From NCBI RefSeq assembly GCF_005239095.1, contig NZ_SZUA01000001.1:909049-973048 (forward strand): a stretch of DNA of 64,000 nucleotides, given 5' to 3'. The notes under the pieces are model-generated. The model did no database searches, had not been told where the DNA came from, and worked only from the letters and a program-made list of their open reading frames with translations. Position numbers and translations under genes: made by a program. Origin of the DNA: Luteimonas gilva. Lineage in GTDB: Bacteria; Pseudomonadota; Gammaproteobacteria; Xanthomonadales; Xanthomonadaceae. Positions 1-64,000 of this stretch are shown here, piece by piece (position 1 is the first letter of the stretch; each line of letters starts with the position of its first letter).

Positions 1-1
1 G

Positions 2-313
2 CGCCGGCAAAATCCGCGCTTCCAGGACGGCAACATCGACCGCAACCGCGAACTGGTCGAAGCGGTGACCGGACTGGCCGCCGCGCGTCGCGCCACGCCC
101 GCGCAACTCGCGCTGGCCTGGCTGCTGCATCGCGGGCCGGATATCGTGCCGATCCCGGGCACGCGCAAGATTTCGCGCCTGGACGAGAACGCGGGCGCGG
201 CGTCGATCCGCTTGAGCGAAGAAGAATTGCGGCGTATCGACGGCGTGCTGGCCAGCCACGAAATCGCCGGGATGCGGTATCCCGAAGCGGGCATGGCCAC
301 CGTCAACGCGTGA
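2..313 (+). CDS. Aldo/keto reductase, C-terminal fragment (5' end outside window)
   Basis: In-frame translation from position 2 gives ...NIDRNRELVEAVTGLAAARRATPAQLALAWLLHRGPDIVPIPGTRKISRLDENAGA..., the typical AKR C-terminus. Confidence 0.7.
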   Translation, partial: RRQNPRFQDGNIDRNRELVEAVTGLAAARRATPAQLALAWLLHRGPDIVPIPGTRKISRLDENAGAASIRLSEEELRRIDGVLASHEIAGMRYPEAGMATVNA

Positions 314-390
314 TCGCCGCAACCGACGATCGGACCGCATAGAAAAAAGGCGCGGCATGGCCGCGCCTTTGTGCCGCAACGCTGGCCCAG

Positions 391-2265
391 TCAGTTGAGC
401 TTGGACATCGGCAGGGCTTTGCCGCTGGACAAGGCCTGATCGATGATCGACCGCACCACCCCGTCGGCCTGGCGGCTGAGCTGTTCCTGCTGCTTGCCGA
501 GCGCGTCCATCTGCTTGCCTAGGGCTTCCATGGGCTTGCTGGCTTGCTCCATTTGGCGACTCAATTCTTCCATCGGCCTCTGCGATGCCTCGATGCGCGC
601 CGAATGCGCGTTCATTTTTTCGCTCAAGGCTTCCATGCGGTCCGATAGGGGCTGCATACGCGTTTGCAGGGCTTCCATCTGGCCATCGAGCGCCTCGCGC
701 TGTTGATCGCTATCCGCACGCGCCATTTCGGCGCTGAGCCGCCGCATCTTGTCCGCAAGCACTTGCTGTTGCTCGGACACCGCTTCCATTTCTTTGCCGG
801 TCCGCTCCATCTCGGCGCTGGGCGCCTGATGCTTCGCGCTCAGCGCTTCCATCTGGCGGCCGTAGCCTTCCATCACCTTGCTGTGCCCGGACATCTTGTC
901 GCTCAAAGCTTCCATCCGAACGCCGAGCGCTTCGGTGGGTTTCCAGGCTTCGTCGACCCGGGCGAGCATGGCCGGATCCTGCAGCACGTACGATTCGCTG
1001 CCGCGGCGGAACCAGAGGAATTCGCCCTGGATGCTGCGCCGCGCCTTTTCGGCTTCGCGGATGTCGTTGACGTTGCCGGACACGGTCATCGCATCTTTGT
1101 CGGCGCGAACCAGCGCATAGGCTTCGCGGGGACCGCGTCCGCCGACTTGGATGCTTCCGGTAGTGCGCCCCGACGCCGATGGCGCGGATCGGGCGGCCGG
1201 CGCGGCCTTGGCTTGGGCGATGGCCGCAGGTTTGGCGCTGGCGGTAGCCGCGACCTTGGCGGTCGGCGCTTGGCCTTGCGCGAAAACGGTGAGGCAGATC
1301 GCGCTCAAGCCGAGGATCGGCAATGCGATTTTCCAACTGAGCGCATGCCGGTCCGGTCGGACCAGATGCTGGATGCGTGACATGAGATTTCCTCCGTGCG
1401 CCGCAGGCGCGAGATGGGGTTGCGCGAATCCGTCCTTAGCGCCGATCAGGTCCAGTTGCTGCAACGCGAGCGCCAGGCGTTTGGGATCGCCCAAGGCTTG
1501 CGCCGCCAGTTCGTCGGCGATCCGCTCGCGCTCGGCGCGGATCCGCTTGGAAAGCCACCACACCACCGGGTGGTAGAACAGCAGCGCCTCGATCGCGCTC
1601 TGCACCAGGTTGACCAGGTAGTCGTAGCGTTTGATATGGGCCAATTCGTGAGCCAGCAGCGCCTCGAGCAAATCGGCCGGCATGCGCGCGATCAGCGCCG
1701 CAGGCACCAGCACCAACGGCCGCCACCAACCGGCCGCGACCGGGCTGTCCAGATCCTCGGCGATGCGCAATGCGATCGCGCGGCGCAAACCCATCAATCC
1801 CGCGAGACGGTCGAGCCTGGCTTGCCAGCGCGGATCGACGGCGCCGGCATGCGCGCGCCGCATCCTGCTCACCCACGCCATGCCCATCGCCATGCGCGAG
1901 GCCAGCAAAGCCGCGCCGAGCGACCAGAGCGCGACGATCCAAGGCAATCTCAACTGCAAGGCCGAACGCCACGACTCCAACGGCGCGGCGAAAACTTCCG
2001 TGCCGGCGGCCGGCGGCGGCGCCATCGTCGCCAACGTGCGCGGAACCGCTACGGCCGCCTCGGTCTGCAATCCCCGCATCAGACCGATCAGCGGCAGCGC
2101 GGCGCACAGCGCGAGCGCCGCGCAGGCTACCGTGTACCGCGCCTGCGGCCGCGCGTTGCGCAGCAGAGCGAGGGTCAAAGCGGCGGCGAAACCGACCGCC
2201 AAGCCTTGCCAAAGGAAATCGATCAAGGCCCAACCCAAGGCGGCAACGAACGCGGGATCGCTCAT
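391..2265 (-). CDS. M56 family peptidase, BlaR1/MecR1-like signal transducer with repeat-rich coiled-coil C-terminus
   Basis: N-terminal TM segments and an HELAHIKRYD zinc motif typical of BlaR1 N-domain. The start overlaps the upstream blaI-like stop (ATGA). The C-terminus carries many MEALS-type repeats instead of a penicillin-binding sensor. Confidence 0.75.
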   Translation of the reverse strand: MSDPAFVAALGWALIDFLWQGLAVGFAAALTLALLRNARPQARYTVACAALALCAALPLIGLMRGLQTEAAVAVPRTLATMAPPPAAGTEVFAAPLESWRSALQLRLPWIVALWSLGAALLASRMAMGMAWVSRMRRAHAGAVDPRWQARLDRLAGLMGLRRAIALRIAEDLDSPVAAGWWRPLVLVPAALIARMPADLLEALLAHELAHIKRYDYLVNLVQSAIEALLFYHPVVWWLSKRIRAERERIADELAAQALGDPKRLALALQQLDLIGAKDGFAQPHLAPAAHGGNLMSRIQHLVRPDRHALSWKIALPILGLSAICLTVFAQGQAPTAKVAATASAKPAAIAQAKAAPAARSAPSASGRTTGSIQVGGRGPREAYALVRADKDAMTVSGNVNDIREAEKARRSIQGEFLWFRRGSESYVLQDPAMLARVDEAWKPTEALGVRMEALSDKMSGHSKVMEGYGRQMEALSAKHQAPSAEMERTGKEMEAVSEQQQVLADKMRRLSAEMARADSDQQREALDGQMEALQTRMQPLSDRMEALSEKMNAHSARIEASQRPMEELSRQMEQASKPMEALGKQMDALGKQQEQLSRQADGVVRSIIDQALSSGKALPMSKLN

Positions 2266-2645
2266 GAGTCTTCTCCATGCAGGAAGCGTTGGATTTCCTT
2301 GCGTTCCTTCTCGGTCACGTGCCCGCGCAGCGCGGCCATCACCAACTCCTTGCCGGAGCCGGCGAAGGCTTTATGGATCAGTTCCTTCAGTAGATTGGTG
2401 CGCAGCGAATCCTGCGCTTGGGCCGGCGCGTACACGTGCGAGCGTTCGCTTTCGTCGCGCACCAATAGGCCTTTGCCGTGCATGATCTGCATCAGGCGCA
2501 GCACCGTGGCGTAAGCCATGTCCGGACGTTCTTTCTGCGCGGCTTCGTGCACCTGCTTCACGGTCGCTTCGCCCAGCGGCCATAGCACGCGGAGCAAATT
2601 CAACTCGGCCGGAGTGGGTTTGGGCGGGGCTTTCTTCTTAGCCAT
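2262..2645 (-). CDS. BlaI/MecI/CopY family transcriptional repressor
   Basis: MAKKKAPPKPTPAELNLLRVLW...winged-helix penicillinase-repressor family; sits directly upstream of the M56 gene and overlaps it. Confidence 0.8.
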   Translation of the reverse strand: MAKKKAPPKPTPAELNLLRVLWPLGEATVKQVHEAAQKERPDMAYATVLRLMQIMHGKGLLVRDESERSHVYAPAQAQDSLRTNLLKELIHKAFAGSGKELVMAALRGHVTEKERKEIQRFLHGEDS

Positions 2646-2683
2646 GCAGCAAGGTCTCGGGAACCTGGAACGCACCCTAGACC

Positions 2684-2722
2684 CTCTAGAACTCTTTGTC
2701 TAGAACTTTTTGTCTACTATGA
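2684..2722. promoter_or_regulatory. Candidate operator: tandem direct repeat TCTAGAACTYTTTGTCTA upstream of the blaI-like gene
   Basis: ctctagaactctttgtctagaactttttgtctac lies 40-80 nt upstream of the repressor start. BlaI-family repressors autoregulate through repeats in their own promoter. Confidence 0.3.
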
Positions 2723-2743
2723 CTTTAGTTGGGTCCGGGCGGC

Positions 2744-3349
2744 TCAGCCGCGCAGCGGCCAGCGCCCGAGCGGCTCGTACTCGCCTTTTCCGATCGGGCT
2801 GCGGACCAGCACGAATTCGTCGGCGCGCCAGGAAATCGGGTTTATGGGCCGCGGCGCGAGCGAGCGCTCGTCGTACATCAGGGTCAGGTGCGGTTCGAAC
2901 CCGTGCGAGACGCGGACCACGCTCCCCAATCCGCGCAAGGCCTCGCCCAGCGTCGCATGCAATTCGCGCAAGGCTTCGCCGGCTTCGGTGCGCAAGACCA
3001 GCGGCGCATCCTGCCTGCGGCTGGCGAAACTGGAGACGTGATCGAAACGCACGTCGAAAGGGCTCGTTCGTACTTTGGAAGCCGCCTGCGCCGCGCGCTC
3101 GGCGATCGGCCGCCACAGATCCTGCGGATAGTCGCCGAGGAAATGTAGGGTCACGTGAAAATGGTCCGCGCGCAGCGCCTTCGCGCGCAGCCCATGTTCG
3201 CGACGCAATCGGTCGACGAGCTCTTCGATCTTGGCGACCGCGGCCGCATCCGGAAACAAAGCGAAAAACAGCCGATCGCTCGGCTTCGTATCGCCGAAAC
3301 CGAGGCCCAACTGTCCGCTCTGCGAGGCGTCGCGATCCATGCGCCGCAT
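2744..3349 (-). CDS. thpR: RNA 2',3'-cyclic phosphodiesterase / 2'-5' RNA ligase (ThpR/LigT, 2H family)
   Basis: Two HxT/S motifs (HVTLHFLG and HLTLMY). Start taken at the internal ATG (MRRMDRD), which overlaps the upstream gene stop as TAATG. Confidence 0.7.
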   Translation of the reverse strand: MRRMDRDASQSGQLGLGFGDTKPSDRLFFALFPDAAAVAKIEELVDRLRREHGLRAKALRADHFHVTLHFLGDYPQDLWRPIAERAAQAASKVRTSPFDVRFDHVSSFASRRQDAPLVLRTEAGEALRELHATLGEALRGLGSVVRVSHGFEPHLTLMYDERSLAPRPINPISWRADEFVLVRSPIGKGEYEPLGRWPLRG

Positions 3350-3975
3350 TACTCGCTCTTGCGGACCGGCGCCGGCTCCGCGAGGGACGTACGCGGCAAC
3401 GCCTGCGGCCCGGTTACGGCCTTGCAACCGCTGACGTAGGCGACGAAGCCGGCCATGTAGTCGCGCAAAGCCGTTGCGACGCGCTCGTCGACGATGCGGC
3501 CTTCGCCGTCGAACACGCTGCCGGCGCGCGACACCATCACCCTCCCCCCGGCCCACAGCTGCGCGCGCAGCGTGCGCATCACCGGCAGCCAGGCGTCCTG
3601 CGACAGGATGGTGCCGAAACCGCCCGGCGAAGCGCCGACGATCGCCACCGGCTTGCCGCCGAACACGCGCGGGATGTCGGACGAAGGCCGCGACAGCCAA
3701 TCGACCGCATTCTTGGCTACGCCCGGAATGCTGTTGTTGTATTCGGGCGTAGCGAGCAACAGGCCGTCCGCGGTCGCGATCGCGTCCTTCATCGCGGCCA
3801 CTTCGGCGGGAATGCCGTGCGCGGCCTCGTCGTCCGCGTTGTACAGCGGGAATGAGCGGATCGAAACGGTCTCCAGGGAGCTGCCGGCCGGCATCATCTC
3901 CGCCGCGGCGCGCAGCAAGGCCGTGTTGTACGAGCCTTTGCGCAGGCTGCCCGAGAATCCGACGATCGTGACCAT
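3349..3975 (-). CDS. NADPH-dependent FMN reductase family protein
   Basis: MVTIVGFSGSLRKGSYNTALLRAAAE...flavodoxin-like NAD(P)H:FMN reductase signature; translationally coupled to thpR. Confidence 0.7.
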   Translation of the reverse strand: MVTIVGFSGSLRKGSYNTALLRAAAEMMPAGSSLETVSIRSFPLYNADDEAAHGIPAEVAAMKDAIATADGLLLATPEYNNSIPGVAKNAVDWLSRPSSDIPRVFGGKPVAIVGASPGGFGTILSQDAWLPVMRTLRAQLWAGGRVMVSRAGSVFDGEGRIVDERVATALRDYMAGFVAYVSGCKAVTGPQALPRTSLAEPAPVRKSE

Positions 3976-4060
3976 GGCGCTCCGTTCCGATGCGGCCGCC
4001 CACGGCGGCACGAACGGATTGTGATACAGCCGCGCAGCGCGCGCGATCCTCGATGCGCTT

Positions 4061-4897
4061 TCAGCGCCCGGACGACGGCGCGGCGATCCACAACTCGCCG
4101 GCGGCCAAATCCAGCGTAACGACCTTGTCCTTCAAGAACGGCATGCCTAGGTTGCCGTCCAGGATCATGTCCGGCGCGAAGGCCGTGCCCTGCGCGCGCA
4201 GCGCGCCGGAAACGGCGAAGTCCGCTTGCTGCGGCCCCTTTTCTTCGGGATCCAGCCCCAACAGCGCCGCATACGGCTTGGCGACCAGGATCGTGCCGCC
4301 GTTGCCCGTATCCAGCTCCATCCACGCCATGCCGCTGCGCGTCGGGATGCCGACGGATGCGGCCAGCGCCCTGCCCTGCAGTTCGCGCGACAGGCTCACC
4401 GGCAGACTGCGCGCTTGCGCGGTGCGTTCGCGCAGGCTTCCGGGCGATTCGACGATCAGGCGCATGGCCGGAAAATCGATGGTGATCGCGCGCCCGGCGA
4501 ACGCGTCCAGCGCGATCGATCCGTCCAACGGCGCGGCGTCCTTGGGCAGCAGCGAGACGATATCGAACACGCCGGCGACCGGCACACGATAGGTCTGCGC
4601 GCCGAGGCGCAAGGGCACGTCGTCGCAACGCGGCATATCGAGGCGGTCGCCCATCATCCGGTGGCCGCTCAAACGGCCCCAGGGCTTGCAACCGATCTTG
4701 GCGGCGAAGGACGGCGACAGCAGCGTGATGCCGCCCGCCGTATCGAACGTGAACAACCCTTGTCGATCGCCGACCTGCGCGCGCAACGCGACGGTCTTGC
4801 GATACGGCTCCAGCTTGTAGACGGCTTGCGGCGCTGTCGCCGCCGCAGCGGCGAACGGAAGGAAAGCCAATGCAGTCAAGAAACCTTTGCGAACCAT
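4061..4897 (-). CDS. Secreted retropepsin-like aspartyl protease
   Basis: Signal peptide MVRKGFLTALAFLPFAAAAA and two D(T/S)G motifs (FDTAGG, ELDTGNGG). Confidence 0.6.
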   Translation of the reverse strand: MVRKGFLTALAFLPFAAAAATAPQAVYKLEPYRKTVALRAQVGDRQGLFTFDTAGGITLLSPSFAAKIGCKPWGRLSGHRMMGDRLDMPRCDDVPLRLGAQTYRVPVAGVFDIVSLLPKDAAPLDGSIALDAFAGRAITIDFPAMRLIVESPGSLRERTAQARSLPVSLSRELQGRALAASVGIPTRSGMAWMELDTGNGGTILVAKPYAALLGLDPEEKGPQQADFAVSGALRAQGTAFAPDMILDGNLGMPFLKDKVVTLDLAAGELWIAAPSSGR

Positions 4898-5241
4898 CGA
4901 TCGTTCCTCTTCGAAAAGCGGCCATAGCCGTTCATCGACTGGATGCATTCGGATTCGATTCCGTCGCAGCGCGCCGCGAGCGCTGGTCGCGAGCCGCCGT
5001 GAGTCCGTCCTGGCCATCGATGCCTACGCCGAACCGAGAGCCGCTTCGGCCATGAAAATCTAGCGAGTCCGACCGCCCTTCTGCCGGCGCGGGGGGCCTT
5101 AAAACCCCCTTTTGGCCTCCCGTCCGGAGCCGCTTTCGTTCGATCGGAAGGGGCCACTTCCGGGGGTGTTCCACTGGCTCCGGAAAGGAATAGACTCGTC
5201 TCCAGCGCCATCCTCGCGGCCGGGCCGCGGAGGGTTTTCGC

Positions 5242-6330
5242 ATGACGGTTTGGGCGACTGCGGCGTTGCTGGCGGCCTCCGCACTGGGGCCTGGTCCGGC
5301 TCCTTTGCCCAGCGAAAACCAAGTCCTGGCCGTGCCGCCCGAACTGGAAACGCAGTTCCGCCGGCAAGTGATCGACAAGACCGAATCCAAGCCCGAGCGC
5401 CTGCGCCTGTTGATCGATTTCGTGCTCAACGAGCCGGGCTTGGGTCTGGTCTACGACAACGAAACCACGCGCACCGTCGCCGAAACCTATCGCACCCGCC
5501 AGGCGAACTGCCTGTCGTTCACCCTGTTGTTCGTCGCGCTCGCGCGCGAGGCCGGGCTGAAGACCCATATCCAGGAATACGAAGAAGTGCTGTTCTGGTA
5601 TTTGCAGGACGGTTTGGTCTACAACTCCAGCCACGTCAACGCGAAAGTGGAAGCGGGGCCGTTGCGGCAAACCGTGGACGTCGGCCGCAATATGCTGATC
5701 TCGCGCTATAAGCCGAAAATCATCACCGACCAACGCGCGCTATCGTTCTTCTACAACAATCGCGGCGTTGAACTGATGGCGCAGGGCGATCTGGTCGGCG
5801 CGCGGCGGCATATGGAGCAATCGTTGAAATTGGCGCCCGACGAACCTTCCGGCTGGAGCAATCTGGGCGTGCTCGAAATGCGCGTCGGCGACACCGCCTC
5901 GGCCGAACACGCTTATCAAGAAGCCTTGAAGCTGGATTCCCGGCACGATGCGACCTTGACCAACATCGTCGCCTTGTACCAGCGTCTCGACAACCGCGCG
6001 CTCGCCGCCAAATACCTGAAACGGCTCAACCAGGTGCAGTCCGCCGACCCGTTCCACCAGTTCATGATGGCTACCGACAGCGAGCGCCGCGGCGATTACG
6101 CGGCGGCGGTGGGCTACTACCGGCGCGCGATCCGCCTGTATCGCGACGAGCCCGCGTTCCACCTCGGCCTCGCCCGCGCCTACCAAGGCTTGGGAGACGC
6201 CGCGCGCGCCGAACGCGCTTTGGCGAGGGCGGACGTGCTGAAACAAGAGAACGAACGGCGTGCGCTGCAAGCCAAGAACGAAGAACGGCGGCGGCGCGCC
6301 GGCGCCGTGGCCAGGCAGGTCAATTTCTAG
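5242..6330 (+). CDS. Transglutaminase-like cysteine peptidase domain plus TPR repeats protein
   Basis: ANCLSF (Cys) and SSHVN (His) of the transglutaminase-like core, followed by TPR-like repeats; N-terminal signal peptide. Confidence 0.55.
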   Translation: MTVWATAALLAASALGPGPAPLPSENQVLAVPPELETQFRRQVIDKTESKPERLRLLIDFVLNEPGLGLVYDNETTRTVAETYRTRQANCLSFTLLFVALAREAGLKTHIQEYEEVLFWYLQDGLVYNSSHVNAKVEAGPLRQTVDVGRNMLISRYKPKIITDQRALSFFYNNRGVELMAQGDLVGARRHMEQSLKLAPDEPSGWSNLGVLEMRVGDTASAEHAYQEALKLDSRHDATLTNIVALYQRLDNRALAAKYLKRLNQVQSADPFHQFMMATDSERRGDYAAAVGYYRRAIRLYRDEPAFHLGLARAYQGLGDAARAERALARADVLKQENERRALQAKNEERRRRAGAVARQVNF

Positions 6331-7226
6331 CCGCGGCGCGCGTAATCGGCGGGCGGGCGGCCGACCAGCGCCTTGAAGTCGCGGATGAAGTGGGCTTGAT
6401 CGAAATAGCCCAAATCCAGCGCCAACTGCGCCCAATCCACTTCGATGCCTTCGGCAAGGCGCTCCAAAGCCTCGTGCAACCGATAACGGTTGATCACCCA
6501 TTTCGGACCGACGCCGACGTATTCGTTGAATAAGCGCTGCAGGCTGCGCGCACCGATGCGCCAGCGCTCGCTCGCCTGTTCGACGCGGCCTATGCTCAAG
6601 TCCGAAGCGATGGCATCGACGATTTCGCCGGCGCGCAGCGCCTCGGGATCGGCAGGCGGCAGACGCGCGAGAAAGAAGCGCTCCGCAGCGGCGACTTGTT
6701 CCGCATCGCTTCGCGCCGCGAACAGCTCCGCTTCCAAAACCGCGGCTTCGGCACCGAACACCGCTGCGCCGTCCAGCGAAGCGTCGCGCAGCGCGGATAG
6801 CGGCTTGTCCAGATAGGCGCGGAAACCGCCGGGCCGGAATTTCACCCCGAACACGCCGCCCCGCCCTTCAAGCACGCGGGTGAAGCGGCCGGTATGCACG
6901 CCCTGGATGCGGGTGAGGCCGGGTTCGAACACCCAATGCACGTTCGGATGCGGCAGGGTCTCGCGCACTTGCGGCGGCGAACCTTCCAGATCCCAGCGCA
7001 CGATCCAGAAGTGCTGCACCACTCCCGCCAAGGGAGGCGCCGGCGCGATCCGGGCGTGGTGGAAAACGCCCGGTCCTGGCGCATGGCGCAGGATTCCGCG
7101 CGCCTTGCCGGGCGCGCGTACGGAATCCGCCGTTTCGGGCGAGGAATCCGCCTGTCGCGTTTTTCCAATATCCGCCTGCACGGTTTTGTTCGAATGCGCG
7201 CAAGGAAGGACATCGGAGTCTGCCAT
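6327..7226 (-). CDS. AraC family transcriptional regulator
   Basis: C-terminal AraC HTH (...LALDLGYFDQAHFIRDFKALVGRPPADYARRG). Start taken at internal MADSD; the longer ORF upstream is low-complexity. Confidence 0.6.
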   Translation of the reverse strand: MADSDVLPCAHSNKTVQADIGKTRQADSSPETADSVRAPGKARGILRHAPGPGVFHHARIAPAPPLAGVVQHFWIVRWDLEGSPPQVRETLPHPNVHWVFEPGLTRIQGVHTGRFTRVLEGRGGVFGVKFRPGGFRAYLDKPLSALRDASLDGAAVFGAEAAVLEAELFAARSDAEQVAAAERFFLARLPPADPEALRAGEIVDAIASDLSIGRVEQASERWRIGARSLQRLFNEYVGVGPKWVINRYRLHEALERLAEGIEVDWAQLALDLGYFDQAHFIRDFKALVGRPPADYARRG

Positions 7227-7716
7227 GAAATCGCGCACCGCCCCCGCTTTCGCCCTCGCCCTCTGCGCGGCCGCTTCTCTAGCGCACGCGGCCGCCCCTT
7301 CGCCGCAGGAGCCTATCGCCATGCACGCCAAAGGCAGTTTCGATATCAAGATGCAGCCGCAGAAACCCGACAATCCGCAAGCCGAGGCCGCGCAATTGGC
7401 CCGTATTTCGCTGGACAAGCGCTTCGCGGGCGCGCTGGAAGCCGTCAGCCAAGGCGAAATGCTCGCGGCCGGCGGCGGGCAATCCAGTGCGTACGTCGCG
7501 CTCGAAAAGATCGACGGCGCGCTGCAGGGCCGCAAAGGCAGCTTCTTCCTGCTCCACAGCGCGACCATGCGGCAAGGCGCGCCGCAAGATTGGTCGGTGA
7601 CCGTGGTGCCGGATTCGGGAACCGGGCAGTTGCAGGGATTGGCCGGAAAAATGCGGATCGACATCGTCGACGGCAAGCATTACTACGACTTCGAATACAC
7701 GCTGCCGGCGCCGTGA
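7225..7716 (+). CDS. DUF3224 domain protein, secreted
   Basis: MKSRTAPAFALALCAAASLAHA signal peptide; ...YYDFEYTLPAP C-terminus typical of DUF3224; divergent from the AraC gene. Confidence 0.6.
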   Translation: MKSRTAPAFALALCAAASLAHAAAPSPQEPIAMHAKGSFDIKMQPQKPDNPQAEAAQLARISLDKRFAGALEAVSQGEMLAAGGGQSSAYVALEKIDGALQGRKGSFFLLHSATMRQGAPQDWSVTVVPDSGTGQLQGLAGKMRIDIVDGKHYYDFEYTLPAP

Positions 7717-7804
7717 TGGCCGCTGCAAAGGGCTCCACCTCGCCGCGACACGGCTTCGGTTAGCCTCGAAGGCCCGCCGATCCGCTTTGCGGCCGGAGCC
7801 CGAC

Positions 7805-8278
7805 ATGGAGCACACGACGCAACAAAAACGCAGCGCGCCTTATCTTCGCCTGCACGCGATGGTCCTGCTGTCCTTCCTGACGATGTACGCCCTGATGTAC
7901 GCGATGGTCGACCGCATCGGCAACGTCCTGCCCAATCTCAACCAGTTCTACATGGCCGGCCTGATGGCGGCGCCGATGGCGATCTTCGAGCTGATCGTGA
8001 TGCGCGGCATGTATCCGAACAGCAAGGCGAACGCGATCCTGGTCGCGGTGAGCCTCGCGGCCATGCTCGCGTTCTGGTTCGGCATCCGCGAGCAAGCCGG
8101 GATCGGCGATCGCCAACTGCTCAAATCGATGATTCCCCACCACACCGGCGCGGTGCTGATGTGCAAGCGCGCGGCATTGAGCGACCCGGACAACCGCGCG
8201 CTGTGCGACGCCATCGTCGCCGGGCAGCAGGCCGAAATCGACCGGATGAAGGCCAAGCTGCGGACGTCCGAACCTTAG
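7805..8278 (+). CDS. DUF305 family protein
   Basis: MIPHHTGAVLMCKRA...HH motif and helix pattern of DUF305. ATG at 7805; the ORF track starts at an upstream TTG. Confidence 0.6.
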   Translation: MEHTTQQKRSAPYLRLHAMVLLSFLTMYALMYAMVDRIGNVLPNLNQFYMAGLMAAPMAIFELIVMRGMYPNSKANAILVAVSLAAMLAFWFGIREQAGIGDRQLLKSMIPHHTGAVLMCKRAALSDPDNRALCDAIVAGQQAEIDRMKAKLRTSEP

Positions 8279-8370
8279 GCCGGTTGGCGCGATTCTTGAA
8301 GCCGGCGCCGCCTTGTGCGCGCGTCGGCTTGGGGGCATATTGCGCGGCGACCTCACCGCCGGGGAACGAC

Positions 8371-8892
8371 ATGGTCTTGGGAATGGGTCCGCTCGTCCTG
8401 CTTCACGTCGCGATCAGTCTCGTGGGAATTTTCTCCGGGTTGATCGTGCTGTTCCACGGGTTGCTGGCTTCGCGCAGATTGCCCGGTTGGACCTCGCTGT
8501 TCTTGTGGTCGACCGTGGCCACCAGCCTGAGCGGTTTCATCCTGCCGGCGACGCGCTTCCTGCCTTCGCACGCGACCGGCGTCCTTTCGATGATCGCGCT
8601 CGCCGTCGCCATTCCCGCGCTGTACAAATTCCGCCTGGCCGGCGGCTGGCGCCGCGCATACGTCGTGAGCGCGGTGCTCTCGCTCTATCTCAACGTGTTC
8701 GTGCTGGTGGTGCAGCTGTTCCTGAAAGTGCCGGCCTTGAAGGCCTTGGCGCCGACCCAGAAGGAGCCGCCGTTTCTGATCGCGCAAGGCGCCGTGCTGC
8801 TGGTTTTCGTCGCACTCTGCTTGTTGGCGTTGAAGCGTTTCCGTCCCGAACCGGCGACGCCTGCCGCTGCCGGAGCCGCGGCGCTGTCCTGA
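8371..8892 (+). CDS. Integral membrane protein (4-5 TM), unknown function
   Basis: Hydrophobic segments MVLGMGPLVLLHVAISLVGIFSGLIVLF... Confidence 0.5.
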   Translation: MVLGMGPLVLLHVAISLVGIFSGLIVLFHGLLASRRLPGWTSLFLWSTVATSLSGFILPATRFLPSHATGVLSMIALAVAIPALYKFRLAGGWRRAYVVSAVLSLYLNVFVLVVQLFLKVPALKALAPTQKEPPFLIAQGAVLLVFVALCLLALKRFRPEPATPAAAGAAALS

Positions 8893-8898
8893 GAACGA

Positions 8899-9354
8899 TC
8901 AAACCAGGCGGTGTTTCTTCAACAACGCCTGCTCGTCGCCGGTAACGTAGGCGAAGATCTTCGGCACGCCTTTGCGCAGCGCCAGGAAATACCGGTTGGC
9001 GAATACGATTCTCACCGGCGCGCCGTCCTTGCGGCGCCGGTATCGCGAATCCCAAGTCACCTTGGCCATCGCGTGCGTGGCGTCCAGCGGCGTGACCTCG
9101 AGCTTGGCGATCTTCATCGAGACGGTGCCGATCTTGCGGTAGTAAGCGAAGCCGCGACCGGGCGCGAACCTGAACCTCAATCCGTTCTTGCCGCCCTGGA
9201 CGCCCGCCGGGCTGGATTCGACGAAGTATTCGGCGAACGAACCGATCACGCCGTCGGTGTCCACGTCGGAAGGATCGTCGAGCGAGCGCTGGAAACGTTC
9301 GGCGTACCGGCGGAAGAAATGCGCGACCTTGCGCTTCATGGCGGCGGGAGTCAT
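8899..9354 (-). CDS. Hypothetical protein
   Basis: 151-aa ORF with ATG start and coding-like composition; no family recognised. Confidence 0.4.
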   Translation of the reverse strand: MTPAAMKRKVAHFFRRYAERFQRSLDDPSDVDTDGVIGSFAEYFVESSPAGVQGGKNGLRFRFAPGRGFAYYRKIGTVSMKIAKLEVTPLDATHAMAKVTWDSRYRRRKDGAPVRIVFANRYFLALRKGVPKIFAYVTGDEQALLKKHRLV

Positions 9355-9420
9355 GCCGGCTCCTGATGCGAACGGGCCGCCAGAATGGGAGAGGCGCGAT
9401 CAACGCGCCGTGACCGCGGA

Positions 9421-9687
9421 TCAGCGCAACTGGCTGTCCTTGCTGCCGCGGCGGTTGTAGCCGCTGGCGGCGCCCTGTTCGCGATCGTGCGCTTCCTGGC
9501 AGCTCACGCACAAACGCACGCCGGGCACGGCCTTGCGCCGCGCTTCGGGAATCGGCGAATCGCATTCTTCGCAGCGTTCCAAGCCGGGCCCGTGGCCGAG
9601 CTGGCTGCGCGCTTTCTTGATGGCGTCCTTCACGGTCGCGTCGATCTGGTCCTGCACCGCGCCGTCGCCCGCCCAACCGGTGGCCAT
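9421..9687 (-). CDS. DksA/TraR family C4-type zinc finger protein
   Basis: CEECDSPIPEARRKAVPGVRLCVSCQ four-cysteine finger. Start at internal ATG (MATGWAGDG). Confidence 0.65.
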   Translation of the reverse strand: MATGWAGDGAVQDQIDATVKDAIKKARSQLGHGPGLERCEECDSPIPEARRKAVPGVRLCVSCQEAHDREQGAASGYNRRGSKDSQLR

Positions 9688-9861
9688 ATTCGCCTCCGTT
9701 CCTTGTTCTAGGCTGCAAGGATAGCTCCGCTGCGATGAATCTGTCGCAAAGGCATCGCCGCGCAAGGCTTAATTGATTCTGTCCGCGGAGAAGGCGCCGT
9801 TTCCCAAGCGCGCCTGCACGCCTGTAGTCTTAGCGAGTCGACCCAAAGCGGAATCCCTCCG

Positions 9862-10161
9862 ATGCCTCGGACCCTCCTGATCTGCGCTCTGCTCGCCCTT
9901 TCCGCTCCGGCCTGGGCCGGTAGTTTCGCCGGCACGTCGGCCGGCGCATCGTCCGCGGGCTCGTCGGCCTCGTCGGGCAGCACCTCGGACGACGACAAGA
10001 TCGTGCTGCAAGCGCGCGACGACGCCGCCAGCTTCGTCGCCAGCGAAGGCCGAATCCGCGGCGCGCAATTGGAAGCCGCGCTGCGCCAATTGCGCGAACG
10101 CCACCCGGCCGCGCGCGAGGCCAGCGACCTGCAGCTCGCGCAGGCCATCCTGGCGCAGTGA
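9862..10161 (+). CDS. DUF2388 family small secreted protein
   Basis: Signal peptide, Ser-rich linker, DDKIVLQARDDAASFVASEGRIRGAQLEAALRQLRE motif. Confidence 0.6.
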   Translation: MPRTLLICALLALSAPAWAGSFAGTSAGASSAGSSASSGSTSDDDKIVLQARDDAASFVASEGRIRGAQLEAALRQLRERHPAAREASDLQLAQAILAQ

Positions 10162-11984
10162 ACCTGCGGCGCAAGCCGCGCCCGGCCGCTCTGTGGGCGG
10201 CCTCTTGTTTATTGGCCTGCGCCGGATCGGCACAGGCCGAATTGCAGCTGCAGCCGGATGTCGCGGGGCTGACGCCCGCCGAAGCGGCCGCCACGGAACG
10301 GCTGCTGGACGATGCGATGCGGCGCCTGCCGCCGGCGATCCAGGCCTTAGATCGCCGCATCGACGTCTTGTGGCGCGATCTGCCCGCGCAAGTCCATGGT
10401 CGCGCGCGGTCGCATCGGATCCTGCTCGATCGGGCCTTGCTCGACGCCTGGATCGCGCGCCCCGCCGGCGACGACGGCACCGCGACCCGCGCGGCGTTGG
10501 CCGCGACGATCCACGAACTCGCGCACGTGTACGACCGCAGCGCGCAGGGACGCGTGTCGCGCGACCCGCGCCTGCTCGACCTCGCCGGCTGGCAAGTCAG
10601 TCCGATCCGATTCGGCCTGCGCGGTTCGCGCAACGGCTTCAGCGATCGCAGCCCCGATCCGTACGAGCTGCACAGCCCGGCCGAATTCGTCGCGGTCAAT
10701 CTGGAGCATTTTCTGCTGGATGCGGATTACGCCTGCCGCCGGCCGGACTTGTACCGTTACTTCGCCGAACGCTTCTCGACGACGCCGCCGTCCGCCGCCT
10801 GCGCGCCCGGCCTGCCTTTCCTGCAAGCCGATGCGAGCGGCGCGCCTTTGCAAGCCTTGGATCCTAAGCGGGTCTACGCGGTCGACTATCTGTTCGCCGA
10901 GGACAACGCGCAGGCGATGAGCCGCTGGGGCCACAGCATGCTGCGATTGGTCGTTTGCGCGCCGGACCGGCCGCCCGGTCCGGATTGCCGCCTGGATTTG
11001 CAATACCACCGCGTGCTCTCGTTCCGCGCCTTCGTCGACGACGTGCAGATTTCCAGCTGGCGCGGCTTGACCGGTTCGTATCCGTCGCGGCTGTTCGTGC
11101 TGCCCTTGGACCAAGTCGTCGACGAATACACCAAAGTCGAACTGCGCGGCTTGCGCTCGCTGCCGTTGCGGTTGCGGCAGGACGAAATCGCCGCCTTGCT
11201 CGAACGCGCCGCGCGCCTGCATTGGAGCTACGACGGGCGCTATTACTTCCTCGGCAACAACTGCGCGGTGGAAACCTTCAAGCTGCTCCACGACGGCGTG
11301 CCGCGGCTGGCCGATGCGGGCTTGGCCAGCATCACGCCGACCGGCCTGCTTAAACGGCTGCAGCGCGCGCGGATCGCCGACGCCTCGGTATTGGACGACC
11401 CGCAAGAAGCGCGCCGGCTCGGCTATTACTTCGAACCGATGAGCGCGCGTTACGAAGCCATGTACGCGGTCGCCCGACAGGCGCTGCGACTGCCGCAGGC
11501 CGATGCGCAGGCCTGGCTCGACTCGGCGCCGAGCGAACGCCGCCCCTGGCTGCAACGCGCCGATCTGCGCGCCAGCGCCGCGCTGTTGCTGCTGGAAGAA
11601 GCGTCGCTGCGCCGGCAGGAATTGGCGGCGCGGGACGAGCTGAAACGCCGTTTCCTCGGCGATCGCTCGGCGCCGGAAAGCGAGGACGCGGTGGCGGGAC
11701 TGCAAGACCTGTTGCGGCTGGAAGGCCTGCTGAGCCGTCCCGCCGCGCTGGTGCCGGGCGATGGTTACGGCTTGCCGCAGGCGCAGGAACGCGAAGCCTT
11801 GGCGCAAGCGAGCGCCGGCTATGCGTCGGAATGGCGCCAGCGCGGCGAGGATTTGCGCGCCGAAGCGCGGCGCTGGCTGCCGCCGTCGCGGCGACAGGCG
11901 CTGAGCGATGCCGAGGCCAATATCGAACTGCTCGGCGAGCGGCTGCGCCGCCTGCATCGCGAACGAGGCGGACTGCGGCTATAA
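10158..11984 (+). CDS. DUF4105 (Lnb-like) domain protein, secreted
   Basis: GTG start overlapping the DUF2388 stop; WGHSMLRLV...YYFLGNNCAVETFKLLHDG matches the DUF4105/Lnb N-domain. Confidence 0.6.
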   Translation: MNLRRKPRPAALWAASCLLACAGSAQAELQLQPDVAGLTPAEAAATERLLDDAMRRLPPAIQALDRRIDVLWRDLPAQVHGRARSHRILLDRALLDAWIARPAGDDGTATRAALAATIHELAHVYDRSAQGRVSRDPRLLDLAGWQVSPIRFGLRGSRNGFSDRSPDPYELHSPAEFVAVNLEHFLLDADYACRRPDLYRYFAERFSTTPPSAACAPGLPFLQADASGAPLQALDPKRVYAVDYLFAEDNAQAMSRWGHSMLRLVVCAPDRPPGPDCRLDLQYHRVLSFRAFVDDVQISSWRGLTGSYPSRLFVLPLDQVVDEYTKVELRGLRSLPLRLRQDEIAALLERAARLHWSYDGRYYFLGNNCAVETFKLLHDGVPRLADAGLASITPTGLLKRLQRARIADASVLDDPQEARRLGYYFEPMSARYEAMYAVARQALRLPQADAQAWLDSAPSERRPWLQRADLRASAALLLLEEASLRRQELAARDELKRRFLGDRSAPESEDAVAGLQDLLRLEGLLSRPAALVPGDGYGLPQAQEREALAQASAGYASEWRQRGEDLRAEARRWLPPSRRQALSDAEANIELLGERLRRLHRERGGLRL

Positions 11985-11989
11985 GCGCT

Positions 11990-12087
11990 TTTGTAGGAGC
12001 GGCTTTAGCCGCGAGCTTTTTCCATCAAATCGCGACATCGTGGCGATTTCAGAGAGAAAGCTCGCGACTAAAGCCGCTCCTACAAAA
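11990..12087. repeat. REP/MITE-like inverted-repeat element, family A (TGTAGGAGCGGCTTYAGCCGCGAGC...GCTCGCGRCTRAAGCCGCTCCTACA)
   Basis: Near-perfect 30-nt terminal inverted repeats around a short core. Further copies at about 15900-15990, 41969-42066, 42504-42586, 44726-44782 (short variant) and 50253-50349. Confidence 0.8.
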
Positions 12088-12175
12088 GCAAAGCTCGCCC
12101 GAGGATCGCTACGTTCGCACCAAAACCGCCCTTCGCCGCGTCCGTAGCGTTACGCCTGGCCCGTTGACCGGCGAC

Positions 12176-12262
12176 CCATAGAGTCGAGCCTGCTCGACTG
12201 CTCTTGCTTACGCCCTTTCCTAATGCTGAGCTAAAGCAGTCGAGCAGGCTCGACTCTACAAA
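12176..12262. repeat. Inverted-repeat element, family E (ATAGAGTCGAGCCTGCTCGACTGCT ... AGCAGTCGAGCAGGCTCGACTCTA)
   Basis: Perfect 24-nt inverted termini flanking about 36 nt. Resembles the TGTAGAGTCGAGC-type elements of Xanthomonadaceae. Confidence 0.7.
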
Positions 12263-12338
12263 GAAAAATTAACGCAACTTTACGGTTGCATTTCCGATGC
12301 GCTCCGGATAAGGTAAGCGCAACCAGGAGGTTGCCCTT

Positions 12339-12830
12339 ATGTCCGACACCGATCGCATCGTCAAACAAATCCTGCTGAAAGCCCCGCGCGAACGCGTCTG
12401 GCGCGCAGTGAGCGACGCCAAGCAATTCGGCGCCTGGTTCGGAATGGCGTTCGACGCGCCTTTCGCGCCCGGCGCCAAGATCACCGGCAAGATCGTGCCC
12501 ACCCAGGTCGACGCCGAAGCCGCCAAATCGCAAGAGCCCTACGCCGGCATGGCGTTCGATTTCATCATCGACCGGATCGAGCCGATGGACGTGTTCTCGT
12601 TCCGCTGGCATCCCTACGCCGTCGATCCCGATACGGATTATTCGCAGGAGCCGATGACCCTGATCGTGTTCGAGCTGAAAGACGAAGCCGGCGGCACCCG
12701 CCTGACCATCACCGAATCCGGCTTCGACGCCATTCCCCTCGCCCGCCGTGCCGAAGCGTTCGCGGCCAACGAAGGCGGCTGGGAAGCGCAAACGATGCTC
12801 ATCGCGAAATATTTGGAGCGAACGGCCTAG
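12339..12830 (+). CDS. SRPBCC family protein (Aha1/AhSA1-like)
   Basis: AGGAGG RBS; KAPRERVWRAVSDAKQFGAWFG motif. Confidence 0.7.
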   Translation: MSDTDRIVKQILLKAPRERVWRAVSDAKQFGAWFGMAFDAPFAPGAKITGKIVPTQVDAEAAKSQEPYAGMAFDFIIDRIEPMDVFSFRWHPYAVDPDTDYSQEPMTLIVFELKDEAGGTRLTITESGFDAIPLARRAEAFAANEGGWEAQTMLIAKYLERTA

Positions 12831-12844
12831 CGCCCCGCACATCC

Positions 12845-13201
12845 ATGCCCAGACCTCGCCCGCGCGCCGCCAAGCTCGCCGACGCCGCGCCGATCTTCGC
12901 CGCGCTCGGCGATCCGACGCGGCTGCATATCGTGGCCCGCCTCGGCCAAGGCGGGCCGTTGCCCATCGTGCGCCTGACCGAAGGCACGCGACTCACCCGC
13001 CAAGCCATCACCAAGCACCTCAACGCGTTGTCGGATGCGGGTTTGGTGAAAAGCGAACGCAGCGGACGTGAGCGCGTCTGGGAATTGCAGCCACGGCGCT
13101 TGGCCGAAGTGCGGCGTTATCTCGACATGATTTCCGCGCAGTGGGACGTCGCGCTCGACCGTTTGCGCATGCTGGTGGAAGAAGACGATCGGGACGGCTG
13201 A
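12845..13201 (+). CDS. ArsR/SmtB family transcriptional regulator
   Basis: FAALGDPTRLHIVARL...ITKHLNALSDAGLV HTH; classic ArsR-SRPBCC pair with the previous gene. Confidence 0.75.
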   Translation: MPRPRPRAAKLADAAPIFAALGDPTRLHIVARLGQGGPLPIVRLTEGTRLTRQAITKHLNALSDAGLVKSERSGRERVWELQPRRLAEVRRYLDMISAQWDVALDRLRMLVEEDDRDG

Positions 13202-13258
13202 TGTTTTTGGGGGACACAGGGGGTTTGCTTTTCGTCGCGATTTTGCCGATCCGCGTAA

Positions 13259-13300
13259 ATCCCCTCGCCCCCCTTTTCGAAGGGGGGAGGAACAGCAGCA
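13259..13300. repeat. Short repeat, family D (CCCYYTTTTCRAAGGGGGAGGAACAGCAG)
   Basis: Second copy at 60318-60358 between rbfA and truB; both intergenic with an internal hairpin. Confidence 0.6.
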
Positions 13301-13726
13301 TCAATATTCGCGCTTGAACCAAAACGCATCCGGCAACGGCGCCATGCCGACGCGCCGATAGAAGCCGACGGCATCGGGCACCGACGCCAGGATCAGGCTG
13401 ACGCTCGGCCCCAGTAGGCGGCGCGTTTCGTCCAACAATCCTTTCCCGATGCCCAATTTCTGCGCCTTGGCCGACACGGCCAACTCGGACAGATAGCAGT
13501 TCCAGGAAAAATCGGTCGTGCAGCGCGCCACGCCCACCAGCGGGCCAGCGGGCGCGTCCAATCGCGCGGTCACGATCAGGTTCGAACCCGACAGCATCGC
13601 CCGCAATCGCGCTTCGTCGTCGACGGGCCGGGTGGCGCCCAGGCCGGACTCCACCAGCACCTGCCTGAATTCTTCCGCCGGTAGCGTCTGTTCGCGCGCA
13701 TAGACCACGCGGGACGGATCGTTCAT
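13301..13726 (-). CDS. GNAT family N-acetyltransferase
   Basis: YLSELAVSAKAQKLGIGKGLL acetyl-CoA binding motif. Confidence 0.7.
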   Translation of the reverse strand: MNDPSRVVYAREQTLPAEEFRQVLVESGLGATRPVDDEARLRAMLSGSNLIVTARLDAPAGPLVGVARCTTDFSWNCYLSELAVSAKAQKLGIGKGLLDETRRLLGPSVSLILASVPDAVGFYRRVGMAPLPDAFWFKREY

Positions 13727-13730
13727 GGGC

Positions 13731-14186
13731 TCAGTCCTCCAGGAATTTCGGCACGCCGACCTTCAATCCCTTGCCCGGCAAGGCCATCAGCGTGGACGTG
13801 CCGTGCGCGACCAGCTCGTCGTTTTCGTCGTACACGCCGGCTTCGGCATAGCTGATCTGCCGGCCTGCACGCAGGCAACGGCCGTCCGCGCGCAGGCGCC
13901 CGCGCGAGACGGATTTCAGATAGTTCAATTTCAGATCGACGTTCACCAACCCCGCATCGTCGGGCAGGCGCACGAAACCCGCCCAGAACGTGGCGGTGTC
14001 GATCAGCGTCGCAAGCACGCCGCCATGGACGATGCCGAACGGCTGCAGATGCCGTTCGCCGACTTCCAGCACGATCCGGCAGGCGTCGAGCTCCAGCGAT
14101 GCGATCGTCATGCCGATCAGATGCGGATACGGCGCGCCGCGGACGTGGTCCTGCACGGCTTGCAGATAGGCGGGATTCGGCGTCAT
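13731..14186 (-). CDS. PaaI/hotdog-fold thioesterase
   Basis: GIVHGGVLATLIDTA motif. Confidence 0.7.
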   Translation of the reverse strand: MTPNPAYLQAVQDHVRGAPYPHLIGMTIASLELDACRIVLEVGERHLQPFGIVHGGVLATLIDTATFWAGFVRLPDDAGLVNVDLKLNYLKSVSRGRLRADGRCLRAGRQISYAEAGVYDENDELVAHGTSTLMALPGKGLKVGVPKFLED

Positions 14187-14325
14187 GGCGTCGCTCGCGG
14201 TTCGAATGCGCCACTTTGGCACAGGGAGCGCAGCGCGCGTACCCGCCAATGGGAGGGATCGCAGTCCGTTTCCGGGAGCCCCCGGATCGAGTCCGGGGTC
14301 CCGGTTTGCGGCATGGCAGGATCGA

Positions 14326-14682
14326 TCAGCCTAAATCGTGCTCTTCGATCTGGCGCACTTCGCAATCCAGCTCCCATTCGTCGCCGTGGACTTCCAGGAA
14401 GCGCTCGGTCAACTTCACCGCCTCGGCCATCGAATCGGCCTTGAGGATCGCATAGCCGCCGATCACTTCCTTGGTCTCGGTGAAGGGGCCGTCGACCGTG
14501 CTGATCTTGCCGCTGCGCAGGCGCACGCGCTTGCCCTTGGCGGTGGGCTGCAAGCCGGCCGTTTCCAGCAGGACGCCGGCCGCGGTCCATTCCTGGATCA
14601 GCTTGCCCATCTCGGTCATCAGCCGCTCGCTCGGGACTTGGCCATTCTCTTGGACCCGGATCATCGAAAGGAATCGCATCAT
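14326..14682 (-). CDS. YciI family protein
   Basis: MMRFLSMIRV...YciI/DGPF-like fold signature. Confidence 0.65.
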   Translation of the reverse strand: MMRFLSMIRVQENGQVPSERLMTEMGKLIQEWTAAGVLLETAGLQPTAKGKRVRLRSGKISTVDGPFTETKEVIGGYAILKADSMAEAVKLTERFLEVHGDEWELDCEVRQIEEHDLG

Positions 14683-14881
14683 GGTTCTCCTGGTTGGTTG
14701 GGTGATAGAGCCGAGCGGCCGGTGGATCCGGCGCCTGAAACCCCGCTCTCGCTAGGGCAACGAACGGACGGCGAGCGGATCGACAACTAGCAGGCAAATT
14801 TTTTCGCCCCGAATCGAGGCCCGGTACCGCCGCCGAGCCGCCCGGGCTACGATCCCGTATCGCCCTTTCCAGCCGGCCCGC

Positions 14882-15892
14882 ATGCCCCGCGCCATCGAAG
14901 AGATCCGCGCATCCGAACGCACCGTCGCGCTCGAAGACCTGATCGGCGCCGACCGGCCGCTGGTGCTGCGCGGATTGTGCCGCGGCTGGCCCATCGTCGC
15001 CGCCGCGCGCGAATCCGATACGGCCTTCGCCCAAGCCTTGGCCGCTTACGACAACGGTGCGCCGGTCGACACGCTGCGCATGGCGCCCGAAGCCGAAGGC
15101 GTGATCGGCTACAACGAAAATTTCACCGCCTTCAACTACGACCACTATCGCGTGACCGTGACGCAGGTGTTGCAGCGGCTCGCGGCGGCCAGCCGCGAGG
15201 CCCGTCCGCCCGGCATCGCTTTGCAAAGCGCTTCGATCCCGGCTTGCTTGCCCGGCTTCGCGCAAGCGCATCCGTTGCCTTTGCTAGAACCGTCGGTGCA
15301 GCCGCGGCTGTGGATCGGCAACCGGGTCACCACGCCCGCGCATTTCGACGAATACCACAACATCGCGGTAACGGTCGCCGGCCGCCGCCGCTTCACCCTG
15401 TTCCCGATCGAGCAGATCGGCAATCTCTACATCGGCTCGCCCGATTTCGCTCCGACCGGCGCCGCGATCGGCATCGCCCGCCTCGACCGGCCCGACGACC
15501 CGCGCTTCCCGCGCCTGCGCGAAGCGCTGGCGCATGCGCAGCAAGCCGAATTGGAACCCGGCGATGCGATCTACATGCCGCCGCTGTGGTGGCACCACGT
15601 CGAATCGCTGCTTCCGCTCAACGCGCTGGTGAATTATTGGTGGCGGCCGAACCCGCGCGACCGTTACGTGCCGGACACCGCGCTCGGTTGCTTGATGCAT
15701 TGCTTGCTGACCTTCCGCAACCTGCCGCCGGCGCAGCGCGCGGCCTGGCGGACGGTGCTGGACCACTACGTTTTCTCCGAGGATTCGCCGGCGCCGCATC
15801 TGCCGCCGGAGCGGCGCGGCATGTTGGGCGACATGACGCCCGAATTGGCCGCGGAGCTGAAACGCAAGATCCGGCCTTATTTAGACGACTAA
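14882..15892 (+). CDS. Cupin-like (JmjC-type) domain protein
   Basis: HFDEYHNIAV...GDAIYMPPLWWHHVES Fe-binding cupin motifs. Confidence 0.55.
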   Translation: MPRAIEEIRASERTVALEDLIGADRPLVLRGLCRGWPIVAAARESDTAFAQALAAYDNGAPVDTLRMAPEAEGVIGYNENFTAFNYDHYRVTVTQVLQRLAAASREARPPGIALQSASIPACLPGFAQAHPLPLLEPSVQPRLWIGNRVTTPAHFDEYHNIAVTVAGRRRFTLFPIEQIGNLYIGSPDFAPTGAAIGIARLDRPDDPRFPRLREALAHAQQAELEPGDAIYMPPLWWHHVESLLPLNALVNYWWRPNPRDRYVPDTALGCLMHCLLTFRNLPPAQRAAWRTVLDHYVFSEDSPAPHLPPERRGMLGDMTPELAAELKRKIRPYLDD

Positions 15893-15994
15893 GCCGGCTT
15901 CTTTGCGGGAGCGGCTTCAGCCGCGAGCGCTTCCGCTCGCTGCGATCTGAGAAAAGAGCTCGCGGCTGAAGCCGCTCCTACAAAAAAACGGGCG

Positions 15995-17230
15995 CTATTC
16001 GGCCGCGAACAAGTTCAAATCGAACGCGGCCGCCATCGTCTTGTAGCCGGCGTCGTTGGGATGGACGTGATCGCCGCTGTCGTAGGCCGGCAGCATGTAC
16101 TCGGGATGCGCGGGGTCGCGCAGCGCGCTTTCGAAATCCACCACCGCATCGAAGGCGCCGCCGTTGCGGATCCAATCGTTGAGCGCCTGACGCTTGGCTT
16201 TCGCCGTCGGCGTCAGCGGCTCGTCGGGGCTGCCTTTCGGCACCAGCGTGGCGCCGACGATTTTGACGCCCTTCGCGTGGGCGCGCGCGATCAGCGTCTG
16301 CATGCCTTCGATGATCTGTTCGGCCGACACGTTCGCTTCCGGCGTCTTCAGGCGCTCGGCCGCGCTGATGTCGTTGCTGCCCGACAGCAGCACTACCCAG
16401 CGCACGCCGGGCTTGTCGAGCGCGTCGCGATCGAAACGCGACAGGATCTTCGGTCCCAGGTACGGGGCCGCGGCATCGTTGAGGATGCGGTTGCCGGCGA
16501 TGCCGGCGTTGAGCACGGCGATCGAAGCGAATTTCGGATCGGCCCGCAGGCGCGCCGCGAGCGCATCCGGCCAGCGCCTATTCGCATCCAAAGTGGAACC
16601 CACGCCGTCGGTGATGGAATCGCCGACCGCCACGACGGCGCGTGCGCCGGGCTCGGTCGCCACTTCCACGTCGGTCAGGAAAAAGCGGCTGGTGTCGGTT
16701 TCGCCGGCCGGGAAAACATCCGCCGCCGTCGCGTCGCCGGGCGCGATGTAGGCCGTCTGGATCGCCAGATCGTGCACCGTCGAAGCCCCGCTGCGCACCG
16801 GTACGTACAGGCTCACCGCGAGCCGTTCGAAGGCCGATACGGACATCGCGACCGGATCGCTCAGGATCGATTCGCCCTTGCCCACGGCGATGCTGGCCTT
16901 GCCGCCGAAGGTGACGGCGCGTGCGCTGCCGGGCTCGACGGCCGATGCTTGCGCATGCTTGGCCACCCGAACCGGCCCGATCGTCACCGGCCCCTCGCCG
17001 TATAGGTTGGAAAAACGCAAGCGGACTTGCGATCCTCCGATGCTGGCGCGGACGATCTGGCGCAGGCTCTGCTTCTCGAATGAAGGGCCGGGCGAACTCG
17101 GCGAAGCGCTCCAGGCGCCTATCCAGCGTTCGTTGGCGGCGGGCGCGCCGGAGTCCGCGAACGCGGGCGCCGCCCACGCGAGCGCGCAAAGCAAGCCCGA
17201 TGCGGCCCGTAGCCAGATCGTACTGCGCAT
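15995..17230 (-). CDS. Secreted SGNH/GDSL hydrolase family protein
   Basis: Signal peptide MRSTIWLRAASGLLCALAWAAPAFA; VVAVGDSITDG, LSGSNDI, DSGDHVHPNDAGY blocks. The longer upstream ORF (to 18523) is out of frame with the real AraC gene and rejected. Confidence 0.65.
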   Translation of the reverse strand: MRSTIWLRAASGLLCALAWAAPAFADSGAPAANERWIGAWSASPSSPGPSFEKQSLRQIVRASIGGSQVRLRFSNLYGEGPVTIGPVRVAKHAQASAVEPGSARAVTFGGKASIAVGKGESILSDPVAMSVSAFERLAVSLYVPVRSGASTVHDLAIQTAYIAPGDATAADVFPAGETDTSRFFLTDVEVATEPGARAVVAVGDSITDGVGSTLDANRRWPDALAARLRADPKFASIAVLNAGIAGNRILNDAAAPYLGPKILSRFDRDALDKPGVRWVVLLSGSNDISAAERLKTPEANVSAEQIIEGMQTLIARAHAKGVKIVGATLVPKGSPDEPLTPTAKAKRQALNDWIRNGGAFDAVVDFESALRDPAHPEYMLPAYDSGDHVHPNDAGYKTMAAAFDLNLFAAE

Positions 17231-17355
17231 GCTTCCCCGCCCTGTTCCGTTTGGACGCCGCAGGCTCCCACGGCGGGTTCGCGAACCGCAATCGCCATTG
17301 GTCATGCTGGCGGCTTCGGCTTTTCGTAGGAGCGGCGGGCTGCGGGCGGGAGCGC

Positions 17356-18228
17356 TTAGGCCGATTTGCGCGCGCGCAGATGGCGCAAACGCAGCTTGAG
17401 CGAACGCAAGTCGCTGCGCTTCAAATCGTCGCGCACCTCGCTCGGCGAAACGCCCAGCACTTCGCGGAACGCGTCGGTCATGTGGCTGTGGCTGCTGAAG
17501 CCGGTTTCGCAGGCGAGCGCGGCCAAATCCCGCTGCCCTTCGCCCAAACGTCCGAGCGCGGTGCCCAAGCGGTGATGCATCCTGAACTGGCGCAAGGAGC
17601 GGCCGGTGCTGCTGCGGAAAATCCGGCACAGATGGAAAGGCGAGCAGTTCGCGAGCTCGGCCAGCGCTTGGATGCCCACGTTTTCCTCGGTGTGGCCGAG
17701 GATCGCTTCCTCCACGCGCGCGACTTGCCGGCTCATCGCCGGATTGCGCGGCCGCGGACGCGCGGTCGCATGCGAAGTCAGCAGGTATTCGAGCGTGTCG
17801 AGCAAGACTTCCTGGGCGCCCTGCTCGTCTTTGCCGCAGCGCTGCAAACCGAGCAGCATCTCGACGTGCGTTTTCTGGAACTGCAGGTCGTGGACCAGTT
17901 CCTGGCAGGGTTGGGAGCCGCGACCGCCGATCTCCAGCGTCTCCAAGGCTTCGTCGTCGATCAATACGTCGGTGCAGCAGTCGTAACCGCCGGCATCGGG
18001 ATGGGTGACGAGATAATCGACGTCTTTGAGCACCAAAACGGCTTGCCCGGGCCGGGCGAAGCTCGTTTTCTTGCCGACGCGTATCCCGAACGAGCCGCAG
18101 CGGGTGAAGAGCAGCCGTGCCGGTTCGCCGCCTTGCATGCCGGCGCCGCCGCAATTCGTGCGCGGGTGCTGGCAGACGTGGGTGACGACGCTGAACTGCG
18201 CGGACTGCAGCACGGTATCCACGATCAT
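17356..18228 (-). CDS. AraC family transcriptional regulator
   Basis: C-terminal ...LANCSPFHLCRIFRSSTGRSLRQFRMHHRL HTH. Confidence 0.7.
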   Translation of the reverse strand: MIVDTVLQSAQFSVVTHVCQHPRTNCGGAGMQGGEPARLLFTRCGSFGIRVGKKTSFARPGQAVLVLKDVDYLVTHPDAGGYDCCTDVLIDDEALETLEIGGRGSQPCQELVHDLQFQKTHVEMLLGLQRCGKDEQGAQEVLLDTLEYLLTSHATARPRPRNPAMSRQVARVEEAILGHTEENVGIQALAELANCSPFHLCRIFRSSTGRSLRQFRMHHRLGTALGRLGEGQRDLAALACETGFSSHSHMTDAFREVLGVSPSEVRDDLKRSDLRSLKLRLRHLRARKSA

Positions 18229-18433
18229 CGGCACGCTCCGGCGCGGCACCCGTTGCGCCGATCATACGCCCGGATTCCGGCGGAGCGCGGCCCCGGAGCT
18301 CGCGCCGGCTTCGTAGCCCTTTGGCTCCTGCCGGCCCGGGATTCCGGCGCGCAAGTTTGTGGAAGCGGCGGCGCGAACGCCGATGGAAGCTGGGCCCGCT
18401 CACGACCGTCGGCCCACTCGAAATGGAGGATTT

Positions 18434-19156
18434 ATGTCCAAGGCAATGTGCGCTTTGCTCGCCGCCTGCTGCACCGTCGCCGCCGTCAGCGCGGCCGAAC
18501 CGGTTTCCAACCACTGGGGTCAAGGAGGCGACCCCCGGCTATTCCAGAAAGACGCCTTCGCTTACGGCAAGAGCATTTCCGGCTGGGCCGACCGGTCGGT
18601 GCAATGGATGTACGCGCAGCCCTTCGACCACAATCCGTTCTTCGATGCGACCGGGGCCAATTGCGCGGTCGACCAGCACGGTCCGGTTTGGTTCTTGGCG
18701 CCGATCGCTTCGATGGCGCCCGGCAACTACACCCGCGCATGCACGATTCCGCACGACAAAGCCATCCTGCTGATGGCGATGGATCTCAGCGATACCTATC
18801 CCTGCCCCGATCCGAACTTCAAGCCGCAGCCTGGGCAATCGCTTTACGATTTCCTGGTCGCCGACAGCAAGACCTATCCTACCGCCGCCGCGCTGACCAT
18901 CAAGCTCGACGGCCGGCCGGTGCGCGATGCGTTGAGCTACCGGTACATCTCCGAAAACCTGTTCTCGCTGAAAGGCGACCTCAGCCTGCAGGCGCCGTTC
19001 GATCCCTGCATCACCGGCGATTGGCAGCCCGCGGTTTCGAACGGCGTCTTCTTCCTGTTCCGCCCGCTGTCGCGCGGCCAGCACGTGCTCGTCCGCAGCA
19101 GCACCGGCCCCACCGGCAACGTCAATACATTCACTTATTACCTGACGATCGAATAG
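18434..19156 (+). CDS. Hypothetical secreted protein
   Basis: MSKAMCALLAACCTVAAVSAAEP signal peptide; no family recognised. Confidence 0.5.
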   Translation: MSKAMCALLAACCTVAAVSAAEPVSNHWGQGGDPRLFQKDAFAYGKSISGWADRSVQWMYAQPFDHNPFFDATGANCAVDQHGPVWFLAPIASMAPGNYTRACTIPHDKAILLMAMDLSDTYPCPDPNFKPQPGQSLYDFLVADSKTYPTAAALTIKLDGRPVRDALSYRYISENLFSLKGDLSLQAPFDPCITGDWQPAVSNGVFFLFRPLSRGQHVLVRSSTGPTGNVNTFTYYLTIE

Positions 19157-19246
19157 TTCCGCGCTTGCCCACGAACGGCGGGCGTTATCGGGGCCTTCTT
19201 TCAGGCCCCGGTTTTCTTCGCGCGATGGAACGCGTTGGTCTGCGCC

Positions 19247-20389
19247 TTACGCGCCCTTGCGGGCGCGCCATTCCTTCAGCAATTCGGCTTCTTGTTCGCG
19301 CGTGATGCCCGCGCGCAATTTCGCCTGGCGGTCGGCGGGAAGGCTGTGGAACCAGGCCATCAGATCCTTTACCGTCGTGTCGTACGGGCGGAACGTCAGC
19401 CCGGCCGCGATCGCGCGCGCATTGCTGACCGCACCGTAGCCGGCGTACGGGCCGGCGTCGTCGGACACCCAGATCGGCAGCTCGATCTTTTTCTCTTCCA
19501 AGAACTGCGCGCTGACGTGCGTGTACTTCGGTTTGCCGCCGGTGACGCGCTGGCAGCCTTCCAGCATCGACTTCGTGCTCAACGGCTTTTCCGGGCCGAC
19601 GGCATTGAAATTGCCGGTGGTGCCGGCTTCGGCGAGCCGGATCATCCATTCGCCCAAGTCGCGGCCGTCAATGATCTGCACCGGATCGGAGCCGTCGCCC
19701 GGCACCAGCATGTCTCCGCCCTGGGCGACGCGGTGCGGCCAATAGGTGAAGCGATCGGTTTCGTCGCGCGGGCCGACGATGTAGCCGGGACGGACGATGG
19801 TGACGCGCTCGCCGAACTGCTTGCGCGCTTCGGCTTCGCTCAGCGCCTTGAGCGGGCCGTACAGGTTTTCGATATCGGCGCGCAGGTTCTCCTGCGTTTC
19901 GGCCATCGCGTCCTTGCCCTTGTACACGGCGAGCGGCGCGTCCTCGGTGATGCCGGGCTTGCTGCCGTCGGCGTACACCGAAATGGTCGAGATGAAAAGG
20001 TAGTGGCCGACGTTGCCCTTCAGCACCTTGCCCGCGTCGCGCACCCAGAACGGCAAGCTGGTGGGGTTGTCGATGCACACGTCCCATTTGCGGCCTTCCA
20101 GCGATTTCAAATCGCCGGTGTTGCGGTCGCCGTGCAACTGCTCCACTTCGCCCGGCCATTCCGGCGAAGGCCGCTTGCCGCGATTGAACAGCGTGACCTT
20201 GTGGCCGCGGGCCAGCGCGTAGTTCACCTGGAACGGACCGGTGAAGCCGGTGCCGCCCAAGATCAGGATGCTCAGCGGCTTGGCGGCCTTGCCGACGGAT
20301 TTGCCGCCTTGCGCGAAGGCCAACGGCGGCAAGGCGGCCGCGGCGGCGGCCAAGGCGCTGAATTTAAGCAGATCGCGGCGGGTGGTCAT
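19247..20389 (-). CDS. NAD-dependent epimerase/dehydratase (SDR) family protein with Tat signal
   Basis: MTTRRDLLKFSALAAAAAA twin-arginine signal; ILILGGTGFTGP Rossmann motif. Confidence 0.7.
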   Translation of the reverse strand: MTTRRDLLKFSALAAAAAALPPLAFAQGGKSVGKAAKPLSILILGGTGFTGPFQVNYALARGHKVTLFNRGKRPSPEWPGEVEQLHGDRNTGDLKSLEGRKWDVCIDNPTSLPFWVRDAGKVLKGNVGHYLFISTISVYADGSKPGITEDAPLAVYKGKDAMAETQENLRADIENLYGPLKALSEAEARKQFGERVTIVRPGYIVGPRDETDRFTYWPHRVAQGGDMLVPGDGSDPVQIIDGRDLGEWMIRLAEAGTTGNFNAVGPEKPLSTKSMLEGCQRVTGGKPKYTHVSAQFLEEKKIELPIWVSDDAGPYAGYGAVSNARAIAAGLTFRPYDTTVKDLMAWFHSLPADRQAKLRAGITREQEAELLKEWRARKGA

Positions 20390-20488
20390 GCGTGCGGCTC
20401 CCAACGGCTGGAGCCGCACTCTTACACCTTCCTGCCCGGCTCGGCCTATGGCGAAAGTCGGGGGTCGCGGATGGGCGAAGCTGCGATC

Positions 20489-21490
20489 TTAGCCGGCTGC
20501 CGGCATCGGACCGCAGACTTTCGCCGGCCCGTTCGCGGGCATGGCGTGGAATTCGATCAGCAGGCCCAGATCTTGCTGCGTCGGCGCGAGGAAGGCCTCG
20601 CCCAGAGACCCGCGATAACTCGCCAACATCGATTCGTATCCGCGCTCGACGCGTTTCTTCGCGGCAGCGATGTCGGCCACGCCGACGCCGACGCCCAGCA
20701 CCTGCGGCCCGCCGTTGCGCAAAGCGTCGGCCGCGACGCCCGCACCGTCGGGCTGCAAAGCCAGCAGACCCTTGCCGCCCACCGGCACGCAAAACCCGCG
20801 CGCGCCGATCTGCGGCAAATGCACCGGCGTCGCGCCGGCCAGGCCCATGCGTTCCAACTGTTTTCGATCGGCTTCGGCATCGGCCGAAAGCAGCCAGATC
20901 GCCGACACTTCGCGCGCGCCGTTGGGATGCTCGTCGGGTCGGATGCGCGGCACCAAGTCGGGCGCGTAATCGATGTAGAACAGATTGCTCGACAACGGCG
21001 GCTTCTCGAAAGCGAACAAACGCCAGCGCGGCGGATGCGACGGACCCGCGCCGTCGGGATCGTTGGGCGAAGCGTTGAAGATGTCGGTCGCCGCATAGCC
21101 CTGCGCTTTCAGGAAATCGCGCGCTTGTTCGAGCGCGGACGAACGCAATCCGAACGTGCGCACGCCCGGCCCGCCTTTCAGCGAAGCCTGGTCGGCCTGC
21201 ATGCCCGGATCCATATCCGCATCCGGCCGCGCGATGGCCAGCAGTTCGATATAGCTGCGGTCGGTCATGCGCACGTAGCGATTGGGCACGCCGCCGGGAT
21301 TGCGCCCCGGCCTGACCTGGAATCCGAGCTTAGCCGCCAGGATGCCCGTCGTCTGGTCGATATCTCGCCCCCACAACAGCACATGGTCGATGGCGTTCGT
21401 GCCTGCGGTGGGTTCAGCAGTGACGGCGGCAACGGTGGGCGGCATGAAGCACAAGGCCGCGATGAGGGATGACAGAACGAGCGATCGCAC
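20489..21490 (-). CDS. Secreted VOC/glyoxalase-like domain protein
   Basis: Signal-peptide-like N-terminus (GTG start); AIDHVLLWGRD and later repeats resemble tandem glyoxalase-like domains. Confidence 0.45.
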   Translation of the reverse strand: MRSLVLSSLIAALCFMPPTVAAVTAEPTAGTNAIDHVLLWGRDIDQTTGILAAKLGFQVRPGRNPGGVPNRYVRMTDRSYIELLAIARPDADMDPGMQADQASLKGGPGVRTFGLRSSALEQARDFLKAQGYAATDIFNASPNDPDGAGPSHPPRWRLFAFEKPPLSSNLFYIDYAPDLVPRIRPDEHPNGAREVSAIWLLSADAEADRKQLERMGLAGATPVHLPQIGARGFCVPVGGKGLLALQPDGAGVAADALRNGGPQVLGVGVGVADIAAAKKRVERGYESMLASYRGSLGEAFLAPTQQDLGLLIEFHAMPANGPAKVCGPMPAAG

Positions 21491-21617
21491 CGTGCGTACT
21501 CCATGGTATCGGCGAGAGGGAAGTTGCGGACCCTAACGTTCCAGGCTCTCGCGCCGGAGGCAATGACCTCGCAGGTCATGGATGCCGGAAAGACGCCGAT
21601 CCGGCGTCCCGGGCTCG

Positions 21618-22511
21618 CTACGGCTTGGGCAAGCCCTTCTTCTCGAACCAATGGTGCGCGTAGGGATTGTCGTTATAGCGCGGTATCTCGCGGTAGCCGT
21701 TGCGCAGGTACAGGGCCTGCGCTTCTTTCAGCGCGCGGTTGGTATCCAGTTGTAGCGTGTTCAAACCCATGCCGGCGGCCTGATGCTCCAACGCATCCAG
21801 CAAACGCTGGGCGATGCCCAGGCCGCGCGCGGCCGGCGCCACCCACATGCGCTTGATTTCGCCGAGCTTGCGTCCGCGCACCTTCAAAGCGCCGCAGCCG
21901 ACGGCTTGCCCGTCCAGCCGCGCGATTACGAAAATTCCCGCGGGCGGCACCAGCTCTTCCGGATCGGCCGACACCGTGCGCGACGGATCGAAGCCCGCGT
22001 CGAAACGTACCTGCAATTCCCGGAAGTAGGCGTCGAGGCAAGCGCGCGCTTCCGCGCCGGCGGGATCGGCGGGTTCGACCGTCACCGCGGACGCGCGCAT
22101 CAAGCGTTCCACTTCCGCCATCGCGGCGAGCATACGTTCGCGCTGCTTGTCGCTCAGCGCGCTCAACAGCGATTCGGCGAAATCCTGCGAATGCTTGTCG
22201 AGCGCATCGAACTCGCGCAAGCCCTTCTTGGTCAAGGCGGCGCGCCGTACCCGGGCATCGCCGGCCGCGCGTTGCGACGTCACGAGCCCCTGCCCCTCCA
22301 GCGAACGCAGCAAGCGGCTCAGATAGCCGGAGTCCAGCGACAGACGCTCGCGCAGATCGCGCAGGTCGGCGCCTTCGCGGCCGATTTCGAACAACAGCCG
22401 CGACTCGCTCAGCGGCCGGCCGCGGCCCAGGTAATCGTCGGTCAGCACCCCGATCCGGCGGGTGACGGTGCGGTTGAAGCGTCGGACCTGCTGGATTTGG
22501 GTTTCGTCCAT
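21618..22511 (-). CDS. MarR family transcriptional regulator fused to GNAT acetyltransferase
   Basis: N-terminal MarR HTH (LSLDSGYLSRLLRSLEGQGLV) and C-terminal GNAT (RMWVAPAARGLGIAQRLL). Confidence 0.75.
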   Translation of the reverse strand: MDETQIQQVRRFNRTVTRRIGVLTDDYLGRGRPLSESRLLFEIGREGADLRDLRERLSLDSGYLSRLLRSLEGQGLVTSQRAAGDARVRRAALTKKGLREFDALDKHSQDFAESLLSALSDKQRERMLAAMAEVERLMRASAVTVEPADPAGAEARACLDAYFRELQVRFDAGFDPSRTVSADPEELVPPAGIFVIARLDGQAVGCGALKVRGRKLGEIKRMWVAPAARGLGIAQRLLDALEHQAAGMGLNTLQLDTNRALKEAQALYLRNGYREIPRYNDNPYAHHWFEKKGLPKP

Positions 22512-22578
22512 TATCTGACTTTAGTCAGATAATTGAGCGGAGTCAATCTCCTCCGACCGACGGCCACTGGCCGGCACC

Positions 22579-23364
22579 TCAGGACATCGATTCCACTTCG
22601 GAAGAAACCACATGCCAGCCGGCCGCGTCGTGCCGCATGACGGCCACACAGGTGGCGGCGCAGAGCGAACCGCACCAATAGCCGTAACGCACTTCGAAAG
22701 TTCCGTCGGCGCGCCGCGCAGGCAAACCGATATTTACCGAAGCATTCTCGCCGACATGCTTGTTGCCGGCGGGCGGTATCCATTGGCTGCCCGGTAAGAT
22801 CCGGATGCGCAAATCCCGCAACGAGCGGATGGCATCGCTCGATAGATCGAGAGATTCGCGAGCGTCGGGCCAGTGCATCGACACATATATGGACGCCAGG
22901 TTCCCGCCGCTCAGGAAACCGCCGGGCTTGGCCTGGTAACGGATCAAAGCCGCCATTGCGCCCTGCAGATCCGGCGGCGGATTTCTCGCCGCTTCCGCCA
23001 ACGCCTTGCGCCTGCCGCGCTCGGCTTCGAGCAGGGCGCTCGCGTCCCCGCTGGCCACGCAACCGTCTTGCGCCGGCGCATGGGCGCAGATTGCTCCGCT
23101 GATTTCGCTGATCGATACGACCAGCCGCCGTGGCGCCTTGCCTTCGCCGCGGTCGATTTCGACGCGCCATTCGCGCCGGGTTTCGTCGAAATCCGCGCCG
23201 CCGGCGCCGTAATCGTCCCGTCCGAACTTGGAATTCAATGCCTCGAAGGCCAACGTCATGGCCTTCAAGTGATCCAACAGCGGCCGGCCGGTCTGCGAAA
23301 GAACGGCACCGGGAACGAATGCAAGCGCTGCGGCCATCCCTATGCTTCGTGCAGCCTTTCGCAT
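22579..23364 (-). CDS. Hypothetical secreted protein
   Basis: Signal peptide; no recognisable domain. Confidence 0.45.
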   Translation of the reverse strand: MRKAARSIGMAAALAFVPGAVLSQTGRPLLDHLKAMTLAFEALNSKFGRDDYGAGGADFDETRREWRVEIDRGEGKAPRRLVVSISEISGAICAHAPAQDGCVASGDASALLEAERGRRKALAEAARNPPPDLQGAMAALIRYQAKPGGFLSGGNLASIYVSMHWPDARESLDLSSDAIRSLRDLRIRILPGSQWIPPAGNKHVGENASVNIGLPARRADGTFEVRYGYWCGSLCAATCVAVMRHDAAGWHVVSSEVESMS

Positions 23365-23404
23365 GACCAGACTCCTTGTCGCCGGTGGCCGAAGATCGAG
23401 ATTT

Positions 23405-23881
23405 TCAGTCCTCGGAAGCGGGCGCCAATCTATCGTGGGTTTCCGGAACGACCATCACCGCGGCCGAGCCGTACCAGCGGTGGTATTCGGCCACCATCTC
23501 GCCTTCGACGATCGCCGGATCGGTCGCGGTCAAGCGCTTGGCTTCCTCGATGTCGGACACCGCGAACACGAACAAGCCGCGCCAGCCGTCCGGGTCTTCG
23601 CCGAACGGGCCGGCCACGGCCAGTTTGCCCTCTTTCGCCAGCCGCTCCATGTTCGCGAAATGCCCGGCGAACATCGCCTTGCGCTCGGGCCCGTCCGGCA
23701 CGCGCTTGGGCCCGGTCTTCAGGATCACCAGCACGTATTGGCGCATCCCGTTCTTGTCGGCGCCCAGGCGCTTGGCCAGTGCCGCGTCGTAGGGAGGTTT
23801 GGCCGGCGCGCCCTGCGCCGGCGCCGTTTGCGGAAACAGAACCAGAGCGGACAGCAGGGCGGCGAAGACCAGGCCTTTCAT
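23405..23881 (-). CDS. Secreted YciI-like protein
   Basis: Signal peptide plus YVLVILKTGPKR...AGPFGE YciI-like core. Confidence 0.6.
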   Translation of the reverse strand: MKGLVFAALLSALVLFPQTAPAQGAPAKPPYDAALAKRLGADKNGMRQYVLVILKTGPKRVPDGPERKAMFAGHFANMERLAKEGKLAVAGPFGEDPDGWRGLFVFAVSDIEEAKRLTATDPAIVEGEMVAEYHRWYGSAAVMVVPETHDRLAPASED

Positions 23882-24057
23882 GGGAGGCTCCGAAACGTCG
23901 GTCGGAACCGCATCATCCGCTTTCGGTGGCGGCTTTCAAGCGGTGCGCCCGTCATCGGCTTGCATGCACGTCAGTGCGAAAACGGAATCTCCGCCGGAAC
24001 GCTTTTCAACTATCGTAGCCCTCCGCACATCCAAGATTCTTCCCCAAGGAAACGTCG

Positions 24058-24825
24058 ATGACCGGACCCCTCGCCGCCTGCCGCCTCGCGATCGGCCTGC
24101 TCGCCGCTTGCGCCATATCGGACGCGCACGCCACCTGGTCGATCGTCGCCGCCAATCCGCGCACCGGCACCATCGCCGTCGCCGCGGCTTCCTGCTCGGG
24201 CGGGGTTTACGGGATCCAAACCGTGCTGCCGGGCAAGGGCGCGGCGATCGTGCAGGCCGCGAGCAATAACGACGCGCGGGAAGCGGCCGTCGAAATGCTG
24301 CGGGACGGCACGCCTTTGGACGCCATCCTCGCCAAGATCTCGGACCCCGCCTCCGGCTACGCCCCGGAACGCCAGCAATACGCCCTGCTCTCTCTCGCCG
24401 CCGGCGCGCGCCCGCTCACTTACACCGGCGCGGCCGCGCCCGGCGCGAAAGGCAGCGTCGTCGGCGATCGCTTCAGCGTGCAGGCCAACACCATGGCGTC
24501 CGATGCGGTGGTCGCGAAGACGGCGGCCGCCTTGGGCCGGGCCGAGTGGCCGGACGACCTGGCCATGGCCCGCGCCGTGATGCGCGCGATGGAAGCCGGT
24601 GCGGCCGCCGGCGGCGACCGGCGTTGCGGCAAGGCCGATAGCAACACGGCCTTCATCGGCCTCTATCGCAAAACCGATGGACAGGATGCGCCTTGGGTGG
24701 AATTGGCGATCAACGGCATCGCGCCGGGCGCCGAGAGCGGCGTGGCGCGTTTGCGGACTTTGTTCCAAACCTGGTTGCGCACCGGGACCATGATCGGGAG
24801 TACGCGGACTTTCGTGGTGCCGTGA
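24058..24825 (+). CDS. DUF1028 (Ntn-hydrolase-like) family protein
   Basis: Signal peptide then TWSIVAANPRTG, the hallmark DUF1028 N-terminus. Confidence 0.65.
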   Translation: MTGPLAACRLAIGLLAACAISDAHATWSIVAANPRTGTIAVAAASCSGGVYGIQTVLPGKGAAIVQAASNNDAREAAVEMLRDGTPLDAILAKISDPASGYAPERQQYALLSLAAGARPLTYTGAAAPGAKGSVVGDRFSVQANTMASDAVVAKTAAALGRAEWPDDLAMARAVMRAMEAGAAAGGDRRCGKADSNTAFIGLYRKTDGQDAPWVELAINGIAPGAESGVARLRTLFQTWLRTGTMIGSTRTFVVP

Positions 24826-24854
24826 ATTCCCGCCGAAAGCGTTCGCCTTACGGT

Positions 24855-26938
24855 CTAGGGGGTTTCGATGCTCAAATCGTCCAGATAGAACGACACGCCC
24901 GCGCTGCCGGATCCGACCATCGTCACCAGCACCGTGCCCGTGCCCGCCGGCGCCGTCACCGACGCGGTCGCCTGCTGCCAAACGGCGCCCGACACAGGCA
25001 ACGGCACTACATCGGTCTGCAAAACGCCACCGCTGTCGTCGCGCCATTCCAGCACCAAGCGCGGATTGTTGGGCAACCCTACGCCCGCCCGCGCCCATAC
25101 GTTGACCGCCTTGGGACCGGGCGATGCGATATAGCCGGGATAGTTGGCCACTTCCACGCCCCAGTTGCCGCCCTCCAGGTCCATGCGCAAGCTGCGGCTG
25201 CCGCCGTGCGCCTGTTCCGCGCTGCGCGAGACCGCTACGCCGTACCAGGGATTCCATAGGCCGATGCCGTTCTCGAGCGTGGCCGTGTCCGCGTCGACCA
25301 GATTGCCGGTCGGGCCGGGATCGCTTCCCCCTTGATCGCTGGTGCTGCCCATATCCTGCAGATAGGGCGCGGCCTGCCAAGCGGCGAAACCGATGCGTTC
25401 GCCCCAGCGTTTGGCGAACTTCCATGGGCCGTAATAGTGGTTGCCGGAGAACTTGTTTCCGGCATCGAACATGACTTCGTCCTGGATGCCCGCAACCGTG
25501 TACGGCGACCAGGGTAAATTGTCGGCGCCGGTGGCGATCAGCGCCTGCACACCGCAGTAGTCGGCGCCGGCGCAGGGAACGACATCCGGATCGAAATAGA
25601 ATTCGTTCGCGGTGACCTCGATGTTGCGCGAATGCCAGCGGCAATCGGTACGGTACGGCTCGCTGGAGACCTGCGTGTAGCAGGGATGGCTGGCGTTGAT
25701 CGGATCGACGTAATCGTAATCGTGCGGCCCGGGGATAAGGGTGGGATGCACGAATGGCGTGCAATAGCCCTTGCTGGTGTTGCCGTTGGAGTTGCAGAAG
25801 CGGTTAGCGTTCTCGTAGATCGACACGCCGGAGAAATTGTTCTCGAAATAATTGTCGTAAATGCGGATTTTGGCGGCGCCGGAAACGGCGCTCGCCAAAC
25901 GCGCATCGCCGCCCGATTCGGACAGGTAGATCGCCGGCGCCGCGATCCCTGGTTGCGTTGGCCCTTCACCCAGGCGTTGTTGATCAGCGTGTTGCCGCGG
26001 ATGGTGGCGTTGTAGCTGATCTCGTACCAGATGCCTTCGTCGTCGTTGTCGGCGATGTAGTTGCCTTCGAACAAGAAATCGATGTTGTTGGTGTCGGCCC
26101 ACAAGCCGACGCTCTTGTTGTCGTGCACCCAGTTGTTAGTGACCTTCGCGCCCTGCACGTCCCAGAACTTGCCGCCGCCGGTGCAGCCGCAGCCCGGCTC
26201 GCGGGTTTCCCAGTCGTCCGTGTTGTTGCCGGCGATCTCGTTGCGGTCCAGCACGATGTTCTTGATCGCCGAATCGCCCTCCACCGGCATCTTGAACATG
26301 CTGAAGCCGTATTGGCCGTTGTCCTTCAGGCAGTTGTAGCGCACCACGTTGCCGCTGCCCAGGAAGACGCCGGCGCCGTCGTTGTCGGAGACCGTGTTGT
26401 ACTCCATGAGCCAGCCGTCGCCGGCGTCGTGGTTGACCACGCCCTCGTTGTTGTTGTCCAGGCCGCGGCCGAAATTGCGGATCGTCAGGTAGCGGATCGT
26501 GACGTTGGTCGCCGTGCCGGTGAAAGCGTAGAGATTCAGGTTGCGCCCGTCGATCACCGCGCCCGGCGCGCCGACATAGATGGCATTGTCGCGGGCGATG
26601 ATCTGGCCGTAGACGTCCTCGCCCAGCGTGTGCGTGCCCGGCGCGAACCAAAACGTGGCTCCGGGACGATTGAAGTCGAACCCGGCGTTACTGCCGGCGG
26701 GCACGATCACCGCGCCTTCGGGCGGCGTTTCGGGCCCGCTGAGCAAGGCGGCGTTTCCGCAGATCCGCGCCGGCGGTTCGGACGGCCACTGCAGGACGGC
26801 TTCTGTCGACCGCACCGCGCCCTGGCGCGGCGCGGCGCTGGGCGAGACTATCCCCGCAACTAAAACGAAGAACGAAACACCCAAGATCTTGGCCGCTTTG
26901 GCGATACGCGAAAGCGGCAGGCGCTGATAATCGATCAC
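24855..26938 (-). pseudogene. Right-handed parallel beta-helix repeat protein, disrupted by a +/-1 frameshift near 25950-25975
   Basis: ORF 25538-26938 carries a signal anchor and beta-helix repeats. It continues only in another frame (ORF 24855-26102) from ...IAAPAIYLSESGG. The switch falls at AACCAGGGATCGCGGCGCC. Confidence 0.5.
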
Positions 26939-27121
26939 TCCGGATCCCCTTTAGTCGAACATCGGGACCGCGGTTTCGGGCCCCTCCTTGGCCCGGGCAC
27001 TCTGCACCAACGCCGCCATAAAAAAACGGCGATCCGATCACGATCCGATAAAAATCACGCGTGGGAAGAGCCAATCGCTCAACCGATGCATCGTCGCGAT
27101 CGCAGAAAAACTAAATTGGTT

Positions 27122-28042
27122 CTAACGGTCCTCAAGCACGAAATCGATCGCCGCCCGCACCGCCGCCACCTGCGCCGCGTTGCATTGCTCGGGCGTGGCA
27201 CGCGGACTGTCCGGATAGACCTCGGTCGTCGTCTTGTACGGCGCATTCGTGATGCTGGGGCACAGGCCGAGCTGCTCCAGCGGATAGTTGATGATGCCGG
27301 GCGCCACGACAGGCGAACCGATGATCTCGCCCTTGGCGTCGGCCGGCGCAATATGCGTGACCTGCTCTACCGCGGCGATGATCGCCCGCTGGAATTCCGG
27401 CTGCGGGTTTTCCGTATCGCCGACCAGATAGAAACCGTCGGGAATGACGCCGGGCTCGAACGGCTTGCCGTCGCGGGCAGCCAGCGCCGGCCGGAATTCG
27501 GATTCGTCGGTGTCGGTGGTTTCGTGCAGATCGATGTGCATCGCGATGCGATCGCGCAGCGGCGCGACCAGGCGCATCAGCGCGGCGGATTCCTGCGCCG
27601 GGCTGTTTTCGCGGAACGAGCGGTTCGGGTCGATGGCGTCCGGATTCCAGCGCAGGATGTGCTCGTACGCCCAGGGGCTGACGCAGGGCGCGATCAGCAG
27701 GTTCGCGCGCCCAACATAATCGGACGCGTGCCGGTCGACGAACCGCAAGGCGCCATGCACGCCGCTGGTTTCGTACCCGTGCACGCCGCCGGTGACCAGC
27801 ATGGTCGGAAGCGTGTCGTTCCAGTCGCGGCTTTTGATCGCGAACAGCGGAAAAGAGCCCGAGGCGTATTCCAAGCGGCCGTATTCGGCGACGTCGAAAC
27901 GCGAGCGCAAGCCGTCGACGGCGGCGAGCACGTCGGAGGCGTAGCTGCGTTGGCGCTTTTGCCGGGCGAGCCATTCGGCCTTGTCGGCGGCGTTCCAAGC
28001 CTGCCCCGGAGTGCCGATGGGATAAAACGCTGGATTCGTCAT
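27122..28042 (-). CDS. M14 family zinc carboxypeptidase (succinylglutamate desuccinylase/aspartoacylase-like)
   Basis: GGVHGYETSG and IDLHETT zinc-ligand motifs. Confidence 0.65.
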   Translation of the reverse strand: MTNPAFYPIGTPGQAWNAADKAEWLARQKRQRSYASDVLAAVDGLRSRFDVAEYGRLEYASGSFPLFAIKSRDWNDTLPTMLVTGGVHGYETSGVHGALRFVDRHASDYVGRANLLIAPCVSPWAYEHILRWNPDAIDPNRSFRENSPAQESAALMRLVAPLRDRIAMHIDLHETTDTDESEFRPALAARDGKPFEPGVIPDGFYLVGDTENPQPEFQRAIIAAVEQVTHIAPADAKGEIIGSPVVAPGIINYPLEQLGLCPSITNAPYKTTTEVYPDSPRATPEQCNAAQVAAVRAAIDFVLEDR

Positions 28043-28135
28043 CTTGCCGCTTCGACTTCGTTGGAAAGCCGCACTTTAACATCGCGGCCGCGGCGGCGAC
28101 CCCTCTCCCGCTTGCGGGAGAGGGGTTAAAACAAA

Positions 28136-28165
28136 AGGCGCCCATTCGGGCGCCTTTGCCGACAG
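28136..28165 (-). terminator. Rho-independent terminator for the small secreted-protein gene
   Basis: AAAGGCGCCCATTCGGGCGCCTTTG hairpin followed on the minus strand by a TTTTGTTTT tract. Confidence 0.55.
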
Positions 28166-28183
28166 GAGAATCGGCTTCGATCT

Positions 28184-28429
28184 TCAGGGCACTTCGCAAG
28201 TCCAGATCGAAGACGCGGACCAGTAATTGTTCCGGCTGACGTGGTTGTACACCTCTTCGATCGGCGTTCCCGCTTGCGCCTGGCATTTGGCGACGGCGTC
28301 GGCGCGGGCGTTCTCCAGGGCGATGCCGGGGTCGTAACTCGTCGCGCTGCCGCTGACGTACACCACGGCCGCCAGGGCCGAGCCGATGGGCAACAGGAGC
28401 GCTAGCGCTACGGCGAACTGCTTTTTCAT
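28184..28429 (-). CDS. Small secreted protein (signal peptide, two Cys)
   Basis: MKKQFAVALALLLPIGSALA...; terminator immediately downstream. Confidence 0.45.
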   Translation of the reverse strand: MKKQFAVALALLLPIGSALAAVVYVSGSATSYDPGIALENARADAVAKCQAQAGTPIEEVYNHVSRNNYWSASSIWTCEVP

Positions 28430-28588
28430 GATCCTCTCCGATGGGGTCGAACGATTCATTCGACCATGCGATGGGGAGGCGACCGTGAAAATCGGGTAAG
28501 CGGCGCGTGAAACTGTGATCGGCGGCCGTCGCGAGCACGCTTAGCTTCGGGCCAGCGCGGATTACATCGCGTTACATCGGGCGCGCGC

Positions 28589-29209
28589 TTATTTCTTAAG
28601 GATATGAATCCGCGTTTTCGCGTTGGCCAAGGCTTTTTCTTCTTGAGCGGAAGAATCTTCGGGAGCCGCCACGCGTTCGGCGTAGATGACCATGAGCTCC
28701 TTGCGCTGCGCTTTGTCCGGCAAGTGGACCCAGCGTACGAATGCCATGTCCGCAGGCAAGGTCAACTTGTTCTCGGCGATGAGCCGCTCGACCTGTTCGA
28801 GATCGGAGTCCGCAGGCGCCGCGTCCTTGCGGTTGCGGGTCCAGGTGTCCAGATGGATGTCCAGGCCGCCGAGTTCCATCTTGCGCGACTTGTCGTAACC
28901 GCCGGCATGGCTCAGCTCCGGCCGGCTGTCGATGTAACCTTCCGACTGCACCCAATACAGCCGGGTCACGACACCGTCGGCGTCCCTTTCGGCGAACAGG
29001 TGCAGATCGCAATCGGCGTAGCCGTACAGCACCCAGCGCTTGTTGCCGAGATAGAGCGCGTCTTTGGGTACGGAGACGACGGCAGGCGGCTCGAACGAAC
29101 GCACTTCATGCCCTTTCGTCTCCAGCCGCGGTTCGACGGCGAGCGCCGAGAGCGGGAGGAATGCGATCAGCGCGGCTCCCGCCAGCGACTTCCATTTCGT
29201 AGCGAACAT
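28589..29209 (-). CDS. Hypothetical secreted protein
   Basis: Signal peptide MFATKWKSLAGAALIAFLPLSALA. Confidence 0.45.
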   Translation of the reverse strand: MFATKWKSLAGAALIAFLPLSALAVEPRLETKGHEVRSFEPPAVVSVPKDALYLGNKRWVLYGYADCDLHLFAERDADGVVTRLYWVQSEGYIDSRPELSHAGGYDKSRKMELGGLDIHLDTWTRNRKDAAPADSDLEQVERLIAENKLTLPADMAFVRWVHLPDKAQRKELMVIYAERVAAPEDSSAQEEKALANAKTRIHILKK

Positions 29210-29318
29210 GGCCGGGCCTCTTGCGTGATGTACGGCCAGACCATAAACGCGCGCCGTCGGACGGCCATGTGGCGTCGGTCATGTAAACCATATCGCCGTT
29301 CGACGTATCGCCACAGGT

Positions 29319-29427
29319 TTGTAGGGCGGGCTTCAGCCCGCCGTTTACCGGTCTTTGCGAGTAGCGTCACGAAGGATGCGACAAGTCCGCAGGGCCATGC
29401 ATTCGGCGGGCTGAAGCCCGCCCTACG
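29319..29427. repeat. REP/MITE-like element, family B (TGTAGGGCGGGCTTCAGCCCGCC ... GGCGGGCTGAAGCCCGCCCTACG)
   Basis: Inverted termini. Further copies at about 41342-41425 (inside icmF, in frame) and 60212-60294. Related GTAGGGCGGAACCGCC variants at 31193-31285 and 32802-32870. Confidence 0.75.
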
Positions 29428-29446
29428 TTCGCTTGTTTTTTGCGGG

Positions 29447-29929
29447 TCAGCGGATGCGCGTGAAATAGTTCGTGCGCATCACCGGTTTGCCGTCCTGCCC
29501 GAAATAGGCGACGGTTTCGACCATCGTCTTGCCGCTGCCGGAGACGGCATAGATGCGCGTCGACGCGGGAACGCCGCCTTTGGCGAGCTGCATGACCAAC
29601 ACGTCCGGCGTGGGCATCTTCACGGCGGAGAGGTCGGCTTCCAGATTGCCTTCGACCGGCGTCGGCGTGCCGTCGAGCGGAACGACGCCTTCCGCGTGGG
29701 TCTTGCCGCCCTTGGCGTCGACGATCTCGACTTGGGTCGACCACTTGTCCGCGCTCGCGTAACCGAACGTGATAGTGACGCTCTTGGGCCGGGCTTCGGG
29801 CGGCATCGGCAAGCGCGACACGTCCACGGCCCAGGCGCCGACCAAGGGCGACGGCTTGACAGATTTCGCAGGCGACGGCGAGCCGCTCAGCACTGCCAGG
29901 GCCAGCAAAATAGCGAACGGCGCTTTCAC
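29447..29929 (-). CDS. Hypothetical secreted protein
   Basis: GTG start, signal peptide KAPFAILLALAVLSGSPSPA. Confidence 0.45.
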   Translation of the reverse strand: MKAPFAILLALAVLSGSPSPAKSVKPSPLVGAWAVDVSRLPMPPEARPKSVTITFGYASADKWSTQVEIVDAKGGKTHAEGVVPLDGTPTPVEGNLEADLSAVKMPTPDVLVMQLAKGGVPASTRIYAVSGSGKTMVETVAYFGQDGKPVMRTNYFTRIR

Positions 29930-29965
29930 GACGACCTCCTCGAGCGATGGCTTGTGCGATGCAGC

Positions 29966-30334
29966 TTAGCGGCCGCTATCCGCCGGCGCCAGGCGATGGG
30001 ATTCGTCTTGGCATACCATCACCTCGCCTTCGGCGCCCGCGGCGCCGACCGCGCGAACCCGCATGCCCACGGCCAACGCTTCCATATTCACGGGCGGCGC
30101 TTTGCACAGGTTCCAGCGCGCCGGCAGTTGCACCGCCACGCGGCCGCGATCGGACGTGTCGACCTGCACGACGGCATTGCCGTCGTAGGCCCAGGGCGCG
30201 GTGTCGATGGAGGCGATGGCGCCTTCGATCGCGATTTGGCTGCCCGCCTGGAGCGAAGCCCCGCCGGTGGCGGCGCAGCCAATCGATCCGATACAGAACG
30301 CGGCGACGAAGGCCGCGCGCAAACGCTGGGACAT
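29966..30334 (-). CDS. Hypothetical lipoprotein
   Basis: MSQRLRAAFVAAFCIGSIGCAAT lipobox-like. Confidence 0.45.
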   Translation of the reverse strand: MSQRLRAAFVAAFCIGSIGCAATGGASLQAGSQIAIEGAIASIDTAPWAYDGNAVVQVDTSDRGRVAVQLPARWNLCKAPPVNMEALAVGMRVRAVGAAGAEGEVMVCQDESHRLAPADSGR

Positions 30335-30518
30335 GCGAACTCCGATAGGGGCGGCTGGCCGAGTCTAATTGGCCCTATAAATATAGTGTGCAAAACCATT
30401 GAGCGGTATGGAACCGTCGGTTTCACCCCGCCCTAACGCGCCGTTACTGCCGGCCCTATACATTCGCGACGACATGAGCCCACCGCCCTACCGATCCGCC
30501 TAGTTACGGAGAGAACGC

Positions 30519-30998
30519 ATGATCAGCAAGAACACGGTTTGCCTGTGGTACAACAACGACGCGCTCGACGCCGCGACGTTCTACGCCAAAACCTTCCCCG
30601 ACAGCGCCGTCAACGCCGTCCACCACGCGCCCGGCGACTACCCCGACGGCAAGGAAGGCGACGTCCTCACCGTCGATTTCACCGTAATGGGCATTCCCTG
30701 CATCGGCCTGAACGGCGGAACGGCGTTCAAGCAAACCGAGGCGTTCTCGTTCCAGGTGGCCACCGAAGACCAGGCCGAAACCGACCGCCTGTGGAACGCC
30801 ATCGTCGGCAACGGCGGCAAGGAAAGCGACTGTGGCTGGTGCAAGGACAAGTGGGGCGTGTCCTGGCAGATCACCCCGCGCTTGCTGATCGAATCGATGG
30901 CCGACCCGGACCGCAAGCGGGCCAAGCGCGTGTTCGATGCGATGATGAAGATGCAGAAGATCGATATCGCCACGCTCGAAGCCGCGCAGCGGGGCTGA
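30519..30998 (+). CDS. VOC family protein, PhnB-like (3-demethylubiquinone-9 3-methyltransferase domain)
   Basis: MISKNTVCLWYNNDALDAATFYAKTFPDS...DKWGVSWQI typical of PhnB-like glyoxalase-fold proteins. Confidence 0.7.
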   Translation: MISKNTVCLWYNNDALDAATFYAKTFPDSAVNAVHHAPGDYPDGKEGDVLTVDFTVMGIPCIGLNGGTAFKQTEAFSFQVATEDQAETDRLWNAIVGNGGKESDCGWCKDKWGVSWQITPRLLIESMADPDRKRAKRVFDAMMKMQKIDIATLEAAQRG

Positions 30999-31285
30999 CG
31001 CCGATGGCCGCGCCCAAGACGCCGCCCTGGAAGAAACCCAATCCGCTGAAGAAATCGGCGCGCACGCCGCTGACGCCCGCGCAGAAGCAAGAGGCCAAGC
31101 GCGCGCCGAAGCGGCCGGGCGGCGCTATCCGAACCTTATCGACAACATGGCCGTGGCCAAACGCAAACCCGGCAAGCCAGGCCCGGCGAAGCCGTAGGGC
31201 GGAACCGCCGCAGGCGATTCCGCCGATGGCGGCCGGAAAACTCAATTCACACGGCGGAATCCGCTTGGCGGATTCCGCTCGACGC

Positions 31286-32716
31286 TCACTCCGGCGCAGT
31301 TTCTTCCGATTTGTCGACGAACTTGCGCAGCAGCTTCTTGCCTTCCGGCGACTGCGCCAAGCCTTCGAGCATGCTGGCGATCGCGGTGCCGCCGTCGGCG
31401 GAGAACAAATCCATCACGCTGGAAATGCCTTTACCCGGCGTGCCGGCGTTGGAAATCACTTTGACGTCGGCGGACTTCAGCGCTTCCGCCTGGGCCATGC
31501 CGACGGCCTGCGCGGCTTCGATGTTGCGGATGCCGAGCAAGTAATTCTGGTACCCCTGATCGCTGCCGATCTTCTCGGCTAGTTTGATCTGCGCATCCAC
31601 CGGCGCCATCAGGATCGCGGTTTCGGCCTGGCCCTTCGCGTTGCCTTCGGCGGCGATGCCTTCGGCGTTGCGCTTGGCGGCTTCCAGTTTGCCTTCGGCG
31701 GTGAGCACGGTCTGCTGCTTGTCGCCTTCGGCCGACACGATCGACACCTGCTTGTTGGCCTCGGCCGACACCACCGCGACCTGCCGGTTCGCCTCGGCCT
31801 GCACGATGGCGACGTCCTTGGCCTGCGCCGCGGCGATGACGGCGGCCTCGCGGTTGATCTCCGCGCCGCGCACGGTTTTCACCTGCAGCACGTCCATGTC
31901 CTTGGCCGCGGTTTCGCGCTGCTGCACCTTCACTTGCTGCGCGGCTTGTTCGTTGGCCACGCCGACGTTCTTGTCCTTCTCGGCGGTACGCAGGCCCACC
32001 TGCTCGGCGGCCAGCTGGCGCGACATTTCGATTTCGCGCTTGGCGGCGATCTCGGCCATTTCGGCCTGGCGGGTGTTGTCGGCCACCACCAGGCGCGATT
32101 CGCGCTCTATGCCCGACGTGCGCTTGGCCATGATGTTCTGGATCACGTCGCTTTCCTTCGCGTCGCGGATATCCATCAACTCGATGTTCTTGATCGCCTC
32201 CACGCCCCACCCGCTCAGCTGCGGCTGCACTTCCTTGGTGAAGGCCTCGCCGAAGCGGCTGCGGTCGAGCATGATCTGGTCGATCTCGTGCCCGGCCAGC
32301 ACGGTGCGCACGGCGCCCTGAACGATGGCGGTCAACTGTTCCTTCAACTCGTCGAACGAGGCCACGCGCTGCGCGGCGGTGTTGGAATCGCTGATGCGGA
32401 AGAAGGCCATCACGTGGACCAGGAACGGGACGCGTTCCTTGTCGTAGGCGGCGTAGTCCGGCAGGTCGATGGCGAAGTTCGACACGGGCAAGGTGACGCG
32501 GGTCAGGCCGATCAGCGGGAAGCGCGACGGCCATTCGTAGTAGGTGTTGCTGTCGAAGCCCTTGCCGTAGGACACGGTGTTCTTGCGGGTCTGGACGATA
32601 TGGACTTCGTTGACCGGCACGACCCGGCGCAGGGCCAGGGCCCAGAAGAACATAATGGCGCCGACGATGGCGGCCGCGGCGACGATGGCGACCAGGATCA
32701 GGGACATGCCGAGCAT
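31286..32716 (-). CDS. Flotillin / SPFH (band 7) family protein, YqiK-like
   Basis: N-terminal TM segment, SPFH domain, long Ala/Gln/Glu-rich coiled coil (AAQAKDVAIVQAEANRQVAVVSAEANKQ...). Confidence 0.75.
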   Translation of the reverse strand: MLGMSLILVAIVAAAAIVGAIMFFWALALRRVVPVNEVHIVQTRKNTVSYGKGFDSNTYYEWPSRFPLIGLTRVTLPVSNFAIDLPDYAAYDKERVPFLVHVMAFFRISDSNTAAQRVASFDELKEQLTAIVQGAVRTVLAGHEIDQIMLDRSRFGEAFTKEVQPQLSGWGVEAIKNIELMDIRDAKESDVIQNIMAKRTSGIERESRLVVADNTRQAEMAEIAAKREIEMSRQLAAEQVGLRTAEKDKNVGVANEQAAQQVKVQQRETAAKDMDVLQVKTVRGAEINREAAVIAAAQAKDVAIVQAEANRQVAVVSAEANKQVSIVSAEGDKQQTVLTAEGKLEAAKRNAEGIAAEGNAKGQAETAILMAPVDAQIKLAEKIGSDQGYQNYLLGIRNIEAAQAVGMAQAEALKSADVKVISNAGTPGKGISSVMDLFSADGGTAIASMLEGLAQSPEGKKLLRKFVDKSEETAPE

Positions 32717-32938
32717 GGGACGGGTCCGGTTGGGTTGGGCAAGGAGGCGCAGTATAGGGGGGCACTCCCGGCCGGGAGCAATCGGGCGGCGGGCGCCTAA
32801 CCGTAGGGCGGAACCGCCGCAGGCGATTCCGCCGATGCCGTGTCGCAAGTTCGACCTACGAGTTCTGAGACGGCTTCTCCGGAACATTCGCAGCGGGTGA
32901 AAGGGCGTGATGTTGGGGTTTTACCCAACCTACGGGCT

Positions 32939-33790
32939 TTACCTAACAGCAGAGGACGCCTCCAATACATACAACTGATTCAACAACAAGAACTCCCTGA
33001 TGTCGTCTTCCAACCTATGCGATAGCTCCGCATGCGCCCTGCGATTTCTAAATGCGGAATAGGCACCTATAAAAAGCGAAGCCCGACCTTTCGCCTCACC
33101 CTCATCGACACCCTCCCAAAAGAGCAGCGAACCATCAACTTGAAATGCCTTTGCAAATAGCTTCGAACCAACGGCTCCAACAAGTCCGCACTTAGAAGCC
33201 AAAATTTGTTCCAATCGACGATATCCGGTCATGATTGCAGCATCCGGCTCTTTCTGAAATCTAATCGCAAGATCCATAATTCTGCTGTCAATAAGACGGA
33301 ATGGAATTAATGGCGGGAAGAACTCGTTAGCGCTCGATTTTTTCTCTATAGCGTCTGTCACATCGTATATATAGTCGTACCATCGAGTCGGCCTGATCGC
33401 TTTAGACTCTTCGATGATCTGGATGTCCTTATTAGTCATGGCGCTCCTGCCAAGGCGGTCAAGGATGCCTCTAGAAACATCGACCTCTTCTACAGCGACC
33501 CCGAATTCATGCAGAGCCAGAAGAGCAGCCGCGAGCCCCCTTGGTCCCTCGCCAGAATACCCAGAAGTAAATCCGTCCTTGATCGCTATGTAGTCGGTCT
33601 CATCCAACCGCAACAGGAAAGAATGCTGATGCCCGCAGGTCAACAAAGTAGCCCCAGTAATCCAAGCGTCGCACTGAATAAGCCTGATGATCGCAATGAC
33701 ACATGCTTGAGTAATACCAGAAAGGCCGTGATATTCGATTCCCGCCAGATCGTTCTCAGCAGTCATTTTCAGCGCCCCATAAAAGGCCAC
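32939..33790 (-). CDS. Low-GC island gene: HEPN-domain protein, Ymh/TIGR02391-like C-terminus
   Basis: C-terminal ...ASLFIGAYSAFRNRRAHAELSHRLEDDIREFLLLNQLYVLE carries an Rx4H HEPN motif. N-terminal 130-aa region unassigned. GC about 45%. GTG at 33790 or ATG at 33766. Confidence 0.5.
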   Translation of the reverse strand: MAFYGALKMTAENDLAGIEYHGLSGITQACVIAIIRLIQCDAWITGATLLTCGHQHSFLLRLDETDYIAIKDGFTSGYSGEGPRGLAAALLALHEFGVAVEEVDVSRGILDRLGRSAMTNKDIQIIEESKAIRPTRWYDYIYDVTDAIEKKSSANEFFPPLIPFRLIDSRIMDLAIRFQKEPDAAIMTGYRRLEQILASKCGLVGAVGSKLFAKAFQVDGSLLFWEGVDEGEAKGRASLFIGAYSAFRNRRAHAELSHRLEDDIREFLLLNQLYVLEASSAVR

Positions 33791-33996
33791 ATCTATCGCA
33801 CATTAACAGCGATGTCAGCTAGTGAAAAACGGGGTCAGAGACCATTACTAATAACGGTCCCTGACCCCGTTCTGCCGGGGTGAAACCCCAACGTCGCACG
33901 CTCACATCAGCGACGATCTCGACAGGAAAGCAGGGCTCCGGACATGGCGCAGCTCGTGACAGATGGTGATGTTGGGGTTTCACCCCAACCTACGAG

Positions 33997-34968
33997 CTAA
34001 ACTCTTAAGACGTCGACCCCAAGCGACAACATAGAATTCGTCTCGACATCGTCCACAAAATCCCTCCATGTACCCTGCTCAGTCCGCCTAGAACAATATG
34101 AGCATGCCATCGATATAAACGATGTCGCGACATCCCCTAGATCGATCAGAAACTGATCGATCTCAGACTGGTGACTCTCGCCGTACGATAGAAAAATAGA
34201 ATCCCGAAAACTTGCCTTACCTACATATCTTGCAGCCTCAACCAAAAAATTCACCTGCTGCGTGTCCAGATAGCGGTCGCGAAGTTCGCGCGCACGTCTA
34301 GTTCTGAAATCATGAACGCCTAAAGCAAGAAATTCAGGTGTTTCGCGCACTGTATGTTCCGCACGCTCCCGCTCGAACTTAACCGTACCGTGCAAGTACG
34401 AAACCAGCCCACCCCACGCCTCCGACGCACTAGATGGCGTTCGACTTAAATCATGTAAATTATTTTTTCGATACCGCTCGATCTCTTGCTCTGAGTCGGT
34501 TTTTACAAGCGTCGATATAAACGGCGAAAAAGGTGGAAAGATAAGATTGTGCGCAACAATATCTTCCTGCCACGCATAAGCTAACACCTCTATCCCATCT
34601 ACGCGCCGGCCACTCGCTGCTGCGACCATAGCAGCGGCAGCGGAATGGATACAGTGGTACCACGTAGAAATTGCTGGCCGACACACATCGTACCCATTCT
34701 CCGAGTTGGTTATTGTTATGAGCCCCGCCAAATGATTAAAAGCAAGAAAAACGTTCTCGAACACGGCTGTGTCTGCAGCACTATCTACTGGTCTCCGCGC
34801 AACATTGGAGTAGAAACTATGCAATGTCGCAGCCTCAAAGCTCTTATCGTCAACGAGCAGAGCGAGAGCTCTCATCCAATTCACAGTACCGTAAAATGCG
34901 AAATGTGGCGCTGGCTGGTCCAGCTCAAACAAGCGATTTAACAACCACCTTTGCGCACCTCCTCTCAT
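33997..34968 (-). CDS. Low-GC island gene: hypothetical protein (323 aa), no recognisable domain
   Basis: Strong AGGAGGAG RBS 8 nt upstream of the ATG; AT-rich codon usage unlike the host. Confidence 0.5.
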   Translation of the reverse strand: MRGGAQRWLLNRLFELDQPAPHFAFYGTVNWMRALALLVDDKSFEAATLHSFYSNVARRPVDSAADTAVFENVFLAFNHLAGLITITNSENGYDVCRPAISTWYHCIHSAAAAMVAAASGRRVDGIEVLAYAWQEDIVAHNLIFPPFSPFISTLVKTDSEQEIERYRKNNLHDLSRTPSSASEAWGGLVSYLHGTVKFERERAEHTVRETPEFLALGVHDFRTRRARELRDRYLDTQQVNFLVEAARYVGKASFRDSIFLSYGESHQSEIDQFLIDLGDVATSFISMACSYCSRRTEQGTWRDFVDDVETNSMLSLGVDVLRV

Positions 34969-34995
34969 ATCAGCTCCTCCTGCATGACCAGCACA

Positions 34996-37278
34996 TTAGC
35001 GATACCACTCAGTTAAATCTCTTATATGTTGACTGGCATCGGAGACGGACGGCTTAAAGACAATTTCCTTTTCGCTGATTGTTTGGATGTATGGCAGGAG
35101 CTCTGCAACGTCTTCCGGCAGAAACCCGTACCTCATTAATAAAACCTGCATGGCATCGTTTGTACCGAACCGCATTAGTTCGATTAACTTTAAAGCTCTA
35201 ATATCGTTACTAAATGCATAATAGATCTTGAAAGCCGCGGTAAATACGTCGTTCAATCCAAACGAAATCACCTGGTCCAGGTAATCATATGTGTCAAAGA
35301 CCACCGCGTCATAATTAACGTTTTTCGCGAGCGTCCCCTTAGGAAAAAGCGGAAATAAATTTTCTAAACTGGCGTCTGGCAATGCATTAGCTTTCTGCGC
35401 GAACATAGCTTCTCCGGCGTGACGCTGGTCGCGACGCGCAATTCGGCTGAAGCGAAGACCAACAATCTCACTAAACGATCGGCCTTGAAATGTCTGGATC
35501 ATTAGACCTATTGCCGTATGGAATATCGCCTGCTCGCCAGGCCTAAGGTGCCTATCCAACGACGCTTCGTAAATGACCCGAAGATTCTCTTCGACTTTCA
35601 AACGAGCACGCCGGTTCGAACCACCCCTCAAAGACCGCGATAATTCGTAGCCATTTGCGTAAACAATATCGAGTACCGCGCTTGCCGCGCTGCGTACTTC
35701 TAGACGTTCGAGACGCTCTGCTTTAGATTGCGGGATGTGCAATTGTTCGTCGAAAGTACCTTCACGGATCGCCTCAAGCAGTTCACTCATATCAAAGTCA
35801 GCCGGAAGCTCATCAGCATCGATCAAGGAAGCTTCAGATAGAACAAAGCTATGCTCCAACCTTTCAGCAAGCATTTGTGGATTCTTCGTGTAGACATAAC
35901 CGAAATCAAATTTCTGAGCGTCAGTTAGCCGGCCTGCTCGGCCGATTAGATTCTTGAACGCTAGTGATTTTGCAGAATCATCCTTACCTAATAACCGCGA
36001 AGTATCCAACCAAACCACATCGAATGGCATGTTGACGCCTTGCACTAATGTACTAGTTGCAAAACAGATTCGCGCATGCCCCTGGCGAACAAATTCCTCG
36101 ATTAGGAAACGAACTTCTAATGGAACAGAGCCGTGGTGAATAACAACACCCTTTCTAAGCAGCTCCACCATTTTCGAATAATGCCCACGCTGGTCCGCAC
36201 CTAAGAGATGCTCTATGGCAGAAACGATTTCGATTGCCTTTGGATGCGCGACCTCATCAAATCGATTGATAAATTCACTGAACCCTTCCAAGAAGGACTG
36301 GTTATAGATCGAATTCTTTGTTACATAAACGAGAACTGAGTGCCCCGAACTTAAAGCAAATTCTGCAAAATCCCCCTCGAACGTAAGGCAGTTTTTTAGT
36401 AGATGGCCACCCTCCTCATATGGCGAAAAGTAATAATCACTGCCGTTCGAGTGACCAAAAACGAAGACTTTCCCGACAGCGCCATAAGGATATGTTCTTG
36501 CAAAAGCACGGTTTTCTGGCAGATGGTGCTTCGAAAATTGTGCTTCTGGGTTATCGACAAATGGATGCGCAAAAACCAACTTCGCATTAGGAAATGCGCC
36601 GTTAACGCGACGAATCAGAACGTCGAACACCACACCCCGTTCCGCCTCCTCTGATATTTGGGCTTCGTCGAAGAAAAACGTCGTCACTGCAAGCTGCTCA
36701 CGCATTTCGAATAAATCTCGCGCCCGCTCCGGGGTCAGAACAAATATTCTTCGGAGTGGTCGCTGAGTAAAAACGTGATCGACAAACGGCATAATCATCA
36801 CATTCTTGTCGCTCGCAAATGCCAGTCGCATGACAGACAAATACTCGGCAATTAGCGCGCGAGACGGCACAACTACGACGGCATCACCATTCTCACTGGC
36901 AATAAAGTCGCGAATCGAATAGGACTTCCCCGCGCTTGTTGGGGCGGATATTGAAATAAATTGATTCTCGCCGAGAGCTCGCCGCACGCTTGCCTGCACT
37001 GGCGTCAATACGACCCCACTCTCTAACCGGTGCGCCTCACCCATCTGGCGGATAAGAAATGCGTAAAGACTGTTTGGCGACGCGACCTTGTAAAAGAGCC
37101 CCATTGCAGCAAGGATTTTTTCCTCCAATTGCTCAAAGGCCTCACTATGAAATACCTTATAAAGGCTGAGTGTCTCCAGAAGCCGCTGCGTATCTGGGCC
37201 ATGCGTATGAAGCCGCGCCAACAATTCCGCCAAGGTCGTGGACGGCATATTGTCGGCCATAATTTCTCTAAGCGTCAT
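34996..37278 (-). CDS. Low-GC island gene: SF2 DExx-box helicase, Hachiman HamB-like
   Basis: Walker A APTSAGKSY, motif II FFFDEAQ, motif VI-like ATSTLVQGVNMP. About 760 aa. Overlaps the upstream small gene by 11-20 nt. Confidence 0.65.
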   Translation of the reverse strand: MTLREIMADNMPSTTLAELLARLHTHGPDTQRLLETLSLYKVFHSEAFEQLEEKILAAMGLFYKVASPNSLYAFLIRQMGEAHRLESGVVLTPVQASVRRALGENQFISISAPTSAGKSYSIRDFIASENGDAVVVVPSRALIAEYLSVMRLAFASDKNVMIMPFVDHVFTQRPLRRIFVLTPERARDLFEMREQLAVTTFFFDEAQISEEAERGVVFDVLIRRVNGAFPNAKLVFAHPFVDNPEAQFSKHHLPENRAFARTYPYGAVGKVFVFGHSNGSDYYFSPYEEGGHLLKNCLTFEGDFAEFALSSGHSVLVYVTKNSIYNQSFLEGFSEFINRFDEVAHPKAIEIVSAIEHLLGADQRGHYSKMVELLRKGVVIHHGSVPLEVRFLIEEFVRQGHARICFATSTLVQGVNMPFDVVWLDTSRLLGKDDSAKSLAFKNLIGRAGRLTDAQKFDFGYVYTKNPQMLAERLEHSFVLSEASLIDADELPADFDMSELLEAIREGTFDEQLHIPQSKAERLERLEVRSAASAVLDIVYANGYELSRSLRGGSNRRARLKVEENLRVIYEASLDRHLRPGEQAIFHTAIGLMIQTFQGRSFSEIVGLRFSRIARRDQRHAGEAMFAQKANALPDASLENLFPLFPKGTLAKNVNYDAVVFDTYDYLDQVISFGLNDVFTAAFKIYYAFSNDIRALKLIELMRFGTNDAMQVLLMRYGFLPEDVAELLPYIQTISEKEIVFKPSVSDASQHIRDLTEWYR

Positions 37279-37999
37279 AGACGACACCGACCAAATAAAT
37301 CTGGCTTATTTTGTGGGTGCCGGCCAAAGCTTTGGCTTTCGTTATAGCGTTCTTGATAACAATATCCGGATTGGCAGCATTGATAGAAAATGCAGCCACA
37401 ACCCCGAAATCTTCGTTATCAAGGTTTTGTATCGCCTTTAATGGAACTAGCTTTTCAAGGTGCGTGCGATCTCTGAAATGCTTTTCTGCTTCTAGGAAAC
37501 TGGAAATCTGACTGATTGCCGCACCGTGAGGACTCTTCTGCGATGAATATTTTGCTTCGCCGAAATGGACTCGTTCAGCAGGGCAAACTGTATGAAAGTC
37601 GAAACCCTCATTCTGCTTAGCTTGTGGTTTCCACAATTCCGCCAACGGAACTTCATAGTGACTAAATACCTGATTTAGCGCCCTAGCAGCCCCCATCGAT
37701 ACCATTAGTTCGCCAAACTCTTCTTGGATGTCACTCGGCGGTATCAAGGATGCAGCTTTGAAAATATCGATTAATAGCGCCGCTGTCTCCGCTACGGTCT
37801 TTTCGTACGCGCGTCGCGCCCCCTTGTCTAGGTGCGCCATCCAGGAGGTGTCAACCACAATCTGGGTAAGTTCATGCGCGAGCTTACCTACATCGGATAC
37901 GGAAACCCTGCAGGCACGAATATTGTCGACTGCCAAGGCAGGCAATTCGCAGTGATCACATCCCCATGCAATATCGCTTATAACCCCAGTTGTACTCAT
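37268..37999 (-). CDS. Low-GC island gene: small protein with PD-(D/E)xK-like motif, candidate HamA (DUF1837-like) partner of the helicase
   Basis: GFDFHT...FGEAKYSS resembles a D...ExK nuclease core. About 244 aa from the first ATG. Position and overlap with the helicase match hamA-hamB architecture. Confidence 0.4.
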   Translation of the reverse strand: MSTTGVISDIAWGCDHCELPALAVDNIRACRVSVSDVGKLAHELTQIVVDTSWMAHLDKGARRAYEKTVAETAALLIDIFKAASLIPPSDIQEEFGELMVSMGAARALNQVFSHYEVPLAELWKPQAKQNEGFDFHTVCPAERVHFGEAKYSSQKSPHGAAISQISSFLEAEKHFRDRTHLEKLVPLKAIQNLDNEDFGVVAAFSINAANPDIVIKNAITKAKALAGTHKISQIYLVGVVYDA

Positions 38000-38220
38000 T
38001 GCGCTCCAGCCCCCCGACCAATGCCGCAATTGCCTTCGATATCCGTCGAATGCAGTGTAATTCTCTGAGATTCCGGCCGGAAGGTAGGACGAAAGGCGAA
38101 CGGATGCAAACAAGCCGCCCTGTAGGCGGCTTGAGAAAATTCTTAAAAGCAGAGTCCCGAGGTCTTGCCCTCACCCGATCCCATCTTCCGCAAGCGGATG
38201 ATGGCTTTGGACATAGCAGG

Positions 38221-41200
38221 TTACATATTCCGCCGATACTCCCCACCCACGTCATAAAGGGCATGACTAATCTGCCCCAACGAATGCGTCTTAACCGCCT
38301 CCATCAACGCCGCGAACACGTTCTTGCGGTCGCGGGCGGTGTTCTGCAGGTAGGCCAGGCCGTGGCCGTCGTGGACGAAATTCTGCTCCTCGTCCGAGCC
38401 GGCCAGATGACCGTGTGAGGTCTCGCCGGACGGGGCCAGGGCGTTGCGGGATTGCTGCCAGTTGGCGACGTTGGCGATCTGCTGGCCTTTCTCTTCCTCG
38501 GTCGAGCGGATCAGTTCGATCTCGGTAGCGATCTCGCCGCCGTGTTCCTTGGGCAGGAAGGTATTCACGCCCACCAGCGGCAGGCTGCCGTCGTGCTTCT
38601 TGTGCTCGTAGTACAGGCTCTCTTCCTGGATCTTGCCGCGCTGGTACATGGTGTCCATCGCACCGAGCACGCCGCCGCGTTCGCTGATCGCTTCGAATTC
38701 CTTGTACACCGCCTCTTCCACCACGTCGGTGAGGTATTCCACCGCGAAGCTGCCCTGCCACGGGTTCTCGTTGAAGTTGAGGCCCAGTTCCTTGTTGATG
38801 ATCATCTGGATCGCCACCGCGCGGCGCACCGATTCTTCGGTGGGCGTGGTGATCGCCTCGTCGTAGGCGTTGGTGTGCAGGCTGTTGCAATTGTCGAACA
38901 GCGCGTACAGCGCCTGCAGCGTGGTGCGGATGTCGTTGAACTGGATTTCCTGCGCGTGCAGGCTGCGGCCGCTGGTCTGGATGTGGTACTTCATCATCTG
39001 CGAGCGCTCGTTCGCGCCGTAGCGCTCGCGCATGGCGCGGGCCCAGATGCGTCGCGCGACGCGGCCGATGACCGTGTATTCCGGATCCATGCCGTTGCTG
39101 AAGAAGAACGACAGGTTGGGCGCGAAGTCGTCGATCTTCATGCCGCGCGCCAGGTAGTACTCGACGATGGTGAAGCCGTTACTCAGGGTGAAAGCGAGCT
39201 GGCTGATCGGGTTCGCGCCCGCTTCGGCGATGTGGTAGCCGGAGATCGACACCGAATAGAAGTTGCGCACCTTCTGGTCGACGAAGTACTGCTGGATGTC
39301 GCCCATCATCCGCAGCGCGAATTCGGTGCTGAAGATGCAGGTGTTCTGCGCCTGGTCTTCCTTCAGGATGTCGGCCTGCACCGTGCCGCGCACGGTGGCC
39401 AGGGTTTCGGCCTTGATCCTGGCGTAGGTGTCGGCGTCGACCATCTGGTCGCCGGACACGCCCAGCAAACCCAAACCCAAGCCGTTGTTGGTGGGCGGCA
39501 ACTCGCCGTGGTACTGCGGACGCGCGCGGCCTTCGAACAATTTCGCCAGCTTCTTCTCCGCTTCCGCCCAGCGCTGCGGATCTTCCTTCAAATACTTTTC
39601 GACTTGCTGGTCGATGGCGGTGTTCATGAACATCGCCAGGATCATCGGCGCCGGGCCGTTGATGGTCATCGAAACGGACGTGGTCGGCGCGCACAGGTCG
39701 AAGCCGGAGTACAGCTTCTTCATGTCGTCCAGCGTGGGGATGTTGACGCCGGAGTTGCCGATCTTGCCGTAGATGTCCGGGCGCGGCGCCGGGTCTTCGC
39801 CGTACAGCGTAACGCTGTCAAAAGCGGTGGACAGGCGCGCGGCGGGCTGGCCGACGCTGAGGTAATGGAAGCGGCGGTTGGTGCGCTCGGGCGTGCCTTC
39901 GCCGGCGAACATGCGGATGGGATCTTCGCCGGTGCGGCGGTAGGGATACACGCCGCCGGTGTAGGGATAGCTGCCCGGCAGGTTTTCCTTGCCCAGGAAG
40001 GTCAGCAGCTCGCCCCAGCTCTTGTAGGTGGGCGCGGCGATCTTCGGCACTTTCTGGTGGCTGAGCGATTCGCGGTAGTTTTCGACCTTGATCGCCTTGC
40101 CGCGGACTTCGTATTCGGTGAATTCGTCGGTGATGGACTTCAGGCGTTGCGGCCAGTCGCGCAGCAGCTTCAGGTTTTCGCTGGTGAGGGATTGGACGGC
40201 GTCGTTGTAGCGTTGGCGCAAAGTCAGCAGCGAGCGGTCGACCGCTTGAGCCCCCTCTCCCGCCTGCGGGAGAGGGTTGGGGTGAGGGTGCGCCGCGACC
40301 TGGCTGCCCTCACCCGCGCTTTCGGCGCGACCTCTCCCGCTCGCGGGAGAGGTTTGGAGTGCGTCGGCGCCGTAAAGATCGAGTTGCTTAGGCAATTGCT
40401 CGTCGCCGAGTTCGTGCAACGCCTGCCAGAACGCCTGCGCGCGATCCGCGGCTTCGGCCTGCTTCTCGATGGAGGCGTTGATCGCCCTGCCCTGTTCGGC
40501 GATTTCGGCCAGATAGCGGACGCGGGCGCCGGGGATCAGCACGGTGGCGCGCGGTTCTTTCAGCGAGGTGTCGAGCTTCGGCGTCCAAGTTTCCGCCGGC
40601 AGATGCAATTTCTCGCGCAGCAGTCGCGCCAGGTTGACGAACATCCAGCTGACGCCGGGGTCGTTGAACTGGCTGGCGATGGTCGGATAGACCGGGACGT
40701 CTTCGTCCTTGGTCTTGAACGCGGTGCGGTTGCGCTTCCACTGCTTACGGATGTCGCGCAAGGCGTCTTCGGCGCCGCGCTTGTCGTACTTGTTCAGCAC
40801 GATCAGCTCGGCGTAGTCGATCATGTCGATCTTCTCAAGCTGGCTGGCCGCGCCGTAGTCGCTGGTCATCACATACATGGGGAAATCGACCAGGTCGACG
40901 ATTTCCGAATCGGATTGGCCGATGCCGGCGGTTTCCACGATCACCAGGTCGTAGCCCAGGCCCTTCAGGAACGCGATGCAATCCTTCAGCACGGCGTTGG
41001 TGGCCACGTTCTGGCGGCGGGTGGCCATCGAACGCATGTAGACGCGATGGCTGCGCAGCGAGTTCATGCGGATGCGGTCGCCGAGCAGCGCGCCGCCGGT
41101 GCGGCGGCGGGTCGGGTCGACCGAGATCACCGCGATCTTCATCTGCGGGAAGCTGGCCAGGAAGCGGTTAAGCAGTTCGTCGGTGACCGACGACTTGCCG

Positions 41201-41886
41201 GCGCCGCCGGTGCCGGTGATGCCGACCACCGGCGTCTTGCCGCCGGCCAGTTGCCATTCCTTGCGCAGCTTGGAGAGTTCGGCTTCGGTGTAGTCGCCGT
41301 CTTCGATGGCGGACATGACTCGACCGATCGAGATTTCGTCTTGTAGGGTGGGCTTCAGCCCACCTTTTGCGGCCTCTGGCGAATTAGCATCGTCCGGGTT
41401 ACGGCGGGCTGAAGCCCGCCCTACGTCTTCACGGGCTTTTTTGGCGCGCACAACCACGTCTTCGATCATTTCCACCAAGCCCATCTTCATGCCGTCGTTG
41501 GGGTGGTAGATGCGTTCGACGCCGTAGGCTTCCAGTTCGCGGATCTCTTCGGGCGTGATCGTCCCGCCGCCGCCGCCGAACACGCGGATGTGCGAAGCGC
41601 CGCGTTCCTTCAGCATGTCGACCATGTATTTGAAGTATTCGACGTGGCCGCCCTGGTAGCTGGACAGGGCGATGGCGTCGGCGTCTTCCTGCAGCGCGGC
41701 GCGGACCACGTCCTCGACCGAGCGGTTGTGGCCCAGGTGGATGACCTCGGCGCCTTGCGACTGGATCAGCCGGCGCATGATGTTGATCGCCGCGTCGTGG
41801 CCGTCGAACAGGCTGGCGGCGGTGACGAAACGCAGCGGGCTGCGGTCGGCGTCGGTCTGGGGGAGGCTGGCGGCGGGAGTGCTCAT
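38221..41886 (-). CDS. icmF: Fused isobutyryl-CoA mutase (B12-binding domain, MeaB-like GTPase, mutase catalytic domain)
   Basis: N-terminal B12 domain ([10 protein letters not shown]), G-protein ([12 protein letters not shown]), C-terminal methylmalonyl-CoA-mutase-like barrel; 1221 aa. Contains in-frame repeat-element insertions at about 41342-41425 and 40248-40358. Confidence 0.8.
40248..40358. repeat. Composite hairpin element, family C (CCTCTCCCGCNNGCGGGAGAGG x2 plus GGGTGAGGG...CCCTCACCC), inside icmF coding sequence
   Basis: Three consecutive hairpins. A single-hairpin copy CCCCTCTCCCGCTTGCGGGAGAGGGG lies intergenic at 28105-28135. In icmF they encode ...[37 protein letters not shown]... 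in frame. Confidence 0.7.
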
Positions 41887-42173
41887 GGGCCGTCTGTACG
41901 GAAACTGGGGTGTCCGTATTGTAGCGCCTTGGCTTTTCGGGGCTGCGAAGGGCGCTGACCCGGCTTTTTTGTGGGAGCGGCTTTAGCCGCGAGCTCTTTC
42001 CCCCAAATCGTTGCGGACGCCGCGATTTGATAGAAAAAGCTCGCGGCTAAAGCCGCTCCCACAGAGAGCGAAGCTCGACAGGGGCTGAACCGGAATTCGG
42101 CGCGCGTCATCGGAGCCGGCATGGGAGCGTTGTCGGGAGCGACGGCGATCCGTCATTCCACCTGGAGTCCCGT

Positions 42174-42494
42174 ATGAACCTGCGTCCCCTCCTCCTCGCC
42201 GCCGCGATCGCGGCCTTGCCGCTGGCGGCCTTGCATTCCGAAGCCGCACAGGCGCGCGGCTACGTCAGCATCAATGTCGGCATCGCGCCACCGCCTCCGC
42301 GTTACGAGCGCGTGGTGGTGCGTCCGGGTTACGTCTGGGCGCCGGGTTATTGGCGCTGGAACGGCCGCCGCCATGTCTGGGTCGGCGGCTATTACGCGCC
42401 GGCGCGGCGCGGTTATGCGTACGTGCCGGCGCGTTGGGAACCTTATCGCCATCAGTGGCGGTTCCACGACGGTTATTGGGTGCGGCGTCGTTAG
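42174..42494 (+). CDS. Small secreted protein with YxWxPGYW-type aromatic repeats
   Basis: Signal peptide; repeats GYVWAPGYWRWNGRRHVWVGGYY...; flanked on both sides by REP elements. Confidence 0.5.
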   Translation: MNLRPLLLAAAIAALPLAALHSEAAQARGYVSINVGIAPPPPRYERVVVRPGYVWAPGYWRWNGRRHVWVGGYYAPARRGYAYVPARWEPYRHQWRFHDGYWVRRR

Positions 42495-42626
42495 AGGTTC
42501 GGTATGCGGGAGCGGCTTCAGCCGCGAGCTCTTCCCATTCAAAGCGACAATCGAGAGCTCGCGGCTGAAGCTGCTCCCACAAAAGCACAGGCAGCGGGCA
42601 AGCCCCGCTCTACAAAGCAGCCTCGC

Positions 42627-44699
42627 CTAGATATCCAAGGCTCGACAAAGCACGCTGCGCCGATCGTCCAATCCGGCTTCCGAACGGTGCATGTCGAAAC
42701 CCGTCTCGCTGGTGCTGCGCCGGCCCAGGATGCGGGCGATGGTGGCTTCGAGCGTGGCGCGGTCGTCGTCGAAGCCGCCGTGCGCGGTGGCGTTGGCGCT
42801 GTCCGGCGGCGGCGCCGGCGTGGGCGAGAGGATCCAGGTCAAACGGCCCTCGTGCAGCAGTTGGTGCACGCGTTCGTAGCCGTACGCCTGGTCGGCCGGC
42901 GTTTTCGCTTCGATGAAGCGGGCCATGCCGGCCAGCGGCGTGCCTTGGCTCAGGCGCCGGTCGATCCAGCTGCGGGCCTGTTTTTCGAAAGCGTGCGCGA
43001 TCAGGTACAGCAGCGACTTGTGGTAGACGCCGGCGCAGTGGTCGTCGTTCTCGGCTTTGTCGGTGAGGGTGAACACCGCGGCGCGTTCGATGCGCTTGTT
43101 CTCGATGGCCGGCACGAAGCTCATCAAGAAAGAGTCCATCGTCATCGCCGGCGCCCACAGATTGACGCTTTCGATCTTGCCGCCCAACCCGGACATGCCG
43201 TGCGCCGGGCCGCCGACGATCTGCCCGGAAGTAGTCAACAACTGCACCAGCGGCGCCATCAGCACGCTGCCGCCGCTGTGCGCGGCGACGTGGATCTCCA
43301 CCGACGGATCCTGCTGTTGCCATTCGTGCAGGAGCCGCGCGACCAAGGCCGCGCCGCCGGCTTCCTGCAGACCGTCCGCGGTGCGCACCACGGCGGTGGT
43401 GGCGAGGACGGCGTTCTCCTTCATTTCGTCCCACAGCGCCTTGCCGCCTGCGGCGCGCGCCAGCGGCTCGATGGTGTCGTCCAGGCGATCGAGCAGCAGT
43501 TCCTTGGCTTTGTCCATCAGGCCTTCGCTGCGCGGCTTGGCGCAGTCGCGCAGTACGTTGCCGAGCGTGCTCCACAAGTCGGTCTTCCAGACGAAGCACA
43601 GCGGGTAGATTTCCTCCTTCAGCATGGCTTCGCGGTAATCGGCTACGCGCTGGGTCGCCGCCTGCTCGGGCACCAGGCCGCCGTGCGCGTACAGCATCAC
43701 GCGCTTCTTTTTCCAAGTGCGCATGGCGTCGCGCATGTCCTTGCGGATCAGGTTGCGCACGTCCTCGACCGTGGTGCCGAAGCGGCCGCTGTCGCGCAGT
43801 TGGCCGTTGTTGCCCAGGCTGACGAGGTGCGGGCGCAGATCGGCCTGCGCGTAACCGGTGGACTGAGGCGCCAAGGCCGAGTTGCTCACCGCCGCCGCCT
43901 GCGCGCGGCGCAGGTGCACCGGCACCGCCAAGCGCGCGACCCAAACGTCGGTGCCGCGCTGCAGCCATTCGTCGTAGCTCACATGGCCGAAGCCGCCGCG
44001 GCCCCAATCGCGGCCCCAGGAATTCTGGAACCAGAAGCCATCGGCGTCGTAGCCGACGATGGCGAAGGCGTGGTAGCCCGCTTCGCGCTGTTCGTTCCAA
44101 ACCAGCCGGCCGTTTTTGGGCGGATCGAGCCAGCCGTCGTGCACGCCGCAGGACGCGTACAGCACGCCGACTTCGGCGAAGGCCGCGTGCATCGCCACCA
44201 GATCCTTGTGGTTGACGCGCAGATAGGCGCCGAGCGGATAGTTCAAGGCCTCGCGCGCGCGTTCTTCGGTGTAGGGCTCCATCTGCATGCCCGGCGTGTA
44301 CGGCCAGCGTTTTTCCGAACACACGCCGTGGCGGTGCCAGCCCTTCATCGCGCCGCGGCAACTGGAGCCGGAATAGCTTTCGCCGCGCCATTCGTCGTAG
44401 CGCCGCGCCATGTCGTAGAGCATGCGCGTGCTGACCTGGGTGCGCACCGGGCCGGAGCTGCGGGTGCGCAGCAAGGTGTGCGCGACGGTCGCGAGGGCGA
44501 AGGCGGTGCAAGCGCCGTCGTCGCCTTGGTCCAGCACCGGCACGCCCAGGCGCAGGTGGCGCGACAGCGGCACCGAGGTCGGCACGTCGACCAGGGTCGG
44601 TTCGAACATGCGGTCGCGGAAATCGGCGGTGTCGGGGCGCGCGTCGAACAGACGCGATGCGGGGGCCGTTTTGCGGGGTGTTTTCTTGCGGGTAGCCAT
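42627..44699 (-). CDS. Papain-like (C1 family) cysteine peptidase fused to an alpha/beta-hydrolase-like (GxSxG) domain
   Basis: N-terminus QGDDGACTAFALA (Cys), GYHAFAIVGYD (His), FQNSWGRDWG (Asn). C-terminus VAAHSGGSVLMAP nucleophile-elbow-like motif. No signal peptide. Confidence 0.55.
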   Translation of the reverse strand: MATRKKTPRKTAPASRLFDARPDTADFRDRMFEPTLVDVPTSVPLSRHLRLGVPVLDQGDDGACTAFALATVAHTLLRTRSSGPVRTQVSTRMLYDMARRYDEWRGESYSGSSCRGAMKGWHRHGVCSEKRWPYTPGMQMEPYTEERAREALNYPLGAYLRVNHKDLVAMHAAFAEVGVLYASCGVHDGWLDPPKNGRLVWNEQREAGYHAFAIVGYDADGFWFQNSWGRDWGRGGFGHVSYDEWLQRGTDVWVARLAVPVHLRRAQAAAVSNSALAPQSTGYAQADLRPHLVSLGNNGQLRDSGRFGTTVEDVRNLIRKDMRDAMRTWKKKRVMLYAHGGLVPEQAATQRVADYREAMLKEEIYPLCFVWKTDLWSTLGNVLRDCAKPRSEGLMDKAKELLLDRLDDTIEPLARAAGGKALWDEMKENAVLATTAVVRTADGLQEAGGAALVARLLHEWQQQDPSVEIHVAAHSGGSVLMAPLVQLLTTSGQIVGGPAHGMSGLGGKIESVNLWAPAMTMDSFLMSFVPAIENKRIERAAVFTLTDKAENDDHCAGVYHKSLLYLIAHAFEKQARSWIDRRLSQGTPLAGMARFIEAKTPADQAYGYERVHQLLHEGRLTWILSPTPAPPPDSANATAHGGFDDDRATLEATIARILGRRSTSETGFDMHRSEAGLDDRRSVLCRALDI

Positions 44700-44923
44700 C
44701 TGCCTTCCTTCATGGGCGCCGCTTTTGTGGGAGGGGCTTCAGCCCCGACTGGCGCTGTCGGGGCTGAAGCCCCTCCCACAAAAGCGGCTGCATCTGCGGA
44801 TGAGGAATCGTACGAAAGCCGCGTCTCCCAAACCGCGACTGCCCTCCCGCTCCGCTTGTCGCTTTGCGCCGCCCCGCCGATACTGCGGCGAATGGCCCGT
44901 ACGACGGCTCTGGGGAATCACGA

Positions 44924-46480
44924 ATGACGCGCGTCCAACGCATCCTGGCCTGGGGCGCTCTCGCCACGGCGTTGTCGCTGGTCAGCGGCTATTTCCTGGC
45001 CGATTACCTGACCCCGCAAGCCACCGGCGAACCCAGCCGGGCCTTGCCGGTGCGAGCGGCGCAGACGGCGCTGGACCGCGAACTGGTGCCGCTGCTGGCC
45101 CGCCATCCCGGCCAAACCGGCGCATTGATGCTGACCGACGGCGTGGACGCCTTCGCCGCGCGCGCGATGTCGGCGCGCAGCGCCGGACGCAGCCTGGATC
45201 TGCAGTACTACATCTGGCACGACGACCTCACCGGCCGCCTGCTCGGCCGCGAGGCCTATCGGGCGGCCGAGCGCGGCGTGCGCGTGCGCATGCTGATCGA
45301 CGACATGAACGCGGAAGGGCTGGATTCCAAGCTGCTCGCGCTGGACCAGCATCCGAACGTCGAGATCCGCGTCTACAACCCGTTCCGCAACCGGCGCGGC
45401 CTGTGGCGCGTGTTGGAAATGGTGCAGCGCATCTTCAGCGTCAACCACCGTATGCACAACAAAGCCTGGATCGCCGACGGCCGCGTCGCAGTGGTGGGCG
45501 GGCGCAACATCGGCGAGGAGTATTTCGGCGCGGGCAAGGACGTCAATTTCCGCGACCTGGACCTGCTGCTGTTCGGCCCGGCGGTGAAGGACGCCAGCGG
45601 CATCTTCGACCAGTACTGGAACAGCGAGGCGGCGGTGCCGCTGTCGGCGTTGTCCAAGAAATATCCGCGCGAGCTGAAGTTCCTGATCGATCAAGTGAAG
45701 ATCGAAGCCGAAAGCGACCAGGCCAAGCGTTACCTGAGCCGCGTCGAAGGTTCGTCGAACGTGCGCAAATACATGGCCCAACAGTTGGAGCCGTTCTGGA
45801 GCGACCGGATCCGCGTCGTGGCCGATCCGCCTTTGAAATGGAAGAACGACGATCGCGAAGGCTGGCTGGCGCAACGCATCCAGGGCGAGCTGGGCGATGC
45901 GAAGCGCAAGGCGCTGGTGATCTCGCCCTACTTCGTGCCCGGCGACGGCGTGTCCGCGCACCTGCGCAAATTGGCGCGCGACGGCGTGGCCGTGGGCGTG
46001 GTCACCAACTCGCTGGCCGCCAACGACGTGTTCGCGGTGCACAGCGGCTACAGCCGGTACCGTCCCGACCTGCTGCGCGGCGACGTGCGCCTGTACGAAA
46101 TGCGTTCGCAGGCGCGGCCGGGCGCGGCCAGCCTGTTCGGCAGCAGCGGCGCCAGCCTGCACACCAAGGCCTTCGTGGTGGACGACGCGCGCGGCTTCAT
46201 CGGATCGTTCAACCTGGATCCGCGTTCGGTCGACTTGAACACCGAAATGGGCGTGCTGTTCGAGGATCGCGGCCTGGCCGTGGCGCTGCGCAACGAATAC
46301 CTGCGGCTTTCTTCGCCCGAGCTCAGCTATTGGGTGTATCTGGACCGCGACGGCGACGTGCGCTGGCTGGACCGCGCGCAGAAGCCGCCGTTGATGATCG
46401 AGCACGAACCCGACACCGGCGCGATGAAGCGCGCCGTCACCCGCGCGATCGGCTGGCTGCCGATCGAATCGCAATTGTGA
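44924..46480 (+). CDS. Phospholipase D family protein (two HKD motifs, ClsB-like), N-terminal TM anchor
   Basis: HNKAWIADGRVAVVGGRNIGEEY and HTKAFVVDDARGFIGSFNLDPRS HKD motifs. Confidence 0.75.
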   Translation: MTRVQRILAWGALATALSLVSGYFLADYLTPQATGEPSRALPVRAAQTALDRELVPLLARHPGQTGALMLTDGVDAFAARAMSARSAGRSLDLQYYIWHDDLTGRLLGREAYRAAERGVRVRMLIDDMNAEGLDSKLLALDQHPNVEIRVYNPFRNRRGLWRVLEMVQRIFSVNHRMHNKAWIADGRVAVVGGRNIGEEYFGAGKDVNFRDLDLLLFGPAVKDASGIFDQYWNSEAAVPLSALSKKYPRELKFLIDQVKIEAESDQAKRYLSRVEGSSNVRKYMAQQLEPFWSDRIRVVADPPLKWKNDDREGWLAQRIQGELGDAKRKALVISPYFVPGDGVSAHLRKLARDGVAVGVVTNSLAANDVFAVHSGYSRYRPDLLRGDVRLYEMRSQARPGAASLFGSSGASLHTKAFVVDDARGFIGSFNLDPRSVDLNTEMGVLFEDRGLAVALRNEYLRLSSPELSYWVYLDRDGDVRWLDRAQKPPLMIEHEPDTGAMKRAVTRAIGWLPIESQL

Positions 46481-46499
46481 GCCCGGGGCGCGGACGGCG

Positions 46500-47684
46500 A
46501 TGAGCCCGACCGCCGACCGCGACTTGGCCGCGCTGCGCATCGCGATCGACGGCGGCGATCCGGAAGCGATGCTGCGGCTGGCATCGGCGCTGGCGCAGCG
46601 CGGCGAGACCGAACAAGCCTTCGCCATGCGCAAGCGCGCGGCGATCGAAGGCCATGCGCCGGCGCAGACCGCGCTGGGGCGCATGCTGTTGCGCGGCGAA
46701 GGCTGCCTGCCCGATCCGCGCACCGCGGTGTATTGGCTGCGCCGCGCCGAAGCGACCGGCGACGCCGAGGCCAGCTACCACTTGGCCTTCGTTTCGCTCG
46801 GCGGCGTGGCGATGCCGCGCGACGGCCGCATCAACGAACGCGTGCTGGCGGCCGTGCAGGGCGATTTTCCGCTGGCGTTGCGCGCGGCCGCGATCCATTT
46901 CGGACGCAAGCGCCACGAAGTCGACCAAAGCGCCTGCGTGCGTTTGCTGGAACGCGCGGCGAACTACGGCGACGCGATCGCGGCGCAATTGCTGGCCGAG
47001 CGTTCGATGCGCGGCGAAGGTTGCCCCGTCGACGCCGAAGCGGCGCATCGCATCCAGCGGCGCTTGAGCGAACTGGGCGTGCCCGCCCTGCCCGATATCG
47101 CCATTCCGGCCGCGGAACGCGAAACCAAGGAGATGCCGCCTGGCACGATCGCCTTGGAGGACATCCTGCACGCGCAATCGGCGCGGACGCTGTCCGAAAC
47201 GCCGCGGGTGTTGCAGATCGACGGCTTGTTGTCGGCGGACGAATGCCGGTTCCTGATCGCGACCGCACAAGCCGGCGGCGGCGATGCGAACGAACGCAGC
47301 ATCGACATCGCCGGCGAGGATCTGGCGGTGCGCTTGATCGAAGTGCGCATGGCGCGCTCGGCGCGGATGGAGCTGGCCCAGGCCGAGCCGCTGCTGCTGT
47401 CGCGCTTCGGCGCCGCGCAGCCTTATCTCCCCGGCGCGGGCGAGGCGGCGCCCGACGATCCGGACGAACGCTTGCGCACGATCCACGTGTTCCTGAATAC
47501 GGTCGAAGGCGGCGGCGGCATCGCGTTCGATGCGAGCGGGCCGATCGCCGCGGCAGCCGGGCGCGCGGTGATCGTGGACGGCATAGCGCCGGTCGACGAC
47601 GCGCCGGCGAGGCCTTCGACCGCAGGCGCGCATAAATGGCTGGCCACCCTGCGCTTCCGGCGCCGCCGCTTCCGCAGCTTCTGA
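46500..47684 (+). CDS. Sel1-repeat protein with C-terminal prolyl-4-hydroxylase-like (possibly degenerate) domain
   Basis: Sel1/TPR-like repeats (AQTALGRMLLRGEG..., AIAAQLLAERSMRGEG...). C-terminal RTIHVFLNTVEGGGGIAFD resembles the P4H core, but an HxD motif is not evident. 20 nt downstream of the PLD gene. Confidence 0.5.
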   Translation: MSPTADRDLAALRIAIDGGDPEAMLRLASALAQRGETEQAFAMRKRAAIEGHAPAQTALGRMLLRGEGCLPDPRTAVYWLRRAEATGDAEASYHLAFVSLGGVAMPRDGRINERVLAAVQGDFPLALRAAAIHFGRKRHEVDQSACVRLLERAANYGDAIAAQLLAERSMRGEGCPVDAEAAHRIQRRLSELGVPALPDIAIPAAERETKEMPPGTIALEDILHAQSARTLSETPRVLQIDGLLSADECRFLIATAQAGGGDANERSIDIAGEDLAVRLIEVRMARSARMELAQAEPLLLSRFGAAQPYLPGAGEAAPDDPDERLRTIHVFLNTVEGGGGIAFDASGPIAAAAGRAVIVDGIAPVDDAPARPSTAGAHKWLATLRFRRRRFRSF

Positions 47685-47900
47685 AGCCGGCAGTTTCTGA
47701 ACCACGCGGCTTCTGAACCAGGGTTTCCCCATCCGGCCGCGTATGCGGCTTTGCGCCGGGAACTGACTTAGAATATTGCGCCTGCCAGGTCCCGGCGGCC
47801 GTTTACGAACGCCGGGAAATGCAGGCATTTCAATATCTTAATCCACACCCTTAACGTCCCGCACGATGCGCAGATCCGGCGTCGGCGCTTGGAGTTCACG

Positions 47901-49001
47901 ATGATTTTCGAAACGCTCGACACCTTCGGCCACGAGCAGGTCGTTTTCTGCCACAACAAGGACGCGGGCCTGAAGGCCATCATCGCGATCCACAACACGG
48001 TGCTCGGCCCCGCGCTGGGCGGCACGCGCATGTGGCCGTACAAGACCGAGCAGGACGCGCTGAACGACGTGCTGCGCCTGTCGCGCGGCATGACCTACAA
48101 GAACGCGGTGGCGGGCCTGAACATCGGCGGCGGCAAGGCGGTGATCATCGGCGATCCGGCCGCCGACAAGTCCGAAGCGCTGTTCCGCGCGTTCGGCCAG
48201 TTCGTCGAATCGCTGGGCGGGCGCTACATCACCGCCGAAGACGTCGGCATCGACGTCAACGACATGGAATACGTGTACCGCGAAACCGAATACGTCACCG
48301 GCGTGCACCAGGTGCACGGCGGTTCGGGCGATCCCTCGCCGTTCACCGCCTACGGCACGCTGCAGGGCCTGATGGCCACGCTCAACAAGAAGTACGGCGA
48401 CGAGGAAGTCGGCAAGTATTCCTACGCCGTGCAGGGCCTGGGCCACGTCGGCATGGAATACGTGAAGCTGCTGAAGGAACGCGGCGCCAAGATCTTCGTA
48501 ACCGACATCAACAAAGGCCTGGTCGACAAGGCCGTGTCCGAGTACGGCGCCGAAGCGGTGGGCCTGGACGAGATCTACGACGTCAACTGCGACGTCTATT
48601 CGCCGTGCGCGCTGGGCGGCACCGTCAACGAGCAGACCCTGCCCCGCTTGAAGGCCAAGATCATCTGCGGCGCGGCCAACAACCAGCTGGCCAACAACGC
48701 GATCGGCGACGAAGTGGAAAAGCGCGGCATCGTGTACGCGCCGGACTACGCGGTCAACGCGGGCGGCGTGATGAACGTGGCGCTGGAACTGGACGGCTAC
48801 AACCGCGAACGAGCGATGCGCATGATGCGCACCATCTACCACAACCTGGCGCGGATCTACGAGATCTCCGAGCGCGACGGCATCCCGACCTACCAGGCCG
48901 CCGACCGCCTGGCCGAAGAGCGGATCAGCGCGATCGGCAAGCTCAAGCTGCCGCTGGGCCGCGCGGCGCCACGGTTCCAGGGACGCATCCGCGGACACTG
49001 A
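47901..49001 (+). CDS. ldh: Leucine (Leu/Val/Phe) dehydrogenase, Glu/Leu/Phe/Val dehydrogenase family
   Basis: GGTRMWPY...GLNIGGGKAVIIGDP catalytic lysine block; about 366 aa. Confidence 0.8.
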   Translation: MIFETLDTFGHEQVVFCHNKDAGLKAIIAIHNTVLGPALGGTRMWPYKTEQDALNDVLRLSRGMTYKNAVAGLNIGGGKAVIIGDPAADKSEALFRAFGQFVESLGGRYITAEDVGIDVNDMEYVYRETEYVTGVHQVHGGSGDPSPFTAYGTLQGLMATLNKKYGDEEVGKYSYAVQGLGHVGMEYVKLLKERGAKIFVTDINKGLVDKAVSEYGAEAVGLDEIYDVNCDVYSPCALGGTVNEQTLPRLKAKIICGAANNQLANNAIGDEVEKRGIVYAPDYAVNAGGVMNVALELDGYNRERAMRMMRTIYHNLARIYEISERDGIPTYQAADRLAEERISAIGKLKLPLGRAAPRFQGRIRGH

Positions 49002-49080
49002 GTAAGATCGATGACGGGGCTTCGGCCCCGTCATGCTGTTCGGCCGGCATCGGAGGCCGCCTCACGCTTCAGGAGTAGAA

Positions 49081-50238
49081 ATGCGAGCTTTTTCGTTGGG
49101 CGAAGAAATCGATGCGCTGCGCGATGCGGTCCGCCGCTTCGCCGAAGCCGAGATCGCGCCGCGCGCGGCGCAGATCGACCACGACAACGTCTTCCCCGCC
49201 GACCTGTGGCCCAAGCTGGGCGAGATGGGCCTGCTGGGCATGACCGTGCCGGGCGAATACGGCGGCAGCGGCATGGGCTTCCTGGCGCATATGGTGGCGA
49301 TGGAGGAAATCTCGCGCGCCTCCGGCTCGGTCGGCTTGTCTTACGTCGCGCATTCGAATCTGTGCGTGTCCAACCTGTACGCCAACGGCAACGAAGAGCA
49401 GCGCAATAAGTATCTGCCCAAGCTGTGCAGCGGCGAGTGGAAGGGCGCGCTGGCGATGAGCGAACCGGGCGCCGGTTCGGACGTGGTCGGCTCGATGCAG
49501 TGCCGCGCCGAGAAGCGCGGCGACGCGTGGGTCGCCAACGGCAGTAAGATGTGGATCACCAACGGTCCGGAAGCCGATGTCGCCGTGGTCTATATGCGCA
49601 CCGCCGGCAAGGACGCGGGCTCGAAGTGCATGACCGCCTTCATTGTCGAAAAAGGCATGAAGGGTTTCCGCGCCGCGCAGAAGCTGGACAAGCTGGGCAT
49701 GCGCGGCTCGAACACGTCCGAATTGGTGTTCGAGGATTGCGAGATCCCGGCCGCGAACGTGCTGGGCGAAGCGAACCTCGGCGTGAAGGTGCTGATGAAC
49801 GGCCTGAACACCGAGCGCTTGGTCATCACCGGCGGCCCGCTGGGTTTGATGCAAGCGGCGCTGGACGCCGCCCTGCCCTACGTGCGCGAACGCAAACAGT
49901 TCGATTCGCCGATCGGCACCTTCGGCCTGATGCAGGGCAAGATCGCCGACATGTACACAGCGTTGCAGTCCTCGCGCGCCTACGCCTACCAAGTGGCGCG
50001 CGACTACGACGAAGGCCGCAAATCGCGGATCGACGCGGCCAGCTGCCTGCTGCACGCGTCGGAAGCCTGCGTGCAGGTGGCGCTGGAGGCGATCCAGACG
50101 CTGGGCGGCAACGGCTACATCAACGAATATCCCACCGGCCGCCTCTTGCGCGACGCCAAGCTGTACGCGATCGGCGCCGGCACCAACGAGATCCGGCGGA
50201 TGCTGATCGGACGCGAACTGTTCGACGGCAAGTCCTGA
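49081..50238 (+). CDS. ivd: Isovaleryl-CoA dehydrogenase (acyl-CoA dehydrogenase family)
   Basis: Full-length ACAD with IVD-like motifs ([13 protein letters not shown], ...[35 protein letters not shown]). Confidence 0.8.
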
Positions 50239-50373
50239 GCCCGGCTTGGTTCTTGTAGGAGTGGCTTCAGCCGCGAGCTCTTTCCTTCAAATCGCGACAT
50301 TGCGGCGATTTCTGAGAAAAAGCTCGCGGCTGAAGCCGCTCCTACAAAGAGCCTTTCCTGCGGTAAATGGCGC

Positions 50374-50859
50374 TTGAGCGCCCCGGCGCAGCGTGGCAGG
50401 ATCGTCCGGATGGCCAGCCCGCCTCCCGCTGCTCAGCATCTTCGCGACCTGGTGCGGCTGCGTCGCGTCCGCGACCGGATCGACCGCGAATACGCGCAAC
50501 CGCTGGACGTCGAGGCGCTCGCCCGCGGCGCGCACATGTCGGCGGGGCACCTCAGCCGCGAATTCAAGCAAGCCTTCGGCGAGTCGCCGTACAGCTACCT
50601 CATGACGCGGCGCATCGAGCGCGCGATGGCGCTGCTGCGCCACGGCGAACTCAGCGTCACCGAAGTCTGCTTCGCGGTCGGGTGTTCCTCCCTGGGCACC
50701 TTCAGCACCCGCTTCGCCGAACTGGTGGGCATGCCGCCCAGCGTCTACAAGGCCGAGCAAACGCGCGCCACCGAGGGCATCCCCGCCTGCGTGGCCAAGC
50801 AAGTCACCAAACCGGTCAGGAATCGAGAAGCGCCGGCCACCGAGCCGGACCTAGCATGA
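50374..50859 (+). CDS. AraC-type HTH transcriptional regulator (short)
   Basis: AraC signature ...HMSAGHLSREFKQAFGESPYSYLMTRRIERAMALL...; stop overlaps the next ATG (ATGA). Confidence 0.6.
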   Translation: MSAPAQRGRIVRMASPPPAAQHLRDLVRLRRVRDRIDREYAQPLDVEALARGAHMSAGHLSREFKQAFGESPYSYLMTRRIERAMALLRHGELSVTEVCFAVGCSSLGTFSTRFAELVGMPPSVYKAEQTRATEGIPACVAKQVTKPVRNREAPATEPDLA

Positions 50860-51296
50860 CGTCTCCACCCGACAGGACGACCGCCATGAACCTCACCATC
50901 CACTCCAGCTTTCTCCCGCACAACGATCCGGAGGCCACGTTGGCCTTCTACCGCGACGCCCTCGGCTTCGAGGTGCGCAAGGACGTCGGCTACAAGGGCC
51001 TGCGCTGGATCACGGTCGGCCCCGCCGGCCAGCCCGACACGAACATCGTGCTGCACCCGCCGGCCGCCACGCCCGGCATCACCGACGACGAGCGCCGCAC
51101 CATCGCCGAGATGATGGCCAAGGGCACCTACGCCATGATCATCCTGGCCACCGCCGATCTCGACGCCACCTTCGCGAAGCTGGAGGCCGGCGGCGCCGAA
51201 GTCATCCACGAGCCGACCGAACAGCCGTACGGGATTCGCGACTGCGCCTTCCGCGACCCCTCCGGCAACCACGTCCGCATCAACGAAGCGAAGTGA
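50856..51296 (+). CDS. VOC family protein (glyoxalase/bleomycin-resistance fold)
   Basis: ATLAFYRDALGFEVRKD...YGIRDCAFRDPSGNHVRINE. Confidence 0.7.
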   Translation: MTSPPDRTTAMNLTIHSSFLPHNDPEATLAFYRDALGFEVRKDVGYKGLRWITVGPAGQPDTNIVLHPPAATPGITDDERRTIAEMMAKGTYAMIILATADLDATFAKLEAGGAEVIHEPTEQPYGIRDCAFRDPSGNHVRINEAK

Positions 51297-51395
51297 GGCG
51301 AGCCGCTCGCGATCGCCGTCCCGCGCCTAAACGTCCGTACGTCCGCACCCGGCGAACCGCCGGGCCCTGTGCAGCCTGTCTTCATAGGAGGTCCC

Positions 51396-51623
51396 ATGAA
51401 CTGGAACAAATGGATCAGGCAGTTTCACCGTTGGGTCGCCATCGCCTTCACCTTGACGGTCATCGTCACGTTCATCGCTTTGGCGCAGGAAAATCCCGTG
51501 GTTTGGATCTCCTACGTGCCACTGTTCCCGCTCGCCCTTCTGCTGATCACCGGCTTGTATCTGTTCGCGCTGCCGTACGTACTTAAGTGGCGCGGCGGAG
51601 CGCGTGCAGCGGGCGAAATCTGA
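51396..51623 (+). CDS. Small membrane protein (2 TM), hypothetical
   Basis: MNWNKWIRQFHRWVAIAFTLTVIVTFIALA... Confidence 0.35.
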   Translation: MNWNKWIRQFHRWVAIAFTLTVIVTFIALAQENPVVWISYVPLFPLALLLITGLYLFALPYVLKWRGGARAAGEI

Positions 51624-51696
51624 CGCAAAGCGTTCGTGCGCGCGGCCGCGGCACGCACGAAATTCGAAACCCACCGATCCAACGATAGGAACGCAC

Positions 51697-52209
51697 ATGG
51701 CCAAGACCGCCAAAAAAGCCGCCAAGCCCGCGGCGAAGAAAGCCGCGCAGAAGCCCGCCAAGAGCGCCGCGGCCGACAAGGGATCCAAAGGATTCACCTC
51801 GGACGAAAAAGCGGCGATGAAAGAACGCGCCCAGGAACTGAAGGCCGAAGCGAAGGCGAACGCAAGCCGGGCCGAGGGCGAAAAAACCTTGCTCGCCGCG
51901 ATCGCCGCGATGCCCGCCTCGGATCGCGCCATGGCCAAGCGGCTGCACGAGATCGTTTCGGCCAGCGCGCCGGCCTTATGGCCGAAGACCTGGTACGGCA
52001 TGCCCGCCTACACCACCGGCAAAGACGGCAAGGTCCTCTGCTTCTTCCAGAGCGCGGCCAAGTTCAAGTCGAGGTACGCGACCTTCGGCTTCAACGACGT
52101 GGCCAAGCTCGACGACGGCGCGATGTGGCCGACCGCCTTCGCGCTGAAGGAACTGACCTCGGCCGCGGAAGCGAAGATCGCCGCGCTGGTGAAGAAAGCG
52201 GCGGGTTGA
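51697..52209 (+). CDS. DUF1801 (YdhG-like) domain protein with Lys/Ala-rich histone-H1-like N-terminus
   Basis: MAKTAKKAAKPAAKKAAQKPAKSAAADKG... then KTWYGMPAYT...KSRYATFGF. Confidence 0.55.
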   Translation: MAKTAKKAAKPAAKKAAQKPAKSAAADKGSKGFTSDEKAAMKERAQELKAEAKANASRAEGEKTLLAAIAAMPASDRAMAKRLHEIVSASAPALWPKTWYGMPAYTTGKDGKVLCFFQSAAKFKSRYATFGFNDVAKLDDGAMWPTAFALKELTSAAEAKIAALVKKAAG

Positions 52210-52332
52210 GGCGGGCCGGGCCTCGCCTGCCCTCGCCTAAAATCTTTCGGCGGGCATGTAGAGAATCCATGGCGTGCTCCGACTTACTCCCGAAGCGCCC
52301 ATCCGGGCGTGGATGGCCCAACGGAGACCGAC

Positions 52333-52731
52333 ATGAAATACATCCTGATGATGAACTTCCCGAACAGCGCCTGGAAAACCTCCCGCATGGAGCTTTGGCC
52401 GGAGCAGGACCGGCAAAACCACATGGCGTACCTGACCCGGATGAACCAGGACCTGCAGGAAGCCGGCGAACGCGTGGACGTGCAGGGCCTGGCCGGCCCG
52501 GAAACTGCGGTCTTCGTGCATGCCCGGCACGACGGCACGCCGGCGGTCACCGACGGCCCGTTCGCCGAGTCCAAGGAATTCCTGGCCGGCTGGCTGATCG
52601 TGGACGTGGACAGCCCCGAGCGAGCGCATGAAATCGCCGCACGCTGGTCCGCCGGCCCCGGCCCGGGCGGCAAGCCGCTGAACTTGCCGGTGGAAGTGCG
52701 GCCGCTGATGCACGGCTCGCCCAAGAAGTGA
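52333..52731 (+). CDS. YciI-like (DGPF) protein, sigma-factor-associated
   Basis: MKYILMMNFPNSAWK...; stop overlaps the GTG start of the ECF sigma gene. Confidence 0.65.
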   Translation: MKYILMMNFPNSAWKTSRMELWPEQDRQNHMAYLTRMNQDLQEAGERVDVQGLAGPETAVFVHARHDGTPAVTDGPFAESKEFLAGWLIVDVDSPERAHEIAARWSAGPGPGGKPLNLPVEVRPLMHGSPKK

Positions 52732-53999
52732 GCCCGGCCGATCCGCGAATCGCCACCGAGCGCCTGTTGCGCGACCTCGCGCCGCAGGCGCTCGGCGCGG
52801 TGATCCGCCGCTTCGGCGATTTCTCCGCTTCGGAAGACGCCGTGCAGGAAGCGTTGCTGGCGGCCGCCACGCAATGGCCGGCGCAAGGCGTCCCGGACAA
52901 TCCGCGCGGCTGGCTGATCCAAGTCGCCGCGCGACGGATGACCGACCATCTGCGCAGCGAGATCGCGCGGCGGCGGCGCGAAACCGAGTCGTTCGAACAA
53001 ACCCCGCCCGAAGAGCTGCTCGCGCCGGCCGCGGACGAAACGCTGGAGAACGCGGGCGACGACGCCTTGCGGCTGTTGTTCTTGTGCTGCCATTCCGCGT
53101 TGACGCCGGCGTCGGCGATCGCGCTGACGTTGCGCGCCGTCGGCGGCTTGACCACCGCCGAAATCGCCAACGCCTTCCTGGTGCCGGAAGCGACCATGGC
53201 GCAACGGATCAGCCGCGCCAAGCAGAGCGTGCAAGAGGCCGGCGGGCGCTTCCATACGCCCGATCCCGCCGAACAAGCCGAGCGCCTGCCGTCGGTGCTG
53301 CACGTGCTGTACCTGATCTTCAACGAAGGCTACGCCAGCAGCGTGGGCACGGAGCTGCAGCGCGGCGACCTGGCCGACGAAGCGATCCGCCTGGCACGCA
53401 TCCTCCACCAGCTGCTGCCGGAAAACACCGAAGCCGCCGGCCTGCTCGCGCTGATGTTGCTGACCGATGCCCGGCGCGCGGCGCGCACCGGACCCGGCGG
53501 CGAACCGATTCCGCTCGATCGCCAGGACCGCTCGTTATGGGACAGGCTCGCGATCGCCGAAGGCACGGCATTGCTCGGCATCGTCCTGCCCAGGGGCGCC
53601 GTGGGTCCTTACCAATTGCAAGCCGCCATCGCGGCCGTGCACGACGAAGCGGATCGCGCCGAAGACACCGACTGGCCGCGAATCCTGGCGCTGTACGAAT
53701 TGCTCAAGCGCATGTCGGACAATCCGATGGTGGCTTTGAACCACGCCGTCGCCGCGGCGATGGTGCGCGGGCCGCGCGCCGGGCTGGACTTGCTCGAGGC
53801 GCTCGACAAGGACAAACGGATGGCGAACAACCACCGTCTCGACGCCGTTCGCGCGCACTTGCTGGAAATGGCGGGCGACAAAGCGGCGGCGATCGCGCGC
53901 TATCGCGCCGCCGCGATGCGCACGACCAGCGTCCCCGAACGCGATTACCTCGGCGCACAGGCCAGCCGGCTCGAAACTTCCATCGATCGACCGGCATAG
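52728..53999 (+). CDS. RNA polymerase sigma-70 factor, ECF subfamily (SigJ/ECF41-like with extended C-terminal domain)
   Basis: Sigma-2 (EDAVQEALLAAATQWP) and sigma-4 regions plus about 200-aa C-terminal extension; classic YciI-ECF pairing. Confidence 0.75.
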   Translation: MSPADPRIATERLLRDLAPQALGAVIRRFGDFSASEDAVQEALLAAATQWPAQGVPDNPRGWLIQVAARRMTDHLRSEIARRRRETESFEQTPPEELLAPAADETLENAGDDALRLLFLCCHSALTPASAIALTLRAVGGLTTAEIANAFLVPEATMAQRISRAKQSVQEAGGRFHTPDPAEQAERLPSVLHVLYLIFNEGYASSVGTELQRGDLADEAIRLARILHQLLPENTEAAGLLALMLLTDARRAARTGPGGEPIPLDRQDRSLWDRLAIAEGTALLGIVLPRGAVGPYQLQAAIAAVHDEADRAEDTDWPRILALYELLKRMSDNPMVALNHAVAAAMVRGPRAGLDLLEALDKDKRMANNHRLDAVRAHLLEMAGDKAAAIARYRAAAMRTTSVPERDYLGAQASRLETSIDRPA

Positions 54000-54178
54000 A
54001 ACCGTTTCGCGACGCTCGCGCCGAGCCGGCGCAAACGATTCGCAAGCGGCGCCTTGGGCGCAGTTGCGTGCGCCTATCGGGGCTTGCGGCGCGAACCGAC
54101 GAAAGGTGGCTGGTCGCGCGCAGTTCGTGCGTTGGTATCCGGTGTCGGCTCAAAGGACTGCGCACTAGGAGGTGCGAA

Positions 54179-55741
54179 ATGGCCAAGACAACGGGCGGCG
54201 CTGGCCGCATGCATTCGAACGACGAACGCCAACGGATCCGGGCGACTTTCGGTCCGCAGATCTCCCCGCCGGTGGACCTCAACAAGACGCGGCTGCCGTC
54301 CCTGGCGGCCCATCCTCTGGTCGGAAAATCTTTGGCCGCGCAGGTCTCCCGCTTGCGAAAAGGCACGCGCATCGCCACGCCCGCGGACCTGTTCCATGCC
54401 GGCGCGATAGACCGCAAACGCCTGCGCTTTCTGGAGGCGTGCAGCTACGGCGCCACGCCGATCCGGCCGTTGATGACCGCGATCGGCATCGAAGGCGAAC
54501 ATTTGTACGTGGACGAAGCCTTCGCGCTGCGCTTCGACTGGCTTGGCGCATCGATGTCCAAGCCGGTCATCCTGTCGGTGCAGATACGCTATCCCTCCGG
54601 CCGCACTTCCGCGTTCCACGTGCGGTTGGCGAAAGAGCACATCGCCGCGGGCGGCATCGCACTGCCCGGCTTCGCTTCGGGCGAATCCGGCGAGCTGTAC
54701 GTGCTGGCGACGCTGCGCGACGACGCGGGCCGCGTTTCGCGCCTCAGTGCGATGTTCGGCGTCTTCACCCGCAACCCGGTGCAGATGTTCGTCGCTCCGC
54801 AGTTCTCCACCCAATCCGGCAGCGCCGGCGCGCCCAAATACAATTTCGGCGAGAACCGCTGGTATTGCTACGCCGACGTGCGCTGGGTCAACGGGGAACC
54901 GCGCGCCGTGAATCTCGGACGCCGGGTCGACGTGCACGTGACCGACGCCGGGATCGGCACAGTGGCCGATTTTTCCTTCGACCTGTCCGGCGACATCGTC
55001 ATTCCGGCGATGTCCACCGTGTACGGCAACCTCTACACCTTCCACGGCAGCGGCGGCGTCTTCGACGAATTCAGCGCCAAGGGCGACTTGACGTTCCGCT
55101 ATTCGATGAACGGCTCGGGCCACAACCCCGCCCGGTCGATGGTTTGGCGGACGATGCGGACGATCGGCTACAACATCATCCGGGTCGGCGATTTCACCGC
55201 CGCCGAGCGCAACGAATACCGCCGCGCCGCAGCGGAAGTCGCGTCGGGCATCTTCCGCTCGCGCGACATGACCGTGTACGGCGTCGAGCTGTACCGGATC
55301 GAAGGCACGCGCGAGATGGACGCCGACCGCGACCGCTACCGGTTCATCGACAGCGACGCCGAGCAGAACGAAATCAGCGCCAAGTACAGCGTGGACAATT
55401 GGTACATCGACGTATTCTTCGTCGAAGGCCGCTGGGACGGCGCGTTCGGCGCGTCCTATGTGAATGCGCCCGTCGACAAACAAGGCGACCGCAGCGGCAT
55501 GGTGATCCGCCGCGATTCGGACACGGTCAACCTGGGGCAAACCTTCGCCCACGAAGCCGGCCACCACCTGGGCCTGGAGCACGCCGACGAGAACGACGGT
55601 TTGGCGGACACCGATCCCGCCTCGCCGACGATCTCGGAGAATTTCATCTTCTCCAGCTCGCTGCGCGACAGCACCGCAATCACCGGGGGCCAGATCAACA
55701 AGATGCGGCAGCACGGCCTGGTCCGGTCGATGACGCCTTAA
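54179..55741 (+). CDS. Metzincin-like zinc metalloprotease (HExxHxxGxxH), cytoplasmic, N-terminal 400 aa unassigned
   Basis: AGGAGG RBS; FAHEAGHHLGLEHADE gives HEAGHHLGLEH, an exact HExxHxxGxxH; downstream NKMRQ possible Met-turn; no signal peptide. Confidence 0.55.
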   Translation: MAKTTGGAGRMHSNDERQRIRATFGPQISPPVDLNKTRLPSLAAHPLVGKSLAAQVSRLRKGTRIATPADLFHAGAIDRKRLRFLEACSYGATPIRPLMTAIGIEGEHLYVDEAFALRFDWLGASMSKPVILSVQIRYPSGRTSAFHVRLAKEHIAAGGIALPGFASGESGELYVLATLRDDAGRVSRLSAMFGVFTRNPVQMFVAPQFSTQSGSAGAPKYNFGENRWYCYADVRWVNGEPRAVNLGRRVDVHVTDAGIGTVADFSFDLSGDIVIPAMSTVYGNLYTFHGSGGVFDEFSAKGDLTFRYSMNGSGHNPARSMVWRTMRTIGYNIIRVGDFTAAERNEYRRAAAEVASGIFRSRDMTVYGVELYRIEGTREMDADRDRYRFIDSDAEQNEISAKYSVDNWYIDVFFVEGRWDGAFGASYVNAPVDKQGDRSGMVIRRDSDTVNLGQTFAHEAGHHLGLEHADENDGLADTDPASPTISENFIFSSSLRDSTAITGGQINKMRQHGLVRSMTP

Positions 55742-55753
55742 GGAGGATCCGCC

Positions 55754-56461
55754 ATGAAGAAAAGGACGATCAAGGGCCGCAAGCTCCCGGTGAAACTGCC
55801 TTCGCTGCCCGACCGCGAATCGGGCCCGACCCGCTACAACGAGCCCGAACCGCGCAGCGCGCAGGACCGCCTGCCGCGCACCGCTTTCCGCTTGGGCGAG
55901 GGCAAGGCCGATCTGCGCCTTCGCGTCGAACAATTGCTGATGCGCAAAGAAGCCGCGCCCAGCGATGCTTGGGAATCGCTCGGCCAAGAAGCGCGGGCGA
56001 TGCTGGTGGACCTGCTGGACGATCCGGTGGTGCATGCGCAAGAAGCTCTGCTGCACCGGGTCATCGCCACGGTGGGGCAACTGGCGATCAATCGCGGCAT
56101 CGCGCCGCTCGGCGCGCTGCTGACCGACGGCGACGAGCGCGCGATCACCCGCACCTACGCCGCCAACGCCCTGGGCCGCATCGGCGAGCCCGCGGCGATC
56201 GAATCGCTGGCCGCCGCGGTCAACGCCTCCGATGCGATGCTGCGCCGGCAGGTGGCGATCGCGTTGGACCGGATCGATCGCGACGCGGCGCTGCCGCATT
56301 TGCTCAAGCTGGGCGCCGATAAATCGGTGGCGGTCTCCGAAGTCGCGGTTCGTGCGCTGCAGCGGTTGCGCCCGCCGGGCGTTCGCGTCGCGAGTCCGAA
56401 GAAGCGGACGCCCGCCGCGCGGACGCGCAAGAAGAAAACCATGCCCGCAGCGGACGTTTGA
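55754..56461 (+). CDS. HEAT-repeat (PBS lyase-like) protein
   Basis: Repeats ...YAANALGRIGEPAAIESLAAAVNASDAMLRRQVAIALDRI...; GGAGG RBS; 12 nt after the metzincin stop. Confidence 0.55.
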   Translation: MKKRTIKGRKLPVKLPSLPDRESGPTRYNEPEPRSAQDRLPRTAFRLGEGKADLRLRVEQLLMRKEAAPSDAWESLGQEARAMLVDLLDDPVVHAQEALLHRVIATVGQLAINRGIAPLGALLTDGDERAITRTYAANALGRIGEPAAIESLAAAVNASDAMLRRQVAIALDRIDRDAALPHLLKLGADKSVAVSEVAVRALQRLRPPGVRVASPKKRTPAARTRKKKTMPAADV

Positions 56462-56483
56462 GCCGCTCGGCAACGAAAAAGCG

Positions 56484-56511
56484 GGCCGAAGCCCGCTTTT
56501 TCGCGTTCGCT
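56484..56511. terminator. Bidirectional rho-independent terminator between the HEAT-repeat gene and pnp
   Basis: AAAAAGCGGGCTTCGGCCCGCTTTTTCG: perfect hairpin flanked by A and T tracts on both sides. Confidence 0.7.
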
Positions 56512-56527
56512 GCGATGAAACCGCGGC

Positions 56528-58660
56528 TTATTCGGCGGTGACGCCTTCGCCTTCTTCCACGGCCTTCATCGACAGGCGGATGCGGCCCTGCTTGTCGACT
56601 TCCAGCACCTTCACCTTGACCACGTCGCCTTCCTTCAGCTTGTCGCTGACCTTCTCGACGCGCTCGTTGGAGATCTGCGAAACGTGCACCAGACCGTCCT
56701 TGCCCGGCAGGATGGTCACGAAAGCGCCGAAGTCCATCAGCTTGACGACCTTGCCTTCGTAGATGCGGCCCGGCTCGACGTCGGACGTGATCTGCTCGAT
56801 GCGCGCCTTCGCGGCTTGCGCGGCGGCGGCGTTGACCGAGGCGATGACGATGGTGCCGTCGTCCTGGATGTCGATCTGGGTGCCGGTTTCCTTGGTGATG
56901 GCCTGGATGGTCGAGCCGCCCTTGCCGATCACTTCGCGGATCTTGTCCGGATGGATCTTGATGGTGAGCAGGCGCGGCGCGTACTCGCTCAGCTCGCCGC
57001 GCGGCGCGGTCAGCGCCTTGGCCATCTCGCCGAGGATGTGCAGGCGGCCCTGCTTGGCCTGGGCCAGCGCGACCTTCATGATCTCTTCGGTGATGCCCTG
57101 GATCTTGATGTCCATCTGCAGCGCAGTGACGCCGTTCTCGCTGCCGGCGACCTTGAAGTCCATGTCGCCGAGGTGGTCTTCGTCGCCCAGGATGTCGCTC
57201 AGCACGACGTAGTCGTTGCCTTCCTTCACCAGGCCCATCGCGATGCCCGCGACCGGCGACTTCACCGGCACGCCCGCATCCATCAGCGCCAGCGAGGAGC
57301 CGCAGACCGAAGCCATCGACGAGGAACCGTTCGACTCGGTGATTTCGGACACCACGCGCACGGTGTACGGGAAGGCTTCCATCGACGGCATCATCGCCAG
57401 CACGCCGCGCTTGGCCAGGCGGCCGTGGCCGATCTCGCGGCGCTTGGGCGCGCCGAAGCGGCCGGTCTCGCCCACCGAGTACGGCGGGAAGTTGTAGTGG
57501 AACAGGAAGTGTTCCTTCCACTCGCCGGCGACGTCGTCGATGATCTGGCCGTCGCGCGCGGTGCCCAGCGTGGTCACGACCAGCGCCTGGGTTTCGCCGC
57601 GGGTGAACAGCGCCGAGCCGTGCACGCGCGGCAGCACGCCGACCTGGCAGTTGATGGCGCGGATGTCGTCCAGCTTGCGGCCGTCGATGCGGATCTTGGT
57701 CGACAGCACCGAACCGCGCATGGTCTGGTATTCGAGTTCGCCGAATTCCTTGCTCATGTCGCCCGCGGCCCAGCCTTCGGCTTCGGCGCGGCCGGCCAGC
57801 GATTGCATCACGTCCTTCTTGATCGCGGCGATCGCGTCGCGGCGCTGCAGCTTGTCGCGGACCTGGAAGGCCTGGCCCAGACGGTCGCCGACGGCTTCCT
57901 TCAGCGCGCCGATCATGCCGGCGTTCTTCTCCGGAGCCTGCCAGGACGAAGCGGCGGCGTTGGCTTCGACGGTCAGGTCGTTGATCGCGTTGATGACCTT
58001 CTGCATTTCGCGATGGCCGAACATCACCGCGCCCAGCATCACGTCTTCCGACAATTCCTTGGCTTCGGATTCGACCATCAGCACGGCGTTCGAGGTGCCG
58101 GCGACGACGAGTTCGAGTTCGGAATCCTTAAGTTCGGTGACCGACGGATTCAGGATGTACTCGCCGTTCTTGTAGCCGACCTTGGCCGCGCCGATCGGGC
58201 CCTGGAACGGCGTGCCGCACAGCGCCAGCGCGGCGGAGGCGCCGATCAGCGCCGGAAGGTCGCCTTCCACTTCCGGATTCAACGACATCAGGGTGGCGAT
58301 GATCTGGACTTCGTTCTTGTAGTCCTCGGGGAACAGCGGGCGGATCGGACGGTCGATCAGACGGCTGATCAGGGTTTCCTTCTCGGTCGGACGGCCTTCG
58401 CGCTTGAAGAAGCCGCCCGGGATGCGGCCGCCGGCGTAGAACTTTTCCTGATAGTCGACGGTGAGCGGGAAGAAGTCCTGGCCTTCGCGCGCCGACTTGG
58501 CGGCGACCGCGCTGACCAGCACTACGGTGCCGTCGATCTTGACGAGGACCGCGCCGCCGGCCTGGCGGGCGACTTCGCCGGTTTCCAGCGTGACCTGGTG
58601 CTTGCCGTACTGGAACGTCTTGGTGATTTTTGCCACGTTGTTTTCCTTGGAAATCTTCAT
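56528..58660 (-). CDS. pnp: Polyribonucleotide nucleotidyltransferase (PNPase)
   Basis: Full PNPase with two RNase PH domains, KH and S1 domains. ATG at 58660 or GTG at 58636 giving [11 protein letters not shown]. Confidence 0.9.
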
Positions 58661-58762
58661 CTGGACCGGACGGGACCCTTGCCCCGCCGGGCGGCCGCAT
58701 CGCGCGACCTTCGCATTTGCGGATCCCTCCGCAAGAACCCGGCCATCCTGCCCGGACTGTCC

Positions 58763-58799
58763 AAAAAAGAGACCGCGGCGCATCGCTGCGCCGCGGTCG
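58763..58799 (-). terminator. rpsO terminator / pnp leader hairpin
   Basis: Minus strand reads GACCGCGGCGCAGCGATGCGCCGCGGTC followed by TCTTTTTTGG, between rpsO stop and pnp start. Confidence 0.65.
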
Positions 58800-58806
58800 G
58801 TGTTGT

Positions 58807-59067
58807 TTAGCGACGCAGGCCTAGCTTCTGGATCAGGGCTTTGTAGCGCTCGGCGTCTTTCTTGTGCAGATAGTCGAGCAGGCTGCGGCGGCGGTTGACC
58901 ATCTTGAGCAGGCCGCGACGGCTGTGGTGGTCCTGCTTGTGGGTCTTGAAGTGGCCGGTGAGCTGTTCGATGCGTGCGGTGAGCAGGGCGACCTGGACTT
59001 CGGGGGAACCGGTGTCGGCGGCGCCGCGCTTGTTGTCTTCGATGATCTTGCTGGTGTCGATGGACAT
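58807..59067 (-). CDS. rpsO: 30S ribosomal protein S15
   Basis: [54 protein letters not shown]... Confidence 0.9.
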
Positions 59068-59217
59068 GCTTGCCTCTGGGTAGATGCGAAACCTGCAGGA
59101 ACGCGCCGCCGGGAATGCCGGAGGGGCGCACCGCCTGGTTCGCCGTGAACTAAGGTAATGGATGAGCCGAAAAACGGCCGCGAAATTGTAGCCGCCGGGC
59201 CCTTTGGAAACAAGGCT

Positions 59218-60201
59218 TTACTGCGGCGGATCCGGTTGCGGGCCGGATTGCGCGGCCCAGGCGAAAAGGCGCTGCGGGCGCAGCCTGCCCTCCGGATCGA
59301 CGTGGCCCAGGCCCAGGACCCGGCCTTGCTCGCCGTAAACGGCCACCTCGCCGGCCGGACGGAAGTCGCCGGACAAACTTTGCCCCTGGGCCAAGCGGCG
59401 CGCCTGGGCGGCATCGACCCGGATTTCGGGCCAAGCCGTCATCCCGGCCTCGATCGGCAGTAGGCAGGCTTCCAGGCTGCTTTCGCCGCGCGCAGCCAAG
59501 GCCTGCAAGGCTTCCAGGGTCCACATCCGCGGCTCGCGGAACGGGTCCACCCATAGACGCCGCAATTCGGCCACGTGCGCGCCGCAACCCAAGGCTTCGC
59601 CCAAGTCGCGCACCAGACTGCGCACGTAGGTGCCCGATCCGCATTCCACGTGCAGGCGCAGCAGCGGCGCGCCGGCGTCGAGCAGATCGGCGGCGGACTG
59701 CAGTTCGAAGGCGTGGACGTCGACTTCGCGCTCCTCGACCTCCACGTCCTCGCCGCGGCGCGCCTTGGCGTACAGCGGCTCGCCGCCGCGCTTGAGCGCG
59801 GAGTAGATCGGCGGCCGCTGGCGGATGCGGCCGGTGAGCGAGCGCAGCGCGGCGTCGATGGTGGCGATGTCCAGCGCGGGCACCGGCCGCTCGCGCAACG
59901 GCTGGCCTTCGGCGTCGTCGGTATCGGTGGTCGTGCCCAATCGCGCGACCGTGTCGTAGGCCTTGCGCGAACCGAGCAGGCCGCCGGCGATCTTGGTCGC
60001 TTCGCCGAAGCAAACCGGCAGCAGCCCGGTGGCCAGCGGGTCGAGGCTGCCGGTGTGGCCGCCCTTCTCGGCCCGGAACAGATGCCGCACGCGTTGCAGC
60101 GCCTGGTTGGAGCTGAGGCCGCTCGGCTTGTCGAGCAGCAGGATGCCGTCGAGCTTGCGGAACTTGACCTTCACGGCAGGCGTGCGCGGCTTGTGGGTCA
60201 T
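59218..60201 (-). CDS. truB: tRNA pseudouridine(55) synthase
   Basis: [17 protein letters not shown]...[23 protein letters not shown] catalytic Asp motif. Confidence 0.85.
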
Positions 60202-60361
60202 TGGGCGGGATTGTAGGGCGGGTTTCAACCCGCCGTCATGGGCGATGGGAAGATTTACCTGTCGACCGGAAGGCGGGTTGAAGCCCACCCTACGCATCGC
60301 TGCAAAAGCAAATCCCCTCGATCCCTCTTTTCAAAGGGGGAGGAACAGCAGGAGTGCGGAT

Positions 60362-60727
60362 TTATTCCGATTCGGAAGGCGGCGGCAGATCGCGCAGCAG
60401 GTTGTCGATCCGCTCGCCGCGGTCCACCGAATCGTCGTAGTGGAAATGCAGTTCCGGCACGTGGCGCAGCTTCATGATGTGGGCCAGCTCGTAACGCAAT
60501 TCCTTCGCGTGTTCCTTCAGCCCCTTCACCGCCTCCATCGCGCGGTCGGCCTGGAGCGCGACCACGAACACCTTGGCATGGGCCATGTCGCGGGTCACTT
60601 CCACGTCCGACACGCTGACCGACGGCAGGCCGTACTCGTCCACGGCCGTGCGCACCAGCGTGCCCAACTCGCGGCGGAGCTGGGCGGAGACGCGGTCGGT
60701 GCGGTGGAAGGACTTCTTCTGGGGCAT
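60362..60727 (-). CDS. rbfA: Ribosome-binding factor A
   Basis: RTDRVSAQLRRELGTLVR...KH-like RbfA signature. Confidence 0.85.
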   Translation of the reverse strand: MPQKKSFHRTDRVSAQLRRELGTLVRTAVDEYGLPSVSVSDVEVTRDMAHAKVFVVALQADRAMEAVKGLKEHAKELRYELAHIMKLRHVPELHFHYDDSVDRGERIDNLLRDLPPPSESE

Positions 60728-60816
60728 GGCGCCTTAGAAACTAGTGAATAGGAATCAGAAACTAGAGATGACGACTCGAGAGAACACTAGTTCCTAGCTC
60801 CACCCTCGTTCCCGCC

Positions 60817-63423
60817 TCACAGCGTACGCTGCACTTCGATGCGCTCGAAGCATTCGATCTGGTCGCCCGGCTGCACGTCGTTGTACTGCTTCACGCCGAT
60901 GCCGCACTCGGTGCCGTTGCGCACTTCGTCGACGTTCTCCTTGAAGCGGCGCAGCGATTCCAGCTCGCCCTCGAAGATCACGGTGTTGTCGCGCAGCACG
61001 CGGATCGGCTTGTGGCGCTTGACCACGCCTTCGATGACCATGCAGCCGGCCACCGCGCCGAACTTCGAACTGCGGAACACGTCGCGGACCTCGGCGGTGC
61101 CGATGATCTCTTCGCGGATCTCCACGCCCAAAATGCCGGACGCGACCTGCTTCACCTGGTCGATCACGTCGTAAATGATCGAGAAGTAGCGCAGATCCAC
61201 GCCGTTGGCTTCGATCACCTTGCGCGCCGAGGCGTCGGCGCGGACGTTGAAGCCGATGATGGTGGCTTTCGACGTGACCGCCGAATTCGCATCGGACTCG
61301 GTGATGCCGCCCACGCCCGCATTGATCACGTTGATCCGGATCGCCGGCGTCGACAACGCCGTCAGCGCCTCGCGCAAGGCCTGCACCGAACCCTGCACGT
61401 CGGCCTTGACGATCAGCGGCAGGCTGAGCTGGCCTTCGGCCTGGCCCATCTGCGCCATGATGTCTTCCATGCGGTTGCCCGGAGCGGCGACCAGGCGCGA
61501 TTCGCGGCGCTTGGTGTCGCGCTGCTGGGCCACGTCCTTGGCCAGGCGCTCGTCGGCCACGACCACGAAGTCGTCGCCCGCGTCGGGCACGCCCGACAAG
61601 CCCAGCACCTGCACCGGAATCGACGGGCCCGCGCTCTGCACCTGCTTGCCGTTCTCGTCGAACAGCGCGCGGACGCGGCCGTACTGCACGCCGCAGACCA
61701 GGTAGTCGCCCTTTTCGAGCTTGCCCTGCTGGACCAGCACCGTGGCGACCGGGCCGCGGCCCTTGTCGAGCGCGGATTCGATCACCACGCCGGAGGCTCG
61801 GCCGTCCGGCGCGGCGCTCAGTTCCAGCACTTCGGCCTGCAGCGTGATCGCATCGAGCAGCGTATCCACGCCCTGCCCGGTCTTGGCCGACAGCTCCACC
61901 ATCTGCGTGTCGCCGCCGAAATCTTCGGCGACCACTTGCTCGGCCAGCAGTTCGTTCTTGACCCGCAGCGGATCGGCGTCGGATTTGTCGATCTTGTTGA
62001 TCGCCACGATCAAAGGAACGCCGGCGGCCTTCGCGTGCTGCACGGCTTCCTTGGTTTGCGGCATCACGCCGTCGTCCGCGGCCACCACCAGCACCACGAT
62101 GTCGGTGAGCTTGGCGCCGCGCGCGCGCATCGAAGTGAACGCGGCGTGGCCGGGCGTGTCGAGGAAGCTGATCACGCCCTTCGGCGTTTCGACGTGGTAA
62201 GCGCCGATGTGCTGGGTGATGCCGCCCGCTTCGCCCGAGGCGACCTTGGTGCGGCGGATGTAGTCCAGCAGCGAAGTCTTGCCGTGGTCGACGTGGCCCA
62301 TGATGGTGACCACCGGCGGACGCGGCGCCTTGTCGCCCTGCGCTTCTTCGGTGTGAGCCAGCAGCGCCTCTTCGGCGGTGTCGTCGCTGACGCGCACGGC
62401 CTTGTGGCCGAGCTCTTCGGTGACCAGCACTGCGGTATCGTGATCGATCGACTGGGTGATGGTGGCCATCACGCCCATCTTGAACAGCGCCTTGACCACG
62501 TCGCCGCCCTTCAGCGCCAGCTTCTGCGCCAGATCGGCCACGGTGATCGCTTCGCCGATGGCGACTTCGCGCACGATCGGCGCGGTCGGCCGCGAGAAGC
62601 CGTGCGCGGAGCTGCCGCTGCGGGCCTGTTCGACCTGGCGCTTGGCCTTGGGCTTGCCGCGCGCGGTGGTGCGGCGCGCGCGCTCGCTGGCGCTCAAGTG
62701 CAGCTGGCCGGCGAAACGGGCCGCATTGTCGTCGTCCTCGACGCCGGCGACCATGACGTGCGAGCCGCGCGTCTTGTGCTTGTGCGCGTTGCGGTCGTCG
62801 TTGCGCGGCGCCACGTCGTTGCGCGACGCGGACTTGCCGTGGTGGCTGGAGGGCTTGGCGGCGCGGCCGACTTCTTCTTCGGTGGCGCCTTCGGCGACGG
62901 CAGCGGCGGCGGCCGCTGCGGCCGCGGCTTCGGCGGCGGCGAGCTTGGCGGCCTCTTCTTCCTGCTGCTTCTTCGCGGCGATCTCTTCGGCGCGGCGCTT
63001 GTCGTCCTCGGCCAGGCGCTGCTGTTCGCTGAGGTTGCGGCGGCGCGACTCCTCGAGCTTGCGCAAGGCCTCGTCGCGCTCGTCGTTCTGCGGCACTTCG
63101 ACTTCGCCGGCCTTCACGTAGGTGCGCTTCTGCCGCACTTCGACGTTGACCGTGGTCTTGCTGCGGCCCGCGGCGACGGTGATTTCCTGCACCTTGCGCC
63201 GGTTCAGGGTGATCTTCTTCGGCGCGGCCGTCGTTTCGGCGGGCTTTTCGGCCTTGCCGTGGGCGCGCTTGAGGAAGCCGAGCAGCTTGACTTTCTCGAT
63301 GCTGGTCACGACCTGGTCGGGACCGCTGAAGCTCATGCCGGCCTCGGCCAGCTGCTCCAGCAGTTTCTCGACCGGCGTGTTCACCAGTTCGGCCAGCTTG
63401 CGGATGGTGGTTTGCTGCGACAT
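60817..63423 (-). CDS. infB: Translation initiation factor IF-2
   Basis: G-domain [25 protein letters not shown]; 868 aa with Ala/Glu-rich N-terminal region. Confidence 0.9.
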
Positions 63424-63597
63424 TCGGTTTCCGTGTCCTTGGCGCCGACCCTAGGCCGGCGCGTGATGGAACGATTGTAAATCTTTAAATCAAAAGCTTC
63501 TTTCGACGCGGATAAAGTCCGGAAAACGCGGATTTAAAACTGTTTTTTGCTTTTATCCGTATTGATCCGATCTGATCCGTGCCCAAACGCTCCGCTC

Positions 63598-64000
63598 TTA
63601 GCCTTCCTTCTCCAGCCGGGCGATCATGTCCGCACGGGCGGCCATGATCAGGGCGGCGGCGCGCTCGGCGTCCATGTCCTCGATGTCGGTGATCTCGTCC
63701 ACCGCCAAATCGGCCAGGTCGTCGCGGGTGCGCACGCCGCGCGAAGCCAGGACGTAGGCGGTCGCCTCGTCCATGCCTTCCAGCGTCAACAGGTCTTCGG
63801 AAGGCTGCTGTTCGTCGAGTTGTTCTTCGACGGCCAGCGCTTCGTTGAGCAGCGCGTCGCGGGCACGGGCGCGGAGCTCTTCGACGATGTCCTCGTCGAA
63901 GCCTTCCACCGCCAGCAATTCGCCGACCGGCACGTAGGCGATTTCCTCCACCGTGCTGAAGCCTTCGGCGACCAGGATGCCGGCGATCTCGTCGTCCACT
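63598..64000 (-). CDS. nusA: Transcription termination/antitermination protein NusA, C-terminal acidic repeat region (gene continues beyond window)
   Basis: Acidic AR1/AR2-like repeats (...[20 protein letters not shown]...). Confidence 0.8.

What the first reader, a model, noticed from the sequence alone, without database searches (positions are those of the whole stretch)
32939..34968. Two uncharacterised cargo genes in the island: 323-aa orphan plus 283-aa protein with C-terminal HEPN (Rx4H, Ymh/TIGR02391-like) domain
The 283-aa protein ends with ...AYSAFRNRRAHAELSHRLEDDIREFLLL. This matches the Rx4-6H HEPN RNase motif and the Ymh-type C-terminal module seen in abortive-infection proteins. 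Its 130-aa N-terminal domain and the whole upstream 323-aa protein match nothing I recognise. Each gene is followed by its own copy of a 33-nt hairpin repeat, which suggests they arrived as separate modules. A HEPN effector with an unknown sensor or partner next to a Hachiman-like pair is a plausible undescribed toxin or abortive-infection module.
Basis: partly seen in the sequence, partly recalled or inferred. Interest (0 to 1): 0.65.

Follow-up and report, generated by a model that had tools for sequence, protein, structure and literature searches.

The report
Hachiman third gene plus solo HEPN
The two genes are real but are not partners: the 323-aa gene is a previously undescribed, probably HEPN-like third gene of a Hachiman anti-phage operon, and the 283-aa gene is a separately acquired, ordinary member of the known Ymh family of HEPN RNase genes.

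Summary

The proposed pairing fails. None of 80 loci holding a 323 homolog carries a 283 homolog, and the reverse is also 0 of 80. A very strong intrinsic terminator separates the two genes, and sister loci lack the 283 gene.

Every close 323 relative instead sits in a co-diverging hamA-hamB-323 triplet. It occupies the slot that DUF3223 (HamC) holds in related Hachiman type II loci. More distant 323 homologs are solo genes next to other defence NTPases.

Verdict: a new three-gene variant of a known system, plus an ordinary new member of a known HEPN family. Interest is moderate.

The parts
37268..37999 (-). hamA-like nuclease gene (243 aa; the longest ORF runs to 38113 from a TTG start, but orthologs begin at Met39)
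   Evidence: Six orthologs align from Met39, with invariant D172...G185-E186-A187-K188, which is the canonical HamA D-GExK motif (motif from PMC12799240). There are at least 497 homologs, one named 'DUF1837 domain-containing' by UniRef. Pfam and PADLOC HamA models do not hit. The gene overlaps hamB by 20 nt.
34996..37287 (-). hamB SF2/DEAD helicase gene (763 aa)
   Evidence: PADLOC HamB1 7.8e-52 and HamB2 1.8e-43. Pfam DEAD 6.6e-08.
33997..34968 (-). 323-aa third gene of the operon: an all-helical, HEPN-like protein from a family with no curated model
33936..33998 (.). REP-like hairpin (33965-33998) inside a duplicated unit of about 62 nt. It starts directly after the 323 stop codon and carries a pseudo-copy of the flotillin start (ATGTCCGGAG).
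   Evidence: (D5, D12)
33874..33895 (.). Partial inverted copy of the REP-like hairpin; with the copy at 33968-33986 it forms an inverted pair 72 nt apart
   Evidence: (I5)
33825..33873 (-). Intrinsic terminator of the hamA-hamB-323 transcription unit
   Evidence: A 20-bp-plus stem followed by UUUUU on the coding strand. Folding energy is -40.6 kcal/mol with z -8.1, and 0 of 200 shuffles fold as well. See also inverted repeat I4. A hairpin beginning with the same AACGGGGTCAG lies at a similar distance after the 323 homolog in L002.
32939..33766 (-). Solo Ymh-type HEPN gene (275 aa from Met9; the longest ORF gives 283 aa, to 33790). It has an N-terminal TT1805/DUF3197/DUF6166-like alpha/beta domain and a C-terminal HEPN RNase domain.
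32877..32940 (.). Second copy of the ~62-nt unit. The REP-like hairpin (32908-32940) abuts the 283 stop codon, and the rest contains the true flotillin start codon (32885-32887).

Best explanation
The finding covers two unrelated units that share one low-GC defence islet downstream of icmF.

Unit 1 is a three-cistron Hachiman operon, hamA-hamB-323. By the published HamAB mechanism (established knowledge, not tested here), HamB is the DNA-sensing helicase that releases or activates the HamA D-GExK nuclease. The 323-aa protein is a co-transcribed accessory in the position that HamC (DUF3223) holds in related type II loci. It has a HEPN-like helical core without a canonical Rx4-6H site. It keeps an invariant Arg/Lys/Arg-Asp cluster (R247, K251, R255, D256) and a conserved His in helix 1. 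I infer that it binds, and possibly cleaves, RNA or a nucleotide ligand. On this reading it acts as a second arm or modulator of the Hachiman response. The analogy is to HEPN proteins embedded in R-M and other NTPase-based defence loci.

The operon ends at a strong intrinsic terminator.

Unit 2 is the 275/283-aa gene. It is an autonomous single-gene Ymh-family HEPN endoRNase of the Abi/toxin type. I infer that its N-terminal alpha/beta domain keeps the RNase in check or senses infection. It was inserted separately between the operon terminator and the flotillin gene.

Shown: gene structure, family membership, co-inheritance, lack of pairing, and the terminator. Inferred: every biochemical activity, and the functional coupling of the 323-aa protein to HamAB.
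For: No pairing:
- 0 of 80 genome loci with a 323 homolog have a 283 homolog within 10 kb.
- 0 of 80 metagenome loci with a 283 homolog have a 323 homolog.
- No profile-profile relationship exists between the two families.

Triplet:
- The window, L001, L002, L161/162, L163, L164/165 and L166/167 all carry hamA(~243 aa)-hamB(~760 aa)-323, with differing flanks.
- Identities to the window co-vary for HamA/HamB/323: 80/79/72, 71/70/62, 65/67/54, 60/65/55 and 55/64/52%.
- The linked 323 proteins are monophyletic and carry clade-specific changes, including R249 to V/A in 6 of 6.
- The gap between hamB and the 323 gene is 27 nt.

Slot:
- In the same HamAB subtype, DUF3223 follows hamB in L168 and L171 and precedes hamA in L172. 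L169 and L170 have no third gene. HamC is defined as DUF3223 in PMC8565338.

Hachiman identity: with the motif.

HEPN-like fold of the 323-aa protein. JGI also names three family members 'UPF0332 family'.

Defence context of distant 323 homologs: HsdR, DUF499+HEPN_Swt1, HerA, AAA_13 and DUF3644 are tightly linked neighbours; GajA, pAgo and AbiEii-like genes also occur.

Terminator.

283-aa protein:
- Ymh HEPN membership; family description in PMC3710099.
- Its family sits near HsdR/HsdS/PtuA-like, NACHT, RT and integrase genes.
- The 283 gene is absent from L002.

Precedent for extended Hachiman operons: PezAT and abiJ, and HamM.
Against: - Functional coupling of the 323-aa protein to HamAB rests only on conserved linkage within one clade. 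In the other 78 of the 80 genome loci, the family occurs without HamAB and with no conserved partner. The protein can therefore work alone, and the linkage could be hitch-hiking.
- The 323 motif has no invariant His. The HamAB-linked clade has also lost R249, so RNase activity is doubtful.
- HamA is not recognised by DUF1837 or PADLOC HamA models.
- No promoter was detected for the 283 gene by the consensus scan.
- No expression or phenotype data exist.
Confidence: 0.5

Rival explanations
1. The 323-aa gene is an autonomous single-gene defence or toxin module. It sits next to hamAB and is co-inherited through tight physical linkage inside a small mobile islet, without any functional coupling to Hachiman.
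For: 78 of 80 genome loci have the family without HamAB and with no conserved neighbour. The neighbours are heterogeneous. Almost all family members are about 320 aa with no fusions. Many solo copies have lower GC than their flanks, which suggests independent mobility.
Against: The triplet persists across at least five distinct sequence lineages down to about 52-55% identity. It keeps the same order and a short gap of about 27-44 nt, while the flanks change. The linked clade shows fixed substitutions at positions otherwise at least 90% conserved, including a motif arginine, which suggests adaptation to the new context. No terminator lies between hamB and the 323 gene, whereas a strong one lies just after it.
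Confidence: 0.3
2. One reading: the 323-aa and 283-aa proteins form a two-gene module, with a HEPN effector and its sensor, partner or antitoxin.
For: The genes are adjacent, on the same strand and in the same low-GC island. Both have HEPN-type folds.
Against: Co-occurrence is zero in 160 loci. A very strong terminator and about 200 nt of repeats separate them. The sister island L002 and the other triplet loci lack the 283 gene. The closest 283 relative is only 51% identical and occurs elsewhere.
Confidence: 0.03
3. The 323-aa protein is not a HEPN relative. It is a generic helical-bundle protein with a non-defence role, for example regulatory or structural, and its defence-island neighbours are coincidental.
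Confidence: 0.12

Closest known systems
Hachiman type II (HamA-HamB-HamC; HamC = DUF3223; Payne et al. 2021, PMC8565338)
   Same: It has the same HamA(~244 aa)/HamB(~761 aa) subtype, 54-57% identical to the window proteins, and a small third gene placed directly after hamB or next to hamA.
   Different: Here the third gene encodes a 323-aa all-helical HEPN-like protein, not a ~98-aa DUF3223 NTF2-like protein. It has no DUF3223 hit and no PADLOC hit of any kind, HamC models included.
Extended Hachiman systems of Streptococcus (pezAT-hamAB and abiJ-hamAB; Tian et al. 2025, PMC13064477) and HamMAB (PMC12799240)
   Same: A Hachiman core extended by an extra toxin or effector gene in the same operon. 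AbiJ is itself a HEPN-family protein. Both are precedents for lineage-specific accessory capture.
   Different: The accessory proteins differ, as do their positions (PezAT is upstream) and the Hachiman type (III-B). PezAT was shown to repress Hachiman expression. Nothing is known for the 323-aa protein.
Ymh / PF09509 / TIGR02391 HEPN family (Anantharaman et al. 2013, PMC3710099)
   Same: The 283-aa protein is a member. It matches the Pfam model above its cut-off, has an invariant Rx4H motif and a HEPN fold, and occurs as a solo gene in R-M and defence neighbourhoods.
   Different: Its N-terminal domain is a TT1805/DUF3197/DUF6166-like alpha/beta domain. That is not one of the partner domains listed for Ymh in the paper (pMORC, AbiJ-NTD1/2, AbiTii).
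HEPN-T / UPF0332 (PF05168; e.g. AF0298, PDB 2hsb)
   Same: It is the best structural match to the core of the 323-aa protein. Solo family members show R-x6-D with a conserved His elsewhere, as described for HEPN-T variants.
   Different: The 323-aa protein is 2.5 times larger, with long insertions. It has no MNT partner, does not match the Pfam model, and has lost the motif Arg249 in the Hachiman-linked clade.
PrrC / RloC-type HEPN RNases embedded in R-M loci
   Same: This is a works-like analogy. A HEPN protein is genetically attached to an NTPase/nuclease DNA-targeting defence system, possibly as a second line (PMC3710099). 323 homologs sit next to HsdR, AAA_13, HerA and DUF499.
   Different: The 323-aa protein has no ABC-ATPase domain and no canonical Rx4-6H. 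A guard function is pure inference.

Membership tests
Ymh HEPN family (PF09509 / TIGR02391): 283-aa protein | Match to Pfam PF09509 above the gathering score | tested here: met
   29.5 bits against a cut-off of 25. 26 of 26 family members hit, best E 8.1e-14.
Ymh HEPN family (PF09509 / TIGR02391): 283-aa protein | Match to NCBIfam TIGR02391 above its curated cut-off | tested here: inconclusive
   My scan gives 19 bits against a cut-off of 39.45. NCBI nevertheless names the identical protein 'TIGR02391 family protein'.
Ymh HEPN family (PF09509 / TIGR02391): 283-aa protein | Conserved Rx4-6H endoRNase motif | tested here: met
   R240-N-R-R-A-H245 in 275-aa numbering. R, N and H are invariant in 26 sequences.
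Ymh HEPN family (PF09509 / TIGR02391): 283-aa protein | All-alpha HEPN fold | tested here: met
Ymh HEPN family (PF09509 / TIGR02391): 283-aa protein | RNase activity or toxicity | not testable with these tools
   Needs expression and cleavage assays.
HEPN superfamily: 323-aa protein | HEPN four-helix fold | tested here: inconclusive
HEPN superfamily: 323-aa protein | Match to any curated HEPN sequence model | tested here: not met
   0 of 26 members hit a HEPN Pfam family at E<=10. NCBIfam, PADLOC and PHROGs are also negative. hhalign against the Ymh and MNT-HEPN alignments was negative.
HEPN superfamily: 323-aa protein | Rx4-6H motif | tested here: not met
   There is no invariant His in the motif block. 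Solo members have R249-x6-D256; the window's clade has V or A at position 249.
Hachiman (HamAB) | HamB SF2 helicase matching HamB models | tested here: met
   PADLOC HamB1 7.8e-52; Pfam DEAD.
Hachiman (HamAB) | HamA DUF1837 nuclease encoded directly upstream of hamB | tested here: inconclusive
   Pfam DUF1837 and PADLOC HamA models do not hit any of six orthologs. In favour: the canonical D-GExK motif is invariant (motif), the gene overlaps hamB, and one homolog is named a DUF1837 protein by UniRef.
Hachiman type II | Third gene encodes DUF3223 (HamC) | tested here: not met
   The 323-aa protein has no DUF3223 hit. DUF3223 does occupy this slot in related loci L168, L171 and L172.
Two-gene toxin/partner module (323 + 283) | Homologs of the two genes co-occur across genomes | tested here: not met
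   0 of 80 and 0 of 80 loci.

The most novel reading that the evidence does not exclude
The 323-aa family is a new, unannotated branch of the HEPN superfamily. It acts as a portable plug-in second effector or guard for different NTPase-based DNA-targeting defence systems: Hachiman here, and type I R-M HsdR, AAA_13 ABC-ATPases, HerA and DUF499 elsewhere. In one lineage it has been fixed as an obligate third subunit of Hachiman that functionally replaces HamC, with accompanying remodelling of its active-site motif (R249 lost).
Probability: 0.3. Interest if true: 0.6.

Novelty: new variant of a known kind. Interest (0 to 1): 0.42.

Why it matters
Hachiman is a widespread, broad-spectrum defence system. 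Its known accessory variation (HamC/DUF3223, HamM-protease, PezAT, AbiJ) is only starting to be understood, and HamC's role is still unknown. A second, unrelated protein in the HamC slot of the same HamAB subtype offers a natural comparison: what does the third gene contribute (regulation, a second target, protection against anti-defence)? It also gives a handle on a family of about 400 clusters that has no annotation at all.

The 283-aa gene adds little beyond another domain architecture for the Ymh HEPN family. The negative result is useful in itself: adjacency in a defence islet does not imply partnership.

Tried and rejected
- Pairing of the two genes as a toxin/partner module: rejected by the co-occurrence data.
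- Conserved-neighbour search by all-against-all clustering of flanking ORFs: no partner for either family.
- Integron-cassette or attC reading of the hairpin repeats: rejected on reading the sequence. The hairpin is only about 25-33 nt, its arms do not fit the RYYYAAC/GTTRRRY cores, there are only three copies, and the duplicated unit also contains the flotillin start region. This was not tested with an attC model.
- The repeat is absent from all 172 fetched loci and from the viral contigs.
- Rfam and tRNA scans of the window: nothing found.
- Sequence-level bridges from the 323 family to HEPN all failed. These were a Pfam scan at E<=10, a PDB profile search, hhalign against the Ymh family and against an MNT-HEPN neighbour cluster, and a deep profile search of 1.84 billion proteins that returned only same-architecture relatives.
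- Foldseek against PDB for the 323 model: no significant match.
- The afdb50 fold library was unavailable.
- PDB sequence searches with the 283-aa family profile and with the window protein's N-terminal domain: only chance-level hits.
- The consensus promoter scan found no promoter for either transcription unit, and missed the strong terminator because the stem exceeds its pattern limits.
Full report
**Observation**

The window is from Luteimonas gilva: both proteins have 100% matches to NCBI records of that species. Positions 33,000-38,100 form a low-GC islet, about 49% GC against about 65% in the flanks. All its genes are on the minus strand. In the order of transcription they are:
- icmF, 38221-41886 (native GC)
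- a 243-aa gene, 37268-37999
- a 763-aa helicase gene, 34996-37287
- the 323-aa gene, 33997-34968
- the 283-aa gene, 32939-33790
- a native flotillin/SPFH gene, 31286-32887

**The 283-aa protein**

It matches Pfam Hypoth_Ymh (PF09509) above the gathering score, as do all 26 aligned homologs. The alignment shows an invariant R-N-x-R-A-H motif. NCBI starts the protein at Met9, giving 275 aa, and names it 'TIGR02391 family protein'.

The AlphaFold model is confident, with pLDDT 88.6. It has two parts:

[quoted passage not shown] The N-terminal domain found here is not on that list. Otherwise the protein is an ordinary member of the family.

Its relatives sit near type I HsdR and HsdS, PtuA-like ATPases, NACHT NTPases, reverse transcriptases and integrases. 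No partner is conserved.

**The 323-aa protein**

It is not an orphan. The word-indexed search lists at least 158 clusters. An exhaustive profile search finds 393 representatives at 50% identity, nearly all about 320 aa and without fusions. No Pfam, NCBIfam, PADLOC or PHROG model matches, even at E<=10 across 26 members.

Other methods do not confirm this. Foldseek gives nothing significant, and profile comparisons are negative. I therefore call the protein HEPN-like, not a demonstrated HEPN member.

The most conserved block is F-R-Y-R-G-K-A-N-Y-R-D-S-I-F-L-S-Y-G, and it contains no invariant His. Solo members show R249-x6-D256 and a conserved His at position 78. This resembles the HEPN-T pattern in which 'D replaces conserved H... 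have a conserved H elsewhere' (residues).

**Are the two genes partners? No.**

- Of 80 genome loci holding a 323 homolog, none has a 283 homolog within 10 kb.
- Of 80 metagenome loci holding a 283 homolog, none has a 323 homolog.
- Between the two genes lies a 20-bp-plus hairpin followed by UUUUU on the coding strand. Its folding energy is -40.6 kcal/mol, with z -8.1. This is a strong intrinsic terminator.
- The sister islet in Luteimonas sp. WGS1318 (L002) has icmF-hamA-hamB-323. A hairpin that begins with the same AACGGGGTCAG follows at a similar distance. There is no 283 gene.

**What the 323 gene really belongs to**

The 763-aa protein is HamB (PADLOC 7.8e-52). The 243-aa protein upstream is not recognised by DUF1837 or HamA models. 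Even so, it overlaps hamB, carries the invariant canonical D-GExK motif (motif from PMC12799240), and has a homolog that UniRef names a DUF1837 protein.

Every close relative of the 323-aa protein that I could place (53-73% identity) sits in the same triplet: hamA(~243 aa)-hamB(~760 aa)-323. The flanks differ between loci. The placed loci are L001, L002, L161/162, L163 (Lysobacter antibioticus), L164/165 and L166/167.

The three proteins co-diverge. Identities to the window for HamA/HamB/323 are 80/79/72, 71/70/62, 65/67/54, 60/65/55 and 55/64/52%. The linked 323 proteins form one clade in a neighbour-joining tree. The hamB-323 gap is 27 nt, with an AGGAGG ribosome-binding site read, and no terminator was found between the two genes.

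In the same HamAB subtype at 51-57% identity, the third-gene position varies:
- A DUF3223 gene follows hamB in L168 (Pseudoxanthomonas) and L171 (Xanthomonas translucens). This is HamC, which defines Hachiman type II (PMC8565338).
- A DUF3223 gene lies upstream in L172 (Janthinobacterium).
- There is no third gene in L169 (Vibrio harveyi) or L170 (Pseudomonas aeruginosa).

The 323 gene therefore occupies the HamC slot in one lineage. I found no description of such a third gene in the Hachiman papers I could search. Extended Hachiman operons with PezAT, abiJ or HamM are precedents for lineage-specific accessory capture.

**Distant 323 homologs**

The other 78 of the 80 genome loci lack HamAB and have no conserved neighbour. 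Their tightly linked, co-directional neighbours are nevertheless recurrently defence-type NTPases or nucleases:
- type I HsdR (gap 20 nt)
- DUF499+HEPN_Swt1
- HerA
- AAA_13 ABC-ATPases
- DUF3644, another HEPN family

GajA, pAgo, AbiEii-like genes, conjugation genes and integrases also occur nearby. Many copies have lower GC than their flanks. The family is thus mobile and can evidently function without Hachiman.

The Hachiman-linked clade carries fixed substitutions at ten positions that are at least 90% conserved in solo members. These include R249 to V/A (6 of 6 against R in 20 of 20) and an H78-N79 to N78-H79 swap. This is consistent with a functional shift after capture.

**Mechanism: shown and inferred**

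Shown:
- the operon structure
- family membership
- co-inheritance of the triplet
- the terminator
- the independence of the 283 gene

From the literature: HamB senses DNA damage or aberrant DNA and licenses the HamA nuclease (PMC12278908 abstract).

Inferred:
- The 323-aa protein acts with HamAB as an RNA- or nucleotide-binding accessory, either as a second effector or as a modulator. The analogy is with HEPN proteins attached to R-M systems and with PezAT's modulation of Hachiman.
- The 275-aa protein is an autonomous HEPN endoRNase of the Abi type, and its N-terminal domain gates the activity.

The main rival is that the 323 gene merely hitch-hikes beside hamAB.

**The repeats**

There are three copies in the 64-kb window, where 0.14 are expected by chance, and all flank the 283 gene. 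On the coding strand the element reads GTAGGTTGGGG-N-CCCCAAC and starts 1-5 nt after each stop codon. This looks REP-like, which is an inference from the GTAG start and the hairpin.

The two direct copies belong to a duplicated unit of about 62 nt. That unit also includes the flotillin start region: ATGTTCCGGAG in the real copy and ATGTCCGGAG in the pseudo-copy. This points to a local duplication that accompanied insertion of the 283 cassette, not to a cassette-recombination system. The exact order of events remains unexplained.

The element is absent from all other fetched loci and from the viral contigs.

**Verdict**

The 283-aa gene is a new member of a known kind. The hamA-hamB-323 operon is a new variant of a known system. 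Interest is moderate.

Noticed in passing
window 38221-41886 (icmF) and the islet downstream of it; L002, L161, L163, L013, L126: The 3' flank of icmF recurs as the site of low-GC defence cargo. It carries hamA-hamB-323 in three Xanthomonadales loci (4.4 kb away in Lysobacter), a solo 323 homolog convergent with icmF in Halovibrio, and a different islet in L126 (PtuA/OLD-like ATPase, two unknown genes and a 283-family gene). This may be an integration hotspot.
   Followed up: partly
window 31192-31231, 31252-31284 and 32801-32840: A second, unrelated REP-like repeat family (CCGTAGGGCGGAACCGCCGCAGGCGATTCCGCC) brackets the flotillin gene: two direct copies at 98% identity plus an inverted partner.
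   Followed up: no
L044 7677-12228 and L046 136-4859: In Photobacterium damselae and Vibrio pectenicida, the 323 homolog sits between an AAA_13 ABC-ATPase (720 aa) and a DUF3644 (HEPN-family) protein (415 aa), in the same order in both loci. This may be another fixed three-gene arrangement.
   Followed up: partly
L168 6725-9006: In this Pseudoxanthomonas-like type II Hachiman locus, hamB is called as two ORFs (318 + 442 aa). This is either a frameshift or pseudogene, or an assembly error.
   Followed up: no
window 33936-33960 (minus strand): A 12-codon remnant ORF beginning ATGTCCGGAG duplicates the start of the flotillin gene (ATGTTCCGGAG at 32877-32887). This shows that the junction region was copied when the 283 cassette and the repeats were assembled. 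The order of events is unresolved.
   Followed up: partly
L163 14008-14703: A Y1 transposase (PF01797, the family that includes the REP-associated RAYT transposases) lies about 5 kb from the Lysobacter antibioticus hamA-hamB-323 islet. No such gene was looked for in the window.
   Followed up: no
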